A stretch of DNA of 33,629 bases, from contig JAZSMW010000100.1 of NCBI GenBank assembly GCA_045536095.1, forward strand, positions 1 to 33,629. The letters run 5' to 3'. The stretch's first letter is position 1; each line of letters starts with the position of its first letter. The notes below the pieces were generated by a model. That model made no database searches. It saw nothing but the letters and a program-made list of their open reading frames with translations, and was not told the origin of the DNA. This DNA comes from Clostridia bacterium (GTDB taxonomy: Bacteria; Bacillota; Clostridia; Christensenellales; UBA1242). Position numbers and translations under genes: made by a program. Shown piece by piece: positions 1-33,629 of this stretch.

Positions 1-807
1 TGTTTGCAAAATAAACTTACCATAAGTTAGTAACTTTTTACCAGAAAACTCACTACTTTTATTCAGTCTTTCGCTTATTAAATACATATTCATTAAATAC
101 GTATTATTTAAATTTATATAATTAATGTAGTACCCGAAGTCTATAAGCAAATCCATAAGAACCAAATTTCCATCTTCGCCACACATTAAAATTTGAGGCT
201 GCTCTTGATATAACTTATCAAACAATTTCTCCAGCCCAAAAAAAACATCCTTTAACTTTTCATCATCCAATATTTTCCCTTCGGCATATATACACCTAAG
301 CGAATTTAAAAAACTCAATCCTGCAATATTAACCTGCAGACTAGAAGAAGCAATAACAGACTCTTGAATAAAAATTTTATTTGGCATTTTTGCATAAAAA
401 CTTTTACACTCATTAAACGGATTTACACAAAAAGGCGAAAAATAAGATAGCCCGCTAGCCATACTAGGACAAACAATATATGACAAATTAAATTTATGTG
501 CAAAATACTTTGTAGCATTCACACAAGAACCTCCGCCAAACGCAACTAATAAATTTGCATCTTTTACTTTTTTCTCTAGCCTTAAAAGTTCATCCTTATT
601 TAAATTGTTTCTCACCACAAATTGCTCAACCCGTTTTGTTCCAACAATTAAAGAATTTAAAATGTTTGTAACATCTTCTGGCACTAAACTTTTAGAATTA
701 ATTAACAATATTTTTTGGTCGTTATAATTTAATTTTATATATGTTTTTAAATCGTCAAATGCATTTTTTTTGTAAATTATTTTTTTGTAATACAATTCCT
801 TCTCCAT
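1..807 (-). CDS. Partial CDS (C-terminus runs off the left edge): iron-containing alcohol dehydrogenase / sn-glycerol-1-phosphate dehydrogenase-like protein
   Basis: Absent from the ORF track because there is no stop in the window. My reverse-strand translation from ATG at 805-807 reads MEKELYYKKIIYKKNAF...ANLLVAFGGGSCVNATKYFAHKF... and stays open to position 1. The GGGS loop is typical of this dehydrogenase family. Confidence 0.45.
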   Translation of the reverse strand, partial: MEKELYYKKIIYKKNAFDDLKTYIKLNYNDQKILLINSKSLVPEDVTNILNSLIVGTKRVEQFVVRNNLNKDELLRLEKKVKDANLLVAFGGGSCVNATKYFAHKFNLSYIVCPSMASGLSYFSPFCVNPFNECKSFYAKMPNKIFIQESVIASSSLQVNIAGLSFLNSLRCIYAEGKILDDEKLKDVFFGLEKLFDKLYQEQPQILMCGEDGNLVLMDLLIDFGYYINYINLNNTYLMNMYLISERLNKSSEFSGKKLLTYGKFILQT

Positions 808-922
808 CCGCTTACTCCCTAAGGGAATAATAGCATACAATATTTTAAAAAAAATGTATTTTTTTGACAATTTTTATTTAATTTTTGTGTATTTTTTTTA
901 TTTTTTTAATAAAAATAATAAT

Positions 923-1990
923 ATGAAAAAATTTATTTATATTTTTATTGTTTTTATATTCTGTTTTTCGTTCTTTTACGTGCCACAAAAATCATGTCAT
1001 GCACAAGCCGATTTTTACTACACCACCAACGTAGAGCACTTGTTTACTCATGGATTAATTGCCTACCCCGAAATAGCATTTAACAAAAACAACTTTATGG
1101 CAAAACACTATCATCAAGACTGCATAACCAAAAACGAGTTTTTAAATATTTTAACCAGCCTTTACCAAAACAACTACGTTTTAATAAACATTAACGATTG
1201 CTTTGAAACAATCAACAATACCCCAGTTAAAAAAAGTGTTAAAGTTCCAATTGGCAAAAAACCAATTATTCTTAGTTTTGACGACATTAATTATGATAGC
1301 AAAAAACTTGGCCTTGGCATGGTAGATAAAATTATATTAGACCACAACCAAAATCTTGCAACCTCCACTTTAATTAACGGAAAAGAAGACATAAGCTACA
1401 ACAATGAGTTTGTTACAATACTAGAAAATTTTGTAAAAGAGCATCCAAACTTTTCACCATACGGGGCAAAGGGAACAATAAACCTAACCGGTTATGACGG
1501 CATTTTAGGATATAGAACAAGCCACACAAACAAAGTAAACCAAGAGTCTGAAATAACCCGTGCAAAAGCAGTTGCCAATTGTCTTTTAAACCTTGGCTGG
1601 ACATTTGCCAGCCATTCTTACGGGCATTACCATATGAACAAAATTTCGCTCAACAAATTTGAAAACGAATTAAAGTTGTGGAAGTCCGAAGTTGAGCCAA
1701 TTGTGGGCAAAACCCAAGTTTATGTTTATCCTTATGGCGAATGGCAAGTTTTTGAAAATGGAAATATTTGCCAAAAGCACAAACTTTTAAACCAATATGG
1801 ATTTAATTTGTTTTGTGGGGTTGGATTAAAAACTTTTTTTGGATATTTACCAAACAAAAACGGACACAAAGTTTTATTTATGGACAGAAAAAATTTAGAC
1901 GGCAACTCACTTTGTTCTAACCACCCAGAGTTAAAAATTTTCTTTAACCCTCAGCAAATTTTAGATGAAAAAAGAAATTTTTTAAACTAA
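923..1990 (+). CDS. Secreted polysaccharide deacetylase (NodB/CE4)-like protein
   Basis: ORF 854..1990. I prefer the internal start MKKFIYIFIVFIFCF (hydrophobic signal-like N-terminus). SFDD and HSYGH motifs resemble NodB motifs 1 and 2, although the spacing is longer than classical. Confidence 0.5.
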   Translation: MKKFIYIFIVFIFCFSFFYVPQKSCHAQADFYYTTNVEHLFTHGLIAYPEIAFNKNNFMAKHYHQDCITKNEFLNILTSLYQNNYVLININDCFETINNTPVKKSVKVPIGKKPIILSFDDINYDSKKLGLGMVDKIILDHNQNLATSTLINGKEDISYNNEFVTILENFVKEHPNFSPYGAKGTINLTGYDGILGYRTSHTNKVNQESEITRAKAVANCLLNLGWTFASHSYGHYHMNKISLNKFENELKLWKSEVEPIVGKTQVYVYPYGEWQVFENGNICQKHKLLNQYGFNLFCGVGLKTFFGYLPNKNGHKVLFMDRKNLDGNSLCSNHPELKIFFNPQQILDEKRNFLN

Positions 1991-2514
1991 ACCAACGAAT
2001 ATTCCCAAGGCGTTAATCTTGCCTCCACAACAAAGCATAAAATATAATTGGTGCTACTTTTTATTTGTTGCTGAACATTTAATTTTATGGCATTACAAAG
2101 CCCGAGATTTGTGTTTGAATTTACTAAATTATTATAATAAACATATCCGTCGGTTGCCTGTTGCCAGTTAGAAAATCCAAACATTGTTCCCGCATTTTTA
2201 AACTCACCGGCATCTAATCTTGCCCTTAAATATATTGGAGCTGTTAAGCTTAATGTTTTAACATTAACAACCTGCTTAATTTCTGTGGACACCACAAGCG
2301 ATCCACTATAGTTACATGCCGAAATGTACGCACCCTCGCCAATCACATCAATTGTTTGTTCCTCTCCCAAAACTTTGTTAAAAGAAATAACTCTACAATA
2401 ATAAAAACCACCTAAAAAATTATAGGTAATGCTAACCGCTAGCGTAATAGCCAAAAGCGAAACAACCGCCACTAAAGTTATTATTACTTTTTTTTGTTTT
2501 TCTTGTTTTTTCAT
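1987..2514 (-). CDS. Hypothetical membrane-anchored protein (single N-terminal TM helix)
   Basis: 175-aa ORF. It has a lysine-rich N-terminus followed by VIITLVAVVSLLAITLAVSI. I recognise no family motif. Confidence 0.45.
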   Translation of the reverse strand: MKKQEKQKKVIITLVAVVSLLAITLAVSITYNFLGGFYYCRVISFNKVLGEEQTIDVIGEGAYISACNYSGSLVVSTEIKQVVNVKTLSLTAPIYLRARLDAGEFKNAGTMFGFSNWQQATDGYVYYNNLVNSNTNLGLCNAIKLNVQQQIKSSTNYILCFVVEARLTPWEYSLV

Positions 2515-2563
2515 AATAATTATTATTGAACACTTTTTTAATATTTAATCAAATAACCTCTGC

Positions 2564-2610
2564 AAAAAAACAACCCCAAATTAACCCGTAGGTTAAACAA
2601 AAGGTTGTTT
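2564..2610 (-). terminator. Intrinsic terminator downstream of the 2610..3947 gene
   Basis: Outer stem AAACAACC (2568-2575) pairs with GGTTGTTT (2603-2610). It encloses inner hairpin TTAACC-CGTA-GGTTAA (2581-2596). A U-run follows on the minus strand (A-run 2564-2570). Confidence 0.5.
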
Positions 2611-3947
2611 TAAATTTTTATTTTTCTTGTTTTAGATGCCTTTGCATAACGTTTTAATTGTGCTTCTTTAAACTTGTTACTCTCTGCCTCTAATTCCCAT
2701 TTACGTTTTTGCCATTTGTAGCGCTTGTTTCCCCAAGCGTAGTCGTAAATTAAAACCATAAGACCTTGAACCAAATATATATAATAGTTCATAAAACGCC
2801 ACATTAACAAGCCCCAGAACACGGTTCCTTCTGGAAAAACACCCGTGAACACAGAAATAAACGCAATTTCACTCATACCCGTGCCCCCAGGAAGAGGAAT
2901 AAACCCCGAAGCCAAATCGATTAAAATTGAGAACACCCAAAACTTTAAAAAGATATTAAAGCCAGGCACTCCGCCCAACATTAAATATATAAAGTACGGA
3001 ATTGCAAAGTTGGCAACAAATTGCAAAAAGTTTAAAAGAATAAGCCCTGCAAATGCTTTAATGTTTTTTGTATAGGTTTTCATTGTTGTTTGAAAGCCCA
3101 TTACAGTATCCATAACTTTGTCGTACACTTTTTCATAGTTTTTAATTATTTTCATTTTTTGTAAAAGTTTTGTGCCTTTTACAACCAAAATTTTACCAAT
3201 ACGTTTACTTATGGATAAAATTAACACGCCAACAATCATTAAAAAGTTTAACGCAAAACCAACATACGATGCCACCGAAACAAGCGTGCCAGCATCTCCC
3301 AATTTGCCCGCAAAAATAGTGGCAAACAAACTTGTTACAAGCCATGCAATTTGAAAAACCACATACCTTGCAATTGGAATTGAAATTGATGTGCCAGGAT
3401 CTACCCCATGTTTGCTTAAATAAAACACCTGAAATGGTTGCCCACCCGTTGACATGGGGGTTATACAGTCGTAATACTTGCCTATTGCATTCATTTTATA
3501 ACACAAAAACATTCTTGTTCTTTTTGAACTTTGTTTTAATAAAACCGTTGCTCTAAATGTGTCTGAGGCCATAACAAAGCCAAATAGCGCAAAAATAATA
3601 AACCCATAATACCACTTAAAGTTGCCACTTGCTATAATTCTATCAAATGGTTCAACATTAGAATTTAAAACCTGAACCAACAAAATTACAACAACAACTG
3701 CAATGTTAATAATAAAAGTAAGCGCGGTTGTTATTTTTTTCTTTTTAGATTTTTGTTTTGCAACTTCTTGAGTTGCCTCACCCAATTTTTCATTAGCTAT
3801 TTCTTGTTTTGTTTGGTCTAAATCGTCTATACTTATTTGATTTTTTAATAAGTTTTGGTCGCCAAAAAGCGAGCCCGAATTAAACGAGCCCTTTTTAAAC
3901 CGTATGTTTTTATTTAATAAAACACTTTTAGTCGATTTTTTTGCCAT
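2610..3947 (-). CDS. Flippase-like / lysylphosphatidylglycerol-synthase TM-region family (UPF0104) membrane protein
   Basis: 445-aa polytopic ORF. The TGGQPFQVFYL and PLPGGTGMSE motifs are characteristic of the LPG_synthase_TM family. Confidence 0.6.
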   Translation of the reverse strand: MAKKSTKSVLLNKNIRFKKGSFNSGSLFGDQNLLKNQISIDDLDQTKQEIANEKLGEATQEVAKQKSKKKKITTALTFIINIAVVVVILLVQVLNSNVEPFDRIIASGNFKWYYGFIIFALFGFVMASDTFRATVLLKQSSKRTRMFLCYKMNAIGKYYDCITPMSTGGQPFQVFYLSKHGVDPGTSISIPIARYVVFQIAWLVTSLFATIFAGKLGDAGTLVSVASYVGFALNFLMIVGVLILSISKRIGKILVVKGTKLLQKMKIIKNYEKVYDKVMDTVMGFQTTMKTYTKNIKAFAGLILLNFLQFVANFAIPYFIYLMLGGVPGFNIFLKFWVFSILIDLASGFIPLPGGTGMSEIAFISVFTGVFPEGTVFWGLLMWRFMNYYIYLVQGLMVLIYDYAWGNKRYKWQKRKWELEAESNKFKEAQLKRYAKASKTRKIKI

Positions 3948-4112
3948 TACAAATATTATAATAACATATTTAAATTATATTTGTAAACTCTAAATTAATC
4001 AAAAAATTAAACATTATTATTTACACATTAAAAAATAAGTAGACATTTTTTTGTCGTGTTTTAAGAAAAACAACCAAGCTTTTGTCCTTATCAATTTAAG
4101 ACGCAACGCATA

Positions 4113-4142
4113 CTAAAAAAACTGTGGAACCCCACAGTTTTT
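4113..4142. terminator. Bidirectional intrinsic terminator after the PrsA-like gene
   Basis: Hairpin CTGTGG-AACC-CCACAG (4122-4137) is flanked by an A-run (4114-4121) and a T-run (4138-4142). Confidence 0.7.
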
Positions 4143-4145
4143 AAA

Positions 4146-5837
4146 CTATATTAATTTTTCTGCCACATAAGATTTTTTTATTTCCGAACTTTTAATGTAT
4201 TCTACGTCCACATTTTCATATTCAGAATAATTGTCTTGAACCAAGCTTTCATAAACCAAATCAAACACAGTTTTGTTGTTTAAGTTGTTTAATTTTTTTG
4301 ATTGAAGCTTTAAAATGTCGCTTTCTTTAAGAGATAAACTTCCGTCGCTTGCAAATGTAAACAAGTTTTCACAAGTGCCCATGTAATAAATTATATGAAC
4401 ACCATACTCTGTTTGAACAAGGCCAGAAAGCGCACCATACTCACCACGCTCATGTAACTTTCTAGATTCGTTTGTAAAGTTTTCAACCATTTTGCTATCG
4501 TTTTCGCCAATAACATAAGCATATTCAGCATTCATTATGCCATCATCTTCGTTATATTTATACATTAAAGTTTTAAACGCTTCGTCTTTTTGCTCGTTTG
4601 TTGATGCATTTTGTAATGCTGTTTGTATTTCCGACAATATACTGTTTACACCAATTGAGTCTTCGTTGGTTATTTCACCAGTTTCAGCATCTCTAACACT
4701 GCCTTTTATGTTATTGTAAAGGTTTTGTTTTTCTTTTTCTGCCCAAGCAGATGAAACAGTTCCCCCAACACCATTGGCACTTAAGTCTTTTAAATTATCG
4801 AACTGGGTTTGTTGTTCGTCACTAAATTTAATTAAAATATGCGCAACCGAAAAATACTCATCATTAATGAAATAATTTGCATTTTTAAATGTTTCTAACA
4901 TATCTTTCTTGTAAGTATCTAAATTGTTATCATAAATAAATTTAGATTCGCCCATCATTGCCTTATATCTGTTTAGCACCTGCATAACAGATATACCAGA
5001 AAATCCGTCGTTAAATTGTTTTTTGTTTTGATATTCAGTTAAATATTCGCTGTCTTCGTATGTTTCGTAAACCCTTTTAACTTCGTTAAACATAAGTTCT
5101 TCATCTGAGTAATTTGTTTTAAGGTTTTTTTGAGTTGCCCTTAAAGATGCCAAATATCTTCTGTAACCCTCTTTTGCATATTTGTTTTCTGAGTTATTAA
5201 TTGTTACAGCCTTAAACGCATCCTTAACGCTTGTTAATGCTTGATCAACAGTTCCATCTGTTTTTAAAACAACGCTAGAATCTTTAACTATTGTTTGATT
5301 TGCTTCTGTTTTTTTAATTTTGTAGGTTTGCGAACTTTCGTCAAACACAACTTCTGCAGTTTTTTGGTATGGCGTGTAAACCGTTCCTTCTTTTGTTTCT
5401 TCTTGCATAGAATCTGGTTCTTCTTCGCCCCAGTCTTTCATAATTTGAGATTTATAATCTTCTGCATTTGCAACAAGTGATTGATATGTTTGATATAACA
5501 AATCTTCAAATTTATCTTTAACTTTTTGTATAATTTCTTGGTCTTCTTTTGCTTTTTTAAGTAGCACTTCTCGGTTTATTAATGCATTAACTGTTGCAGC
5601 TTTGGCTTGATCTTCTGTGTATCCGTTAGAATTCATTAGCTGTGAACCATAGTTATTATATGCAGTAATAAATTCTTGCCTTGTAATGTTAATTTTTGAA
5701 CCATTATTATACTCTAGCGTAATAACATTTTCTTTTAAATAGTTTGCATTGTTCTTAGGAAACAAGTTGCAACCTGCAAGCATAAACGACATGCAAAACA
5801 CCAAAAGCAATGCCAAAATTTTGAATCTTTTTTTCAC
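4146..5837 (-). CDS. PrsA/SurA-like peptidyl-prolyl isomerase (parvulin-type) lipoprotein
   Basis: GTG start preceded by AGGAGA. Lipobox is MLAGC. Parvulin-like signatures are VAHILIKF and EYGVHIIYY. It lies downstream of mfd, as in many Bacillota. Confidence 0.6.
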   Translation of the reverse strand: MKKRFKILALLLVFCMSFMLAGCNLFPKNNANYLKENVITLEYNNGSKINITRQEFITAYNNYGSQLMNSNGYTEDQAKAATVNALINREVLLKKAKEDQEIIQKVKDKFEDLLYQTYQSLVANAEDYKSQIMKDWGEEEPDSMQEETKEGTVYTPYQKTAEVVFDESSQTYKIKKTEANQTIVKDSSVVLKTDGTVDQALTSVKDAFKAVTINNSENKYAKEGYRRYLASLRATQKNLKTNYSDEELMFNEVKRVYETYEDSEYLTEYQNKKQFNDGFSGISVMQVLNRYKAMMGESKFIYDNNLDTYKKDMLETFKNANYFINDEYFSVAHILIKFSDEQQTQFDNLKDLSANGVGGTVSSAWAEKEKQNLYNNIKGSVRDAETGEITNEDSIGVNSILSEIQTALQNASTNEQKDEAFKTLMYKYNEDDGIMNAEYAYVIGENDSKMVENFTNESRKLHERGEYGALSGLVQTEYGVHIIYYMGTCENLFTFASDGSLSLKESDILKLQSKKLNNLNNKTVFDLVYESLVQDNYSEYENVDVEYIKSSEIKKSYVAEKLI

Positions 5838-5892
5838 GAGTTTCTCCTATAAGCCAAATTTTTATGCCATGGCGACATAATTTAACGGTAAA

Positions 5893-5921
5893 ATTATACA
5901 ATAGTAAATTAAAAATTGCAA
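5893..5921 (-). promoter_or_regulatory. Sigma-70-type promoter for the PrsA-like gene
   Basis: Minus strand reads TTGCAA (5921-5916), a 17-nt spacer, then TATAAT (5898-5893). It abuts the mfd stop codon and leaves a ~55-nt leader containing an SD. Confidence 0.6.
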
Positions 5922-8900
5922 TCAATTTTCAATTTTTATTGCCATATTTAAAAAGTTTAAAACAAAATCTATTTTTTCGTCTATCGAGCACATTCCCATT
6001 TCAAAGTTTATTATTGGCACATCTTCAAATTTTAATGCTCCACAATTTGATTTAGAAAGGGCAAAATTTAAGCCTTTTGTTAAAATTTCTGGCATTTTAT
6101 ATAAGTACAAACAGCACTTATTTGCATCTATTAACACCCTCTTTACCTCTTGCTCACTAGCCAAATTTTTTATTTGCGCAATCTTTAGCAATCTTTGTGC
6201 CTCAATTGGTGGCGATTTAAAACTCTCTGCAAGTTTATTTAACATTTCTTCTCGTTGGTCATCTCTGGCAATTGTACTAATTTCACTGTATAATTTAATT
6301 CTGTCCTCTTCTTTTTCGATGTAATTTTTTGGCAAGTTTGCAGACGCAAAAATGTCTATTTTTATTGGTTTTGTTTCTTTAACCTTTTCACCCTTTAACT
6401 CTTTAACCGCGCTTTCTAATAATTTGCAGTACATGTCGTAACCCACTTTTTCTAGATGCCCATGTTGTTCTTTTCCCAATATGTCTCCCGCACCTCTAAT
6501 TTCTAAATCTCTCATTGCAATTTTAAAACCACTTCCAAGTTCGGTAAACTCCAAAATTGCATCTAAGCGCTTATATGCATCCGCAGTTAAAAGTTTAGCT
6601 GGGTTATAGGTAAAGTATGCATACGCAACCTTGTCACTTCTGCCAATTCTTCCTCTTAGTTGATAAAGTTCAGAAAGGCCAAGCCTGTCGGCATCTATAA
6701 CAATTAAAGTGTTGGCAAGTGGCAAATCTATACCACTTTCTATCAGTGTTGTGGCAACCATAATATCATACTCACCATTATACAATTTTAAAATGGTGTC
6801 TTCTAACATTTTTTCTGGCATTTGCCCATGTGCAACCCCCACTCTTGCCTCTGGCAAAAGTGCTCGAACTCTCGAGGCTTGCTCCATAATGCTTTCTACC
6901 CTATTGTAAACAAAAAGCACTTGCCCGCCACGAGCCAACTCTTTTTTACATGCGTTTAAAATTAGCGTGTCGCTTTCTTCTTGAACATATGTTTTAACCG
7001 CAATTCTTTCTTTTGGCGGGGTCTCTATAATAGAAATATCTCTCACCCCAGTTAGTGCCATGTTTAAAGTTCTTGGAATTGGTGTTGCAGACAAAGTTAA
7101 AACATCAACATTTTCTTTTAAAAGTTTAATTTTTTCTTTATCGGCAACGCCAAAACGTTGTTCTTCATCTAAAACCAACATGCCCAAGTTTTTAAAATTA
7201 ACATCCCCCGAAAGCAACCTATGCGTACCAATTATTAAGTCTATTTTTCCGTCTTTTAAATCTTTTAATATCTGTTCTTGCTGAGCCTTAGTTTTAAAAC
7301 GGTTTAGTACCTGAACCCTAACCATAAAATCTTTAAATCTTTCTATTGCGGTTTTATAATGTTGCTGAGAAAGTATGGTTGTTGGGCAAAGCAGAGCCAC
7401 CTGCTTGCCGTCTAAAACAGCCCTATAAATTGCCCTAAGCGCAACCTCGGTTTTACCATAGCCCACATCTCCGCATATTAAACGATCCATAATTTTTGGG
7501 CTTTCCATATCTTTTTTAATATCTGCAATTGCAGAGAGTTGATCTTCGGTTTCGGTGTATAAAAATGCGTTTTCAAACTCCTCATAAAGAGCCCCACCGT
7601 CGCTGTAAACATGCCCCTTGCTCTTTTCTCTTTTTGCGTAAATTTCCACCAAGTTTATAGCAAGTTTGCTAACACTTTCTTTAACTTTTTGTTTAATTTT
7701 TGCAAACTGTTCACCACCAATTTTATTAAGCTTTGTAGGAGCATCTGCACCCATATAAGCCGAAATTAAATCGGCTTGTTCACTTGGCAAATATAATTTG
7801 TCACCACCCAAATATTCAATAATAAAATAATCTTTTTCTGTGCCATTAAAGTTTAATTTTTCAAGTGCAATACACTTGCCAATTCCGTGCGTTTCATGAA
7901 CAACAAAGTCTCCAACCTTTGGCAAATAAAACACCTTGCGTTTTTTATTTTTACCAGTAATGTTTTTAACATCGGCTCTTGTTTTTTTAATTAAATCGTC
8001 CGTTCCAATAACAATTAAGCCCGAATCTAAAAAACTGCAACTTTTATAAAATTTTTGTTCAAGAACACACACCTGAAATTTGTTACTTAACATATTAATA
8101 TCTTCGGTTACAAAAATTCCGTGATTTACCAAATATTCACTAACTGAATTTTTGCTGTCGACCGAGCCGGCAAACAAAACAACTTTATATTTACTTCGCT
8201 CGTATATAAAAAGGTCATTTATTAAAGCCTTGTAATCAAAAGTGTATTTCCTGCTACCAATTGTTCTTATTGTTTCTTTAACATTATAATTTAACACTTT
8301 TTGATCTACACTACTAAAAATTAAATTTGCATCAAACCTTAAAACCTGATCTTCATCAAAAATATATTTTGCATGCAGTGGCAAAAGCTCACCCGTTTCT
8401 ATATAGTCATAAACATCAGCATAAAGTTCTTTTGCAATTTCTTTTAAACTGTCCGACATTTTTTTAGGTTCGTCAACAACAACTATGGCGTGCTGTTTAA
8501 CTATGTCTATAACCGAACAATAATTTTCAATAAAAGGCCTTAAATATTCTATATCACTAGCAAATAATTTTTCGTTTAAACCCTCTTCTACTTGCGAAAC
8601 AATTAAATTACTTTTAATAACCGCCTCACCGTTAGAACTTAAAAATTTTAATTCGTTTTTTAAGTTTTTTAAAACATCAAGTTTTTCTTCTTCATCCAAA
8701 TTATATAGCACGCAAGGAAATATGTTTATGTTTTCATATTCTTCAATTTTTTGCATTTCTTCGGAATCAAACAAACTTATCTTTTCTAGCATATCGCCAA
8801 AAAAATCCAACCTTATTAAATTGTCAAAATTTGGTAAAAATATGTCTAAAATATCACCTTTTATTGAAAAATCACCAATTTTTTCAGGTTTTTGACATTT

Positions 8901-9359
8901 TTTATAGCCGTAATTTATTAATTTTTGTGTTAACTCTAAAAAATTATACTCGCTATTAACCCGCATGCTAATGCCATCTTCTTTGCTAATTTTTTTAGGA
9001 AATTTATAAAATAAAACCTCCTCACTAATAAGCAAAACATCTGCCTCACCCAGCAAAAATTTATAAAGATTGGTAAGCATATCAATTTTTAAACTTTGAT
9101 CTTTAATTGGTGTAAAAATTGGAGGAGTTAAATCGGCGCTTAGCTGTAACACTTTTAAACCCAAGCACTCTAAATTCTCTTTAAGTTCTTGCATTTGTAA
9201 AATGCCACTTACAACAACGGCGCATGGCGCTTTGCTAGCAAAAATAGAAAGAGCCTTTTCTCCAGTTGTTGCCCCTTGCACATTTAAAACAAGGCCACTA
9301 CTTGTGGCCTCTTTAATTCTTTTTAATGCTCCAACATTTTTTAATATATTATTAAACAT
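5922..9359 (-). CDS. mfd: Transcription-repair coupling factor Mfd
   Basis: 1145 aa. Helicase motifs are GDVGYGKTEVA (Walker A) and DEEQRFGV. Length and position after pth are typical. RBS is AGAGG. Confidence 0.95.
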   Translation of the reverse strand: MFNNILKNVGALKRIKEATSSGLVLNVQGATTGEKALSIFASKAPCAVVVSGILQMQELKENLECLGLKVLQLSADLTPPIFTPIKDQSLKIDMLTNLYKFLLGEADVLLISEEVLFYKFPKKISKEDGISMRVNSEYNFLELTQKLINYGYKKCQKPEKIGDFSIKGDILDIFLPNFDNLIRLDFFGDMLEKISLFDSEEMQKIEEYENINIFPCVLYNLDEEEKLDVLKNLKNELKFLSSNGEAVIKSNLIVSQVEEGLNEKLFASDIEYLRPFIENYCSVIDIVKQHAIVVVDEPKKMSDSLKEIAKELYADVYDYIETGELLPLHAKYIFDEDQVLRFDANLIFSSVDQKVLNYNVKETIRTIGSRKYTFDYKALINDLFIYERSKYKVVLFAGSVDSKNSVSEYLVNHGIFVTEDINMLSNKFQVCVLEQKFYKSCSFLDSGLIVIGTDDLIKKTRADVKNITGKNKKRKVFYLPKVGDFVVHETHGIGKCIALEKLNFNGTEKDYFIIEYLGGDKLYLPSEQADLISAYMGADAPTKLNKIGGEQFAKIKQKVKESVSKLAINLVEIYAKREKSKGHVYSDGGALYEEFENAFLYTETEDQLSAIADIKKDMESPKIMDRLICGDVGYGKTEVALRAIYRAVLDGKQVALLCPTTILSQQHYKTAIERFKDFMVRVQVLNRFKTKAQQEQILKDLKDGKIDLIIGTHRLLSGDVNFKNLGMLVLDEEQRFGVADKEKIKLLKENVDVLTLSATPIPRTLNMALTGVRDISIIETPPKERIAVKTYVQEESDTLILNACKKELARGGQVLFVYNRVESIMEQASRVRALLPEARVGVAHGQMPEKMLEDTILKLYNGEYDIMVATTLIESGIDLPLANTLIVIDADRLGLSELYQLRGRIGRSDKVAYAYFTYNPAKLLTADAYKRLDAILEFTELGSGFKIAMRDLEIRGAGDILGKEQHGHLEKVGYDMYCKLLESAVKELKGEKVKETKPIKIDIFASANLPKNYIEKEEDRIKLYSEISTIARDDQREEMLNKLAESFKSPPIEAQRLLKIAQIKNLASEQEVKRVLIDANKCCLYLYKMPEILTKGLNFALSKSNCGALKFEDVPIINFEMGMCSIDEKIDFVLNFLNMAIKIEN

Positions 9360-9380
9360 TTTACCTCTTGTTTTTGTAAA

Positions 9381-9905
9381 TTAATTTATTTTTTGCAATA
9401 ACAAATTTATTCCTTCTTCTATTTCTTGATCTATTATGGTTAACTTATCTTCAGGAATTTTACTTAAAACAAAATCTGCTAAATTTGCAAACTTTTCATC
9501 TCTTCCAATACCAAATTTAATGCGTTTAAAATTTTGAACTCCTAGTTCGTTTACAATACTCTTAAGCCCATTATGTGTGCCAGCACTACCATTTTCTCGG
9601 TATCTTATTTTGCCAAGCGGAAGATCGATATCGTCCACCAAAACAAAAATATCTTCGCCGTCAACTTTAAATTTTTGACTTAGTTCATTAACACAAATTC
9701 CGCTTAAGTTCATGTAAGTTAAAGGCTTAACCAAAAGCAATTTTTGCCCATTGTAAAAAACCTCTGCAACCACGCCATCACACATTTTTTTTGTAAACGC
9801 GCCACCAAGTTTTTGAGCCAAATAATCAATTGCCCTAAAGCCAATATTATGATATGTTTTGTTATACTTGCTTTCAAAGTTGCCAAGTCCTACAATAATT
9901 TTCAT
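9381..9905 (-). CDS. pth: Peptidyl-tRNA hydrolase
   Basis: 174 aa. The N-terminus MKIIVGLGNFESKYNKTYHNIGF and the GTHNGLKS motif are canonical Pth. RBS is GAGGG. Confidence 0.95.
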   Translation of the reverse strand: MKIIVGLGNFESKYNKTYHNIGFRAIDYLAQKLGGAFTKKMCDGVVAEVFYNGQKLLLVKPLTYMNLSGICVNELSQKFKVDGEDIFVLVDDIDLPLGKIRYRENGSAGTHNGLKSIVNELGVQNFKRIKFGIGRDEKFANLADFVLSKIPEDKLTIIDQEIEEGINLLLQKIN

Positions 9906-9912
9906 TTTACCC

Positions 9913-10671
9913 TCACATCTTTTTATCTATTAAAACACCAAATGGCCCCACAATTGCATTTTCAGAAACTTGACTGCCACTAATATACGAATTTTTAATT
10001 GTTGCATTTTTGCATACTATACTATTTTTTATTACATTGTTTGGTTCTAAAACCACATCTTCTGCAATATAACTCTGCCCTTTAAGTGTGTTGTTTGGCT
10101 CCACCCTAGCCCCGCTTTCTATAACAACATCGGCATCTATATAGGTTGAGTTTTCGTCTACAATATATACACCATTATTAATATGGTAATTAATTATTTT
10201 TTTCTTTAATTCTTTGGTTAGTTCCACAACGTCTGCCATGTTACAAACAGGTTGCAACTCTTTACCTGCAAAAAGTTCACTTTCTGGCACCAAAACGCTT
10301 TCACACTCTTTTAAATACTCTGAGTTAAAAACAAAACCCCTTTTTAATTTTAAAACGTTTAAGTTTTTTGTTTTAAAATGGTCTAAAATTTGCAAAACTG
10401 CGCCCCTTGTTAACCTTGGAGTATCTGCATAAAAAACCATGGTTATTGGTTTAGTGCTTTGGCAAGTTTTAATTAAACTAATCACATTATAATCTTCATC
10501 ACACGGTATTGTTATAATTTCGGCACCCGCTCCGCTAAGAGCAACCCATTCCCACATTTTTTTGCCCAATATTTCTATATCGTATGGGGCTTTAACATTA
10601 AAATTTGGGTTTTTGTTTAACAAAACCACAAATAAAACATCTTCTAAAACATTTGCACTTAAATTTTCCAT
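9913..10671 (-). CDS. Truncated, degenerate GlmU-like protein (nucleotidyltransferase-like N-domain plus a short left-handed beta-helix)
   Basis: 252 aa. NGVYIVDENSTYIDADVVIESGARVEPNN...AIVGPFGVL aligns with the GlmU linker and first hexapeptide turns. The LAAGxGTRM loop is replaced by VVLLNKNPNF. The ORF stops before the acetyltransferase active-site region. The position upstream of pth-mfd is syntenic with glmU. Confidence 0.6.
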   Translation of the reverse strand: MENLSANVLEDVLFVVLLNKNPNFNVKAPYDIEILGKKMWEWVALSGAGAEIITIPCDEDYNVISLIKTCQSTKPITMVFYADTPRLTRGAVLQILDHFKTKNLNVLKLKRGFVFNSEYLKECESVLVPESELFAGKELQPVCNMADVVELTKELKKKIINYHINNGVYIVDENSTYIDADVVIESGARVEPNNTLKGQSYIAEDVVLEPNNVIKNSIVCKNATIKNSYISGSQVSENAIVGPFGVLIDKKM

Positions 10672-10677
10672 AAAGTC

Positions 10678-10706
10678 ATTTTACAATTTGAATACATAAA
10701 AGTCAA
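10678..10706 (-). promoter_or_regulatory. Strong promoter abutting the start codon of the glmU-like/pth/mfd operon (leaderless prediction)
   Basis: Minus strand reads TTGACT (10706-10701), a 17-nt spacer, TAAAAT (10683-10678), then only GACTTT before ATG (10671). No SD is present. Confidence 0.6.
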
Positions 10707-10759
10707 CAAAATAGTTATTTTAAAGGCCCCCTTTTAACATTTTAAACACATGCTTTAAC

Positions 10760-10789
10760 TTGACTTAACACTTATTTTAATGTTAAAAT
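10760..10789 (+). promoter_or_regulatory. Promoter for the 10808..11239 gene
   Basis: TTGACT (10760-10765), an 18-nt spacer ending TGt, then TAAAAT (10784-10789). RBS GAGG at 10799-10802. Confidence 0.55.
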
Positions 10790-10807
10790 TTAAAAAATGA
10801 GGTTTTT

Positions 10808-11239
10808 ATGGAAGAACAGGAGTTATTACAACACAAACAAAACATGATTGAGCGAGGCTCTGCAATTATTTACCCACAACTTGTTCAAGAGTGGATAGAA
10901 CACGTTAACACTTTTGCTGTTTGGCCACATAGCGAAACATTAAAAATTTCGGTAACAATAATGGAAGAGCTAGCCAAAGACACTAAAATAGAAGAAATTG
11001 CCAAATTCATTCCTAACGATTCCGAACTTTCATTAGCAACAATGTTTAACACTGTTACCCGCTTTTCAAAACGTGGTATAGAATTTTTTAAAAATTACTT
11101 TTTATCTTATAAAACCGACATGGCAAGCACCAACGAAAAACATAAACAAATGTGGACCGATTATTTAAGAAAAATACAAGAACAAAATGAAAAATTTGAA
11201 AAAGAATTAATCACCCCAAAACCCGACAAACATCAATAA
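10808..11239 (+). CDS. Hypothetical protein (143 aa)
   Basis: It has an ORF with a GAGG RBS, its own promoter and a downstream hairpin. I recognise no family motif. Confidence 0.5.
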   Translation: MEEQELLQHKQNMIERGSAIIYPQLVQEWIEHVNTFAVWPHSETLKISVTIMEELAKDTKIEEIAKFIPNDSELSLATMFNTVTRFSKRGIEFFKNYFLSYKTDMASTNEKHKQMWTDYLRKIQEQNEKFEKELITPKPDKHQ

Positions 11240-11244
11240 TTAAT

Positions 11245-11277
11245 AAGCGCATTAATTAAAATGCGTTTATTTTTTTA
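11245..11277 (+). terminator. Weak intrinsic terminator after the 143-aa gene
   Basis: Stem AAGCGCAT / ATGCGTTT (includes one G-U pair) is followed by ATTTTTTT. Confidence 0.45.
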
Positions 11278-11352
11278 ATATAATTAAAAATGTTAAATTC
11301 TTACTTGTGTTTTTTTTGTTTTTGTTGTATGCTTTTAGGGTAATATTAATCT

Positions 11353-11438
11353 CCGCACAAAACCGTTTGCTCTTTGCAAACAAAACCCGCAGTTTTGCAG
11401 GTTTAAAAGTTTTTGCACAAAAACTTTGTTTTGTGCGG
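11353..11438 (+). ncRNA. Candidate structured RNA / 5' leader element E1: 86-nt cloverleaf-like four-helix junction 29 nt upstream of the alaS start
   Basis: P1 is a perfect 11-bp helix: CCGCACAAAAC (11353-11363) with GTTTTGTGCGG (11428-11438). It encloses three hairpins: 11365-11381 (6 bp), 11383-11404 (8 bp plus 1 mismatch) and 11406-11427 (9 bp). Junction linkers are 1, 1, 1 and 0 nt. No U-tract follows. Strand is inferred from similarity to E2. Confidence 0.4.
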
Positions 11439-11467
11439 GCAAAAATAAACATATATGGAGAAAATAA

Positions 11468-13276
11468 ATGAAACAAAATTTAAAAGACTTATACATCAAC
11501 TTTTTTATTTCTAAGGGGCACAAACAAATACCATCGGCAAGCGTTGTTCCAGAAAACGACCCTACTTGCCTATTTAACACTGCAGGCATGCAACCACTTG
11601 TTCCATATCTTTTAGGAGCAAAACATCCTCTTGGCACCAGATTGTGCGACTTTCAAAAATGTTTTAGGCTTACCGATTTAGACGAAGTTGGCGACAGTTA
11701 CCACCACACATTTTTTGAAATGCTTGGAAACTGGAGTTTGGGCGACTATTTTAAAAAAGAATCTATTACATGGAGTTACGAATTTTTAACAACAGTTTTA
11801 AACATAGATAAATCTAGATTAGCCTTTACCGTGTTTGAAGGAAACGAATATGTTAAAGCCGACACAGAAAGCGCTCAAATTTGGGAAAGCCTTGGGGTTA
11901 GTAAAGACCGAATTGCATTTTTGCCAGCCGAAGATAACTGGTGGCCTAGCATGGAGCAATTTGGCCCATGTGGAAGCGATACCGAAATTTTTTATTGGGT
12001 AGACAAAACAACTCCAGCTCCCGAAAAATTTGACCCAAGCGATAAGCGTTGGATGGAAATTTGGAACAATGTTTTTATGCAATACAATCATTTACCTAGC
12101 GGAGAATTTGTTCCACTAACCCAACAAAACGTAGACACAGGTATGGGCGTGGAGCGTACAACCGCCGTTCTTGCCGGGCTTAGCGACAACTACCAAACTA
12201 ACATTTGGAAACCAATTATTAACCAAATAGAAAAAATAAGTGGCAAATCTTACCAAGAAAACCAAAAGGCAATGCGCGTTGTTGCCGACCACATTCGTGC
12301 AATTGTTATGATAGCAAGTGATGATGCTGGCATTAAACCATCTAACACCGACCAAGGCTACATTTTAAGACGTTTAATTAGAAGAGTTATTCGTTTTGCA
12401 AAACAACTTGGCATAAACACAACAGAAAATTTTGAAGAAGAAATTATTAATATTATTGTTGACCAATTTAAAGATTATTACGAAGAGGTTGGCAGAAATG
12501 CAAATGTTGTTAAACAAGTGTTTAGTGAAGAAAAAAACAAATTTAACAAAACAATCGAAAACGGCTTAAAAGAATTTGAAAAAGTTCTTGCCGGATTTAG
12601 CCGTAAAGAAGAATTTTTAAGAAGAACCGACCCAAATGCAACTGTTGAGCGCATAATAACAGGAAAAACCGCATTTAATTTATACGAAACTTATGGATTC
12701 CCTATAGAAATGACCGAAGAACTTGCAAAAGAAAGAGGTGTTATGGTAGACACATCTAACTTTAAACAACTTTTTGCCGAGCACCAAGAAAAGTCTAAGG
12801 CAGGAAGTGAGCAAAAATTTAAGGGTGGTTTAAGTGATTCTAGCGAAGAAAATGCACGTCTTCACACAGCAACTCACCTAATGCAAGCCGGGCTTCAAAA
12901 ATTTGTAAGCGCCGACATTCGTCAAAAAGGCTCTAACATAACACCAGAGCGTTTACGCTTTGACTTTAATTGCGATCACAAACTCACCGAAGAAGAACTT
13001 AAACAAGTAGAAGATTTTGTTAACGATGCAATTGCTCAAAACATACCTGTTGAAGTTAGCGAAATGACAGTTGAAGAAGCCAAAGCTTCTGGTGCCCTTG
13101 GAGTGTTTGATAGCAGATACGGCGAAAAAGTAACCGTTTACACAATTGGCAACATTTCTAAAGAAATTTGTGGTGGACCACACGCAAAAAACACTGGCGA
13201 CCTTCACCACTTTAAAATTATTAAAGAAGAATCTTCTTCTAGCGGAATTAGAAGAATTAAAGCAATTTTAGATTAA
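11468..13276 (+). CDS. alaS: Alanine--tRNA ligase, short form (602 aa: catalytic and editing domains, no C-Ala domain)
   Basis: Motifs are GHKQIPSASVVPENDPTCLFNTAGM and FFEMLGNWSLGDYFK. Editing-site motifs are HTATHLM and CGGPHAKNTGD. The ORF ends at GIRRIKAILD, directly after the editing domain. RBS is GGAG. Confidence 0.85.
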   Translation: MKQNLKDLYINFFISKGHKQIPSASVVPENDPTCLFNTAGMQPLVPYLLGAKHPLGTRLCDFQKCFRLTDLDEVGDSYHHTFFEMLGNWSLGDYFKKESITWSYEFLTTVLNIDKSRLAFTVFEGNEYVKADTESAQIWESLGVSKDRIAFLPAEDNWWPSMEQFGPCGSDTEIFYWVDKTTPAPEKFDPSDKRWMEIWNNVFMQYNHLPSGEFVPLTQQNVDTGMGVERTTAVLAGLSDNYQTNIWKPIINQIEKISGKSYQENQKAMRVVADHIRAIVMIASDDAGIKPSNTDQGYILRRLIRRVIRFAKQLGINTTENFEEEIINIIVDQFKDYYEEVGRNANVVKQVFSEEKNKFNKTIENGLKEFEKVLAGFSRKEEFLRRTDPNATVERIITGKTAFNLYETYGFPIEMTEELAKERGVMVDTSNFKQLFAEHQEKSKAGSEQKFKGGLSDSSEENARLHTATHLMQAGLQKFVSADIRQKGSNITPERLRFDFNCDHKLTEEELKQVEDFVNDAIAQNIPVEVSEMTVEEAKASGALGVFDSRYGEKVTVYTIGNISKEICGGPHAKNTGDLHHFKIIKEESSSSGIRRIKAILD

Positions 13277-13288
13277 TATGGAGAAAAT

Positions 13289-15028
13289 ATGAAACAAAAT
13301 ATATACAGAACTCACTCTTGCGGAGAATTAAGGCTTTGCAATGCTGGGCAAGAAGTTAAAATTTCGGGGTGGATTAACTCTATTAGAAAACTTGGCGGAA
13401 TTACCTTTTTAACAATTAGAGATCACTTTGGCTTAACTCAAGTTGTGGCAGAAAACGAACAAATGTTAGACGGCCTTTGCAAAGAGTGTACCGTTTGTGT
13501 TACTGGAACGGTTACCGAAAGAGAAAGCAAAAATTTAAAAATGGAAACAGGTGAAATAGAGGTTATTGCAAAAAACATACAACTTCTTGGAAAGTGTGAA
13601 CCTGTTTTGCCTTTTGAAATTGCCGACGCGCAAAACACCAAAGAAGAACTTAGGCTTAAATATAGATATTTAGATTTAAGAAATTCTAATGCACATAATC
13701 TTATTGTGTTTAGATCTAAGGTTTTAAACTTTGTAAGAAACAAACTAACCAACATGGGCTTTATGGAAGTTCAAACCCCAATTTTAACCTCGTCTAGCCC
13801 AGAAGGCGCAAGAGATTACATTGTTCCAACAGTTAATGCTCCGGGCGAATTTTATGCACTTCCTCAAGCCCCACAACAATTTAAACAACTTCTTATGATT
13901 TCGGGCTTTGATAAATATTTTCAAGTTGCTCCTTGCTTTAGAAACGAGGCAGCAAGAGCAGACCGCTCTCCTGGTGAATTTTATCAAATAGACATGGAAA
14001 TGAGTTTTGCTACTCAAGACGATGTTATGGAATATTGCGAAGAGTTTGTTTGCGAACTTTTTAACACTTTTACAACAAAACAAATGGCAACTGCTCCTTT
14101 TGTAAAAATTCCTTACAAAGAAGCAATGGAAAAATATTGTAGCGACAAGCCAGACCTTAGAAACCCACTTATTGTGCACGACTTAACAACTGCTTTTGCA
14201 GGCACCGAGTTTAATGCCTTTAAGGGCAAAACAATAAAAGCCATTTGCGTAAACGCTGGCGAAAAGCCAAGAAGATTTTATGACGACCTTGGCACATATA
14301 TTGTTTCTTTTGAGGGTAAAGGTCTTGCATGGGTTAAATTTGACGGAACCGACTTTACTGGCGGAATTTCTAAATTTTTAACCGAACAAAATAAAAAAGA
14401 TTTAATATCTGAGTTTAATCTTGTTGGGCAAGAAAGCATTTTCTTTATTGCCGACGAACTTCAAATGGCACAAAAACTTGCAAACGTTTTAAGAAACAAA
14501 CTAGGCGAAGAATTAAATTTAATCGACAAAAACGCCGTTGCTTGTTGCTGGATTTGCGACTTCCCATTTTTTGAAAAGAATGATGAGGGGAACATTGATT
14601 TTGCGCACAATCCATTTAGCATGCCTCAAGGCGGAATAGATGCATTAAACCAAAAAGACCCATATAGCATAGTTGCCTACCAATACGACCTTGTTATTAA
14701 CGGCTACGAAACTTTAAGCGGTGCTGTAAGAAATCACCAAACCGACCTTATGGTTAAAGCCTTTGAAATGGCGGGCTACAATAAAGAAACTGTTGAACAA
14801 AAATTTGGCGCATTATATAACGCATTTAAATATGGTGCACCTCCTCACGCTGGTTGCGCATTTGGGCTAGAACGTCTTCTTATGATTATGACCGATAATG
14901 AGTTTATTAGAGACGTTATTGCATTCCCACTAAACAAAAATGCAAGAGATTTAATGATGGGTGCTCCAAGTTTTGTTTCTCAAAAACAACTAACCGATGT
15001 TGGAATTCAGTTAATTAAAAAAGACTAA
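13289..15028 (+). CDS. aspS: Aspartate--tRNA ligase (bacterial type)
   Basis: 579 aa. Class II motifs are FYALPQAPQQFKQLLM, FQVAPCFRNEAARADRSPGEFYQIDMEMSF and GCAFGLERL. It starts 12 nt after alaS, so the two are probably an operon. Confidence 0.95.
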   Translation: MKQNIYRTHSCGELRLCNAGQEVKISGWINSIRKLGGITFLTIRDHFGLTQVVAENEQMLDGLCKECTVCVTGTVTERESKNLKMETGEIEVIAKNIQLLGKCEPVLPFEIADAQNTKEELRLKYRYLDLRNSNAHNLIVFRSKVLNFVRNKLTNMGFMEVQTPILTSSSPEGARDYIVPTVNAPGEFYALPQAPQQFKQLLMISGFDKYFQVAPCFRNEAARADRSPGEFYQIDMEMSFATQDDVMEYCEEFVCELFNTFTTKQMATAPFVKIPYKEAMEKYCSDKPDLRNPLIVHDLTTAFAGTEFNAFKGKTIKAICVNAGEKPRRFYDDLGTYIVSFEGKGLAWVKFDGTDFTGGISKFLTEQNKKDLISEFNLVGQESIFFIADELQMAQKLANVLRNKLGEELNLIDKNAVACCWICDFPFFEKNDEGNIDFAHNPFSMPQGGIDALNQKDPYSIVAYQYDLVINGYETLSGAVRNHQTDLMVKAFEMAGYNKETVEQKFGALYNAFKYGAPPHAGCAFGLERLLMIMTDNEFIRDVIAFPLNKNARDLMMGAPSFVSQKQLTDVGIQLIKKD

Positions 15029-15077
15029 TATCTCATTAATCTAATAACAAATTATCTTGTAAATGCGATATTTCCTA
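15028..15077 (+). repeat. Hairpin repeat, copy A (decayed 5' arm), immediately after the aspS stop
   Basis: The 23-nt core TCTTGTAAATGCGATATTTCCTA (15055-15077) is identical to 28482-28504. The whole ~50 nt aligns with copy B at roughly 85 percent identity. Confidence 0.7.
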
Positions 15078-15089
15078 GATAATTAAATA

Positions 15090-15123
15090 AAATTCCTATT
15101 GCATTTTGCTTTAGGAATTTTTG
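15090..15123 (+). terminator. Intrinsic terminator of the alaS-aspS operon
   Basis: AAATTCCTA (15090-15098) pairs with TAGGAATTT (15112-15120) around a 13-nt loop, followed by a T-run. Confidence 0.65.
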
Positions 15124-15148
15124 TTAAAATTAAAAAAGGAACAATTTA

Positions 15149-15928
15149 ATGAATCAAATAGAAAAATATTATAACAAATTTAACGAACACAAGCGCCTAA
15201 CATCCCGCCATGGCATTGTTGAATTTACTATATCTATGGAATTTATTTTAAAACATTTAAGTTTAATTGGAAACAAACCATTAAACATTTTAGATGTTGG
15301 GGCTGGAACTGGCAGATATTCTGGTTATTTAAACAGCCTTGGTCACAATGTTACTGCGGTTGAACTTGTTAAAAAAAATTTAAGTGTTTTAAAACAAAAC
15401 TACCCAAACGTTACAGCCTCTTTAGGCAATGCCACAAACCTTAAAAAGTTTAACGACAATTCTTTTGACGCAGTAATACTTTTTGGCCCAATGTATCACT
15501 TACACCAAAAAGAAGAACAACTTATGGCACTAGCCGAGGCAAAGCGTGTTGTTAAAAGTGGCGGAGTAATTTTTGTTGCTTACCTACTTTCTTCTTATGC
15601 CGTTGTTCGTCATGGGTTTATGGATAACACCATTCACGAAGAAATAGAACGAGGAAAACTCGACAAAAATTTTAATATAATTTCTTGCGAGGAAGATTTA
15701 TATTTTTACACCAATCTAAACTATATTAACCAATTAAACAACGAGGTTAATTTAAAAAGATTAGAAATAATTTCTCCCGATGGGCCAACCGATTACATCA
15801 GACAACACATTAACAAATTAAGCGAACAAAATTTTAACATATATTTAGATTTTGTAAGGCAAAACGCCACCAACCCCCACACAATAGGCGCAAGTTCTCA
15901 CATTGTAGACATTTTAACCAAGCAGTAA
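15149..15928 (+). CDS. Class I SAM-dependent methyltransferase
   Basis: 259 aa. SAM-binding motif I is ILDVGAGTGRYS. An acidic loop and the FDAVILFGPMYH motif follow. RBS is AAGGAA. Confidence 0.8.
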   Translation: MNQIEKYYNKFNEHKRLTSRHGIVEFTISMEFILKHLSLIGNKPLNILDVGAGTGRYSGYLNSLGHNVTAVELVKKNLSVLKQNYPNVTASLGNATNLKKFNDNSFDAVILFGPMYHLHQKEEQLMALAEAKRVVKSGGVIFVAYLLSSYAVVRHGFMDNTIHEEIERGKLDKNFNIISCEEDLYFYTNLNYINQLNNEVNLKRLEIISPDGPTDYIRQHINKLSEQNFNIYLDFVRQNATNPHTIGASSHIVDILTKQ

Positions 15929-15942
15929 CCCTCTTGGTTTTT
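15915..15942 (+). terminator. Intrinsic terminator of the methyltransferase gene
   Basis: AACCAAG (15915-15921) pairs with CTTGGTT (15932-15938). The stop codon lies in the loop. A T-run extends to 15942. Confidence 0.65.
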
Positions 15943-16051
15943 TGTTTAAAACTTTTAATAAAATATTTGCCAAAAACTTTACATAACGCTTATTTTAATT
16001 ATTGTGTGATTTTTTAATTGACGAATTGTTTTTAAAACACTATTTTTTTGC

Positions 16052-16082
16052 AAAAAACACAATGAAGTTCATTGTGTTTTTG
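16052..16082 (-). terminator. Intrinsic terminator downstream of the 16108..16524 gene (hairpin usable in both directions)
   Basis: Hairpin ACACAATGA...TCATTGTGT is flanked by an A-run (16052-16057) and a T-run (16077-16081). Confidence 0.6.
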
Positions 16083-16107
16083 TATTTTTACTAATAATTT
16101 ATCTCTA

Positions 16108-16524
16108 CTATAAAATTAAGTCGTCTATGTAACAGTTAAAATACTTTGCAATTTCTAAAAGTTTATTAACCGAAGGGCTTACTTGGTTTTTCCACCTATT
16201 TATATTATCTTTAGAATATCCTAAATCTTTACAAAACTTTCTGTAAGAAATATTTTTAGTTTTTATATATAAAGTTAAATTTTCATAAAATTTTAACTGG
16301 TTTATATTGTACGGTTTAAAATTATTTTCACTGCAAAGTTCAAACAAATAATTTAACGACACTTTTAAATAGTTGGCAATTTTTATAACTGTTTTTAAAC
16401 TAGGAATTCGTTGTGTGTATTTAAAGAACGTATTTTGGCTTATTACATTGCTCTTAAATAAATCTTGTTTTGTTTTTTGTTGTTCCTGTAAAACACTTTC
16501 TACCAAATCAATAAAGTTAATCAT
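16108..16524 (-). CDS. XRE-family transcriptional regulator with two HTH-like modules
   Basis: 138 aa. Two repeats of the Cro/C1 pattern are present: ...QNTFFKYTQRIPSLKTVIKIANYLKVSLNYLF... and ...KDNINRWKNQVSPSVNKLLEIAKYFNCYIDDL. RBS is GGAG. Confidence 0.6.
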   Translation of the reverse strand: MINFIDLVESVLQEQQKTKQDLFKSNVISQNTFFKYTQRIPSLKTVIKIANYLKVSLNYLFELCSENNFKPYNINQLKFYENLTLYIKTKNISYRKFCKDLGYSKDNINRWKNQVSPSVNKLLEIAKYFNCYIDDLIL

Positions 16525-16535
16525 GCAAAATCTCC

Positions 16536-16598
16536 ATACTATAAATAGTATTTCCTATTTTGATGACAAAAAACCTGCCTCTGCCTACTTTGATGACA
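16536..16598. promoter_or_regulatory. Putative operator region of the two-HTH regulator
   Basis: Palindrome ATACTAT-AA-ATAGTAT (16536-16551) lies directly upstream of the SD. Direct repeats TA(T/C)TTTGATGACA occur at 16556-16568 and 16586-16598, 30 bp apart. Confidence 0.45.
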
Positions 16599-16673
16599 TA
16601 ATGTATTGGTGATTTATGAACAAAAATAAATGCAAACATGTAAACGATTGCAATAGTGAAAGAATATAAACAT

Positions 16674-16703
16674 TAAAAAAGGAAGAAATTAAAATCTCTT
16701 CCT
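16674..16703 (-). terminator. Intrinsic terminator of the 81-aa XRE gene
   Basis: Minus strand reads GGAAGA-GATTTTAATT-TCTTCC followed by TTTTTT (plus-strand A-run 16675-16680). Confidence 0.65.
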
Positions 16704-16726
16704 AAGCCACTTTATTTCTTTAAGGG

Positions 16727-16972
16727 TTAATCTACATCTAAGTCTTCATCCTCAAACAATTCCGAAGAAAAAAAGTATTTTGCAGTTACATTTAAACCCC
16801 TACAAATAAGTAAAACAGTTTTAAGATTAACACTGTTATTATCTGCCCTCATTAATGTTTGCATAGTGCTATGTGATATGGCTGTGTTTTTTTCTAAACG
16901 ATATATCGACATATCTTTTTCTAACAATATTTCTTTAATTCTTGCCACAACAGCAGTCGCCACTGATTTCAT
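16727..16972 (-). CDS. XRE-family HTH transcriptional regulator (81 aa)
   Basis: RIKEILLEKDMSIYRLEKNTAISHSTMQTLMRADNNSVNLKTVLLICRGLNV matches the Cro/C1 HTH pattern. RBS is AGGAG. It is divergent from the SLOG gene. Confidence 0.7.
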   Translation of the reverse strand: MKSVATAVVARIKEILLEKDMSIYRLEKNTAISHSTMQTLMRADNNSVNLKTVLLICRGLNVTAKYFFSSELFEDEDLDVD

Positions 16973-16984
16973 AAATTCACTCCT

Positions 16985-17099
16985 GTATTGTTTTCACAAT
17001 ACTATTGTAGTTATGCTTATAAAATTTATACGATTGTAAAAACAATAGTATTTTGTTGCTCCAATTTACAATTTTATTTATAATATTGTATAAACAATA
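16985..17099. promoter_or_regulatory. Divergent control region with three copies of the inverted repeat (T)ATTGT-N4-ACAAT(A), plus the SLOG-gene promoter
   Basis: Op1 is GTATTGT-TTTC-ACAATAC (16985-17002). Op2 is ATTGT-AAAA-ACAAT (17033-17046). Op3 is TATTGT-ATAA-ACAATA (17084-17099). The promoter is TTGCTC (17056-17061), a 17-nt spacer, then TATAAT (17079-17084). Op3 overlaps the end of the -10 and the expected TSS. Confidence 0.6.
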
Positions 17100-17115
17100 C
17101 CAAATGTGAGGTTGT

Positions 17116-17559
17116 ATGTACAAAAAAGTTGTTTGCTTTGTTGGTCACCGATACGAATGGCAAAATATTGGAATTTATAATAAATTAAAAGACACAATAA
17201 TTAATTTAATAGAAAAAGGTTATACAACGTTTTATGACGGTGGAAAGGACAGTTTTGATAATATTAGTGCCAATATTGTTTTAGAATTAAAAAATAAATA
17301 TCCACAAATTAAACTCTATAAAATTTTAACCTATTATCACCATGAAAAATCTAAATGGGAATTACCTAATGGCTATAATGGTTCAATAATACCCGACATA
17401 GCTCGTTTTCATCCAAAGTTAAAAATAACCAAAAAAAACGAATGGATTGTTAACAATAGCGACATTGTAGTTTGTCATATACGCGAAACATACAAAAGCG
17501 GCGCATATAACACGTTAAAATATGCAAGAAAAATAAGCAAACCTATTATTTATTTATAA
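17116..17559 (+). CDS. SLOG-fold, YpsA/DUF1273-like protein
   Basis: 147 aa. The pattern CFVGHR...GGKDSFDNISANIVLELKNKYPQIKLYKIL...KKNEWIVNNSDIVVCH...GAYNTLKYARK matches my recollection of the DUF1273/SLOG signature. RBS is GAGG. Confidence 0.55.
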   Translation: MYKKVVCFVGHRYEWQNIGIYNKLKDTIINLIEKGYTTFYDGGKDSFDNISANIVLELKNKYPQIKLYKILTYYHHEKSKWELPNGYNGSIIPDIARFHPKLKITKKNEWIVNNSDIVVCHIRETYKSGAYNTLKYARKISKPIIYL

Positions 17560-17567
17560 CAATCAAT

Positions 17568-19064
17568 TTAAAACTCCCTTAAGACAACATTGCCATTAAA
17601 CCAAGAATCAAAAAACGATTGTAAGTTTTTATTGCCTTTTTTGCAAAAACAATCTACAAGGTCTTGAGGCACAACTTCTGAAAACATGTTTTCTTGATAG
17701 TAATATTTTAAGCACTTATCCAATTTTTTTGCGCCAAGCACATTTTCTAGTTCAGCAAACATTAACATTCCTTTAACATACGACAAATATACATATTCAT
17801 TTTCTGTTTCAAACTCATTTAAACTTTTTAACATGCTTGTTGAAAAGTTTTCTTTTTTAACATCTGCATACACCTTTTCAAAGGTTGCATACGAACTGGT
17901 TGCATTTGCAAAAATTGTTTTGCTTTTAACACCATACTCTGGATGCGCATCATAAAATTTTGCTGTGTTGTAATCGGTTAACCCCTCGTCTAAAAAGCCA
18001 TATTTATATTGGTTGTTTCCCACAACGCCATACCACCACTGATGACAAAGTTCGTGCACAACAACATTTATATATGTTTGGTAATCTATAAGATCATCCG
18101 AAATTAAAACAAGGTTTGGATATTCCATTCCGCCGTGAACAAAGTTTGCCTCAACAACCGAAATATTTTTATATGGATATTCACCGTACTTTTTGTTATA
18201 ATCTAAAACCTGTTTAATAACTTTTAAAGTATCCTCTGGAGTACTGTCACCATAGTAATAATAGTCAATTTCTACACCACCATGATTTGCCTCTAAGTTT
18301 TCAAACTTTTGGCTTAACACCATTGCAAAATCTCTAACATTTTCTGCAGTTATTGTGGTAATTTTATTTTCGCCGTCTAACACATTTTTTTGAGAACCAG
18401 TGCTGGCAAGCGTCAAGTTTTTAGGGTATGTTATTTTTACCTCGTAATTTGCCATTTTGCTATAAAAAGGATCTCCGTTAGAGTTATATAAATCGGTTAC
18501 AAAACCTCCATCTTCATACACACACATAATTGGATAATAATTGCAAAGATTAATTGTACTAGAGCCATATCCAAGCCTATGATTAATGTTTGCAAGACTT
18601 ACACAAAAACCAATTTCAAACTCAAAAAATTCGTTAGGGTAAACAAGCTCGGGCAAAATAACTTTTAAAATGTTTTGATCCTCACCTGCTATTTCATAGG
18701 TTAAATATTCTTCATAGTGGCTAACACTTTCTATGGTTACACACCCATAACTTTTTCCGTTTGGATACGCCTTTTCGTAATTAGCAAGCGAAACAACACT
18801 TGCCTTTGCCCCCTCTTTGTACGCATTTGCATACAAGTGTAGATTTAATTCTTTTAAAGCATTGTCGGTGTAGTTGTAAAATCCAACCGTTTCTGTGCCT
18901 TCTAGCACATGGGAGCTTGCATCATACACCAAGTTTTGCTTGTAGTATGTTAAATTTTCGGTTTTGTTAAAACACTTAGATACTACTAAAAAACCACCAA
19001 TGGCAAAAACAACAATTAATAAAACAAAAATAATCTTCTTTTTCATGCTGTAATATATGCCCAT
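17568..19064 (-). CDS. Membrane-anchored M1-family zinc metallopeptidase
   Basis: 498 aa. HELCH followed 18 residues later by E (HEXXH-X18-E) within VVHELCHQWWYGVVGNNQYKYGFLDEGLTDY. An N-terminal TM helix is present. An alternative start is MKKKIIF at 19046. Confidence 0.85.
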   Translation of the reverse strand: MGIYYSMKKKIIFVLLIVVFAIGGFLVVSKCFNKTENLTYYKQNLVYDASSHVLEGTETVGFYNYTDNALKELNLHLYANAYKEGAKASVVSLANYEKAYPNGKSYGCVTIESVSHYEEYLTYEIAGEDQNILKVILPELVYPNEFFEFEIGFCVSLANINHRLGYGSSTINLCNYYPIMCVYEDGGFVTDLYNSNGDPFYSKMANYEVKITYPKNLTLASTGSQKNVLDGENKITTITAENVRDFAMVLSQKFENLEANHGGVEIDYYYYGDSTPEDTLKVIKQVLDYNKKYGEYPYKNISVVEANFVHGGMEYPNLVLISDDLIDYQTYINVVVHELCHQWWYGVVGNNQYKYGFLDEGLTDYNTAKFYDAHPEYGVKSKTIFANATSSYATFEKVYADVKKENFSTSMLKSLNEFETENEYVYLSYVKGMLMFAELENVLGAKKLDKCLKYYYQENMFSEVVPQDLVDCFCKKGNKNLQSFFDSWFNGNVVLREF

Positions 19065-19114
19065 AAAAGTTTTATTATGCCTGACACAAAAAAAAATTCA
19101 GTTCTAATAAATTC

Positions 19115-19143
19115 TTGATAAAAAAAAATATATATGCTACAAT
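19115..19143 (+). promoter_or_regulatory. Promoter of the DnaD/DnaB-like and dnaI operon
   Basis: TTGATA (19115-19120), a 17-nt spacer, then TACAAT (19138-19143). It overlaps the ORF-track ATG at 19134, which argues for the downstream start. Confidence 0.55.
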
Positions 19144-19166
19144 TCAAGCAAAGGAAACTTAAAAAA

Positions 19167-20618
19167 ATGGGATTTTGTCAATTTTCTTCAGAATGCGTAA
19201 TTTCTAACGCAACCAATGTAGATAATGCTTTTTTTAATGAGTTTTTGCCATATGCTAACGACACATGCGTTAAGGTTTATCTTTATGGCTTATACAAGTG
19301 CAACAACGCAAGTTCGTACGATAACACACTTGCGTCTTTTAGCAGTGTGCTTGGCCTTCCAGAAGAAGATATTTACAGTGCCTTTTTATATTGGCAAGAG
19401 CAAGGCCTTGTTCAAATTTTGGCAACCGAACCATTTGAAGTTGTTTATGTGCCAATTAAAAGTGCAATAACAAACACTAAAAAGTATAATAAAGACAAGT
19501 ACACAAACTTTAACATGCAACTAGAAGCAATTTTAAAAGGCAGACCAATTACTTTAAACGAATACCACCAATATTATGAATTCATGGAAGTTTATCACAT
19601 GGAAGCCGATGCTCTAATTTTAATAATTGAATATTGCGTTAGAGCAAAAGGCGTTAAAGTTGGCTACAACTACATATTAACAATTGCAAAAAACTGGGCA
19701 TACGAAGGCTTTACATCTTTTGATAAAGTAGACCAAAAACTACAAGAACTAGAACAAAACTCATCCGAAATTGGCGAATTGTTTGCCACTCTTGGCATAA
19801 AAAGAGTTGCCACAATAGACGAAAAAGAATTTTTAAACAAGTGGAAAACCGAATATTATTTTTCGGTTCCATGCATAAACGACGTTTGCAAACTACATAA
19901 AAAGAAAAAGTTAAAAATATTAAACTTTGAAAAGTTAGATTCTATTCTTCGCAAATACTACGAAATGAAACTTACCGAATTTAAAGATATAGAACTATAC
20001 GAAAACGAAAAAGAAGGCCTTTACAAAATTAGTAGGCTTGTTTGTAAGGACCTTGGTTTATATTACGACAACATAGAACCCGTTTCCACCAACTACGTAT
20101 CTAAATGGGTGCTTATGGGCTATAACGACGAAGTATTATCAAGCATTGCAAACTATTGCTTTAAATCGGCTATAAGAAGTTTAGAGGGCATGGATACGGT
20201 TATTAACAAATTTTTTAAACTTGGTATAATAACTCAAGACGCATTAACTCAATACTTTAACGATGTTTTAAAAGCCGATGAAAAAATTAAACAAATACTA
20301 GAAGCTCTTGGAATTGTTAGAAATGTTAACAAGTTTGACCGTGATTTTTATAAAATTTGGACAAACGAATGGAACATGCCCGAAGACCTTATTTATGAGG
20401 CAACAAATCTTTCTAAAGACAAAAACAGCCCTATGCAATATTTAAACAAAATTTTATCGCTTTGGCACTCTAAAGGCGTTAAAACGGTTGAAGATAGCAA
20501 AAAACACACACTATCCGACATTCCAAACAAACAACCCGTTCAAAACTACTCTAACAGAGATTATTCAAAAACCGACCTTAATGCACTTTTTGATAATTTA
20601 GAAGAAATTGAATTATAA
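19167..20618 (+). CDS. DnaD-domain replication initiation / membrane attachment protein (B. subtilis DnaB-like)
   Basis: ORF 19134..20618. I prefer ATG 19167 (MGFCQF...) with RBS AAGGAAA. The N-terminal YLYGLYKC-type and repeated DnaD-like C-terminal regions fit. It is immediately followed by a dnaI-like loader, as in the B. subtilis dnaB-dnaI operon. Confidence 0.7.
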   Translation: MGFCQFSSECVISNATNVDNAFFNEFLPYANDTCVKVYLYGLYKCNNASSYDNTLASFSSVLGLPEEDIYSAFLYWQEQGLVQILATEPFEVVYVPIKSAITNTKKYNKDKYTNFNMQLEAILKGRPITLNEYHQYYEFMEVYHMEADALILIIEYCVRAKGVKVGYNYILTIAKNWAYEGFTSFDKVDQKLQELEQNSSEIGELFATLGIKRVATIDEKEFLNKWKTEYYFSVPCINDVCKLHKKKKLKILNFEKLDSILRKYYEMKLTEFKDIELYENEKEGLYKISRLVCKDLGLYYDNIEPVSTNYVSKWVLMGYNDEVLSSIANYCFKSAIRSLEGMDTVINKFFKLGIITQDALTQYFNDVLKADEKIKQILEALGIVRNVNKFDRDFYKIWTNEWNMPEDLIYEATNLSKDKNSPMQYLNKILSLWHSKGVKTVEDSKKHTLSDIPNKQPVQNYSNRDYSKTDLNALFDNLEEIEL

Positions 20619-20629
20619 AGGAAACCAAT

Positions 20630-21523
20630 ATGAATAATAAAATTTTAAAACGTGCCATGGCAAGAATTGACGAGCGTAGACACTATGCCGACGATAAAGC
20701 CCGTCAAAACCTTCAGCTTGCACTTAAAAACCCAGAATTTAACAATCTTTTTAAATTGCAAAAAGAACAAGAAATAGAACTTGCAAGGCGCGAGGCCTAT
20801 GGCGAAGAAGTAAACTATGAAAGCATTAACCAAATTAAAAATCAACAAGAAGTTATTTTAAAACAGTTAAACTTAAACGGCACCGACATTACGCCAAACT
20901 ACGAGTGCAAAGACTGCAACGACACAGGCTACATAAACGGCTCTCTTTGTTCGTGCCTTAAAAAAGAAATTAATAAAGAACTTTTTGCGTATAGTGGTTT
21001 TACCGAAAAACTTGCCACATTTGAAATGAGCACAACTAATCACCCTGTTTATGACCTCATGCAAAAATGGTGCAACACCAAAAGTTCTAAAATTAATGTT
21101 TTAATTTCGGGGCACACCGGCACTGGCAAAACATTTTTAACACAGTGCATAGCTTCTCGCCTTATGGAACAAAACAGAGTTGTACTTTTTACAACCGCAT
21201 TTAATTTAAACAATGCACTTTTAAACTACCATATTTCATTTGACCCAAACCGCAACCAAATTATTGAACCCTTTTTAAATTCAGAGGTTTTAATAATAGA
21301 CGACCTTGGCACAGAACCAATGCTTAAAAATGTTACTAAAGAATATTTATATTTAATAATAAACGAGCGTATGCTTAACCACTTGCCAACAATTTTAACC
21401 ACAAATTTAGAAATGCAAGACATTTTGGTTAACTATGGCGAGCGCATATTCTCTAGGCTTGTAAACAAAAAAACATCAATTGCCCTAAATTTAGATGGCG
21501 AAGATTTAAGGCTAAAAAAATAA
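20630..21523 (+). CDS. dnaI: Helicase loader ATPase, DnaI/DnaC family
   Basis: 297 aa. The N-terminal Cys cluster is CKDCNDTGY...CSC. Walker A is GHTGTGKTFL and Walker B is LIIDDLGTE. RBS is AAGGAAA. Confidence 0.8.
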   Translation: MNNKILKRAMARIDERRHYADDKARQNLQLALKNPEFNNLFKLQKEQEIELARREAYGEEVNYESINQIKNQQEVILKQLNLNGTDITPNYECKDCNDTGYINGSLCSCLKKEINKELFAYSGFTEKLATFEMSTTNHPVYDLMQKWCNTKSSKINVLISGHTGTGKTFLTQCIASRLMEQNRVVLFTTAFNLNNALLNYHISFDPNRNQIIEPFLNSEVLIIDDLGTEPMLKNVTKEYLYLIINERMLNHLPTILTTNLEMQDILVNYGERIFSRLVNKKTSIALNLDGEDLRLKK

Positions 21524-21531
21524 TAAAATAT

Positions 21532-21574
21532 GGAAATACTGCCATAATCATACCTTTATTGATATTTCCTACTA
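21532..21574 (+). repeat. Hairpin carrying the shared 14-mer GATATTTCCTACTA (related to repeat copy B)
   Basis: GGAAATA (21532-21538) pairs with TATTTCC (21563-21569). GATATTTCCTACTA (21561-21574) is identical to 28494-28507. As in copy B, an A-run and a terminator follow. Confidence 0.5.
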
Positions 21575-21575
21575 C

Positions 21576-21607
21576 AAAAAAAACCACTATGTTTAGTGGT
21601 TTTTTTA
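21576..21607. terminator. Bidirectional terminator between convergent dnaI and the HD gene
   Basis: AACCACTA-TGTT-TAGTGGTT is flanked by A8 and T7 runs. Confidence 0.75.
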
Positions 21608-21609
21608 AC

Positions 21610-22206
21610 TTAATTTTCTTGTGGTTGAGCTTTCTCGTCTAAATATGTGGCCTCTATGTCACTTAAATGAAATATTAGTGCACTAGGGTAAGCATAAAAC
21701 ACCTCATCCAACCCGTAAAATCCTCCTCTAACACGGTTGTCAAAACCACCCATATGCCAATTAATAGCCATTGCCTCTTCTCTAGTAAGCCTTAAAAAGC
21801 CATTAATTATGTAAACCGACTTTTCGCCATGACCATAAGGAAGAGCATCCTCCACCCTATAATATGGCTTTTGAACCCAAACACCATTTTCTTTAACATT
21901 TTTAAAATCTTTTTTATAATAATCTACCTTGCACACATCGTGAAAAAGGGCAATTATGGTTGCACTTTCAAGCGATATAACATTTTGCCAATTTTCGCCA
22001 TATTCTTTTTGCAAGTTTTTAACAAACCTGTTAAATACGTTTATGCTATGTTCACACAACCCTCCCTCATGGCTTGAGTGAAATCTTGAACTTGCTGGTG
22101 CTTCAAAAAAATCGGTTTTTTGCAAATATTCTAAAAGTTTTTCTAACCCCTCTCTTTTTATGTTTTGTTTTGCCAAACTTAAAAATTGATCCTTTATCTC
22201 TTGCAT
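21610..22206 (-). CDS. HD-domain phosphohydrolase
   Basis: HSSHEGGLCEHS and ALFHDVCK form the HD motif. I prefer the start MQEIKDQ (22206), preceded by GGAGGG, over the ORF-track start at 22227. Confidence 0.75.
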   Translation of the reverse strand: MQEIKDQFLSLAKQNIKREGLEKLLEYLQKTDFFEAPASSRFHSSHEGGLCEHSINVFNRFVKNLQKEYGENWQNVISLESATIIALFHDVCKVDYYKKDFKNVKENGVWVQKPYYRVEDALPYGHGEKSVYIINGFLRLTREEAMAINWHMGGFDNRVRGGFYGLDEVFYAYPSALIFHLSDIEATYLDEKAQPQEN

Positions 22207-22393
22207 ACGCCCTCCAATTATGAACATTTATTCATATACTAAATACATCTTAAATAAAATGTTCTTGTGTTTTTCTTATGTATTATATCACAAATTACCC
22301 TGCCAGGCAATAAATAGGTGCTAAAAATTTTATTGTTTAAATAATATAAAATTTAATGTAATTTAATAAAAAATAACCGAATATACATAAAAT

Positions 22394-22963
22394 ATGTCAA
22401 TAATTTGGTTTTTTATGGTGTTTTTGTCGGTTTTAATTTTAATTTTTACAAACCCCGCAATAGTTGTAAGCGAAATGCTAAACGCATCTGCCAGTGCGGT
22501 AGAACTTTGCATTAACCTTTTGGGCATTTATGCTGTGTGGCTAGGAATAATTAATATTTTAAACAAAAGCGGACTTTCGGACAAACTAGCCACCATTCTT
22601 AGCCCAATTATTAACTTTTTGTTTAAAACAAAAAATCAAGAGGCTAAAAAATATATTGCAATAAATTTATCATCTAACATTTTAGGGCTTGGCAACGCAT
22701 CTACTCCAAGTGGCATTAAAGCAATGAAATGCCTAGATGACCAAAGCGGAAAAATAACATTTGCCGGCATTATGCTTATTGTTATTAATTCTGTTTCGGT
22801 TCAACTTTTGCCCACAACCGTCATTGGTTTACGAGAAAGTGCAGGAAGCATTAATTCATCTAGCATAATTTTACCAACAATTTTTTCTAGTTATTTAACG
22901 GTTATATTTGCTGTAACATTAACGCTTTTAATTAAAAAAATACTTGCAAGGGGGCGAAAATGA
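22394..22963 (+). CDS. spmA: Nucleoside-recognition-domain membrane protein, SpmA-like
   Basis: 189-aa polytopic ORF with NLLGLGNASTPSGIKAM-type Gate-domain sequence. It is translationally coupled (ATGA overlap) to a SpmB-like ORF. Confidence 0.7.
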   Translation: MSIIWFFMVFLSVLILIFTNPAIVVSEMLNASASAVELCINLLGIYAVWLGIINILNKSGLSDKLATILSPIINFLFKTKNQEAKKYIAINLSSNILGLGNASTPSGIKAMKCLDDQSGKITFAGIMLIVINSVSVQLLPTTVIGLRESAGSINSSSIILPTIFSSYLTVIFAVTLTLLIKKILARGRK

Positions 22964-23466
22964 GCAGTTATATAATTCCCATTTTAATATTATTACTTTT
23001 TGCGTATGCGTTTTTTAAAAAGGTTAATGTGTATAAAAGCTTTATAGCCGGAGCAAAAGAATCTGCCAGTTTGTGCATAGACATATTTCCATATATTGTT
23101 GCCATTTTGGTTGCCGTTGCCCTTTTTAGATGTAGCGGTCTTGCAAATTTTTTAACAACACTCATTTCACCTGTTTTTAATTTTTTGGGTATACCCACCG
23201 AAGTTTGCGAACTTGTTTTGCTTAGACCGTTTACAGGCTCTGGAAGTTACGCAATTTTAGACGGCATTTTTGCTGAGTATGGAGTAGATAGTTACATTTC
23301 TAGGTGTGCATCTTGCATTATGGGCAGTAGCGAAACGCTTTTTTATGTTTCTACCGTTTACACATCTGGGACCTCTATAAAAAAACTTTCGTACGCCATA
23401 CCGGTTGGCATTATCTCAAGCCTTATAGGCTCGGTTTTGGCTTGTTTGTTTTGCAAAATATTATAA
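22960..23466 (+). CDS. spmB: SpmB-like membrane protein
   Basis: 168-aa polytopic ORF with LLRPFTGSGS and a 4-nt overlap with spmA. RBS is GGGGG. Confidence 0.7.
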   Translation: MSSYIIPILILLLFAYAFFKKVNVYKSFIAGAKESASLCIDIFPYIVAILVAVALFRCSGLANFLTTLISPVFNFLGIPTEVCELVLLRPFTGSGSYAILDGIFAEYGVDSYISRCASCIMGSSETLFYVSTVYTSGTSIKKLSYAIPVGIISSLIGSVLACLFCKIL

Positions 23467-23489
23467 GTTGCAATTATGCAAGCCCTTTT

Positions 23490-23522
23490 AAAAAAAACAC
23501 TCTATCAAATTATGATAAAGTG
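23490..23522 (-). terminator. Intrinsic terminator of the guanylate kinase-like gene
   Basis: A 10-bp stem (23498-23507 with 23513-23522) has one position that is a G-U wobble only on the minus-strand RNA. It is followed by U8 (plus-strand A-run 23490-23497). Confidence 0.65.
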
Positions 23523-23547
23523 CCAAAATGTATATGGTTTAATTTCC

Positions 23548-24123
23548 TTATGCATTCTCTTTAAACATTTGTTCTTTTTTTTCAAACTTTGCAATTAGTT
23601 TTTCTATTTCTTTAATTGTTTTATCTAAATTTAAGTTTTCAATTACAACATCGTAGTTTTTTACGTACGAAAGTTCAAACTCCATGCGAGACATTCTTAA
23701 ATCTATATCGTGATCACCCCTTGCCTTTAGCCTTTTAATAAGTTCTTCTTTAGGTGCAGTTAAAAATATAGATAACACAACCGCCTTTTTCTTTAACGCC
23801 TCTTTAATGTTTTTTTGCCCCAAAACACCAATATCTTTAATAAAGTGACAACTGCTTTTTGACACTTCTTCTAACGAAGAATTTAGCATGCCATAAAAAT
23901 TTTGATGTACCTCTTCGTGCTCAAAAAGTTCGCCATTTTTAATTTTATTTTCAAACTCATCTCTTGAAAGGTATATATATGGGCTATGCATATCTTCATC
24001 GGTGCTTCTTGGCCTTCTGGTTGTGCAGGTTTGAAGAAGTTTTATATTACTATGTTTTTCTAATAATTTGGTAATAACCGTGTTTTTTCCAACTCCCGAA
24101 GAGCCCGAAATTATAACTAGCAT
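23548..24123 (-). CDS. gmk: Guanylate kinase-like protein
   Basis: 191 aa. P-loop is ISGSSGVGKNT. TTRRPRS...YIYLSRDEFE matches the guanylate-kinase signature region. RBS is AAGGAG. Confidence 0.7.
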   Translation of the reverse strand: MLVIISGSSGVGKNTVITKLLEKHSNIKLLQTCTTRRPRSTDEDMHSPYIYLSRDEFENKIKNGELFEHEEVHQNFYGMLNSSLEEVSKSSCHFIKDIGVLGQKNIKEALKKKAVVLSIFLTAPKEELIKRLKARGDHDIDLRMSRMEFELSYVKNYDVVIENLNLDKTIKEIEKLIAKFEKKEQMFKENA

Positions 24124-24242
24124 ACATGCTCCTTTTTAAAAAATAATGCTAGTTTAGATTTTAGCAAACAAATACCTTTTTTGGCAAATGTTTTAAGCAC
24201 AATATTACAACAATTTTATACATTTTTTGCAATCTATAAATA

Positions 24243-25136
24243 TTACAAAACTTCGTAGTTTAGTTTTACGTTTTCACCAGTTTCGGCATCTTGATATGTT
24301 ATATAGTAACCAAAACCGTCTTCTTTTTCGGTATCTATTGGTAACCACTCACAAAAACCCTTTATATCTTCTGGTGGCAACGCACTTTTGGTGCTTGGAA
24401 CTCCATAACACACATATTTTATTTTTCCATTTTCATACAAAAGCCCAACAACGTAATACTCACCCTTTTCTTCGTAGTCTATTTTTACCCATTTACTTTC
24501 TGGGATTATTTGCTTTAATATTTCATCTTCGGGATATTTGTTAAAAAGTTCATTTATTTGCTCTTCTATATTGTCAAAAAAAGTGTCTTCTTTAACTGGA
24601 GCTGGAGAAGTATCATCTTCTTGCTTAAAAAAGGCATCACGATATTTACAAGTAGCACATGCATTTTCGGTCTCTAAAATTTGGTCTATTTGCTCATCAA
24701 TCTCTTCTTGATCTTCTAAGTATATTTTGTTTTGATTTAAATTTTCTTCAACTTCTTTAACCGTTGGCTTTTGATCAAACACATTAAGTGCGTTACACAA
24801 GCCCTCTTCTGTTTCACTTATTCCGTTAGTAGAGCCCATAAGCAACGGTTTTGCATCTCCGTTTACAAAATTAACAAGTGCGCACGAAAAAGAGTTAAAG
24901 TTGTTTTCTCCATTTATTTTAAATGAATAAAACCCATTATTCTCTTTTGTTAAACCGGCTTTTGTAACCTTTTGGTTATGTAATATTCCAAGGCTTAAAA
25001 TTCCATTTGGTTCTTTTTCAAAGTTATATAGTCTTACATTGCCAAGTGTTTCGCCATTGTCATATTCTAATGTTACAACCGCTTTTTGTTTGCCTCCACA
25101 CAAACTTGTTAGCACAACACTTTTTTTATATATCAT
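24243..25136 (-). CDS. Hypothetical protein (297 aa, acidic, CATC motif)
   Basis: Long ORF with a strong RBS (GGAGGAAAT-ATG). I recognise no family. Confidence 0.55.
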   Translation of the reverse strand: MIYKKSVVLTSLCGGKQKAVVTLEYDNGETLGNVRLYNFEKEPNGILSLGILHNQKVTKAGLTKENNGFYSFKINGENNFNSFSCALVNFVNGDAKPLLMGSTNGISETEEGLCNALNVFDQKPTVKEVEENLNQNKIYLEDQEEIDEQIDQILETENACATCKYRDAFFKQEDDTSPAPVKEDTFFDNIEEQINELFNKYPEDEILKQIIPESKWVKIDYEEKGEYYVVGLLYENGKIKYVCYGVPSTKSALPPEDIKGFCEWLPIDTEKEDGFGYYITYQDAETGENVKLNYEVL

Positions 25137-25241
25137 ATTTCCTCCAATTAGTTTTTGTTATTATATGATATTATTTGTAGCCTTTGTGTATATATTATTG
25201 TTTTATTTTGGCTTAATTTTGCTTTTTTTAGCAAAAAAAAT

Positions 25242-25331
25242 ACAGCCACTGCAAACCATTTGATGTTCAAAGGGTTTAGCCTGCAAAAATTGCAGGCTGT
25301 GGGTTGACAAATGGCAACCCGCAGTGGCTGT
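25242..25331 (-). ncRNA. Candidate structured RNA element E2: 90-nt four-helix junction between rsmA and the 297-aa gene; may double as a branched terminator
   Basis: P1 is an 11-bp helix (25242-25252 with 25321-25331). It encloses hairpins 25253-25277 (10 bp plus 1 mismatch), 25278-25298 (8-9 bp) and 25301-25320 (6 bp). On the minus strand P1 is followed by A-U8 (25241-25233). The architecture is the same as E1. Confidence 0.4.
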
Positions 25332-25351
25332 TTGCTCATAAATTTTATTTA

Positions 25352-26179
25352 TTAAACAACTTCACTTATTTTATTAACTATTTTAACAAAGTCGGCGGTA
25401 GCTAAGGCATCGCCCCTTACCGATTCGCTGTATCCAAGATCGGTTAATAACTTTGTTAACTGGCCTTTGCTTATTTTAAAGTCTTTGCTTAAATTATTTG
25501 CCAAAGTTTTTCTTCGGTTAGAAAATGCACTTTTAACCACACTTTCAAAAATTTCCACATTTGCATTGTATTTATATTTAACAAAATTAATTTGCACAAC
25601 ACACGAATCTACATTTGGTGCCGGCACAAACATATGTCTTGGCACATTTCGTAAAATCTTTACATCTCCATAAAAATCTAATATTGTCGAAATAGAACCA
25701 TATTCTGCACTAGAACAGTCCGCAACCAATCGTTGTGCCACCTCTTTTTGAACCATAATGCTCATACTTTTACACTTGCTTGTTTTTCCCACAAACTTAA
25801 ATATTAGTGGTGTTGTAATATAATATGGCAAGTTTGCAACAATTTTATATTCACCTTCAAAATTTGCCTCTATTTGTTTAAGGTCGGTTTTAAGAGCATC
25901 TGCAAAAATTATTTCACTGTTTTTAACATCTGCCAAATTTTCCTCTAAAATTGGTTTAAGATTTTGGTCTATTTCGTAACTAACAACACGCTTAGCACAT
26001 TTTGCAATAACCTTAGTTAACGTTCCTGCTCCCGGACCAATTTCTAGCACTTCATCATCTTTTGTTATTTTGCTATCGCTAATTATAGCCTCTAGTAAAT
26101 TTGTATCAAAAATAAAGTTTTGCCCAAACTTTTTGTTAAACTTAAAATCATTTTTTTCTAAAACACTTAATTCACTCAT
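25352..26179 (-). CDS. rsmA: 16S rRNA (adenine1518/1519-N6)-dimethyltransferase
   Basis: 275 aa. KKFGQNFIFDTNLL and EIGPGAGTLT motifs are present. It lies directly downstream of tatD, as in Bacillus. Confidence 0.95.
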   Translation of the reverse strand: MSELSVLEKNDFKFNKKFGQNFIFDTNLLEAIISDSKITKDDEVLEIGPGAGTLTKVIAKCAKRVVSYEIDQNLKPILEENLADVKNSEIIFADALKTDLKQIEANFEGEYKIVANLPYYITTPLIFKFVGKTSKCKSMSIMVQKEVAQRLVADCSSAEYGSISTILDFYGDVKILRNVPRHMFVPAPNVDSCVVQINFVKYKYNANVEIFESVVKSAFSNRRKTLANNLSKDFKISKGQLTKLLTDLGYSESVRGDALATADFVKIVNKISEVV

Positions 26180-26189
26180 ACATTACCCT

Positions 26190-26951
26190 TTAAATTTTAT
26201 AAAATCTTTCGGCATTTTTGGTTGTAATTTCTTCTAATTCTTTAACCTCAAGGCCTCGTATTTCGGCAATTTTTTCTAACGTTTTAACAACATATTTAGG
26301 TTGGTTTATTTTAGACCTAAACGGAACCGGCGCTAAATATGGGCAGTCGGTTTCTAGCATTAATAAATTTATATCACACTCTTTTGCAACATTTAACACA
26401 TTATTTGCGTTTTTAAATGTAACAATTCCCCCTAACGAAATATAAAAACCCATTTTGGTAATTTCTTTTAAAATTTCTGTGCTCATACTAAAACAATGAA
26501 TGCACACACCATTTGTTAATTTGTGAGCATTTTGTTTTAAAATTTCAAGAGTATCCCCAGTGGCATCTCTTGAATGAATAACAACCGGAAGTTTAAGTTT
26601 TTGTGCTAAATCTATTTGTTTTAAAAACACTTCTTTTTGTTTTTCTCGAGTAGCAAACTCGTGGCAGTAATCTAACCCAATTTCGCCAATTGCAACAACT
26701 TTTTTGTTTTGTGCAAGGTGCTCTAAAACACTAATGGTTTGCTCGTTAAACGAATTAGCCTCTTCGGGATGAACACCAACAGTTGCAAAAACACACTCGT
26801 AACGATTTGCCAATTCTACCGCATTTAATGAAGAGTTTTCATCACTACTAGCACAAACAATTTTGCTAACACCACTTTCTTTTGCACTATTAATTATTTC
26901 GTCTACATTTTCAAACATTTTGTCTTGCAAATGTGCATGAGTATCTATCAT
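26190..26951 (-). CDS. tatD: TatD-family metal-dependent hydrolase/DNase
   Basis: MIDTHAHL start motif, plus GEIGLDY and VIHSRDA motifs. I prefer the start at 26951, which has GGAG 8 nt upstream, over the ORF-track 27011. Confidence 0.9.
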   Translation of the reverse strand: MIDTHAHLQDKMFENVDEIINSAKESGVSKIVCASSDENSSLNAVELANRYECVFATVGVHPEEANSFNEQTISVLEHLAQNKKVVAIGEIGLDYCHEFATREKQKEVFLKQIDLAQKLKLPVVIHSRDATGDTLEILKQNAHKLTNGVCIHCFSMSTEILKEITKMGFYISLGGIVTFKNANNVLNVAKECDINLLMLETDCPYLAPVPFRSKINQPKYVVKTLEKIAEIRGLEVKELEEITTKNAERFYKI

Positions 26952-26967
26952 AATTTTCTCCAATATC

Positions 26968-26996
26968 ATTTTAAGTGTTTTTGCCAAAGTTGTCAA
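26968..26996 (-). promoter_or_regulatory. Promoter of the tatD-rsmA operon
   Basis: Minus strand reads TTGACA (26996-26991), a 17-nt spacer, then TAAAAT (26973-26968). The ~16-nt leader contains GGAG. Confidence 0.65.
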
Positions 26997-27026
26997 CAAT
27001 GCCTTAAACAAAATTGAATCTAATAT

Positions 27027-27055
27027 TTGACATTTTTTTATTATTAATTTACAAT
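27027..27055 (+). promoter_or_regulatory. Promoter abutting the start codon of the 27062 gene (leaderless prediction)
   Basis: TTGACA (27027-27032), a 17-nt spacer, TACAAT (27050-27055), then only AAAAAT before ATG 27062. No SD is present. Confidence 0.6.
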
Positions 27056-27061
27056 AAAAAT

Positions 27062-27823
27062 ATGAGTAAACAAGTTATAGATAAAAACAACATCAATTAT
27101 GATGTTTACAACGCCCTAAACTTAATGCATGAAGATTTGGGCGAGTGTTATTTAAAGCAAGGCTTTAACCCAATGGAAGAAGGCTTTGTTTTAGACGAAA
27201 ATTTTGTTATAGAGCGCTTTTTAAACGCAAAAACAAATTTAGAAATTCCATCGCCACACTTTGTTAATAATGGCGATAAAACCACTAAGCAAGCTCTAGA
27301 AAACAACCAAAAACACTGCGAAGAGAGTTTGGAACAAATAAACAGCATGCTTTTGTCAACCGAATTTTCTAAAGCACAAAAAGAAGAATTAAAAAAGCTA
27401 AAGTTATATTTGCTTTGCCGAATTGAGCTTGCCAATTTTTATTTAAAAAACTTTAAAAAGCAAAAAAATAAATTTAAGCTATACTTAAACATTAACTCTT
27501 TAAGCTGGAAAACTTCTGAACTTTTTGAAGATGCTTATAATGAATTATTTGATGCAAACCTTGCAATTGCCAACTATCTTGCCTTTGCAAAACAACACTC
27601 TAAGGCAATTAAAAAAGAATTAGAAAATGAAAAACTAAAACAAGAGGCAAAACAAATAATTGCACAAAACCAACAAATTAAAAAAGAGCAAGTTGTTAAA
27701 CCTGCAAAAACTAATGTGCAAAAACAGCCAACCTCAAAAGCAACAACAAAAAACACTCAACAAGTTGCCCCTTTAAAAGAACGGGCTTCTAAAACAAAAA
27801 AAGAACCAACATTAGAGCGTTAA
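27062..27823 (+). CDS. Hypothetical protein with a Lys/Gln-rich C-terminal tail
   Basis: ORF-track 27014 is a TTG start that lies inside the promoter. I prefer ATG 27062 (MSKQVIDKNN). I recognise no family. Confidence 0.5.
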   Translation: MSKQVIDKNNINYDVYNALNLMHEDLGECYLKQGFNPMEEGFVLDENFVIERFLNAKTNLEIPSPHFVNNGDKTTKQALENNQKHCEESLEQINSMLLSTEFSKAQKEELKKLKLYLLCRIELANFYLKNFKKQKNKFKLYLNINSLSWKTSELFEDAYNELFDANLAIANYLAFAKQHSKAIKKELENEKLKQEAKQIIAQNQQIKKEQVVKPAKTNVQKQPTSKATTKNTQQVAPLKERASKTKKEPTLER

Positions 27824-27858
27824 TACTCTTAAAATAAAATAATTTTCAACCAACAACA

Positions 27859-27892
27859 AAAACCGCACCCCTTAGGATGCGGTTTGTTTTTT
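27859..27892 (+). terminator. Intrinsic terminator of the 27062..27823 gene
   Basis: AAACCGCA...TGCGGTTT stem followed by GTTTTTT. Confidence 0.7.
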
Positions 27893-27940
27893 ACATTGCT
27901 CATTAATAATGATTAACGCAAAAAAAATGGCATGCGCCAT

Positions 27941-28219
27941 TTATTTTATTTCTGGCAACACAAATGCGTCAACCAACATACATATTCCATTTGGAAATTT
28001 TTTAATAGTGTCTACCAACTTGCTTGGCCTATCTATTTCCATATCATATTTTTTTGCATACGAACAATAAACTTTTAAATAATCTTTGGCAAACAAAAAA
28101 GCCTCAACAAGCGTTTTGCCGTCGGTAAAAATGTTTAAATCAGGAAATACAACAGTGTAATCTGTTTCACCGTCTTCTTGAAAGAAAACTGCAGGAAAAA
28201 TATATTGTTCCATAATCAC
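27941..28219 (-). CDS. HicB-like (UPF0150) antitoxin-fold protein with no HicA partner seen
   Basis: 92 aa. YIFPAVFFQEDGETDYTVVFPDLNIFTDGKTLVEAFLFAKDYL matches the HicB N-terminal fold pattern. RBS is AGGGGTG. Confidence 0.55.
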   Translation of the reverse strand: MIMEQYIFPAVFFQEDGETDYTVVFPDLNIFTDGKTLVEAFLFAKDYLKVYCSYAKKYDMEIDRPSKLVDTIKKFPNGICMLVDAFVLPEIK

Positions 28220-28452
28220 CCCTAAAGGCTAAATTTAGCCACTTTTAGTTATTATACATAAATAATAACACAATTTTTTATTTATACAAAACAATTTATC
28301 AAATTACAAAAAAAAGATATATAATATTTTATTTAAAAAAATCTTGAATATTCGTTTTTACAAAGTTTAACAGTTTTAATTAATTACAACATAAATAAGC
28401 TGGTCAAAACTTATGGCGCTAAGCCAATTGATAGATTCCTTTGGTACGGGCA

Positions 28453-28507
28453 GATATCGCATTTAATCTGAGAATAAATTCTCTTGTAAATGCGATATTT
28501 CCTACTA
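28453..28507 (+). repeat. Hairpin repeat, copy B (intact)
   Basis: ATATCGCATTTA (28454-28465) pairs perfectly with TAAATGCGATAT (28487-28498). The inner stem is GAGAA-TAAA-TTCTC. The 23-nt core at 28482-28504 is identical to 15055-15077. Confidence 0.7.
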
Positions 28508-28510
28508 TAT

Positions 28511-28553
28511 AAAAAAAAGCGCACTGTCCCATTAACAGTGCGTAATTTTTTTT
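28511..28553. terminator. Bidirectional terminator (serves the 69-aa gene on the minus strand)
   Basis: A8, then CGCACTGT-CCCATTA-ACAGTGCG, then TAA-T8. Confidence 0.75.
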
Positions 28554-28557
28554 ATAA

Positions 28558-28767
28558 TTATTTTACTAAGCCACCTTCGTTTTCTTTAACTTTAAAAGGC
28601 TCGTTAACGCTTTTTTTAGAAACATATTTTTCAAAAACGCCAACCTCTTTAGATGTGTTTGGAACAACAGGTTCCTCACTTATAATTTTGCTTACACCTA
28701 CTCTAACAATTTCTCCATTAGCTAAAATTTCAAAACCTGAATAAGTTGATATTTTTACATTTGGCAT
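28558..28767 (-). CDS. Small hypothetical protein (69 aa)
   Basis: A strong RBS (AGGAGGG) lies 9 nt upstream of the ATG, and a clean terminator follows. I recognise no family. Confidence 0.55.
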   Translation of the reverse strand: MPNVKISTYSGFEILANGEIVRVGVSKIISEEPVVPNTSKEVGVFEKYVSKKSVNEPFKVKENEGGLVK

Positions 28768-28974
28768 AACTAATACCCTCCTGCTTTATGCCCATATAAT
28801 AGCACATAATTTTTTGTTTGTAAATACCTTTTTGTGTTTTTTTAATTTTTTTTTAAATTCCTTTAAATATAAAGCAATTAAGCATATAAAAATGTGCAAA
28901 AATTACAAAAAAATTAACAATAAATGCATATTTTTTGTTGTTTTTCACAAACTAAACGTGTAAAGGAGGAAGTT

Positions 28975-29130
28975 ATGCGTAGATTTAATTCTGGTGATTT
29001 AGCACCACAATCTGGCAAATACGCAGTTTGCGATAAAAGCGGACGCAGAATGGCAACCGTAAATATGCAAAAAGGCGATCATTTGCCTCCAACACAATCT
29101 AGCGAATATTACTACGAATATTGCGAATAA
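28975..29130 (+). CDS. Small YjzC-like protein (51 aa)
   Basis: The internal ATG is preceded by AAGGAGG. MRRFNSGDLAPQSGKYAVCD...QKGDHLPPTQ resembles the YjzC family pattern from memory. The ORF-track start at 28924 lacks an RBS. Confidence 0.5.
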   Translation: MRRFNSGDLAPQSGKYAVCDKSGRRMATVNMQKGDHLPPTQSSEYYYEYCE

Positions 29131-29135
29131 TTAAA

Positions 29136-29166
29136 AATTAAGGCTGATTTATCGGCCTTAATTTTT
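29136..29166 (+). terminator. Intrinsic terminator of the YjzC-like gene
   Basis: AATTAAGGC (29136-29144) pairs with GCCTTAATT (29155-29163), followed by TTT. Confidence 0.7.
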
Positions 29167-29211
29167 GTTTTATTATGTTTTTTTAACTTTTTACGCGTTG
29201 TTAACCTTTTG

Positions 29212-30549
29212 CTATTTACCCAAACAAAATTTTGCAAAAATTCCCGAAATAATATCTTCATTTTCGGTTTGCCCTGTTACTTTTCCTAATGTTTGCCACA
29301 AGTCTTTTGCAAGCATGTCTAATATGTCAATTGTTTGATTATCGCACTCATCAATTATTTGTTCGGCCTTTTGCTTTGCCTCACTAAGTGCAAGAATGTG
29401 TCTTTGGTTTGTTATAATAAGTGCCGAAAAGTCTATTTTTTTGCTAACTGCAAGGCTAATTATTTGGTCTTTAATTTCATTGATATTTGTTTTGTTAAGA
29501 GCCGAAATTTCAATTCCTTTTAGCCCAGTTGTGTTTTTGGCAATGTCGGTTTTATTAATAATGTAAATAACTTTGCTATCTTTTAGCAATTTTAAAATTT
29601 GTTCATCTTCCTCAGTTATTCCCGTGTGGGCGTCAACAACCGCCAAAACAATGTTTGCCCCCTTTATGCTCTCTTTAGATTTTTCTATACCAATTTTTTC
29701 TACCTCGTCGGCACTTTCATGAATGCCGGCTGTGTCTATAAAATTTATTTTTAAACCATTGTGGATTATTGTTTCTTGTATGGTATCACGGGTTGTTCCT
29801 TTAACACTTGTAACAATTGCCCTGTCCTCACCAATTAGAGCATTTAAAAGACTACTTTTACCTGCGTTTGGTTTTCCAACAATTGCAACGTTTATGCCAG
29901 ATTTAATAATTTTGCCATCACCCGCAGTTTGCAATAGTTGGTTAAGCTGTTCTTTAACATTAATTGCCACTTGCTTTAAGTTGTTTGCGCCAAGCGCTTC
30001 GTCGTCATGTTCTGGGTAGTCTATTGCAACTTCTAGGTTAACAATTGCATCTTTTATACTCTCTTGCATGGCAGTGACTTTTGCAAAAAGTTCTCCCTTT
30101 AAAAGTTTTGAATTTGCCTTGAGTTCTGCATCCGAAGTTGCATTAATTGTGTCTATAATGCCTTCTGCCTCATCTAAGCTAATTTTACCATTAATAAAAG
30201 CGCGCTGCGTAAACTCTCCATTTTGTGCAAGCGTTGCTCCTGCATTTAAGCAAGCCTCTAAAATTTTTTGTGTTAAACGCTCTCCACCATGACATTGAAA
30301 TTCTACAACTTCTTCACCAGTGTAAGAATATGGCGCCTTAAAATATACCATTAAACATTTTTCTGTTATTCCATCATAATTTATTTTGCCCAAATACATA
30401 TACCTAGGTAAAATTTCAAAAGGTTTTTTACAAAATTCAAAAATAGACTTAGCAATTTTTAAACTATTGCTACCACTAAGCCTAATTACTGAAATCCCGC
30501 CACTTCCTAGTGGTGTGCTAATTTGTGCTATTGTACTTAAATTTTCCAT
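29212..30549 (-). CDS. mnmE: tRNA modification GTPase MnmE (TrmE)
   Basis: 445 aa. The N-terminal TPLGSGGISVIRLSG motif, the G1 motif GKPNAGKSSLLNAL and the C-terminal FCLGK motif are present. Confidence 0.95.
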   Translation of the reverse strand: MENLSTIAQISTPLGSGGISVIRLSGSNSLKIAKSIFEFCKKPFEILPRYMYLGKINYDGITEKCLMVYFKAPYSYTGEEVVEFQCHGGERLTQKILEACLNAGATLAQNGEFTQRAFINGKISLDEAEGIIDTINATSDAELKANSKLLKGELFAKVTAMQESIKDAIVNLEVAIDYPEHDDEALGANNLKQVAINVKEQLNQLLQTAGDGKIIKSGINVAIVGKPNAGKSSLLNALIGEDRAIVTSVKGTTRDTIQETIIHNGLKINFIDTAGIHESADEVEKIGIEKSKESIKGANIVLAVVDAHTGITEEDEQILKLLKDSKVIYIINKTDIAKNTTGLKGIEISALNKTNINEIKDQIISLAVSKKIDFSALIITNQRHILALSEAKQKAEQIIDECDNQTIDILDMLAKDLWQTLGKVTGQTENEDIISGIFAKFCLGK

Positions 30550-30555
30550 AAGTTA

Positions 30556-30564
30556 ATTATAACA
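30556..30564 (-). promoter_or_regulatory. Extended -10 promoter abutting the mnmE start codon (leaderless prediction)
   Basis: Minus strand reads TGT-TATAAT (30564-30556), then TAACTT, then ATG (30549). No SD is present. The -35 (GATACA) is weak. Confidence 0.5.
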
Positions 30565-30695
30565 CACTTTTTTCATTTTGTATCATTTATTTTCATCACA
30601 ATCATTTTTTTCTTGATTTTGCGTGCATTATATACCAAGCGAAATATTTATCATCACTACAAAACACTGCCCAACTCCTACTATCATTTGTAAAC

Positions 30696-30740
30696 GGTGG
30701 ACATTTGGTGGACACGTCAAAATTTTAAAAAGTGTCCACC
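30696..30740. repeat. Motif cluster 1: GGTGGACA x2 direct plus TGTCCACC inverted (DnaA-box-like)
   Basis: GGTGGACA at 30696-30703 and 30707-30714. TGTCCACC at 30733-30740. Confidence 0.8.
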
Positions 30741-30747
30741 AACAAAA

Positions 30748-30785
30748 CAAAAAAAACACCCAAACATTCAAATTGTCCGAGTGTT
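30748..30785 (-). terminator. Intrinsic terminator of the 144-aa gene
   Basis: Minus-strand RNA reads AACACUC...GGGUGUU, with one U-G wobble that would be a C-A mismatch on the plus strand. A U-run follows. Confidence 0.6.
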
Positions 30786-30791
30786 ATTTCT

Positions 30792-31226
30792 CTATTTAGA
30801 TAGTGAATCAATTTCAGCTAAAAAGTTCTGATATTCTTTATTTTGTTCTTGTTCATACTTTTTATATAACAAATCAATTTTTTCTTGGATTTCTTTTGGC
30901 AATTCAAGCTGTACAACAGATGGCCTAGGCCCTCTTGTAGCCGTACGAGATCTTGTACTCTCCACTTTTTTCCCGTATTTAATTATTATTTGATTGATTA
31001 TATCAAAACCTTTTTGATTGTCTTTTTTATAATAATCTTTTAACAAATCTATTAATATTCCTGCATATTTTTGACTAATTTCGTGCATTTCTCGTTCTGC
31101 TGGATTACTAGCAAATGAATTGTATTGTTCAGTCGTTTCATTTCCCAAAGCCCAAACATACCAGTTTACATATTTTCTAAAATTATTTCTTCTTACTTTT
31201 TCTTTTAATTTATCTACAATTTTCAT
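30792..31226 (-). CDS. Hypothetical protein (144 aa)
   Basis: RBS is AAGGAGA. It has its own promoter and terminator. I recognise no family. It is flanked by the 8-mer clusters. Confidence 0.55.
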   Translation of the reverse strand: MKIVDKLKEKVRRNNFRKYVNWYVWALGNETTEQYNSFASNPAEREMHEISQKYAGILIDLLKDYYKKDNQKGFDIINQIIIKYGKKVESTRSRTATRGPRPSVVQLELPKEIQEKIDLLYKKYEQEQNKEYQNFLAEIDSLSK

Positions 31227-31251
31227 AGTTTCTCCTTAACTTTAAGATAAG

Positions 31252-31280
31252 TATATCATAAAAATTTTGTCTTTGCAATA
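31252..31280 (-). promoter_or_regulatory. Promoter of the 144-aa gene
   Basis: Minus strand reads TTGCAA (31280-31275), a 17-nt spacer, then TATACT (31257-31252). The spacer end TTTTTATGATATACT closely resembles the LRR-gene promoter. Confidence 0.6.
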
Positions 31281-31390
31281 GTGAAATACTAAAAGGTGCA
31301 ATGAAAAATTAATTGCAACAAAAAGATGTTGTGGAGGTCGCTTAAAAAGTGCCGTTCCAGCCGAAATAATTACTCAAATTTTACCACTTT

Positions 31391-31446
31391 TGTCCACCAG
31401 TGAAATCCGCGGTGGACATTTCGTGGACATTTTGGGTTGGTGGACA
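31391..31446. repeat. Motif cluster 2a: TGTCCACC followed by three copies of (G)GTGGACA
   Basis: TGTCCACC at 31391-31398. GGTGGACA at 31411-31418. cGTGGACA at 31422-31429. GGTGGACA at 31439-31446. Confidence 0.8.
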
Positions 31447-31459
31447 CGTTTTAAAAATT

Positions 31460-31488
31460 AAAAAGTGCCGTATTATCGGGCACTTTTT
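31460..31488. terminator. Hairpin with flanking A and T runs (terminator-like, bidirectional)
   Basis: AAAAAGTGCCG-TATTAT-CGGGCACTTTTT with one bulged G. Confidence 0.5.
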
Positions 31489-31554
31489 AATTTTAAACTA
31501 TTCAATTCCATCATAATTATATTATAACACACCAAAAACATTTTTCAAAGCTTA

Positions 31555-31632
31555 TTGGCACTAGGTGGCATTTTTTACCCTGTTTTGCGTACTTAATATA
31601 CCAACAGAAACACTTTTTGGCACTAGGTGGCA
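31555..31632 (+). repeat. Two identical 16-mers TTGGCACTAGGTGGCA, 62 bp apart
   Basis: Copies at 31555-31570 and 31617-31632. Each contains TGGCA twice with a 10-nt start-to-start period. Confidence 0.8.
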
Positions 31633-31633
31633 C

Positions 31634-31706
31634 TTGTCCACACCCACAGACGCAACCCCAAGGTGGACAAAATGTGGACAACAAAATTTTTCTAATTTTG
31701 TCCACC
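31634..31706. repeat. Motif cluster 2b: four DnaA-box-like 9-mers forming two inverted pairs
   Basis: TTGTCCACA at 31634-31642. GGTGGACAA at 31662-31670. TGTGGACAA at 31673-31681 (reverse complement TTGTCCACA). TTGTCCACC at 31698-31706. Confidence 0.8.
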
Positions 31707-31797
31707 ATAGCAAGAAAAAGACACTCAAAATTTAATCTGAATGTCTTGTAATTTATTTACTTAATGCATCTTCATTGTTATTTTTTGATTTTCTGTA

Positions 31798-33429
31798 TTA
31801 TTCAACTTCTTTAATTTCTTCCTTACTAAATATTGGTTTTGTAAAATCTGGAAGCCAATCTTTTTTATATCGTGCTTCTTTAATCTGTCCTGTTGGTTGT
31901 GGTATTATTATACCTCGCATTATTTCCTTTACGGCGTTCTTATTTTTAGTTCCATTCACTAACAAATCGATTAACTTTTTTTGTCTTGATTGAATTTGTG
32001 TTAATTGCTCTTGACTTGCAGAAGAATTTGGCAAATCTCTTGCCTTGTCAATAAGTCCACTTAAAGCTGTTCCTATTTGCAAAAGCATGTCCTCATCAAA
32101 TCTTGCACCATAAGGAAAATAAACAGAATATCCTCTCTCGTATTCGTATGGAGCATATACTGAATAATTATCCATCTCTTTTTTAAAGAATGTTACACTT
32201 GTGAAAAATTCTTCGTATTCTTTTGAATATCTTGTATTTGATATTGGTTGCAAATGGTCTGTCACAGATATATGACTATCTGCAGATATCGATATATCGC
32301 AAACAACATCATTAGTATAACCACCGCATTTATAGTCCCTTTTTTCGCAATTTAAAAGCCAATTTAATGTTCCGCCACTAGGAATTAGTGTTTGTTTATA
32401 GTATTCTTCTCTTTCTTGTGAAACTACACTTTTCTGATATTCTTGCATTACTGGGATATCAATAGTTATTGTTTCCTGTTTTTCTCTATCAACAAAAGTA
32501 ACTTTGCCTTTATAACCACTTTTCAAAATAGTTTGAATTGTGTCTTGATTATACGCTATCACTTCTTTTACACCGACCAAAGCGTCGGGTTTAATTATGA
32601 TTTTCCCATGAGTCCATAAAATTTTATGTCCTAAAATATCGGTTTCTCTATATTTTATACCCAACTCATCATATAATGCTTTTTTATCTTCATCACTAAT
32701 ATCTTCTTCAAGATATTCAATTTCGTCCAAATTAAAATCATCGCCCATTTCTGCTAGATATTGTTTTTCGATTTCTTGTTGTTCTTTGATTACATCTTGC
32801 AAATATTTTTTATCATCATCAAGGAATGTTATTGTTAAGTTTTTACAGCCAGCAAAAGCTGCTGTATCAACCAACTCTACACTTGCAGGGATTTCAATAG
32901 ATTGTAAGTTTTCACAACCAGCAAAGGCATATCCGGATATAAACCAACAACCTTCAGGAATGTTTATTGTGGTTAAATTTTTACATTCTCTAAAAGCTGC
33001 ATTAGCAATAGTTGTGGTAGTTTGTGGCAATTTTATACTTTTTAGATTTGCACATTCCTGATAACCATCAACCGTTTTCATAGTTTCTGCATTTTCTAAT
33101 CCTTTGATTTCTGTTAAATTATCACAACCTTGAAAGGCAAATGGGTGAATAAATCTTACACCTTCATGCATTATTACAGTATGTAAATTTTTAAGATGTG
33201 AAAAGGCGAACATGTTTATACTTTTAATATGTTCTGGAACTATAAAAGCACCATCTTGTATGTTTTGTGGATAAACTTTTCTTAATAATTCTCCTTCAAC
33301 TGATATTCCGTCATACATACTTGTTGTTTGTTGTTCCATAGGAATAATTGTAGCTTCTTCCACAATTTCTGATTTTTTATCATTATTTTCATGTTTATGT
33401 TTCTTTTTAAAATAATCAAATATTCCCAT
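31798..33429 (-). CDS. BspA-type leucine-rich-repeat (LRR_5) protein with an unassigned ~330-aa C-terminal region and no signal peptide
   Basis: 543 aa. Repeats of the form AF.GC.NL..I.IP (FAFQGCDNLTEI, AAFRECKNLTTINIP, YAFAGCENLQSIEIP, AAFAGCKNLTITF) are present. The N-terminus MGIFDYFKKKHKHENNDKK is hydrophilic. RBS is AGGAG. Confidence 0.8.
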   Translation of the reverse strand: MGIFDYFKKKHKHENNDKKSEIVEEATIIPMEQQTTSMYDGISVEGELLRKVYPQNIQDGAFIVPEHIKSINMFAFSHLKNLHTVIMHEGVRFIHPFAFQGCDNLTEIKGLENAETMKTVDGYQECANLKSIKLPQTTTTIANAAFRECKNLTTINIPEGCWFISGYAFAGCENLQSIEIPASVELVDTAAFAGCKNLTITFLDDDKKYLQDVIKEQQEIEKQYLAEMGDDFNLDEIEYLEEDISDEDKKALYDELGIKYRETDILGHKILWTHGKIIIKPDALVGVKEVIAYNQDTIQTILKSGYKGKVTFVDREKQETITIDIPVMQEYQKSVVSQEREEYYKQTLIPSGGTLNWLLNCEKRDYKCGGYTNDVVCDISISADSHISVTDHLQPISNTRYSKEYEEFFTSVTFFKKEMDNYSVYAPYEYERGYSVYFPYGARFDEDMLLQIGTALSGLIDKARDLPNSSASQEQLTQIQSRQKKLIDLLVNGTKNKNAVKEIMRGIIIPQPTGQIKEARYKKDWLPDFTKPIFSKEEIKEVE

Positions 33430-33453
33430 ATTTACTCCTATAAATTTTATATT

Positions 33454-33482
33454 AGTATATCATATAAAAAGAGCAAATACAA
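33454..33482 (-). promoter_or_regulatory. Promoter of the LRR gene
   Basis: Minus strand reads TTGTAT (33482-33477), a 17-nt spacer, then TATACT (33459-33454). The spacer end is TTTTTATATGATATACT. Confidence 0.55.
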
Positions 33483-33617
33483 TACTTAAATCACAAAAGG
33501 CCAACTGAAGTTTTAAATACAGAAAAAACGATATGAAACCATTTTAAAGTTATTTACATTAGACAAGTTTCAATAAGTTCCGTCTGGTGCAAAAAAAATT
33601 CCTGAAAACTACCTTTT

Positions 33618-33626
33618 TTGTCCACC
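33618..33626. repeat. Another TTGTCCACC box at the window edge
   Basis: TTTTTTGTCCACCGG has the same flank pattern as TTTTGTCCACCAG at 31388-31400. A further cluster may continue beyond the window. Confidence 0.6.
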
Positions 33627-33629
33627 GGC

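What the first reader, a model, noticed from the sequence alone, without database searches (positions are those of the whole stretch)
11353..11438. 86-nt cloverleaf-like four-helix junction immediately upstream of a minimal alaS
A perfect 11-bp closing helix encloses three hairpins joined by 0-1 nt linkers. The element ends 29 nt before the alaS ATG. No U-tract follows, so it is not a terminator. It also lacks T-box sequence features. The topology resembles tRNA, but the stem lengths are wrong and the closing helix has no G3:U70-like pair. It could be a 5' stabiliser, a protein-binding operator for a tRNA synthetase operon, or one copy of a novel RNA class (see E2).
Basis: seen in the sequence. 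Interest (0 to 1): 0.7.

Follow-up and report, generated by a model that had tools for sequence, protein, structure and literature searches.

The report
Young nested palindrome in alaS leader
The 86-nt cloverleaf-shaped fold upstream of alaS is real, but it is a recent strain-specific nested DNA palindrome that grew in the gene's leader, not a conserved regulatory RNA or a new RNA family.

Summary
Window 11353-11438 folds into a perfect 11-bp closing helix around three hairpins (-35.6 kcal/mol, z = -5.4). It ends 29 nt before the alaS ATG, has no U-tract and matches no T-box, tRNA or Rfam family. A second element with the same topology, E2 (25242-25331), lies after ksgA.

E1 occurs only in a second assembly with an identical AlaRS. 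It is absent upstream of alaS in all eleven distinct relatives examined (80-90% AlaRS identity), although the promoter block just upstream is conserved. E2 is likewise absent in relatives.

E1, E2 and a third junction in a 90% relative (E3, L082:6855-6992) share no sequence. Together they have 0 G·U pairs in 125 sense-strand base pairs, and the antisense strand folds as well or better. That is a DNA-palindrome signature. At two orthologous sites, relatives show graded forms from no hairpin, through a simple and a longer hairpin, to a four-way junction.

Best reading: recent in-situ elaboration of intergenic hairpins by inverted duplication (template switching). Any RNA-level effect is incidental: a possible 5' stability module for E1 and a terminator for E2. 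Interest is low to moderate.

The parts
11353..11438 (+). E1: 86-nt compound palindrome that folds as a four-way junction, lying in the alaS 5' leader
   Evidence: It is 100% identical in a second assembly (L081) and absent in all other relatives.
11353..11363 (+). 5' arm of the closing helix (CCGCACAAAAC). It pairs with 11428-11438 (GTTTTGTGCGG).
   Evidence: All 11 pairs are Watson-Crick.
11365..11381 (+). Hairpin 1 (GTTTGC-TCTTT-GCAAAC). With the preceding AAAACC it shares a 13-mer with the leader hairpin of relative L085 at the same position.
   Evidence: The 13-mer match was reached by 19 of 2000 shuffles and by 0 of 1835 control segments.
11383..11404 (+). Hairpin 2 (AAACC-C-GCA-GTTT-TGC-A-GGTTT). 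It has one C·A mismatch on the + strand, which is a U·G pair on the - strand.
11406..11427 (+). Hairpin 3 (AAAGTTTTT-GCAC-AAAAACTTT), abutting the 3' arm of the closing helix with no linker
11428..11438 (+). 3' arm of the closing helix (GTTTTGTGCGG)
11305..11346 (+). Conserved alaS promoter block. P1 is -35 TTGTGT (11305-11310), a 17-nt spacer and -10 TATGCT (11328-11333). An alternative -10, TAATAT (11341-11346), follows it. The predicted start is about 11340 (P1) or about 11353 (P2).
   Evidence: The block aligns with L083, L084, L085 and L112. Hexamer assignment is my reading of the sequence. The consensus scan did not call either promoter.
11457..11470 (+). alaS Shine-Dalgarno GGAG (11457-11460) and ATG (11468-11470). 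Both are unpaired in the fold of the whole leader.
11242..11278 (+). Ordinary intrinsic terminator of the upstream 143-aa gene (12-bp stem plus T-run). It shows that E1 is not needed as that gene's terminator.
25242..25331 (-). E2: 90-nt four-way junction of the same topology (11-bp closing helix ACAGCCACTGC/GCAGTGGCTGT and three hairpins), 20 nt after the ksgA stop codon
   Evidence: It is absent at the orthologous site in L091 and L093.
25233..25241 (-). A+U8 run directly after E2 on the sense (minus) strand, giving E2 the form of an intrinsic terminator with a branched loop

Best explanation
E1 is a young, lineage-specific compound DNA palindrome (nested inverted repeats) in the alaS leader. 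It lies between the conserved promoter and the ribosome-binding site.

It most likely arose in situ. A pre-existing short leader hairpin was elaborated by successive inverted duplications, of the kind produced by replication template switching. Each such event creates a perfect stem in one step. It was probably not inserted as a ready-made mobile element, and it has not been maintained as a conserved RNA.

The same process produced E2 downstream of ksgA and a third junction, E3, in a 90% relative (L082).

When alaS-aspS is transcribed, E1 folds co-transcriptionally: three local hairpins form first and are then clamped by the 11-bp helix. The result is a very stable four-way junction that leaves the Shine-Dalgarno sequence free, so it is tolerated.

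Any function is secondary. It could protect the 5' end if transcription starts at about 11353. E2, followed by U8, probably serves as the ksgA terminator.

Shown: the structure, its recent origin, the DNA-palindrome signature, the graded forms at orthologous sites, and the free RBS. Inferred: the template-switch mechanism, the transcription start, and any effect on mRNA stability or termination.
For: 1. **Restricted distribution.** E1 is identical in a second assembly with an identical AlaRS (L081). It is absent in all eleven other distinct loci at 80-90% AlaRS identity. The promoter block aligns up to the insertion point, and L084 and L112 go straight from that block to the RBS.
2. **E2 is also a gain.** In L093 the ksgA stop codon is followed within about 20 nt by the conserved ATATCATATAAT promoter of the next gene. 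The window has about 150 extra nt there.
3. **No family.** E1, E2 and E3 share no significant sequence. There is no Rfam hit. The closing-helix patterns give no viral hits. No comparable junction occurs in 312 kb of relatives or in L001-L045.
4. **DNA-palindrome signature.** There are 0 G·U pairs in 34+37+54 = 125 sense-strand pairs, and antisense MFEs are equal or lower.
5. **Graded series, aspS-methyltransferase gap.** The window has a 10-bp hairpin. L083 has a longer hairpin with a GCAAAAAC/GTTTTTGC core, preceded by CCAAAAACTTTTCC. L082 has a 138-nt four-way junction with that core as one arm. The 3' arm of its closing helix is the reverse complement of the shared upstream CAAAAACTTTTC.
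6. **Graded series, alaS leader.** L084 and L112 have nothing. L083 has a 5-bp palindrome. L085 has a 14-bp hairpin that shares a 13-mer with E1 (19/2000 shuffles, 0/1835 control segments). The window has the full junction.
7. **No transposition marks.** There are no target-site duplications and no transposase in the window.
8. **Mechanism is documented.** Template switching creates perfect stems in single events, in bacteria as well as other organisms (PMC8794818).
9. **Tolerated.** The RBS is unpaired in the full leader fold.
Against: - Three independent elements all have exactly three hairpins, 0-2-nt linkers and an 11-16-bp clamp. A purely mutational process does not obviously predict that regularity, which hints at selection for the architecture or at a structure-specific mechanism.
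- The direction of change in the graded series is not rooted by a formal phylogeny. Decay from complex to simple is not excluded at the aspS-methyltransferase site.
- The E1/L085 13-mer match is only moderately significant.
- Only about 34 kb of this genome and about 8 kb of L082 could be examined, so a dispersed family elsewhere in the genome cannot be excluded.
- Perfect pairing could also reflect ongoing arm homogenisation under selection rather than youth.
Confidence: 0.55

Rival explanations
1. E1 is a selected RNA-level module. It would be a 5'-terminal structure that protects alaS-aspS mRNA from 5'-end-dependent decay (RppH/RNase J1-type pathways in Firmicutes). E2 would be the 3' counterpart, acting as terminator and 3' protector.
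For: - If the TAATAT box (11341-11346) is the -10, transcription starts at about 11353. That is the first base of the closing helix, so the 5' end would be fully paired.
- B. subtilis RppH needs at least 2 unpaired 5' nucleotides (PMC3997798).
- The RBS stays free.
- L085's hairpin at the same site has two G·U pairs on the sense strand only.
- E1(+) and E2(-) are both in the sense orientation relative to their genes.
- E2 is followed by U8.
Against: - The better-conserved promoter (P1: -35 TTGTAA-like, 17 nt, -10 TAnnCT) predicts a start at about 11340. That leaves about 13 unpaired nt before E1.
- RNase J1 can degrade through terminator hairpins (PMC3997798).
- All relatives manage with short unstructured leaders.
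- There are no G·U pairs and no sense-strand advantage in E1, E2 or E3.
Confidence: 0.2
2. E1, E2 and E3 are non-autonomous mobile elements (MITE/REP-like, or structure-recognised like integron attC sites). The closing helix would be the terminal inverted repeat, inserted into intergenic DNA.
For: - Presence/absence polymorphism between close relatives with clean boundaries.
- Terminal inverted repeats of 11-16 bp.
- Intergenic location.
- The same clade carries another small dispersed repeat (GATATTTCCTAS: 3 copies against 0.19 expected) and a TIR-like structure upstream of alaS in L082.
Against: - No two elements share sequence.
- There are no target-site duplications.
- There is no transposase, RAYT or integrase in the window.
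- The attC core sites (RYYYAAC/GTTRRRY at the base of the stem) and extrahelical bases are absent (sequence).
- The E3 core has an orthologous simpler hairpin in L083, which argues for vertical descent with elaboration.
- Metagenome hits to the E1 arm pattern are unrelated sequences from higher-GC organisms.
Confidence: 0.12
3. E1 acts at the DNA level. It would be a cruciform-prone palindrome at the promoter/start site, bound by a protein (for example AlaRS itself) or sensitive to supercoiling, and so control alaS transcription.
For: - The strand-symmetric, perfectly Watson-Crick palindrome fits a DNA-level feature.
- It lies within 7-20 bp of the -10 box.
- L083 has a 5-bp palindrome straddling the predicted start.
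- From my own knowledge, not checked here: E. coli AlaRS represses alaS by binding a palindrome flanking its start site (Putney & Schimmel 1981).
Against: - E1 is not conserved in any relative.
- E2 and E3 have the same architecture but are not at promoters.
- Extrusion of an 11-bp inverted repeat across a 64-nt spacer is kinetically unfavourable (established knowledge).
- This 602-aa AlaRS lacks the C-terminal part of the long enzyme: Pfam finds only the catalytic core and the SAD domain.
Confidence: 0.05
4. E1 is an independent small RNA or tRNA-like gene, or a tRNA mimic recognised by RNase P or AlaRS.
For: - Four-way junction topology.
- A -10-like box lies just upstream.
- The metagenome scan found the same 11-mer arms flanking genuine tRNA-Gln and tRNA-Arg genes in other organisms.
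Against: - ARAGORN and the Rfam tRNA model find nothing.
- Stem and loop lengths do not fit tRNA, there is no T-loop or D-loop sequence, and there is no G3:U70.
- No terminator follows E1.
- It is not conserved.
- The tRNA-flanking helices belong to unrelated lineages of 41-59% GC, in which a neighbouring tRNA has a leader-trailer helix of a different sequence.
Confidence: 0.03

Closest known systems
Hairpins created de novo by replication template switching (template-switch mutations; Mönttinen & Löytynoja 2022, PMC8794818)
   Same: Stems are perfect and purely Watson-Crick, and appear abruptly between close relatives. A new arm is the reverse complement of adjacent pre-existing sequence, as in the E3 closing helix. 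Both strands fold equally well.
   Different: The described cases are mostly single stems in rRNA and other RNA genes. Here three hairpins are nested inside a long clamp in intergenic DNA, three times independently. The mechanism is inferred here, not reconstructed on a tree.
Bacterial intergenic palindromic repeats: REP/BIME, REPIN, MITEs, pneumococcal BOX/RUP (reviews PMC3184786, PMC2229807, PMC10969869)
   Same: They are short, intergenic, strongly folding and flanked by inverted repeats. They vary in presence between strains and can affect the stability or termination of neighbouring transcripts.
   Different: Those families are defined by many sequence-related copies, often with target-site duplications and a cognate transposase. 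E1, E2 and E3 share no sequence, have no duplications, and no transposase is nearby.
5'-terminal stem-loop mRNA stabilisers (E. coli ompA and papA; B. subtilis aprE leader; ermC; review PMC3997798)
   Same: A stable structure near the 5' end of a leader, followed by a single-stranded spacer and an accessible RBS.
   Different: Known stabilisers are single hairpins at the extreme 5' end. E1 is a four-way junction, its distance from the 5' end is unknown (0 or about 13 nt), and it is not conserved.
Intrinsic (Rho-independent) terminators
   Same: On its sense strand, E2 has a G+C-rich helix immediately followed by A+U8.
   Different: E1 has no U-tract. In E2 the 'loop' is 68 nt folded into three hairpins, far outside the usual 3-8 nt.
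T-box leaders and tRNA-mimicking operators of aminoacyl-tRNA synthetase genes (for example E. coli thrS)
   Same: Location in the leader of an aaRS operon, and a branched structure.
   Different: No specifier loop, no T-box sequence, no terminator/antiterminator alternative, no anticodon-arm mimicry and no conservation. There is no Rfam match.

Membership tests
T-box riboswitch | Match to the T-box covariance model (stem I with specifier loop, conserved T-box sequence, terminator/antiterminator switch) | tested here: not met
   No Rfam hit at gathering thresholds. No T-box among matches up to E = 10 in 11200-11500. No U-tract follows the element.
tRNA / tRNA-like element | Cloverleaf with a 7-bp acceptor stem, D, anticodon and T arms of canonical size, and conserved D- and T-loop nucleotides | tested here: not met
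   ARAGORN finds 0 genes. The Rfam tRNA model gives no match. The stems are 11, 6, 8 and 9 bp and the loops 5, 4 and 4 nt.
AlaRS-recognised tRNA-Ala mimic | A G3:U70 wobble pair in the acceptor-like helix | tested here: not met
   The closing helix has 11 Watson-Crick pairs and 0 G·U.
Conserved cis-regulatory RNA family | Homologues at the same locus in related genomes, with compensatory base changes | tested here: not met
   E1 is absent upstream of alaS in L001, L082-L086, L088, L089, L112 and L113. The only other copy is 100% identical (L081), so no covariation can be measured.
Intrinsic terminator | Stable G+C-rich helix immediately followed by a U-run on the transcribed strand | tested here: not met
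   E1 is followed by GCAAAAAUAAAC on the + strand and AGAUUAAUAUUA on the - strand. E2 meets this feature on its sense strand with A+U8.
MITE | Multiple sequence-related copies with terminal inverted repeats | tested here: not met
   BLAST of E1, E2 and E3 against the window and all loci gave only self hits, plus one orthologous partial hit for E3. The closing-helix patterns give 0 viral hits. The metagenome hits have unrelated interiors. Only about 34 kb of the host genome was available.
MITE | Target-site duplication flanking the element | tested here: not met
   Flanks are: E1 TAATATTAATCT / GCAAAAATAAAC; E2 AGCAAAAAAAAT / TTGCTCATAAAT; E3 AAAGGTTTAACC / AGGTTTGGAACT.
REP/BIME (RAYT-associated) | High copy number of a conserved palindrome of about 20-40 nt, and a RAYT (IS200/IS605-like Y1) transposase in the genome | tested here: inconclusive
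   No shared palindrome among the elements and no transposase in the window. The rest of the genome could not be examined.
Integron attC site | R''/R' core sites (RYYYAAC ... GTTRRRY) at the base of the stem, extrahelical bases, and an adjacent integrase or cassette array | tested here: not met
   The outer ends of the helix are CCGCAC/GTGCGG and the helix has no bulges. No integrase is present.
5'-terminal stem-loop stabiliser | Structure within 0-1 unpaired nt of the transcript's 5' end, with an accessible RBS | tested here: inconclusive
   The RBS is free. The predicted start is about 11340 (conserved P1, leaving about 13 nt unpaired) or about 11353 (P2, 0 nt unpaired), and it has not been mapped.
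Template-switch-generated palindrome | A new arm is an exact reverse complement of adjacent pre-existing sequence, the change is abrupt between close relatives, and both strands fold equally | tested here: met
   The 3' arm of the E3 closing helix, GAAAAGTTTTTG, is the reverse complement of CAAAAACTTTTC, which L082 and L083 share upstream. There are 0 G·U pairs in 125 and the strands are symmetric. Elements are present or absent between relatives of 86-90% identity. The direction of change is not rooted on a tree.

The most novel reading that the evidence does not exclude
The four-way junction architecture itself is what is selected or recognised in this gut Bacilli lineage: a long clamp, exactly three hairpins and near-zero linkers. 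This would be a structure-defined, sequence-free class of intergenic elements, read by a junction-specific protein or nuclease at the RNA or single-stranded DNA level. It would be analogous to the way integron attC sites are recognised by shape rather than sequence. E1, E2 and E3 would be three members.
Probability: 0.1. Interest if true: 0.65.

Novelty: new variant of a known kind. Interest (0 to 1): 0.3.

Why it matters
It removes a tempting false lead. This is not a new synthetase-operon riboregulator or a tRNA mimic.

What remains is a clean natural example of a complex, very stable branched nucleic-acid structure appearing within a species-level time span inside an essential gene's leader and at a gene's 3' end. 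Intermediate forms are preserved in relatives.

If the in-situ growth model is right, such loci show how structured leader and terminator elements can be born from mutational palindromes before any RNA-level selection acts. They also warn that an extreme folding z-score and a tRNA-like topology do not by themselves indicate a functional RNA family.

Tried and rejected
- **Rfam** at gathering and permissive thresholds on the window and on both elements: nothing credible.
- **ARAGORN** on the window: nothing.
- **Orthologous elements upstream of alaS**: 80 GTDB loci and 12 contig look-ups of 73-100% relatives. Only the identical strain has E1.
- **Covariance model**: not built. The three elements cannot be aligned by sequence, no alignment route for a hand-made structural alignment was available, and no homologues exist to test covariation.
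- **Sequence kinship** of E1, E2 and E3 by sensitive BLAST: none. A 9-nt resemblance between the hairpin 2 sequences of E1 and E2 is not significant.
- **Viral collection scans** for both closing-helix patterns: 0 hits.
- **Metagenome scan** with the E1 closing-helix pattern: 17 loci. Several showed the same 11-mers flanking tRNA-Gln and tRNA-Arg genes, which at first looked like a cargo-carrying element. I rejected this as homology for five reasons:
  - the contigs are 41-59% GC;
  - the interiors are unrelated;
  - one hit lies inside a different REP-like family;
  - a neighbouring tRNA has a leader-trailer helix of a different sequence;
  - E2 and E3 use different arms.
- **Integron attC, ribozyme and RNase P-substrate readings**: rejected on anatomy. 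There are no core sites and no internal loops or conserved unpaired nucleotides.
- **Literature search on alaS autoregulation**: nothing usable.

Full report
**1. The observation**

Window 11353-11438 folds exactly as described:
- a perfect 11-bp closing helix, CCGCACAAAAC/GTTTTGTGCGG;
- three hairpins at 11365-11381, 11383-11404 and 11406-11427;
- linkers of 1, 1, 1 and 0 nt.

The MFE is -35.6 kcal/mol, z = -5.43, and no shuffle out of 200 folds as well. The element ends 29 nt before the alaS ATG (11468) and is followed by GCAAAAATAAAC, with no U-tract. The reverse strand folds slightly better (-39.0 kcal/mol).

Known families do not match. No tRNA is called in the window. Rfam gives nothing at gathering thresholds and only noise at permissive thresholds.

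A purpose-built detector for compact junctions found no junction with at least 3 branches at -35 kcal/mol or better in 30 dinucleotide shuffles of the window. The real window has two. The second, E2 (25242-25331), has the same topology: an 11-bp clamp, three hairpins and about -50 kcal/mol.

**2. Context**

The window is 32% GC and carries Firmicute-type housekeeping genes: mfd, pth, alaS-aspS, a DnaD/DnaB_2-like gene, a DnaI-like gene, ksgA, tatD, mnmE and gmk. There is no transposase or integrase.

The 143-aa gene upstream of E1 has its own ordinary terminator at 11242-11271, followed by a T-run.

Between that terminator and E1 lies a promoter block that is conserved in relatives. It contains -35 TTGTGT (11305-11310), a 17-nt spacer and -10 TATGCT (11328-11333), followed by a second -10-like box, TAATAT (11341-11346). 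The predicted start is therefore about 11340 or about 11353. In the fold of the whole leader, the Shine-Dalgarno GGAG (11457-11460) is unpaired.

**3. Conservation test**

The closest species representative in GTDB (L001, 81% AlaRS identity) has different upstream synteny and no structure. The other 44 loci scanned from that set (L002-L045) show no comparable junction near alaS in the low-GC relatives.

A protein search revealed a graded series of relatives at 77-90% identity. Their contigs were fetched.

| Locus | AlaRS identity | Upstream of alaS |
|---|---|---|
| L081 | 100% | E1 present, 100% identical |
| L082 | 90% | rearranged upstream region, no E1 |
| L112 | 87% | promoter block then RBS directly |
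| L084 | 86% | promoter block then RBS directly |
| L083 | 86% | 5-bp palindrome at that point |
| L085 | 86% | 14-bp hairpin with a 31-nt loop |
| L113 | 86% | unrelated leader of about 150 nt |
| L086, L088, L089 | 80-83% | extended -10 box and leader of about 20 nt |

By parsimony, E1 is a recent gain in one narrow lineage.

E2 behaves the same way. In L093 (73% KsgA identity) the ksgA stop codon is followed almost at once by the conserved ATATCATATAAT promoter of the next gene. The window has about 150 extra nt there, comprising E2, A+U8 and a small hairpin.

**4. Is there a family?**

A third junction, E3, lies between aspS and the methyltransferase gene in the 90% relative (L082:6855-6992; 16-bp clamp, three hairpins, -43 kcal/mol).

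- E1, E2 and E3 share no significant sequence.
- A sensitive sliding-fold scan of 312 kb from this clade found no other element of comparable quality.
- Viral contigs contain neither closing-helix pattern.
- A metagenome scan with the E1 arms and a free interior returned 17 loci. All come from organisms of 41-59% GC and have unrelated interiors.

Some of the metagenome hits are genuine tRNA-Gln and tRNA-Arg genes exactly bracketed by the two 11-mers. One hit lies within a different REP-like repeat family. In those contigs a neighbouring tRNA-Met has a leader-trailer helix of a different sequence. I therefore read the shared 11-mer as coincidence in a very large, inverted-repeat-rich database. 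It is recorded as a curiosity.

**5. RNA or DNA signature?**

Across E1, E2 and E3 there are 125 sense-strand base pairs and not one G·U. The antisense strands fold as well or better. The only imperfection in E1 is a C·A mismatch on the sense strand, which is a U·G pair on the antisense strand.

Helices maintained by selection on an RNA normally accumulate wobble pairs and favour the transcribed strand. If the G·U frequency were even 5%, zero in 125 pairs would be expected about 0.2% of the time. These are DNA-level palindromes. They are either very young or are kept perfect by homogenisation of their arms.

**6. How they arise**

Two orthologous sites preserve graded forms.

*aspS-methyltransferase gap*:
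- The window has a simple 10-bp hairpin, AAATTCCTA…TAGGAATTT.
- L083 has a longer hairpin with a GCAAAAAC…GTTTTTGC core, preceded by CCAAAAACTTTTCC.
- L082 has that same core as one arm of the 138-nt junction. The 3' arm of its clamp (GAAAAGTTTTTG) is the exact reverse complement of the shared upstream CAAAAACTTTTC.

*alaS leader*:
- The L085 hairpin (AAAAATTGTTTGCT…AGCAAACGGTTTTT) and E1 share the 13-mer AAAACCGTTTGCT at the same position.
- A match this long was reached by 19 of 2000 shuffles and by 0 of 1835 control segments.

None of the three elements has a target-site duplication.

A new arm that is a reverse-complement copy of adjacent sequence, appearing abruptly, is the footprint expected of replication template switching. 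That process is documented to create perfect stems in single events (PMC8794818). I therefore favour in-situ elaboration of pre-existing hairpins over insertion of a ready-made mobile element. This step is an inference. The series is not rooted on a tree.

**7. What E1 does**

Nothing conserved. Every relative expresses alaS from the same promoter block with a short or different leader.

Once transcribed, the three hairpins will form first and the clamp will close when its 3' arm emerges. This gives a compact four-way junction 18 nt upstream of the Shine-Dalgarno sequence, which stays free.

- If transcription starts at about 11353, the 5' end is fully paired. It would then resist RppH, which needs at least 2 unpaired nucleotides (PMC3997798). 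That is a plausible stabiliser.
- If transcription starts at the better-conserved P1 (about 11340), about 13 nt are unpaired. RNase J1 is known to degrade through terminator hairpins (same source), so protection is doubtful.

E2 has a G+C-rich clamp followed by A+U8 on its sense strand. It most likely terminates ksgA transcription, which relatives leave unterminated before the next promoter.

**8. Comparison with known systems**

E1 fails the tested defining features of T-box leaders, tRNAs and tRNA mimics, intrinsic terminators, MITEs, integron attC sites and conserved cis-regulatory RNAs. REP/BIME membership could not be settled, because only about 34 kb of the genome was available.

E1 works most like, and probably originates like, a template-switch palindrome. 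Functionally it may resemble a 5' stem-loop stabiliser.

The recurrent architecture (long clamp, exactly three hairpins, near-zero linkers, three times) is the one feature the mutational model does not predict. It is the basis of the residual 'structure-defined class' reading, to which I give about 10%.

**9. Verdict**

The feature is real and the fold is striking. It is a strain-level nested palindrome, not a novel regulatory RNA family. Novelty: a new variant of a known kind (intergenic palindromic, hairpin-forming elements). Interest: 0.3.

Noticed in passing
window 30680-30745, 31390-31460, 31650-31710, 33610-33629: Clusters of GTGGACA/TGTCCAC(C) repeats (for example TTGTCCACC, TGTGGACAA) in the intergenic regions beside mnmE. 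They are one mismatch from the DnaA-box consensus TTATCCACA, so the window may lie at or near the replication origin.
   Followed up: no
window 15067-15078, 21561-21572, 28494-28505 (larger module 28449-28520); L082:2735-2800; L113:128-139: A second small dispersed repeat in this clade. GATATTTCCTAS occurs 3 times in the window against 0.19 expected. It is part of a module, GGGCAGATATCG-(variable hairpin)-CGATATTTCCTACTAnAnAAAAAA. In L082 and L113 a related module lies upstream of alaS. No credible Rfam match.
   Followed up: partly
L082:2520-2990 (upstream of alaS in the 90% relative): An intergenic region of about 580 nt. It is bounded by long A+T-rich inverted repeats (AATGATTAATGATGAATGATAAATTAATGATA … TATCATTCATCATTCATCAATTATAATTTATCATT) and encloses a perfect TTGACT-17-TATAAT promoter. 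This looks like a MITE-type insertion that replaced the ancestral alaS promoter region.
   Followed up: no
L096:4639-4730, L097:6547-6638, L100:210-301, L101:2143-2237, L105:12506-12599: In environmental contigs of 41-59% GC, tRNA-Gln(CTG) and tRNA-Arg(TCG) genes are exactly bracketed by CCGCACAAAAC…GTTTTGTGCGG. This extends the acceptor stem by 11-15 bp. A neighbouring tRNA-Met has a similar leader-trailer helix of a different sequence. This unusual pre-tRNA architecture is unrelated to the window's lineage.
   Followed up: partly
L095:1197-1294, L104:3034-3133, L106:1942-2039, L107:1264-1361, L109:6412-6511, L110:709-806: A conserved structured insert of about 76 nt (…GTGCCCAAGGCACG… core) bracketed by the same 11-mer arms. 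One 83-kb contig carries two copies. No Rfam family matches.
   Followed up: no
window 11453-11489 and 13276-13312: alaS and aspS start with near-identical ribosome-binding and start regions: ATATGGAGAAAATA(A)ATGAAACAAAAT, both encoding MKQN… (repeat D13).
   Followed up: no
window 11468-13276 and loci L017-L045: The 602-aa AlaRS has a catalytic core and a SAD domain but no long C-terminal region. Its 45-54% identical relatives include many MAGs labelled CPR (Patescibacteria, Saccharibacteria) and DPANN (Woesearchaeota, Pacearchaeota, Micrarchaeia), which hints at a shared short-form AlaRS lineage.
   Followed up: no
L088:12522-21809: In an 80% relative, alaS is followed by a giant open reading frame of more than 8370 residues with no Pfam hit on record. 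It runs off the end of the locus.
   Followed up: no
L083:140-160 (just after the -10 box of alaS): A 5-bp palindrome, TTGCC-TGCAT-GGCAA, straddles the predicted alaS start site in an 86% relative, at the position where the window has E1.
   Followed up: partly

What the first reader, a model, noticed from the sequence alone, without database searches (positions are those of the whole stretch)
25242..25331. Second four-helix junction (E2) with the same architecture as E1 but a different helix sequence
Read on the minus strand (sense to rsmA), E2 has an 11-bp P1, then a 6-bp, an 8-9-bp and a 10-bp hairpin. E1 shows the same order and sizes on the plus strand (6, 8, 9 bp). The middle hairpins are nearly identical (E1 CCCGCA-GTTTTGCAGG, E2 CCTGCAATTTTTGCAGG), while P1 differs completely yet stays fully paired. 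That pattern is expected for a conserved RNA fold. Unlike E1, E2 is followed by U8, so it may also terminate rsmA; a branched terminator would be unusual.
Basis: seen in the sequence. Interest (0 to 1): 0.65.

Follow-up and report, generated by a model that had tools for sequence, protein, structure and literature searches.

The report
Species-specific four-helix palindromic insertion element
A 90-base stretch after the rsmA gene of an uncultured gut Clostridia bacterium folds into a near-perfect four-helix junction. It is a diverged sister of a second copy in front of alaS, is missing from every related species examined, and most likely acts as an unusual branched transcription terminator rather than an ancient conserved RNA.

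Summary
E2 (25242-25331) folds as an 11-bp closing stem plus hairpins of 6, 9 and 10 bp, followed by A+U8 on the rsmA strand. E1 (11353-11438) has the same layout.

They are the first and third most stable 110-nt folds in the window. A covariance model built from E2 alone finds E1(+) at 37.5 bits; the best unrelated hit scores 13.9. E1(+) and E2(-) are 67% identical (z 5.4). Of 33 comparable pairs, 12 changed on both sides and stayed Watson-Crick. The two are therefore homologous and share one orientation relative to their genes.

The "conserved RNA family" reading is only partly supported:
- Both elements are absent from the same intergenic sites in every relative checked (RsmA 70-76% identical, AlaRS 80-90%).
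- No other copy turned up in relatives' loci or in pattern-selected metagenome and virus loci, and Rfam has no match.
- None of about 71 pairs is G·U, and both strands fold equally well.

Best reading: a species-specific, structure-maintained insertion element with a conserved three-hairpin core and a variable closing stem. E2 sits between the rsmA stop and the next gene's conserved -10 and probably terminates rsmA. Termination, RNA-versus-DNA action and copy number remain untested.

The parts
25242..25331 (-). E2, the complete four-helix element (90 nt), in the sense orientation of rsmA
   Evidence: MFE fold. Model R1 scores it 112.8 bits. It is present in same-species contig L011 and in runs X1 and X2.
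25321..25331 (-). P1 5' arm, ACAGCCACUGC
   Evidence: Pairs with 25242-25252 over 11 Watson-Crick bp, 7 of them G-C.
25301..25320 (-). H1 hairpin, GGGUUG-CCAUUUGU-CAACCC
25278..25298 (-). H2 hairpin, AGCCUGCAA-UUU-UUGCAGGCU. This is the segment most similar to E1.
25253..25277 (-). H3 hairpin, AAACC(C)UUUGA-ACA-UCAAA(U)GGUUU, with a C.U mismatch in this strain
   Evidence: In L011 and X1, position 25258 is C on the plus strand, which gives a perfect 11-bp stem.
25242..25252 (-). P1 3' arm, GCAGUGGCUGU
25233..25241 (-). A + U8 tract directly 3' of P1. This is the proposed termination point for rsmA.
   Evidence: Read from the sequence. The function is inferred.
25352..26179 (-). rsmA (16S rRNA dimethyltransferase, PF00398). 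Its stop codon lies 20 nt upstream of E2.
25160..25165 (-). TATAAT -10 hexamer of the downstream gene (24243-25136), inside the motif ATATCATATAAT that is conserved in relatives. E2 lies between the rsmA stop and this promoter.
   Evidence: The motif is present in L001, L002, L003, L013 and L015, which lack E2.
11353..11438 (+). E1, the sister element (86 nt), in the sense orientation of alaS. It has an 11-bp P1 and hairpins at 11365-11381, 11383-11404 and 11406-11427. No U tract follows.
11341..11346 (+). TAATAT -10-like hexamer of alaS, conserved with relatives. E1 starts 6 nt downstream of it, and the GGAG ribosome-binding site lies at 11457-11460.
   Evidence: Comparison with L018 and L138. 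The transcription start site is inferred.

Best explanation
E2 is one of at least two diverged copies (with E1) of a roughly 90-nt, species-specific insertion element. Its single strand folds into a nearly perfect four-helix junction. The element has a conserved three-hairpin core, about 75% identical between the copies, enclosed by an 11-bp closing stem whose sequence is free but always fully complementary.

Both copies landed in transcribed spacers in the same orientation as the flanking gene. E2 lies between the rsmA stop codon and the conserved promoter of the next gene. There its closing stem, followed directly by A+U8, most likely works as a Rho-independent terminator and 3'-end protector for rsmA mRNA.

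Proposed sequence of events at E2:
1. H1, H2 and H3 fold locally as they are transcribed.
2. The compact junction holds the two P1 arms close together.
3. P1 closes next to the U tract and releases the transcript.

E1 has the same fold but no U tract. It sits at the predicted 5' end of the alaS mRNA and would not terminate. At most it would cap the 5' end.

Shown: the fold, the homology, the relative orientation, the lineage-specific presence and the positions relative to the stop codon and the -10 hexamers. Inferred: mobility, termination, stabilisation and action at the RNA level.
For: Fold.

Homology and orientation:
- R1 was built from E2 only. It hits E1(+) at 37.5 bits, E1(-) at 24.1 bits and background at no more than 13.9 bits.
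- Alignment gives 56/84 identities, z 5.4.

Structure kept through change: 12 of 33 comparable pairs changed on both sides and 1 on one side (H2 arms corrected by hand).

Variable stem against conserved core: P1 keeps 4 of 11 pairs, the core helices keep 16 of 22 (Fisher p = 0.065).

Insertion:
- The synteny rsmA then MIYKKS gene is kept in L001, L002, L003, L013, L015 and L185. Their spacers are about 65 to 175 nt and lack E2.
- The alaS -10 region is conserved in L018 and L138, but E1 is missing there and in L017, L019, L021 and L139.

Fixed within the species: L011, X1 and X2 carry E2, and X1 and X9 carry E1.

Terminator geometry: the 11-bp stem has 7 G-C pairs and ends 1 nt before U8. It lies 20 nt after the stop codon and upstream of the conserved ATATCATATAAT promoter motif.

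Possible third, partial copy: a second X1 contig matches E2 positions 25287-25321 (35 nt, 4 differences) within different flanks.
Against: - Only two full copies are known, so calling this a family rests on one pair.
- No target-site duplication is visible at either copy.
- No transposase, integrase or HUH nuclease is encoded in the window.
- No relative shows an empty site carrying only a P1 hairpin.
- The relatives have no terminator at this position, so a terminator is not obviously needed there.
- A 68-nt branched loop is far outside normal terminator loops, and the simple scan does not call it.
- E1 shows that the fold exists without a U tract.
- A purely selfish DNA repeat would not be expected to keep pairing through 12 double changes, unless the fold itself is needed for spread.
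- No transcript data exist for this organism.
Confidence: 0.45

Rival explanations
1. A functional cis-acting RNA module selected at the RNA level. The four-helix junction would be a portable structured cap that stabilises or insulates mRNA ends, at the 5' end of alaS and the 3' end of rsmA, or that binds a protein. Its spread would be secondary.
For: - Both copies are sense to the flanking genes and lie in the predicted UTRs.
- Twelve pair changes between the copies are compensatory.
- In E1 the single mismatch (C.A) leaves the other 34 pairs intact.
Against: - None of about 71 pairs is G.U, which is unusual for an RNA under selection in a 32% G+C genome.
- Both strands fold equally well.
- Loops and junction bases, the usual functional parts, are the least conserved, while the core stems are the most conserved (alignment).
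- Relatives do without it.
- A pair-breaking SNP at 25258 is tolerated in this strain and in X2.
- Rfam gives no match.
Confidence: 0.2
2. A DNA-level structured mobile element. The folded single-stranded DNA, or an extruded cruciform, would be the substrate of a recombinase or HUH-type transposase encoded elsewhere in the genome. The conserved three-hairpin core may insert into the loop of a pre-existing hairpin, which would then become the variable P1. Any effect on transcription would be a by-product.
For: - All pairs are Watson-Crick and both strands fold with equal stability, also with DNA parameters.
- P1 is unrelated between the copies (4 of 11 pairs), while the core is about 75% identical.
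- The junctions have 0-2 unpaired bases, as expected if a compact module sits in a hairpin apex.
- Insertion sequences that target palindromes are known: IS1397, ISKpn1 and IS621 insert into REP sequences (PMC1525189).
Against: - No enzyme gene is nearby.
- No simple P1-only hairpin is seen at the orthologous sites.
- Only two copies are known.
- The P1-versus-core contrast is marginal (p = 0.065).
Confidence: 0.2
3. In-situ growth of palindromes by replication template switching, with no mobility and no function. The similarity between E1 and E2 would come from biased low-complexity sequence.
For: - Template switching can create perfect hairpins (bioRxiv 10.1101/2021.04.15.439925, found).
- The same clade carries other compound palindromes in spacers: E3 in L017/L018 and a three-way structure in L011.
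- The alaS leader differs in every relative.
Against: - 67% identity over the full length, specific to one orientation (z 5.4 against 2.0).
- The hairpin order and sizes are identical at two unlinked sites, which independent accretion does not predict.
Confidence: 0.08
4. A small invertible segment (inverton) of 68 bp flanked by 11-bp inverted repeats that switches a promoter or terminator.
For: Perfect 11-bp inverted repeats flank both elements.
Against: - Every assembly that spans the core shows the same orientation: the window, L011 and the contigs of X1 and X2.
- No invertase gene is in the window.
- The inverton model does not explain why the interior consists of three perfect hairpins.
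Confidence: 0.03

Closest known systems
Rho-independent (intrinsic) terminators
   Same: E2 has a G+C-rich stem that ends 1 nt before a run of eight U. It lies 20 nt after a stop codon and ahead of the next promoter.
   Different: The loop is a 68-nt three-hairpin junction instead of 3-8 nt. The sister copy E1 has the same fold without a U tract, so the fold is not defined by termination.
REP / BIME / REPIN extragenic palindromes (own knowledge; reviews PMC3184786 and PMC3337134 found)
   Same: Short, G+C-enriched palindromic units in transcribed spacers. They are lineage-specific and are linked to termination and mRNA stabilisation.
   Different: REPs are single 20-40-nt hairpins with a conserved GTAG or CGTC end, hundreds of near-identical copies and a RAYT gene. 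Here there are four helices, no such tag, two copies at 67% identity and no RAYT in view.
Bacterial MITEs and modular repeats such as Correia, RUP, BOX and ERIC (own knowledge)
   Same: A size of about 90-150 bp, terminal inverted repeats, strong predicted RNA folds, insertion into spacers, and effects on neighbouring transcripts.
   Different: MITE copies share their terminal repeats and decay by random mutation. Here the terminal stem differs entirely between the copies while the pairing is kept, and no target duplication is seen.
Integron attC sites (own knowledge)
   Same: They are defined by a folded single strand rather than by sequence. Long attC sites can have branched central parts.
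   Different: The RYYYAAC/GTTRRRY core sites are absent, there is no integron integrase or cassette array, and the two copies lie 14 kb apart among housekeeping genes.
Four-way-junction riboswitches (SAM-I, yybP-ykoY, NiCo) and tRNA-like cloverleaves
   Same: About 90 nt, with a closing stem and three further helices.
   Different: There is no Rfam or ARAGORN match. The helices are perfect, with no internal loops, and the junction has almost no unpaired bases, so there is no ligand pocket or conserved core.

Membership tests
Intrinsic terminator | G+C-rich stem immediately followed by a U tract | tested here: met
   In E2, P1 has 11 bp with 7 G-C pairs and is followed by A+U8. E1 does not meet this feature: GCAAAAAUAAAC follows its P1.
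Intrinsic terminator | Simple hairpin with a short loop of about 3-8 nt | tested here: not met
   The loop is a 68-nt three-hairpin multiloop. The consensus scan reports no terminator at 24000-27000.
Intrinsic terminator | Transcript 3' ends map to the U tract | not testable with these tools
   Only DNA runs hold this sequence.
MITE | Terminal inverted repeats | tested here: met
   Both elements have perfect 11-bp terminal inverted repeats.
MITE | Target-site duplication flanking the element | tested here: not met
   The flanks GAGCAAA|...|ATTTTTTTT (E2) and TTAATCT|...|GCAAAAAT (E1) show no adjacent direct repeat. A 6-nt AGCAAA repeat lies 25 nt beyond E2 and is not adjacent to it.
MITE | Many copies that share terminal repeats with an autonomous IS | tested here: inconclusive
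   Two copies have unrelated terminal repeats. No transposase is in the window. The rest of the genome was not available.
REP/REPIN | Single 20-40-nt hairpin with a GTAG or CGTC tag, high copy number and an associated RAYT | tested here: not met
   The element has four helices and no such tag at either end. No other near-identical copy exists in the metagenomes that hold the species.
Any Rfam family, including SAM-I, yybP-ykoY, NiCo, T-box and the Clostridiales motifs | Covariance-model score at or above the gathering threshold | tested here: not met
   The window has no hits at gathering score. The best sub-threshold hits are unrelated, scoring at most 23 bits against cut-offs of 50 or more.
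tRNA or tRNA-like | Cloverleaf with 7/4/5/5-bp arms and conserved D and T loops | tested here: not met
   ARAGORN finds nothing in the window. The arms here are 11, 6, 9 and 10 bp.
Integron attC | R''/R' core sites (RYYYAAC ... GTTRRRY) and a nearby integrase or cassette array | tested here: not met
   The outer arms are ACAGCCACTGC and CCGCACAAAAC. Pfam scans of the neighbouring ORFs show no integrase.
Inverton | Both orientations present in populations, with an invertase nearby | tested here: inconclusive
   Every assembly that spans the core shows one orientation: the window, L011, X1 and X2. Only contigs were available, not raw reads. No invertase is in the window.
E1/E2 element family (defined here) | Full-length match to the E2-derived covariance model, well above background | tested here: met
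   E1(+) scores 37.5 bits against 13.9 or less for background. There were no hits in 254 kb of relatives, 129 kb of metagenome loci or 227 kb of viral loci.

The most novel reading that the evidence does not exclude
A new kind of structure-defined mobile module. A conserved three-hairpin core comes to sit inside an arbitrary, perfectly paired closing stem, for example by inserting into the apex of an existing hairpin. This produces four-helix junctions that the host then uses as branched terminators (E2) or as 5'-end caps (E1). The fold itself, not the sequence, would be what is selected and propagated.
Probability: 0.15. Interest if true: 0.65.

Novelty: new variant of a known kind. Interest (0 to 1): 0.42.

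Why it matters
If the reading is right, this is a small spacer element whose copies keep a four-helix fold through a dozen double substitutions while the closing stem is exchanged completely. That behaviour differs from REPs and MITEs, which share sequence and decay.

It would also be a natural example of an intrinsic terminator with a multi-branched loop. Such terminators are missed by current predictors and are useful as a test case for termination models.

The practical stakes are modest. The element is so far confined to one rare, uncultured gut species, and none of the proposed functions has been measured.

Tried and rejected
- Known RNA families. Rfam at gathering score over the whole window, and at E up to 10 around both elements, gave nothing relevant. 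ARAGORN found no tRNA or tmRNA.
- Phages and plasmids. BLAST of E2 against phages and of E1 and E2 against plasmids gave nothing or only chance 24-44-nt matches.
- Other copies by identity. 31-mer run searches with E2 alone and E1 alone found only the runs that also hold the flanks. Laying contigs at 80% likeness found only one 35-nt partial match.
- Other copies by pattern.
  - The shared hairpin pattern CCTGCAAAAN{1,2}TGCRGG is unspecific. It hit 116 or more viral loci, none in a four-helix context.
  - A 30-nt pattern spanning H2 and H3 matched both elements and nothing in shuffles.
  - The same pattern gave 19 metagenome and 3 viral hits. A second pattern spanning H1 and H2 gave 23 more viral hits. 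All appear to be chance matches, and none fits model R1.
- Orthologous conservation. No E2 or E1 was found at the syntenic sites of 12 related loci, so classical covariation across species could not be measured.
- MAFFT alignment of E1 and E2 with flanks was useless. The trimmed alignment was out of register in H1 and H3, so pairs were counted from the covariance-model alignment and by hand.
- blastn-short of E1 and E2 against all loci gave only chance 10-15-mers.
- A 12-mer shared between E1's H1 and the alaS leader of L139, in inverse orientation, was judged too weak to use.
- The simple terminator scan does not call E2, because the scan only allows loops of 3-8 nt.
- No mobility gene was found by Pfam in the unannotated ORFs.

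Full report
**What is there**

On the strand of rsmA (minus), positions 25331 to 25242 read as follows:
- P1 5' arm: ACAGCCACUGC
- H1: GGGUUG-CCAUUUGU-CAACCC
- junction: AC
- H2: AGCCUGCAA-UUU-UUGCAGGCU
- H3: AAACC(C)UUUGA-ACA-UCAAA(U)GGUUU
- P1 3' arm: GCAGUGGCUGU
- tail: A, then UUUUUUUU

RNA folding of 121 nt gives exactly this four-helix junction at -53.6 kcal/mol, z = -6.79, with 0 of 200 shuffles as stable. The structure is unchanged in a 301-nt context.

E1 lies at 11353-11438 on the plus strand. It has an 11-bp P1 (CCGCACAAAAC/GUUUUGUGCGG) and hairpins of 6, 8 (+1 mismatch) and 9 bp, at -37.3 kcal/mol, z = -4.15.

Tests against chance:
- In a sliding scan of all 110-nt windows on both strands, E2 is the most stable and E1 the third most stable fold of the 33.6-kb window.
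- A strict descriptor (closing stem of at least 8 bp plus three hairpins of at least 5 bp) found only E1, E2 and the same-species copy of E2 with strong energies in 295 kb of window plus related loci.
- The same descriptor gave 9 weak hits in 40 dinucleotide shuffles of the window. None was below -32.5 kcal/mol, against -39 and -50 for the real elements.

The reverse complements fold equally well: E2(+) at -53.4 kcal/mol and E1(-) at -41.5 kcal/mol. DNA parameters give the same junction on both strands.

**Are E1 and E2 related?**

- A covariance model built only from E2 (this window plus the same-species contig L011) was run over the whole window without filters. It scores E2(-) at 112.8 bits, E2(+) at 42.1, E1(+) at 37.5 (E about 9e-7, full length) and E1(-) at 24.1. 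Everything else scores 13.9 or less.
- A plain global alignment of E1(+) with E2(-) has 56 identities in 84 aligned positions, z = 5.4, with 0 of 2000 shuffles as good. E1(-) against E2(-) gives z = 2.0.
- I compared helix by helix, using with the H2 arms corrected by hand and the CM alignment. Thirty-three pairs can be compared. Twenty are identical. Twelve differ on both sides and remain Watson-Crick. One differs on one side (E1 C.A where E2 has U-A).
- Seven of the twelve double changes are in P1, which keeps only 4 of 11 pairs. The three inner helices keep 16 of 22 (Fisher p = 0.065).

The picture is a fairly conserved three-hairpin core inside a closing stem that is free in sequence but strictly complementary. 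Loops and junction bases are not conserved.

**Where it comes from**

The organism is an uncultured, low-G+C (about 32%) gut Clostridia bacterium. The nearest species genomes have RsmA at 70% identity. The sequence occurs in only a handful of gut and faecal metagenome runs.

E2 site in relatives. Six related species keep the gene order rsmA then a 297-300-aa gene beginning MIYKKS. None has E2.

| Locus | RsmA identity |
|---|---|
| L001, L002, L003 | 69-72% |
| L013, L015 | 74% |
| L185 | 76% |

In these relatives the spacer is about 65-175 nt. It contains the conserved motif ATATCATATAAT (a -10 box) and no E2. In this window the spacer is 215 nt, with E2 sitting between the rsmA stop and that motif.

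E1 site in relatives. Six relatives with AlaRS 80-90% identical lack E1: L017, L018, L138, L139, L019 and L021. In L018 and L138 the alaS -10 region aligns with the window, and the ribosome-binding site follows within a few bases or after a short unrelated hairpin.

Within the species, both elements are fixed. E2 is in L011, X1 and X2, and E1 is in X1 and X9. The only variation inside E2 is a loop change (25265) and position 25258. In L011 and X1 that position restores a perfect 11-bp H3. In this strain and X2 it is a tolerated mismatch.

Both elements are therefore recent, lineage-specific insertions into transcribed spacers, not ancient conserved RNAs.

**Search for more members**

- The model found nothing in 254 kb from 19 related loci.
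- Exact-word searches with E1 or E2 alone found only runs that hold the species.
- Phage and plasmid collections gave nothing.
- A 30-nt degenerate pattern that matches both elements, and no shuffle of the window, retrieved 19 metagenome and 3 viral loci. A second pattern retrieved 23 more viral loci. None fits the model or forms the junction.
- The only lead is a second contig in run X1. It matches 25287-25321 (the H2 3' arm plus H1; 35 nt, 4 differences) within different flanks. I could not retrieve that contig.
- Rfam has no match at the gathering threshold or at E up to 10. ARAGORN finds no tRNA-like gene.
- Pfam scans of the unannotated ORFs show no transposase, integrase or invertase in the window.

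**How it most likely works**

E2's P1 is an 11-bp stem with seven G-C pairs. It ends one base before eight U's, 20 nt after the rsmA stop and upstream of the next gene's own promoter. That is the geometry of an intrinsic terminator, except that the loop is 68 nt folded into three perfect local hairpins.

Each inner hairpin can form as soon as it is transcribed, and the junction has only two unpaired bases. The two P1 arms should therefore be held close together, and P1 can close when its 3' arm emerges, next to the U tract. This mechanism is inferred from the accepted model of intrinsic termination. It has not been measured. The simple scanner does not call E2 because it only allows loops of 3-8 nt. 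Relatives have no terminator at this site, so the insertion would have uncoupled rsmA from the downstream gene.

E1 has no U tract. It starts 6 nt after the conserved -10-like hexamer and ends 18 nt before GGAG, so it would form the very 5' end of the alaS mRNA. A 5'-terminal helix could protect against 5'-end-dependent decay. This rests on my general knowledge of Firmicutes mRNA decay and is not tested here.

**RNA or DNA?**

This is unresolved.
- For an RNA role: both copies are sense to their genes, and the fold is kept through 12 double changes.
- Against an RNA role: none of about 71 pairs is G.U, both strands are equally stable, the stems are more conserved than the loops, and a pair-breaking SNP circulates.
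- This pattern fits a DNA-level constraint, meaning a folded single strand or cruciform used for spread, at least as well as it fits an RNA role.
- The contrast between the unrelated P1 stems and the conserved core suggests that the core may occupy the apex of a hairpin that is not part of the mobile unit. Insertion sequences that target palindromes are known (IS1397, ISKpn1 and IS621 into REP sequences; PMC1525189). However, no P1-only hairpin was found at the empty sites, so this remains a hypothesis.

**Comparison with known systems**

E2 works like an intrinsic terminator but fails the short-loop criterion. E1 shows that the fold is independent of termination.

The element resembles REP/BIME units and bacterial MITEs in size, location, lineage specificity and strong folds. 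It differs in several ways:
- It lacks a target duplication.
- It lacks shared terminal repeats.
- It lacks the REP tag.
- High copy number has not been shown.
- It maintains pairing where those elements decay.

It is not an attC site, because it has no core sites, integrase or cassette array. It is not a riboswitch or tRNA-like RNA. I therefore class it as a new variant of the known kind "structured palindromic spacer repeats".

**Verdict**

The "conserved RNA fold" interpretation is only partly supported. The evidence points to a species-specific insertion element whose four-helix fold is maintained, with E2 probably co-opted as a branched terminator.

Interest is moderate (0.42). The structure-preserving divergence and the possible branched terminator are unusual. 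However, only two copies are known in one rare organism, and nothing has been tested at the transcript level.

Noticed in passing
L017 12762-12899; L018 7722-7866; L138 3895-3950: A third element, E3, has a closing stem plus three hairpins and lies between aspS and a methyltransferase in the closest relatives. In L017 the closing stem is 16 bp. In L018 the element is decayed, and in L138 only the 5' half remains. Model R1 does not hit it, so it is a different sequence family with the same architecture in the same clade. The window has unrelated sequence at that site.
   Followed up: partly
window 28441-28505 and 15032-15080; L017 8650-8715: A second repeat family is a hairpin flanked by GTACGGGCAG ... 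TTCCTAC. The two window copies share TTGTAAATGCGATATTTCCTA. The L017 copy keeps the stem through compensatory changes (GCATTTA/TAAATGC against GTGTTTTG/CAAACAC). In the window a strong terminator hairpin follows at 28517-28547, so this may be a small RNA gene. Rfam gives no match.
   Followed up: partly
window 30696-33619: The octamer GGTGGACA (reverse complement TGTCCACC) occurs 9 times, mostly in the spacers around 30700-30740 and 31390-31450. It occurs at most once in any related locus. The cluster looks like binding sites for an unknown protein and resembles a DnaA box only loosely.
   Followed up: no
window 25287-25321 (run X1, second contig of 1272 nt): A lower-coverage contig in the same metagenome matches the H2 3' arm plus H1 of E2 (35 nt, 4 differences), with different sequence on both sides. 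It may be a partial third family member. I could not retrieve the contig.
   Followed up: partly
window about 15960-17565, against L011 14778-14838: This strain carries about 1.6 kb that the same-species contig L011 lacks. The extra DNA encodes a Cro/C1-type HTH protein (16108-16524) and a YpsA/SLOG-like protein (17116-17559). At the same place L011 has a three-way-junction palindrome (L011 14811-14904) between convergent genes.
   Followed up: partly
window 16985-17100: A cluster of inverted repeats built on TATTGTTTTCACAATA lies upstream of the YpsA-like ORF. These are probably operator sites for the adjacent HTH protein.
   Followed up: no
alaS leaders: window 11347-11467; L018 2360-2399; L138 148-178; L139 4420-4493: The short stretch between the alaS -10 and the ribosome-binding site differs in every relative. 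L018 has nothing there. L138 has a 5-bp hairpin. L139 has a long-loop hairpin whose arms, TTGTTTGC/GCAAACGG, equal E1's H1 arms in the inverse orientation. This site appears to be a hot spot for palindrome turnover.
   Followed up: partly
window 11468-13276: AlaRS is only 602 aa in this whole clade. It has the catalytic and editing (tRNA_SAD) domains but, judged from its length, no C-terminal C-Ala domain. None of the alaS leaders examined shows a T-box.
   Followed up: no
window 10808-11239: A 143-aa ORF with no Pfam match and its own terminator (11242-11271) lies between the hexapeptide-repeat gene and alaS. It is absent from L018. It looks like another lineage-specific insertion next to E1, separated from it by the conserved alaS promoter.
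   Followed up: no

Follow-up and report, generated by a model that had tools for sequence, protein, structure and literature searches.

Clustered TGTCCAC boxes upstream of mnmE in a Clostridia contig: probable integrase arm-type sites bounding small integrase-less cassettes

The window, that is, the whole stretch of DNA analysed here, is an entire contig of 33,629 nt, and its end at 33629 falls inside a cluster of short repeated boxes. The chromosomal gene mnmE, which an earlier note had named as the neighbour of these boxes and whose identity is supported by its Pfam domains, is preceded by two genes of the same orientation, one for a 144-aa protein and one for a BspA-type leucine-rich-repeat (LRR) protein, with the box clusters lying between the genes (Table 1). 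The 144-aa protein has no match in Pfam or PHROGs and only three homologues among 5.8 billion proteins; exact-sequence look-ups of three proteins of the window returned nothing. The segment that we call cassette 1 contains the 144-aa ORF alone and is flanked by both types of arm (clusters 1 and 2), and the sequenced part of cassette 2 contains the LRR ORF alone.

Table 1. Features of the mnmE-proximal region (positions in the window; junctions and arm assignments are putative)
Feature	Position	Strand	Description
mnmE	29212..30549	-	Pfam MnmE domains; chromosomal gene, 5' end is the putative insertion point
Putative junction A	30530..30570		Cassette-1 arm joins mnmE; location approximate
Copy A, putative distal-arm module	30547..30745	-	Promoter-like sites toward mnmE, and cluster 1
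Cluster 1	30696..30740		GGTGGACA-N3-GGTGGACA (30696-30714), 18 nt, inverted TGTCCACC (30733-30740)
144-aa gene, cassette 1 cargo	30792..31226	-	Own promoter 31278-31250, terminator 30785-30755 (promoter/terminator scan)
Cluster 2	31391..31446		TGTCCACC, 14 nt between 7-mer cores, GTGGACA-N4-GTGGACA, further GGTGGACA
Hairpin, bidirectional terminator	31451..31497		19-bp arms, 9-nt loop, 95% complementary; between arm and junction
Putative junction B	31500..31530		Core between cassette 2 arm and cassette 1 arm
Copy B, putative distal-arm module	31512..31710	-	Promoter-like sites now directed into the hairpin terminator
Perfect repeat of TTGGCACTAGGTGGCA, n = 2	31555..31632 (31555-31570, 31617-31632)	+	Each includes GGTGGCA
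Cluster 3	31634..31706		TTGTCCACA, 19 nt, GGTGGACA-N3-TGTGGACA, 18 nt, TGTCCACC
543-aa BspA-type LRR gene, cassette 2 cargo	31798..33429	-	Pfam LRR_5; own promoter, terminator 31747-31718
First box TGTCCACC of the next putative integrase-side arm	33619..33626	+	Counterpart of 31391-31398; arm cut by contig end 33629
Box copies	30696, 30707, 30733, 31391, 31411, 31422/3, 31439, 31634/5, 31662, 31673, 31698/9, 33618/9		

The window contains 13 copies of the 7-mer TGTCCAC, where 1.67 are expected, and nine of the extended forms TGTCCACC/GGTGGACA, where 0.43 are expected; a count of nine was reached in none of 100 shuffles. Twelve of the 13 copies of the 7-mer are confined to positions 30696–33626; the only other one, at 2285–2291, is located within a CDS, and a search allowing one mismatch found the remainder of the window at background level. 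Three tandem pairs of boxes keep an exact 11-bp phase (30696/30707, 31411/31422, and 31662/31673). The clustering reported in the earlier note is real, with coordinates that agree to within 1 nt: the single outlying copy inside a CDS is borne out by the 7-mer count, the four inverted pairs with spacers of 12–19 nt are present, and the two copies that had been likened to DnaA boxes are the TTGTCCACA boxes at 31634 and 31673.

The segments 30547–30745 and 31512–31710 are diverged copies of each other, with an ungapped identity of 51% over a background of 28 ± 3%, and cluster 3 has the same geometry as cluster 1, displaced by 966 nt. A 21-nt repeat, 86% identical, is the only direct repeat common to both putative junctions (30547–30567 and 31512–31532). 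The similarity between copies A and B stops at an ATG, which is at 31514–31512 in copy B. Copy A has a promoter-like site at 30654–30627, and copy B has a strong one at 31548–31521 that matches 11 of the 12 consensus positions and carries a TG extension. The sequence TGTTATAAT is found 7 nt ahead of the mnmE ATG, and the MnmE N-terminus, MENLS-TIAQIS, is three residues longer than the M-x-TIAQIS of its relatives. The AT-rich stretch noted earlier is indeed present and flanked by boxes; it contains the hairpin terminator and promoter-like sites. At the far end of the contig, the flank ACCTTTTTTGTCCACC of the box at 33619 resembles ACCACTTTTGTCCACC at 31391.

Comparison with relatives at about 70% MnmE identity shows that the genes downstream of mnmE are common to them, while nothing upstream of it is, and that the motif is not found there. 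In relatives, mnmE is preceded by a recF-like gene. The downstream genes are syntenic with loci L002, L006, and L007, and the mnmE start codon is where synteny is lost. Neither the 144-aa gene nor the LRR gene was found in the mnmE relatives, these three loci included; upstream of mnmE, none of 80 relatives' loci has a TGTCCAC cluster, and none of the ten closest has a cluster of the canonical DnaA box TTATCCACA. Accessory DNA at the synteny break is bounded here by the putative att-type sites.

In locus L204, whose raw reads are SRR27608106, the 144-aa gene is found again (97% identical), together with cluster 1 and the promoter module, and the similarity to the window again extends to the ATG. 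The gene that follows is a HemW-like radical-SAM gene instead of mnmE, which shows that cluster 1 is linked to the cassette and not to mnmE. Locus L233 is an integrase-less element of 2.5 kb with a single LRR_5 cargo gene; the same pairs of boxes flank it, as does a duplication of the secA 3' end with 51 of 60 nt identical. Over 130 nt, the L233 arm shares 65% identity with cluster 2, and it has an equivalent hairpin directly 3' of the secA stop codon. When the three junctions (A and B in the window and that in L204) are compared, only TTATG and an A/T-rich run are common to them.

Homologues of the 144-aa gene (71–85%) and of the LRR gene (65–87%) in other contexts, and likewise homologues of both at 84–90% identity, are not accompanied by a GTGGACA box, so that the cassette form is seen only in this lineage, L204, and L233, and the arms are not constant companions of these genes. 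The window and L204 both terminate at a cluster, as expected of a multi-copy repeat that breaks assemblies. Neither an empty site nor a circular junction was seen for these units.

The same arrangement of boxes is found beside the genes of phage-type integrases. The pair GTGGACA-N4-GTGGACA lies within 400 nt of the integrase 3' end in 49 of 120 viral-contig matches, compared with 6.4 for random positions in the same loci; in a second scan, a pair was found near the integrase in 21 of 65 cases, compared with 2.2 for random positions. The exact pattern of cluster 2, TGTCCAC-N13/14-GTGGACA-N4-GTGGACA, occurs in 37 viral contigs, whereas the chance expectation, roughly estimated, is below one. A homologous integrase gene is located directly upstream on the same strand in 21 of these contigs and at a distance of 459 nt in three more, and the seven of these integrases that were scanned against Pfam have Arm-DNA-bind_4, Phage_int_SAM_3, and Phage_integrase domains. 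Where the contig offers enough sequence, a second pair in the same orientation follows 222–318 nt downstream, often with an inverted box next to it.

Cultured phages follow this plan with boxes of their own. In the C. difficile phage phiCD24-1, TGCCACC-N14-GGTGGCA-N4-GGTGGCA comes right after int and is followed, after about 310 nt, by GGTGGCA-N4-GGTGGCA-N10-TGCCACC; the Paenibacillus phage Tadhana shows the same plan with GGTGGCT boxes. The GGTGGCA within the two TTGGCACTAGGTGGCA repeats of the window is identical to the phiCD24-1 arm box and is oriented like the pairs.

The window has the multi-box layout of the Arm-DNA-bind_4 integrase family. The gap of 14 nt in cluster 2 is the same as in integrase-adjacent arms, the positions of the second pair (+234/+245) and of the inverted box (+270) agree with those of intact attP sites, and the combination of a pair and an inverted box in cluster 1 recurs in the distal arms of integrase-bearing attP sites. 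The same-orientation pairs 31411/31422 and 31662/31673 flank the putative junction near 31514. [quoted passage not shown]

No integrase gene was found in the window, tblastn with 20-odd integrases of the family detected no remnant of one, and the contig stops inside the next arm, for which reasons we call the units integrase-less. A blastn comparison of the att region with 50,697 phage records gave no match. It should be mentioned that a reading frame across cluster 2 (LSTSEIRGGHFVD) shows a short and only suggestive similarity to the tail (LSTRENCGGQTVD) at the C-terminus of the L360 integrase.

On this basis, we consider it probable that the box copies are arm-type sites for a phage-type tyrosine integrase, laid out as att sites that bound integrase-less cassettes. 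The boxes would be bound by the N-terminal DNA-binding domain of such an integrase. The stretch 31391–31706, which comprises junction B and clusters 2 and 3, most likely represents a complete attP-like site without its integrase: an integrase-side arm (inverted box, 14 nt, pair), a core presumably near 31514, where the crossover may take place, and a distal arm (pair, 18 nt, inverted box). Cluster 2 is accordingly read as the arm that adjoins the integrase gene in complete elements, cluster 3 as the distal arm of cassette 2, and cluster 1 as a half site, in which the distal arm of cassette 1 adjoins the mnmE 5' end.

Two single-gene units would then be stacked in tandem immediately upstream of mnmE, unit 1 of about 965 bp with the 144-aa gene and unit 2 of about 2.2 kb with the LRR gene. 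The distal arm of each would carry outward-reading promoters, of which the mnmE-adjacent copy may now drive mnmE and provide its first codons. An integrase encoded elsewhere could bridge the arm and core sites and so integrate, excise, or stack the units, in the manner of cis-mobilizable elements and tandem accretion. The units may be mobile at present. The only hint of mobilization is that the same cassette precedes a different gene in L204.

The earlier note had proposed a DnaA-box cluster or an origin-like region. Such a cluster would be either part of oriC or an origin-proximal titration or regulatory cluster like that between thdF and jag of B. subtilis. The precedent is real, as a cluster of DnaA boxes does lie upstream of thdF (mnmE) in that species (PMC3245932); the two TTGTCCACA copies match the DnaA box at 8 of 9 positions, and the GC skew together with gene orientation puts the origin at some point beyond the right-hand end of the window. 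However, only these two of the 12 copies are within one mismatch of TTATCCACA, the other ten having at least two mismatches, and the G at position 3 is invariant. The canonical box itself is unclustered here, its sole perfect copy being inside the LRR CDS. Neither dnaA nor dnaN is present in the 33.6-kb contig, in agreement with the absence of dnaA stated in the note, and the GC skew, which the note had suggested as a check, is negative throughout the window with no switch. The comparison with relatives, suggested there as well, also speaks against an origin, since the 80 loci lack the cluster upstream of mnmE and the L204 cluster accompanies the 144-aa gene, not mnmE. The exact multi-box layout, moreover, is the one found beside integrase genes. 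An origin-related function is thus very improbable, although DnaA may bind incidentally to boxes that are 1–2 mismatches away from its own. The note's alternative, a dedicated unknown DNA-binding protein, points in the right direction insofar as a protein other than DnaA is concerned, but this protein is most likely not an unknown one and is probably an integrase arm-binding domain, acting at sites for recombination and not for replication. An apparent DnaA-box cluster in L009 was discarded, being located inside a CDS.

Regulation by a dedicated chromosomal transcription factor, with the boxes as operators that co-regulate mnmE, the 144-aa gene, and the LRR gene, would suit the position of each cluster in the gap that separates one gene's terminator from the next gene's promoter (about −75 to −220) as well as the 11-bp phasing, by which the boxes face the same side of the helix. 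Sites of this kind are absent from the rest of the 30 kb, however, and from the region upstream of mnmE in relatives; about 200 nt including promoter and leader are duplicated, rather than an operator alone, and the boxes agree one for one with integrase attP sites, which makes this reading very improbable too, and slightly more so than an origin. The chance is slimmer still that the boxes act as iterons in the replication origin of an integrated plasmid or phage satellite, served by an element-encoded initiator. An AT-rich stretch flanked by boxes would fit such an origin, and similar arrays exist: L136 has ten GTGGACA boxes within 250 nt, just 3' of a DUF927 helicase-type gene, and L105 has eleven boxes around very AT-rich DNA. 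Against it, no Rep, primase, or helicase gene lies beside the clusters in the window, the AT-rich stretch consists of a terminator hairpin and a promoter copy, and the spacing follows the attP plan and not that of contiguous iterons. We give least credence to an invertible DNA switch or miniature transposon in which the 24-nt inverted repeats 30720–30743 and 31436–31459 would serve to flip or transpose the 144-aa segment. These repeats are 92% complementary and bracket the 144-aa gene with its promoter, but they consist of a box with its A/T-rich flank and are found in both arm types; the orientation in L204 is identical, how flipping a gene along with its own promoter would alter its regulation is not obvious, and no transposase or invertase gene is nearby.

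Several other candidates were rejected. A permissive Rfam search of 27500–33629 gave only three weak matches; none of them lies in a cluster or comes near its gathering score, and an RNA explanation was dropped for this reason. There is no tRNA gene in the window, so we are not dealing with a tRNA-targeted island. An integron cassette array was also discarded, as the window has no intI or any other integrase gene, the repeats are 8-mers distributed over about 300 bp, and the only long hairpin is a terminator.

With the reading of the boxes as integrase arm sites, a false call of an origin or DnaA cluster is removed. Genome scans can take boxes of the GTGGACA type for oriC or a DnaA-box cluster because these boxes differ from the DnaA box by 1–2 mismatches and are clustered around AT-rich DNA; the multi-box layout offers a practical criterion for separating integrase arms from DnaA-box clusters. 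The locus may further serve as an example of an essential housekeeping gene, mnmE, coming under a promoter imported by a mobile unit, and it indicates that very small integrase-less units with genes for surface (LRR) proteins exist in uncultured gut Clostridia. If such units move, they would provide a route to rapid variation of the cell-surface repertoire.

A bolder reading, which we put forward as a possibility though a rather doubtful one, is that we see a functioning cassette system here and not a set of decayed relics. In such a system, single-gene units of about 1–2.5 kb with a promoter, a terminator, and a full arm-core-arm attP would be moved and stacked at gene ends in gut Clostridia by a trans-acting phage-type integrase. 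Its targets would include the mnmE 5' end, the secA 3' end, and the hemW-like 5' end, and its cargo BspA-type LRR surface proteins. If this is true, the cassettes would be a functional analogue of integron cassettes based on att sites of the lambda/P2 type, and the unit beside the target gene would re-supply the promoter of the latter.

Among known systems, the cluster between thdF (mnmE) and jag in B. subtilis is likewise made up of short repeats similar to the DnaA box that directly precede mnmE (PMC3245932); the boxes described here differ in being mostly poor DnaA boxes, absent in relatives, tied to an inserted gene, and arranged like an attP site. Integron cassette arrays likewise consist of promoter-proximal single-gene units that all point the same way, with a recombination site at the end of each. 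In contrast to integrons, there is no IntI gene here, each unit has its own promoter, and the sites are double-stranded arm-core-arm sites of the lambda/P2 kind of about 300 bp, not single-stranded attC hairpins.

The box itself equals the published consensus tgTGGaCa of the arm sites of P2-type integrases; in prophages of enterobacteria, the pair coincides in part with the final codons of int. These integrases belong to a different subfamily (Int_N domain) with hosts among the Proteobacteria, and their pair is oppositely oriented relative to int; the resemblance concerns the recognised sequence only and does not imply common descent of the element. The attP sites of temperate Firmicutes phages with Arm-DNA-bind_4 (PF14657) tyrosine integrases, such as phiCD24-1 and Tadhana, show the same succession of inverted box, 13–14 nt, 11-bp-phase pair, 220–320 nt, pair, and inverted box, and base composition suggests similar hosts, namely low-GC gut Clostridia. 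The boxes have different sequences, GGTGGCA in phiCD24-1 and GGTGGCT in Tadhana as against GGTGGACA in the window, and the place just ahead of the first arm, which the integrase gene occupies in the phages, is taken here by a small cargo gene encoded on the other strand, in a contig without an integrase.

A parallel in organization is offered by the CIMEs and the tandem accretion of the ICESt1/ICESt3 family in Streptococcus thermophilus, in which integration genes are lost, att sites are kept, and a single chromosomal site accommodates a tandem stack of elements (PMC5704250). The units described here, which lack genes for integration or transfer (for cassette 2, in its sequenced part), are far smaller (about 1 and 2.2 kb), carry one gene with its own promoter and terminator, have no partner ICE or phage in view, and are located at a gene 5' end, where they would provide a promoter, and not at a 3' end. 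We regard the feature as most likely of a kind already known, that is, tandem integrase-less elements resembling CIMEs.

The window carries nine occurrences of TGTCCACC/GGTGGACA against 0.43 expected, and the 7-mer core TGTCCAC is present in 13 copies against 1.67 expected. Twelve of these 13 lie within 30696–33626, the remaining one at 2285 inside a CDS, and one-mismatch variants outside the clustered region are at background level. The motif is real and strongly localised; these counts confirm the clustering near mnmE described in the earlier note, whose copy coordinates are correct to within 1 nt. Three tandem box pairs keep an exact 11-bp phase, and 30547–30745 and 31512–31710 are diverged copies of each other, free of indels across the boxes (ungapped identity 51%; background 28 ± 3%; best of 20,000 random pairs 46%). 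In the AT-rich stretch between the clusters, a strong promoter-like site accompanies a hairpin terminator whose arms are 19 bp long.

From their arrangement, the boxes are most likely arm-type sites of an integrase, delimiting integrase-less cassettes that stand in tandem at the mnmE 5' end (features are listed in the table).

Features of the region in minus-strand order, followed by the two proposed units and further sites
Feature	Position	Size	Remarks
LRR gene with its own terminator	31798–33429 (−)	543 aa	BspA-type
Cluster 3	31634–31706		
Promoter copy B	31512–31710		terminates at ATG (31514)
Hairpin terminator			
Cluster 2	31391–31446		
Promoter, 144-aa gene and terminator	gene 30792–31226 (−)	144 aa	
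Cluster 1	30696–30740		
Promoter copy A	30547–30745		
mnmE	29212–30549 (−)		
Unit 1 (proposed)	30550–31514	~965 bp	cargo: 144-aa gene
Unit 2 (proposed)	31514 to ~33740	~2.2 kb by extrapolation	cargo: BspA-type LRR gene
TTGGCACTAGGTGGCA, copy 1	31555–31570		
TTGGCACTAGGTGGCA, copy 2	31617–31632		

A first scan of viral contigs found the tandem pair GTGGACA-N4-GTGGACA at no fewer than 120 loci; among the matches listed, 49 of 120 have a tyrosine-integrase ORF whose 3' end is less than 400 nt away, compared with 6.4 for random positions in these loci. The pair overlaps the final int codons in enterobacterial prophages, stands between the integrase and tRNA-Leu in three metagenome contigs (L206, L241 and L236), and in a further contig, L211, lies ~170 nt from tRNA-Ser, where it may fall within a coding region.

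Low-GC gut contigs encode an integrase with Arm-DNA-bind_4, Phage_int_SAM_3 and Phage_integrase domains, followed by TGTCCAC-N13/14-GTGGACA-N4-GTGGACA, and cluster 2 has the same architecture with a gap of 14. The full 21-base architecture occurs in 37 viral contigs, with less than one roughly estimated by chance; 21 of the 37 have a homologous integrase just upstream in the same orientation, 3 more have one at 459 nt, and below 50% GC this arrangement is seen in 21 of 24 contigs. Contigs that extend far enough show another pair of the same orientation 222–318 nt downstream, in many cases succeeded by an inverted box; the window has its second pair at +234/+245 and an inverted box at +270. The integrase family gave 1,400 tblastn matches in phage records, and in C. 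difficile phage phiCD24-1 the identical plan directly follows int with the box GGTGGCA, while Paenibacillus phage Tadhana has it with GGTGGCT. Across these elements the layout is thus a conserved attP plan, with a box sequence that differs from integrase to integrase.

Several viral loci present the box in other settings. In L086, L089, L091, L098 and about 40 similar loci from enterobacterial-type prophages (46–51% GC), the TGTCCAC pair lies within the last 8 integrase codons, and the arm sites double as coding sequence for the C-terminal tail ...SVHTVSTVE. Contigs L258 and L259 carry the tandem pair ~50 nt upstream of an ORF start (about 267–290 in L259), and the N-terminus of this ORF looks, by eye, like a Bacteroidota-type integrase; the box may be common to very distant integrase families. 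Ten GTGGACA boxes occupy 250 nt of AT-rich DNA at 3180–3425 of L136 (IMGVR_UViG_2562617174_000010), just past the 3' end of a gene for an 829-aa DUF927 (helicase-type) protein, and resemble a replication origin of satellite or plasmid type that uses the same box. Phage contig L105 (IMGVR_UViG_3300033149_004415) has eleven TGTCCACA boxes at 320–725 in two oppositely oriented sets flanking a very AT-rich TA-repeat stretch, origin-like and with no adjacent integrase.

The contig is ordinary chromosome of an uncultured Clostridia lineage (~32% GC), with mfd, pth, alaS, aspS, a dnaB/dnaD-like gene with dnaI, gmk, ksgA, tatD, a HicB-like gene and mnmE. The alanyl-tRNA synthetase ORF (11468–13276), directly followed by aspS, is only 602 aa, presumably shorter than normal for this enzyme. 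At 27941–29211, a HicB-like antitoxin ORF (92 aa) without a recognisable HicA partner precedes ~1 kb of low coding density reaching the mnmE 3' end.

The earlier note proposed a DnaA-box cluster, an origin-like region or an unknown iteron system, and its precedent is genuine: between thdF and jag, B. subtilis carries a cluster of DnaA boxes (PMC3245932). No more than two copies match TTATCCACA with one mismatch or fewer, GC skew is negative across the entire window, and the window contains neither dnaA nor dnaN. Relatives whose MnmE is ~70% identical have the same genes downstream of mnmE and different ones upstream (a recF-like gene, an acyltransferase and others), therefore synteny breaks at the mnmE start codon; upstream of mnmE they lack both the TGTCCAC cluster and a canonical DnaA-box cluster. 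Contig L204 (Logan SRR27608106) encodes the 144-aa gene at 97% identity and is conserved through cluster 1, promoter module and leader as far as the ATG, but the gene that comes next encodes a HemW-like radical-SAM protein, not MnmE; cluster 1 is therefore part of the 3' flank of the inserted gene and does not belong to mnmE. We consider the DnaA/origin reading unsupported and keep it only as a low-probability rival. A practical lesson is that GTGGACA arm boxes can mimic DnaA-box clusters.

The window is the entire contig and breaks off inside a cluster; L204 likewise stops at one, consistent with a multi-copy repeat. Relative to the window, L204 has a 134-nt insertion (~790–925) within the conserved promoter block of the arm.

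Under the arm-site reading, 31391–31706 would be a complete attP-like site, with cluster 2 as the integrase-side arm, the core near 31514 and cluster 3 as the distal arm. Cluster 1 would be a second distal arm, 966 nt leftward and joined to mnmE, and the box at 33619 the putative opening box of the next integrase-side arm, a structure expected of two successive integrations at one site. Neither unit contains an integrase gene or a detectable remnant, and neither an empty site nor a circular junction was observed. Elsewhere, close homologues (84–90% identity) of the two cargo genes lack these arms. The two perfect copies of TTGGCACTAGGTGGCA, in direct orientation and 62 nt apart, are present only in the internal att-like site and absent from the copy next to mnmE; each includes GGTGGCA, the phiCD24-1 arm box, and an integrase of different specificity or an excisionase may use these copies.

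By sequence, the distal arm bears outward promoters: the internal copy reads into the hairpin terminator, and the copy next to mnmE takes the place of the gene's native upstream region. The MnmE N-terminus is 3 residues longer than in relatives (MENLS versus M-x-TIAQ), and the inserted unit may have supplied these first codons. No Shine-Dalgarno sequence precedes mnmE (30549–30575). With the extended −10 element TGTTATAAT ending 7 nt 5' of the ATG, the gene may produce a leaderless transcript.

An integrase-less single-gene unit is found independently in L233 (SAMEA104315433 coassembly, 390–2950). This 2.5-kb unit, inserted in the secA 3' end with a replacement terminator present, carries a single LRR_5/Listeria-Bacteroides-repeat gene and no integrase; the same pairs flank it, together with a duplicate of the secA 3' end (51 of 60 nt identical), and cluster 2 shares 65% identity with its arm and hairpin. 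The interest of the cassettes lies mainly in this very small single-gene form and in the capacity of their boxes to pass for DnaA-box clusters.

Judging from the integrase family, the N-terminal domain would bind the arm boxes, the core would be gripped by the core-binding and catalytic domains, and arm–core bridging would assemble the recombination complex. An integrase acting in trans could excise, integrate and stack units that have both arm types, in line with what has been published on cis-mobilizable elements and tandem accretion (PMC5704250).
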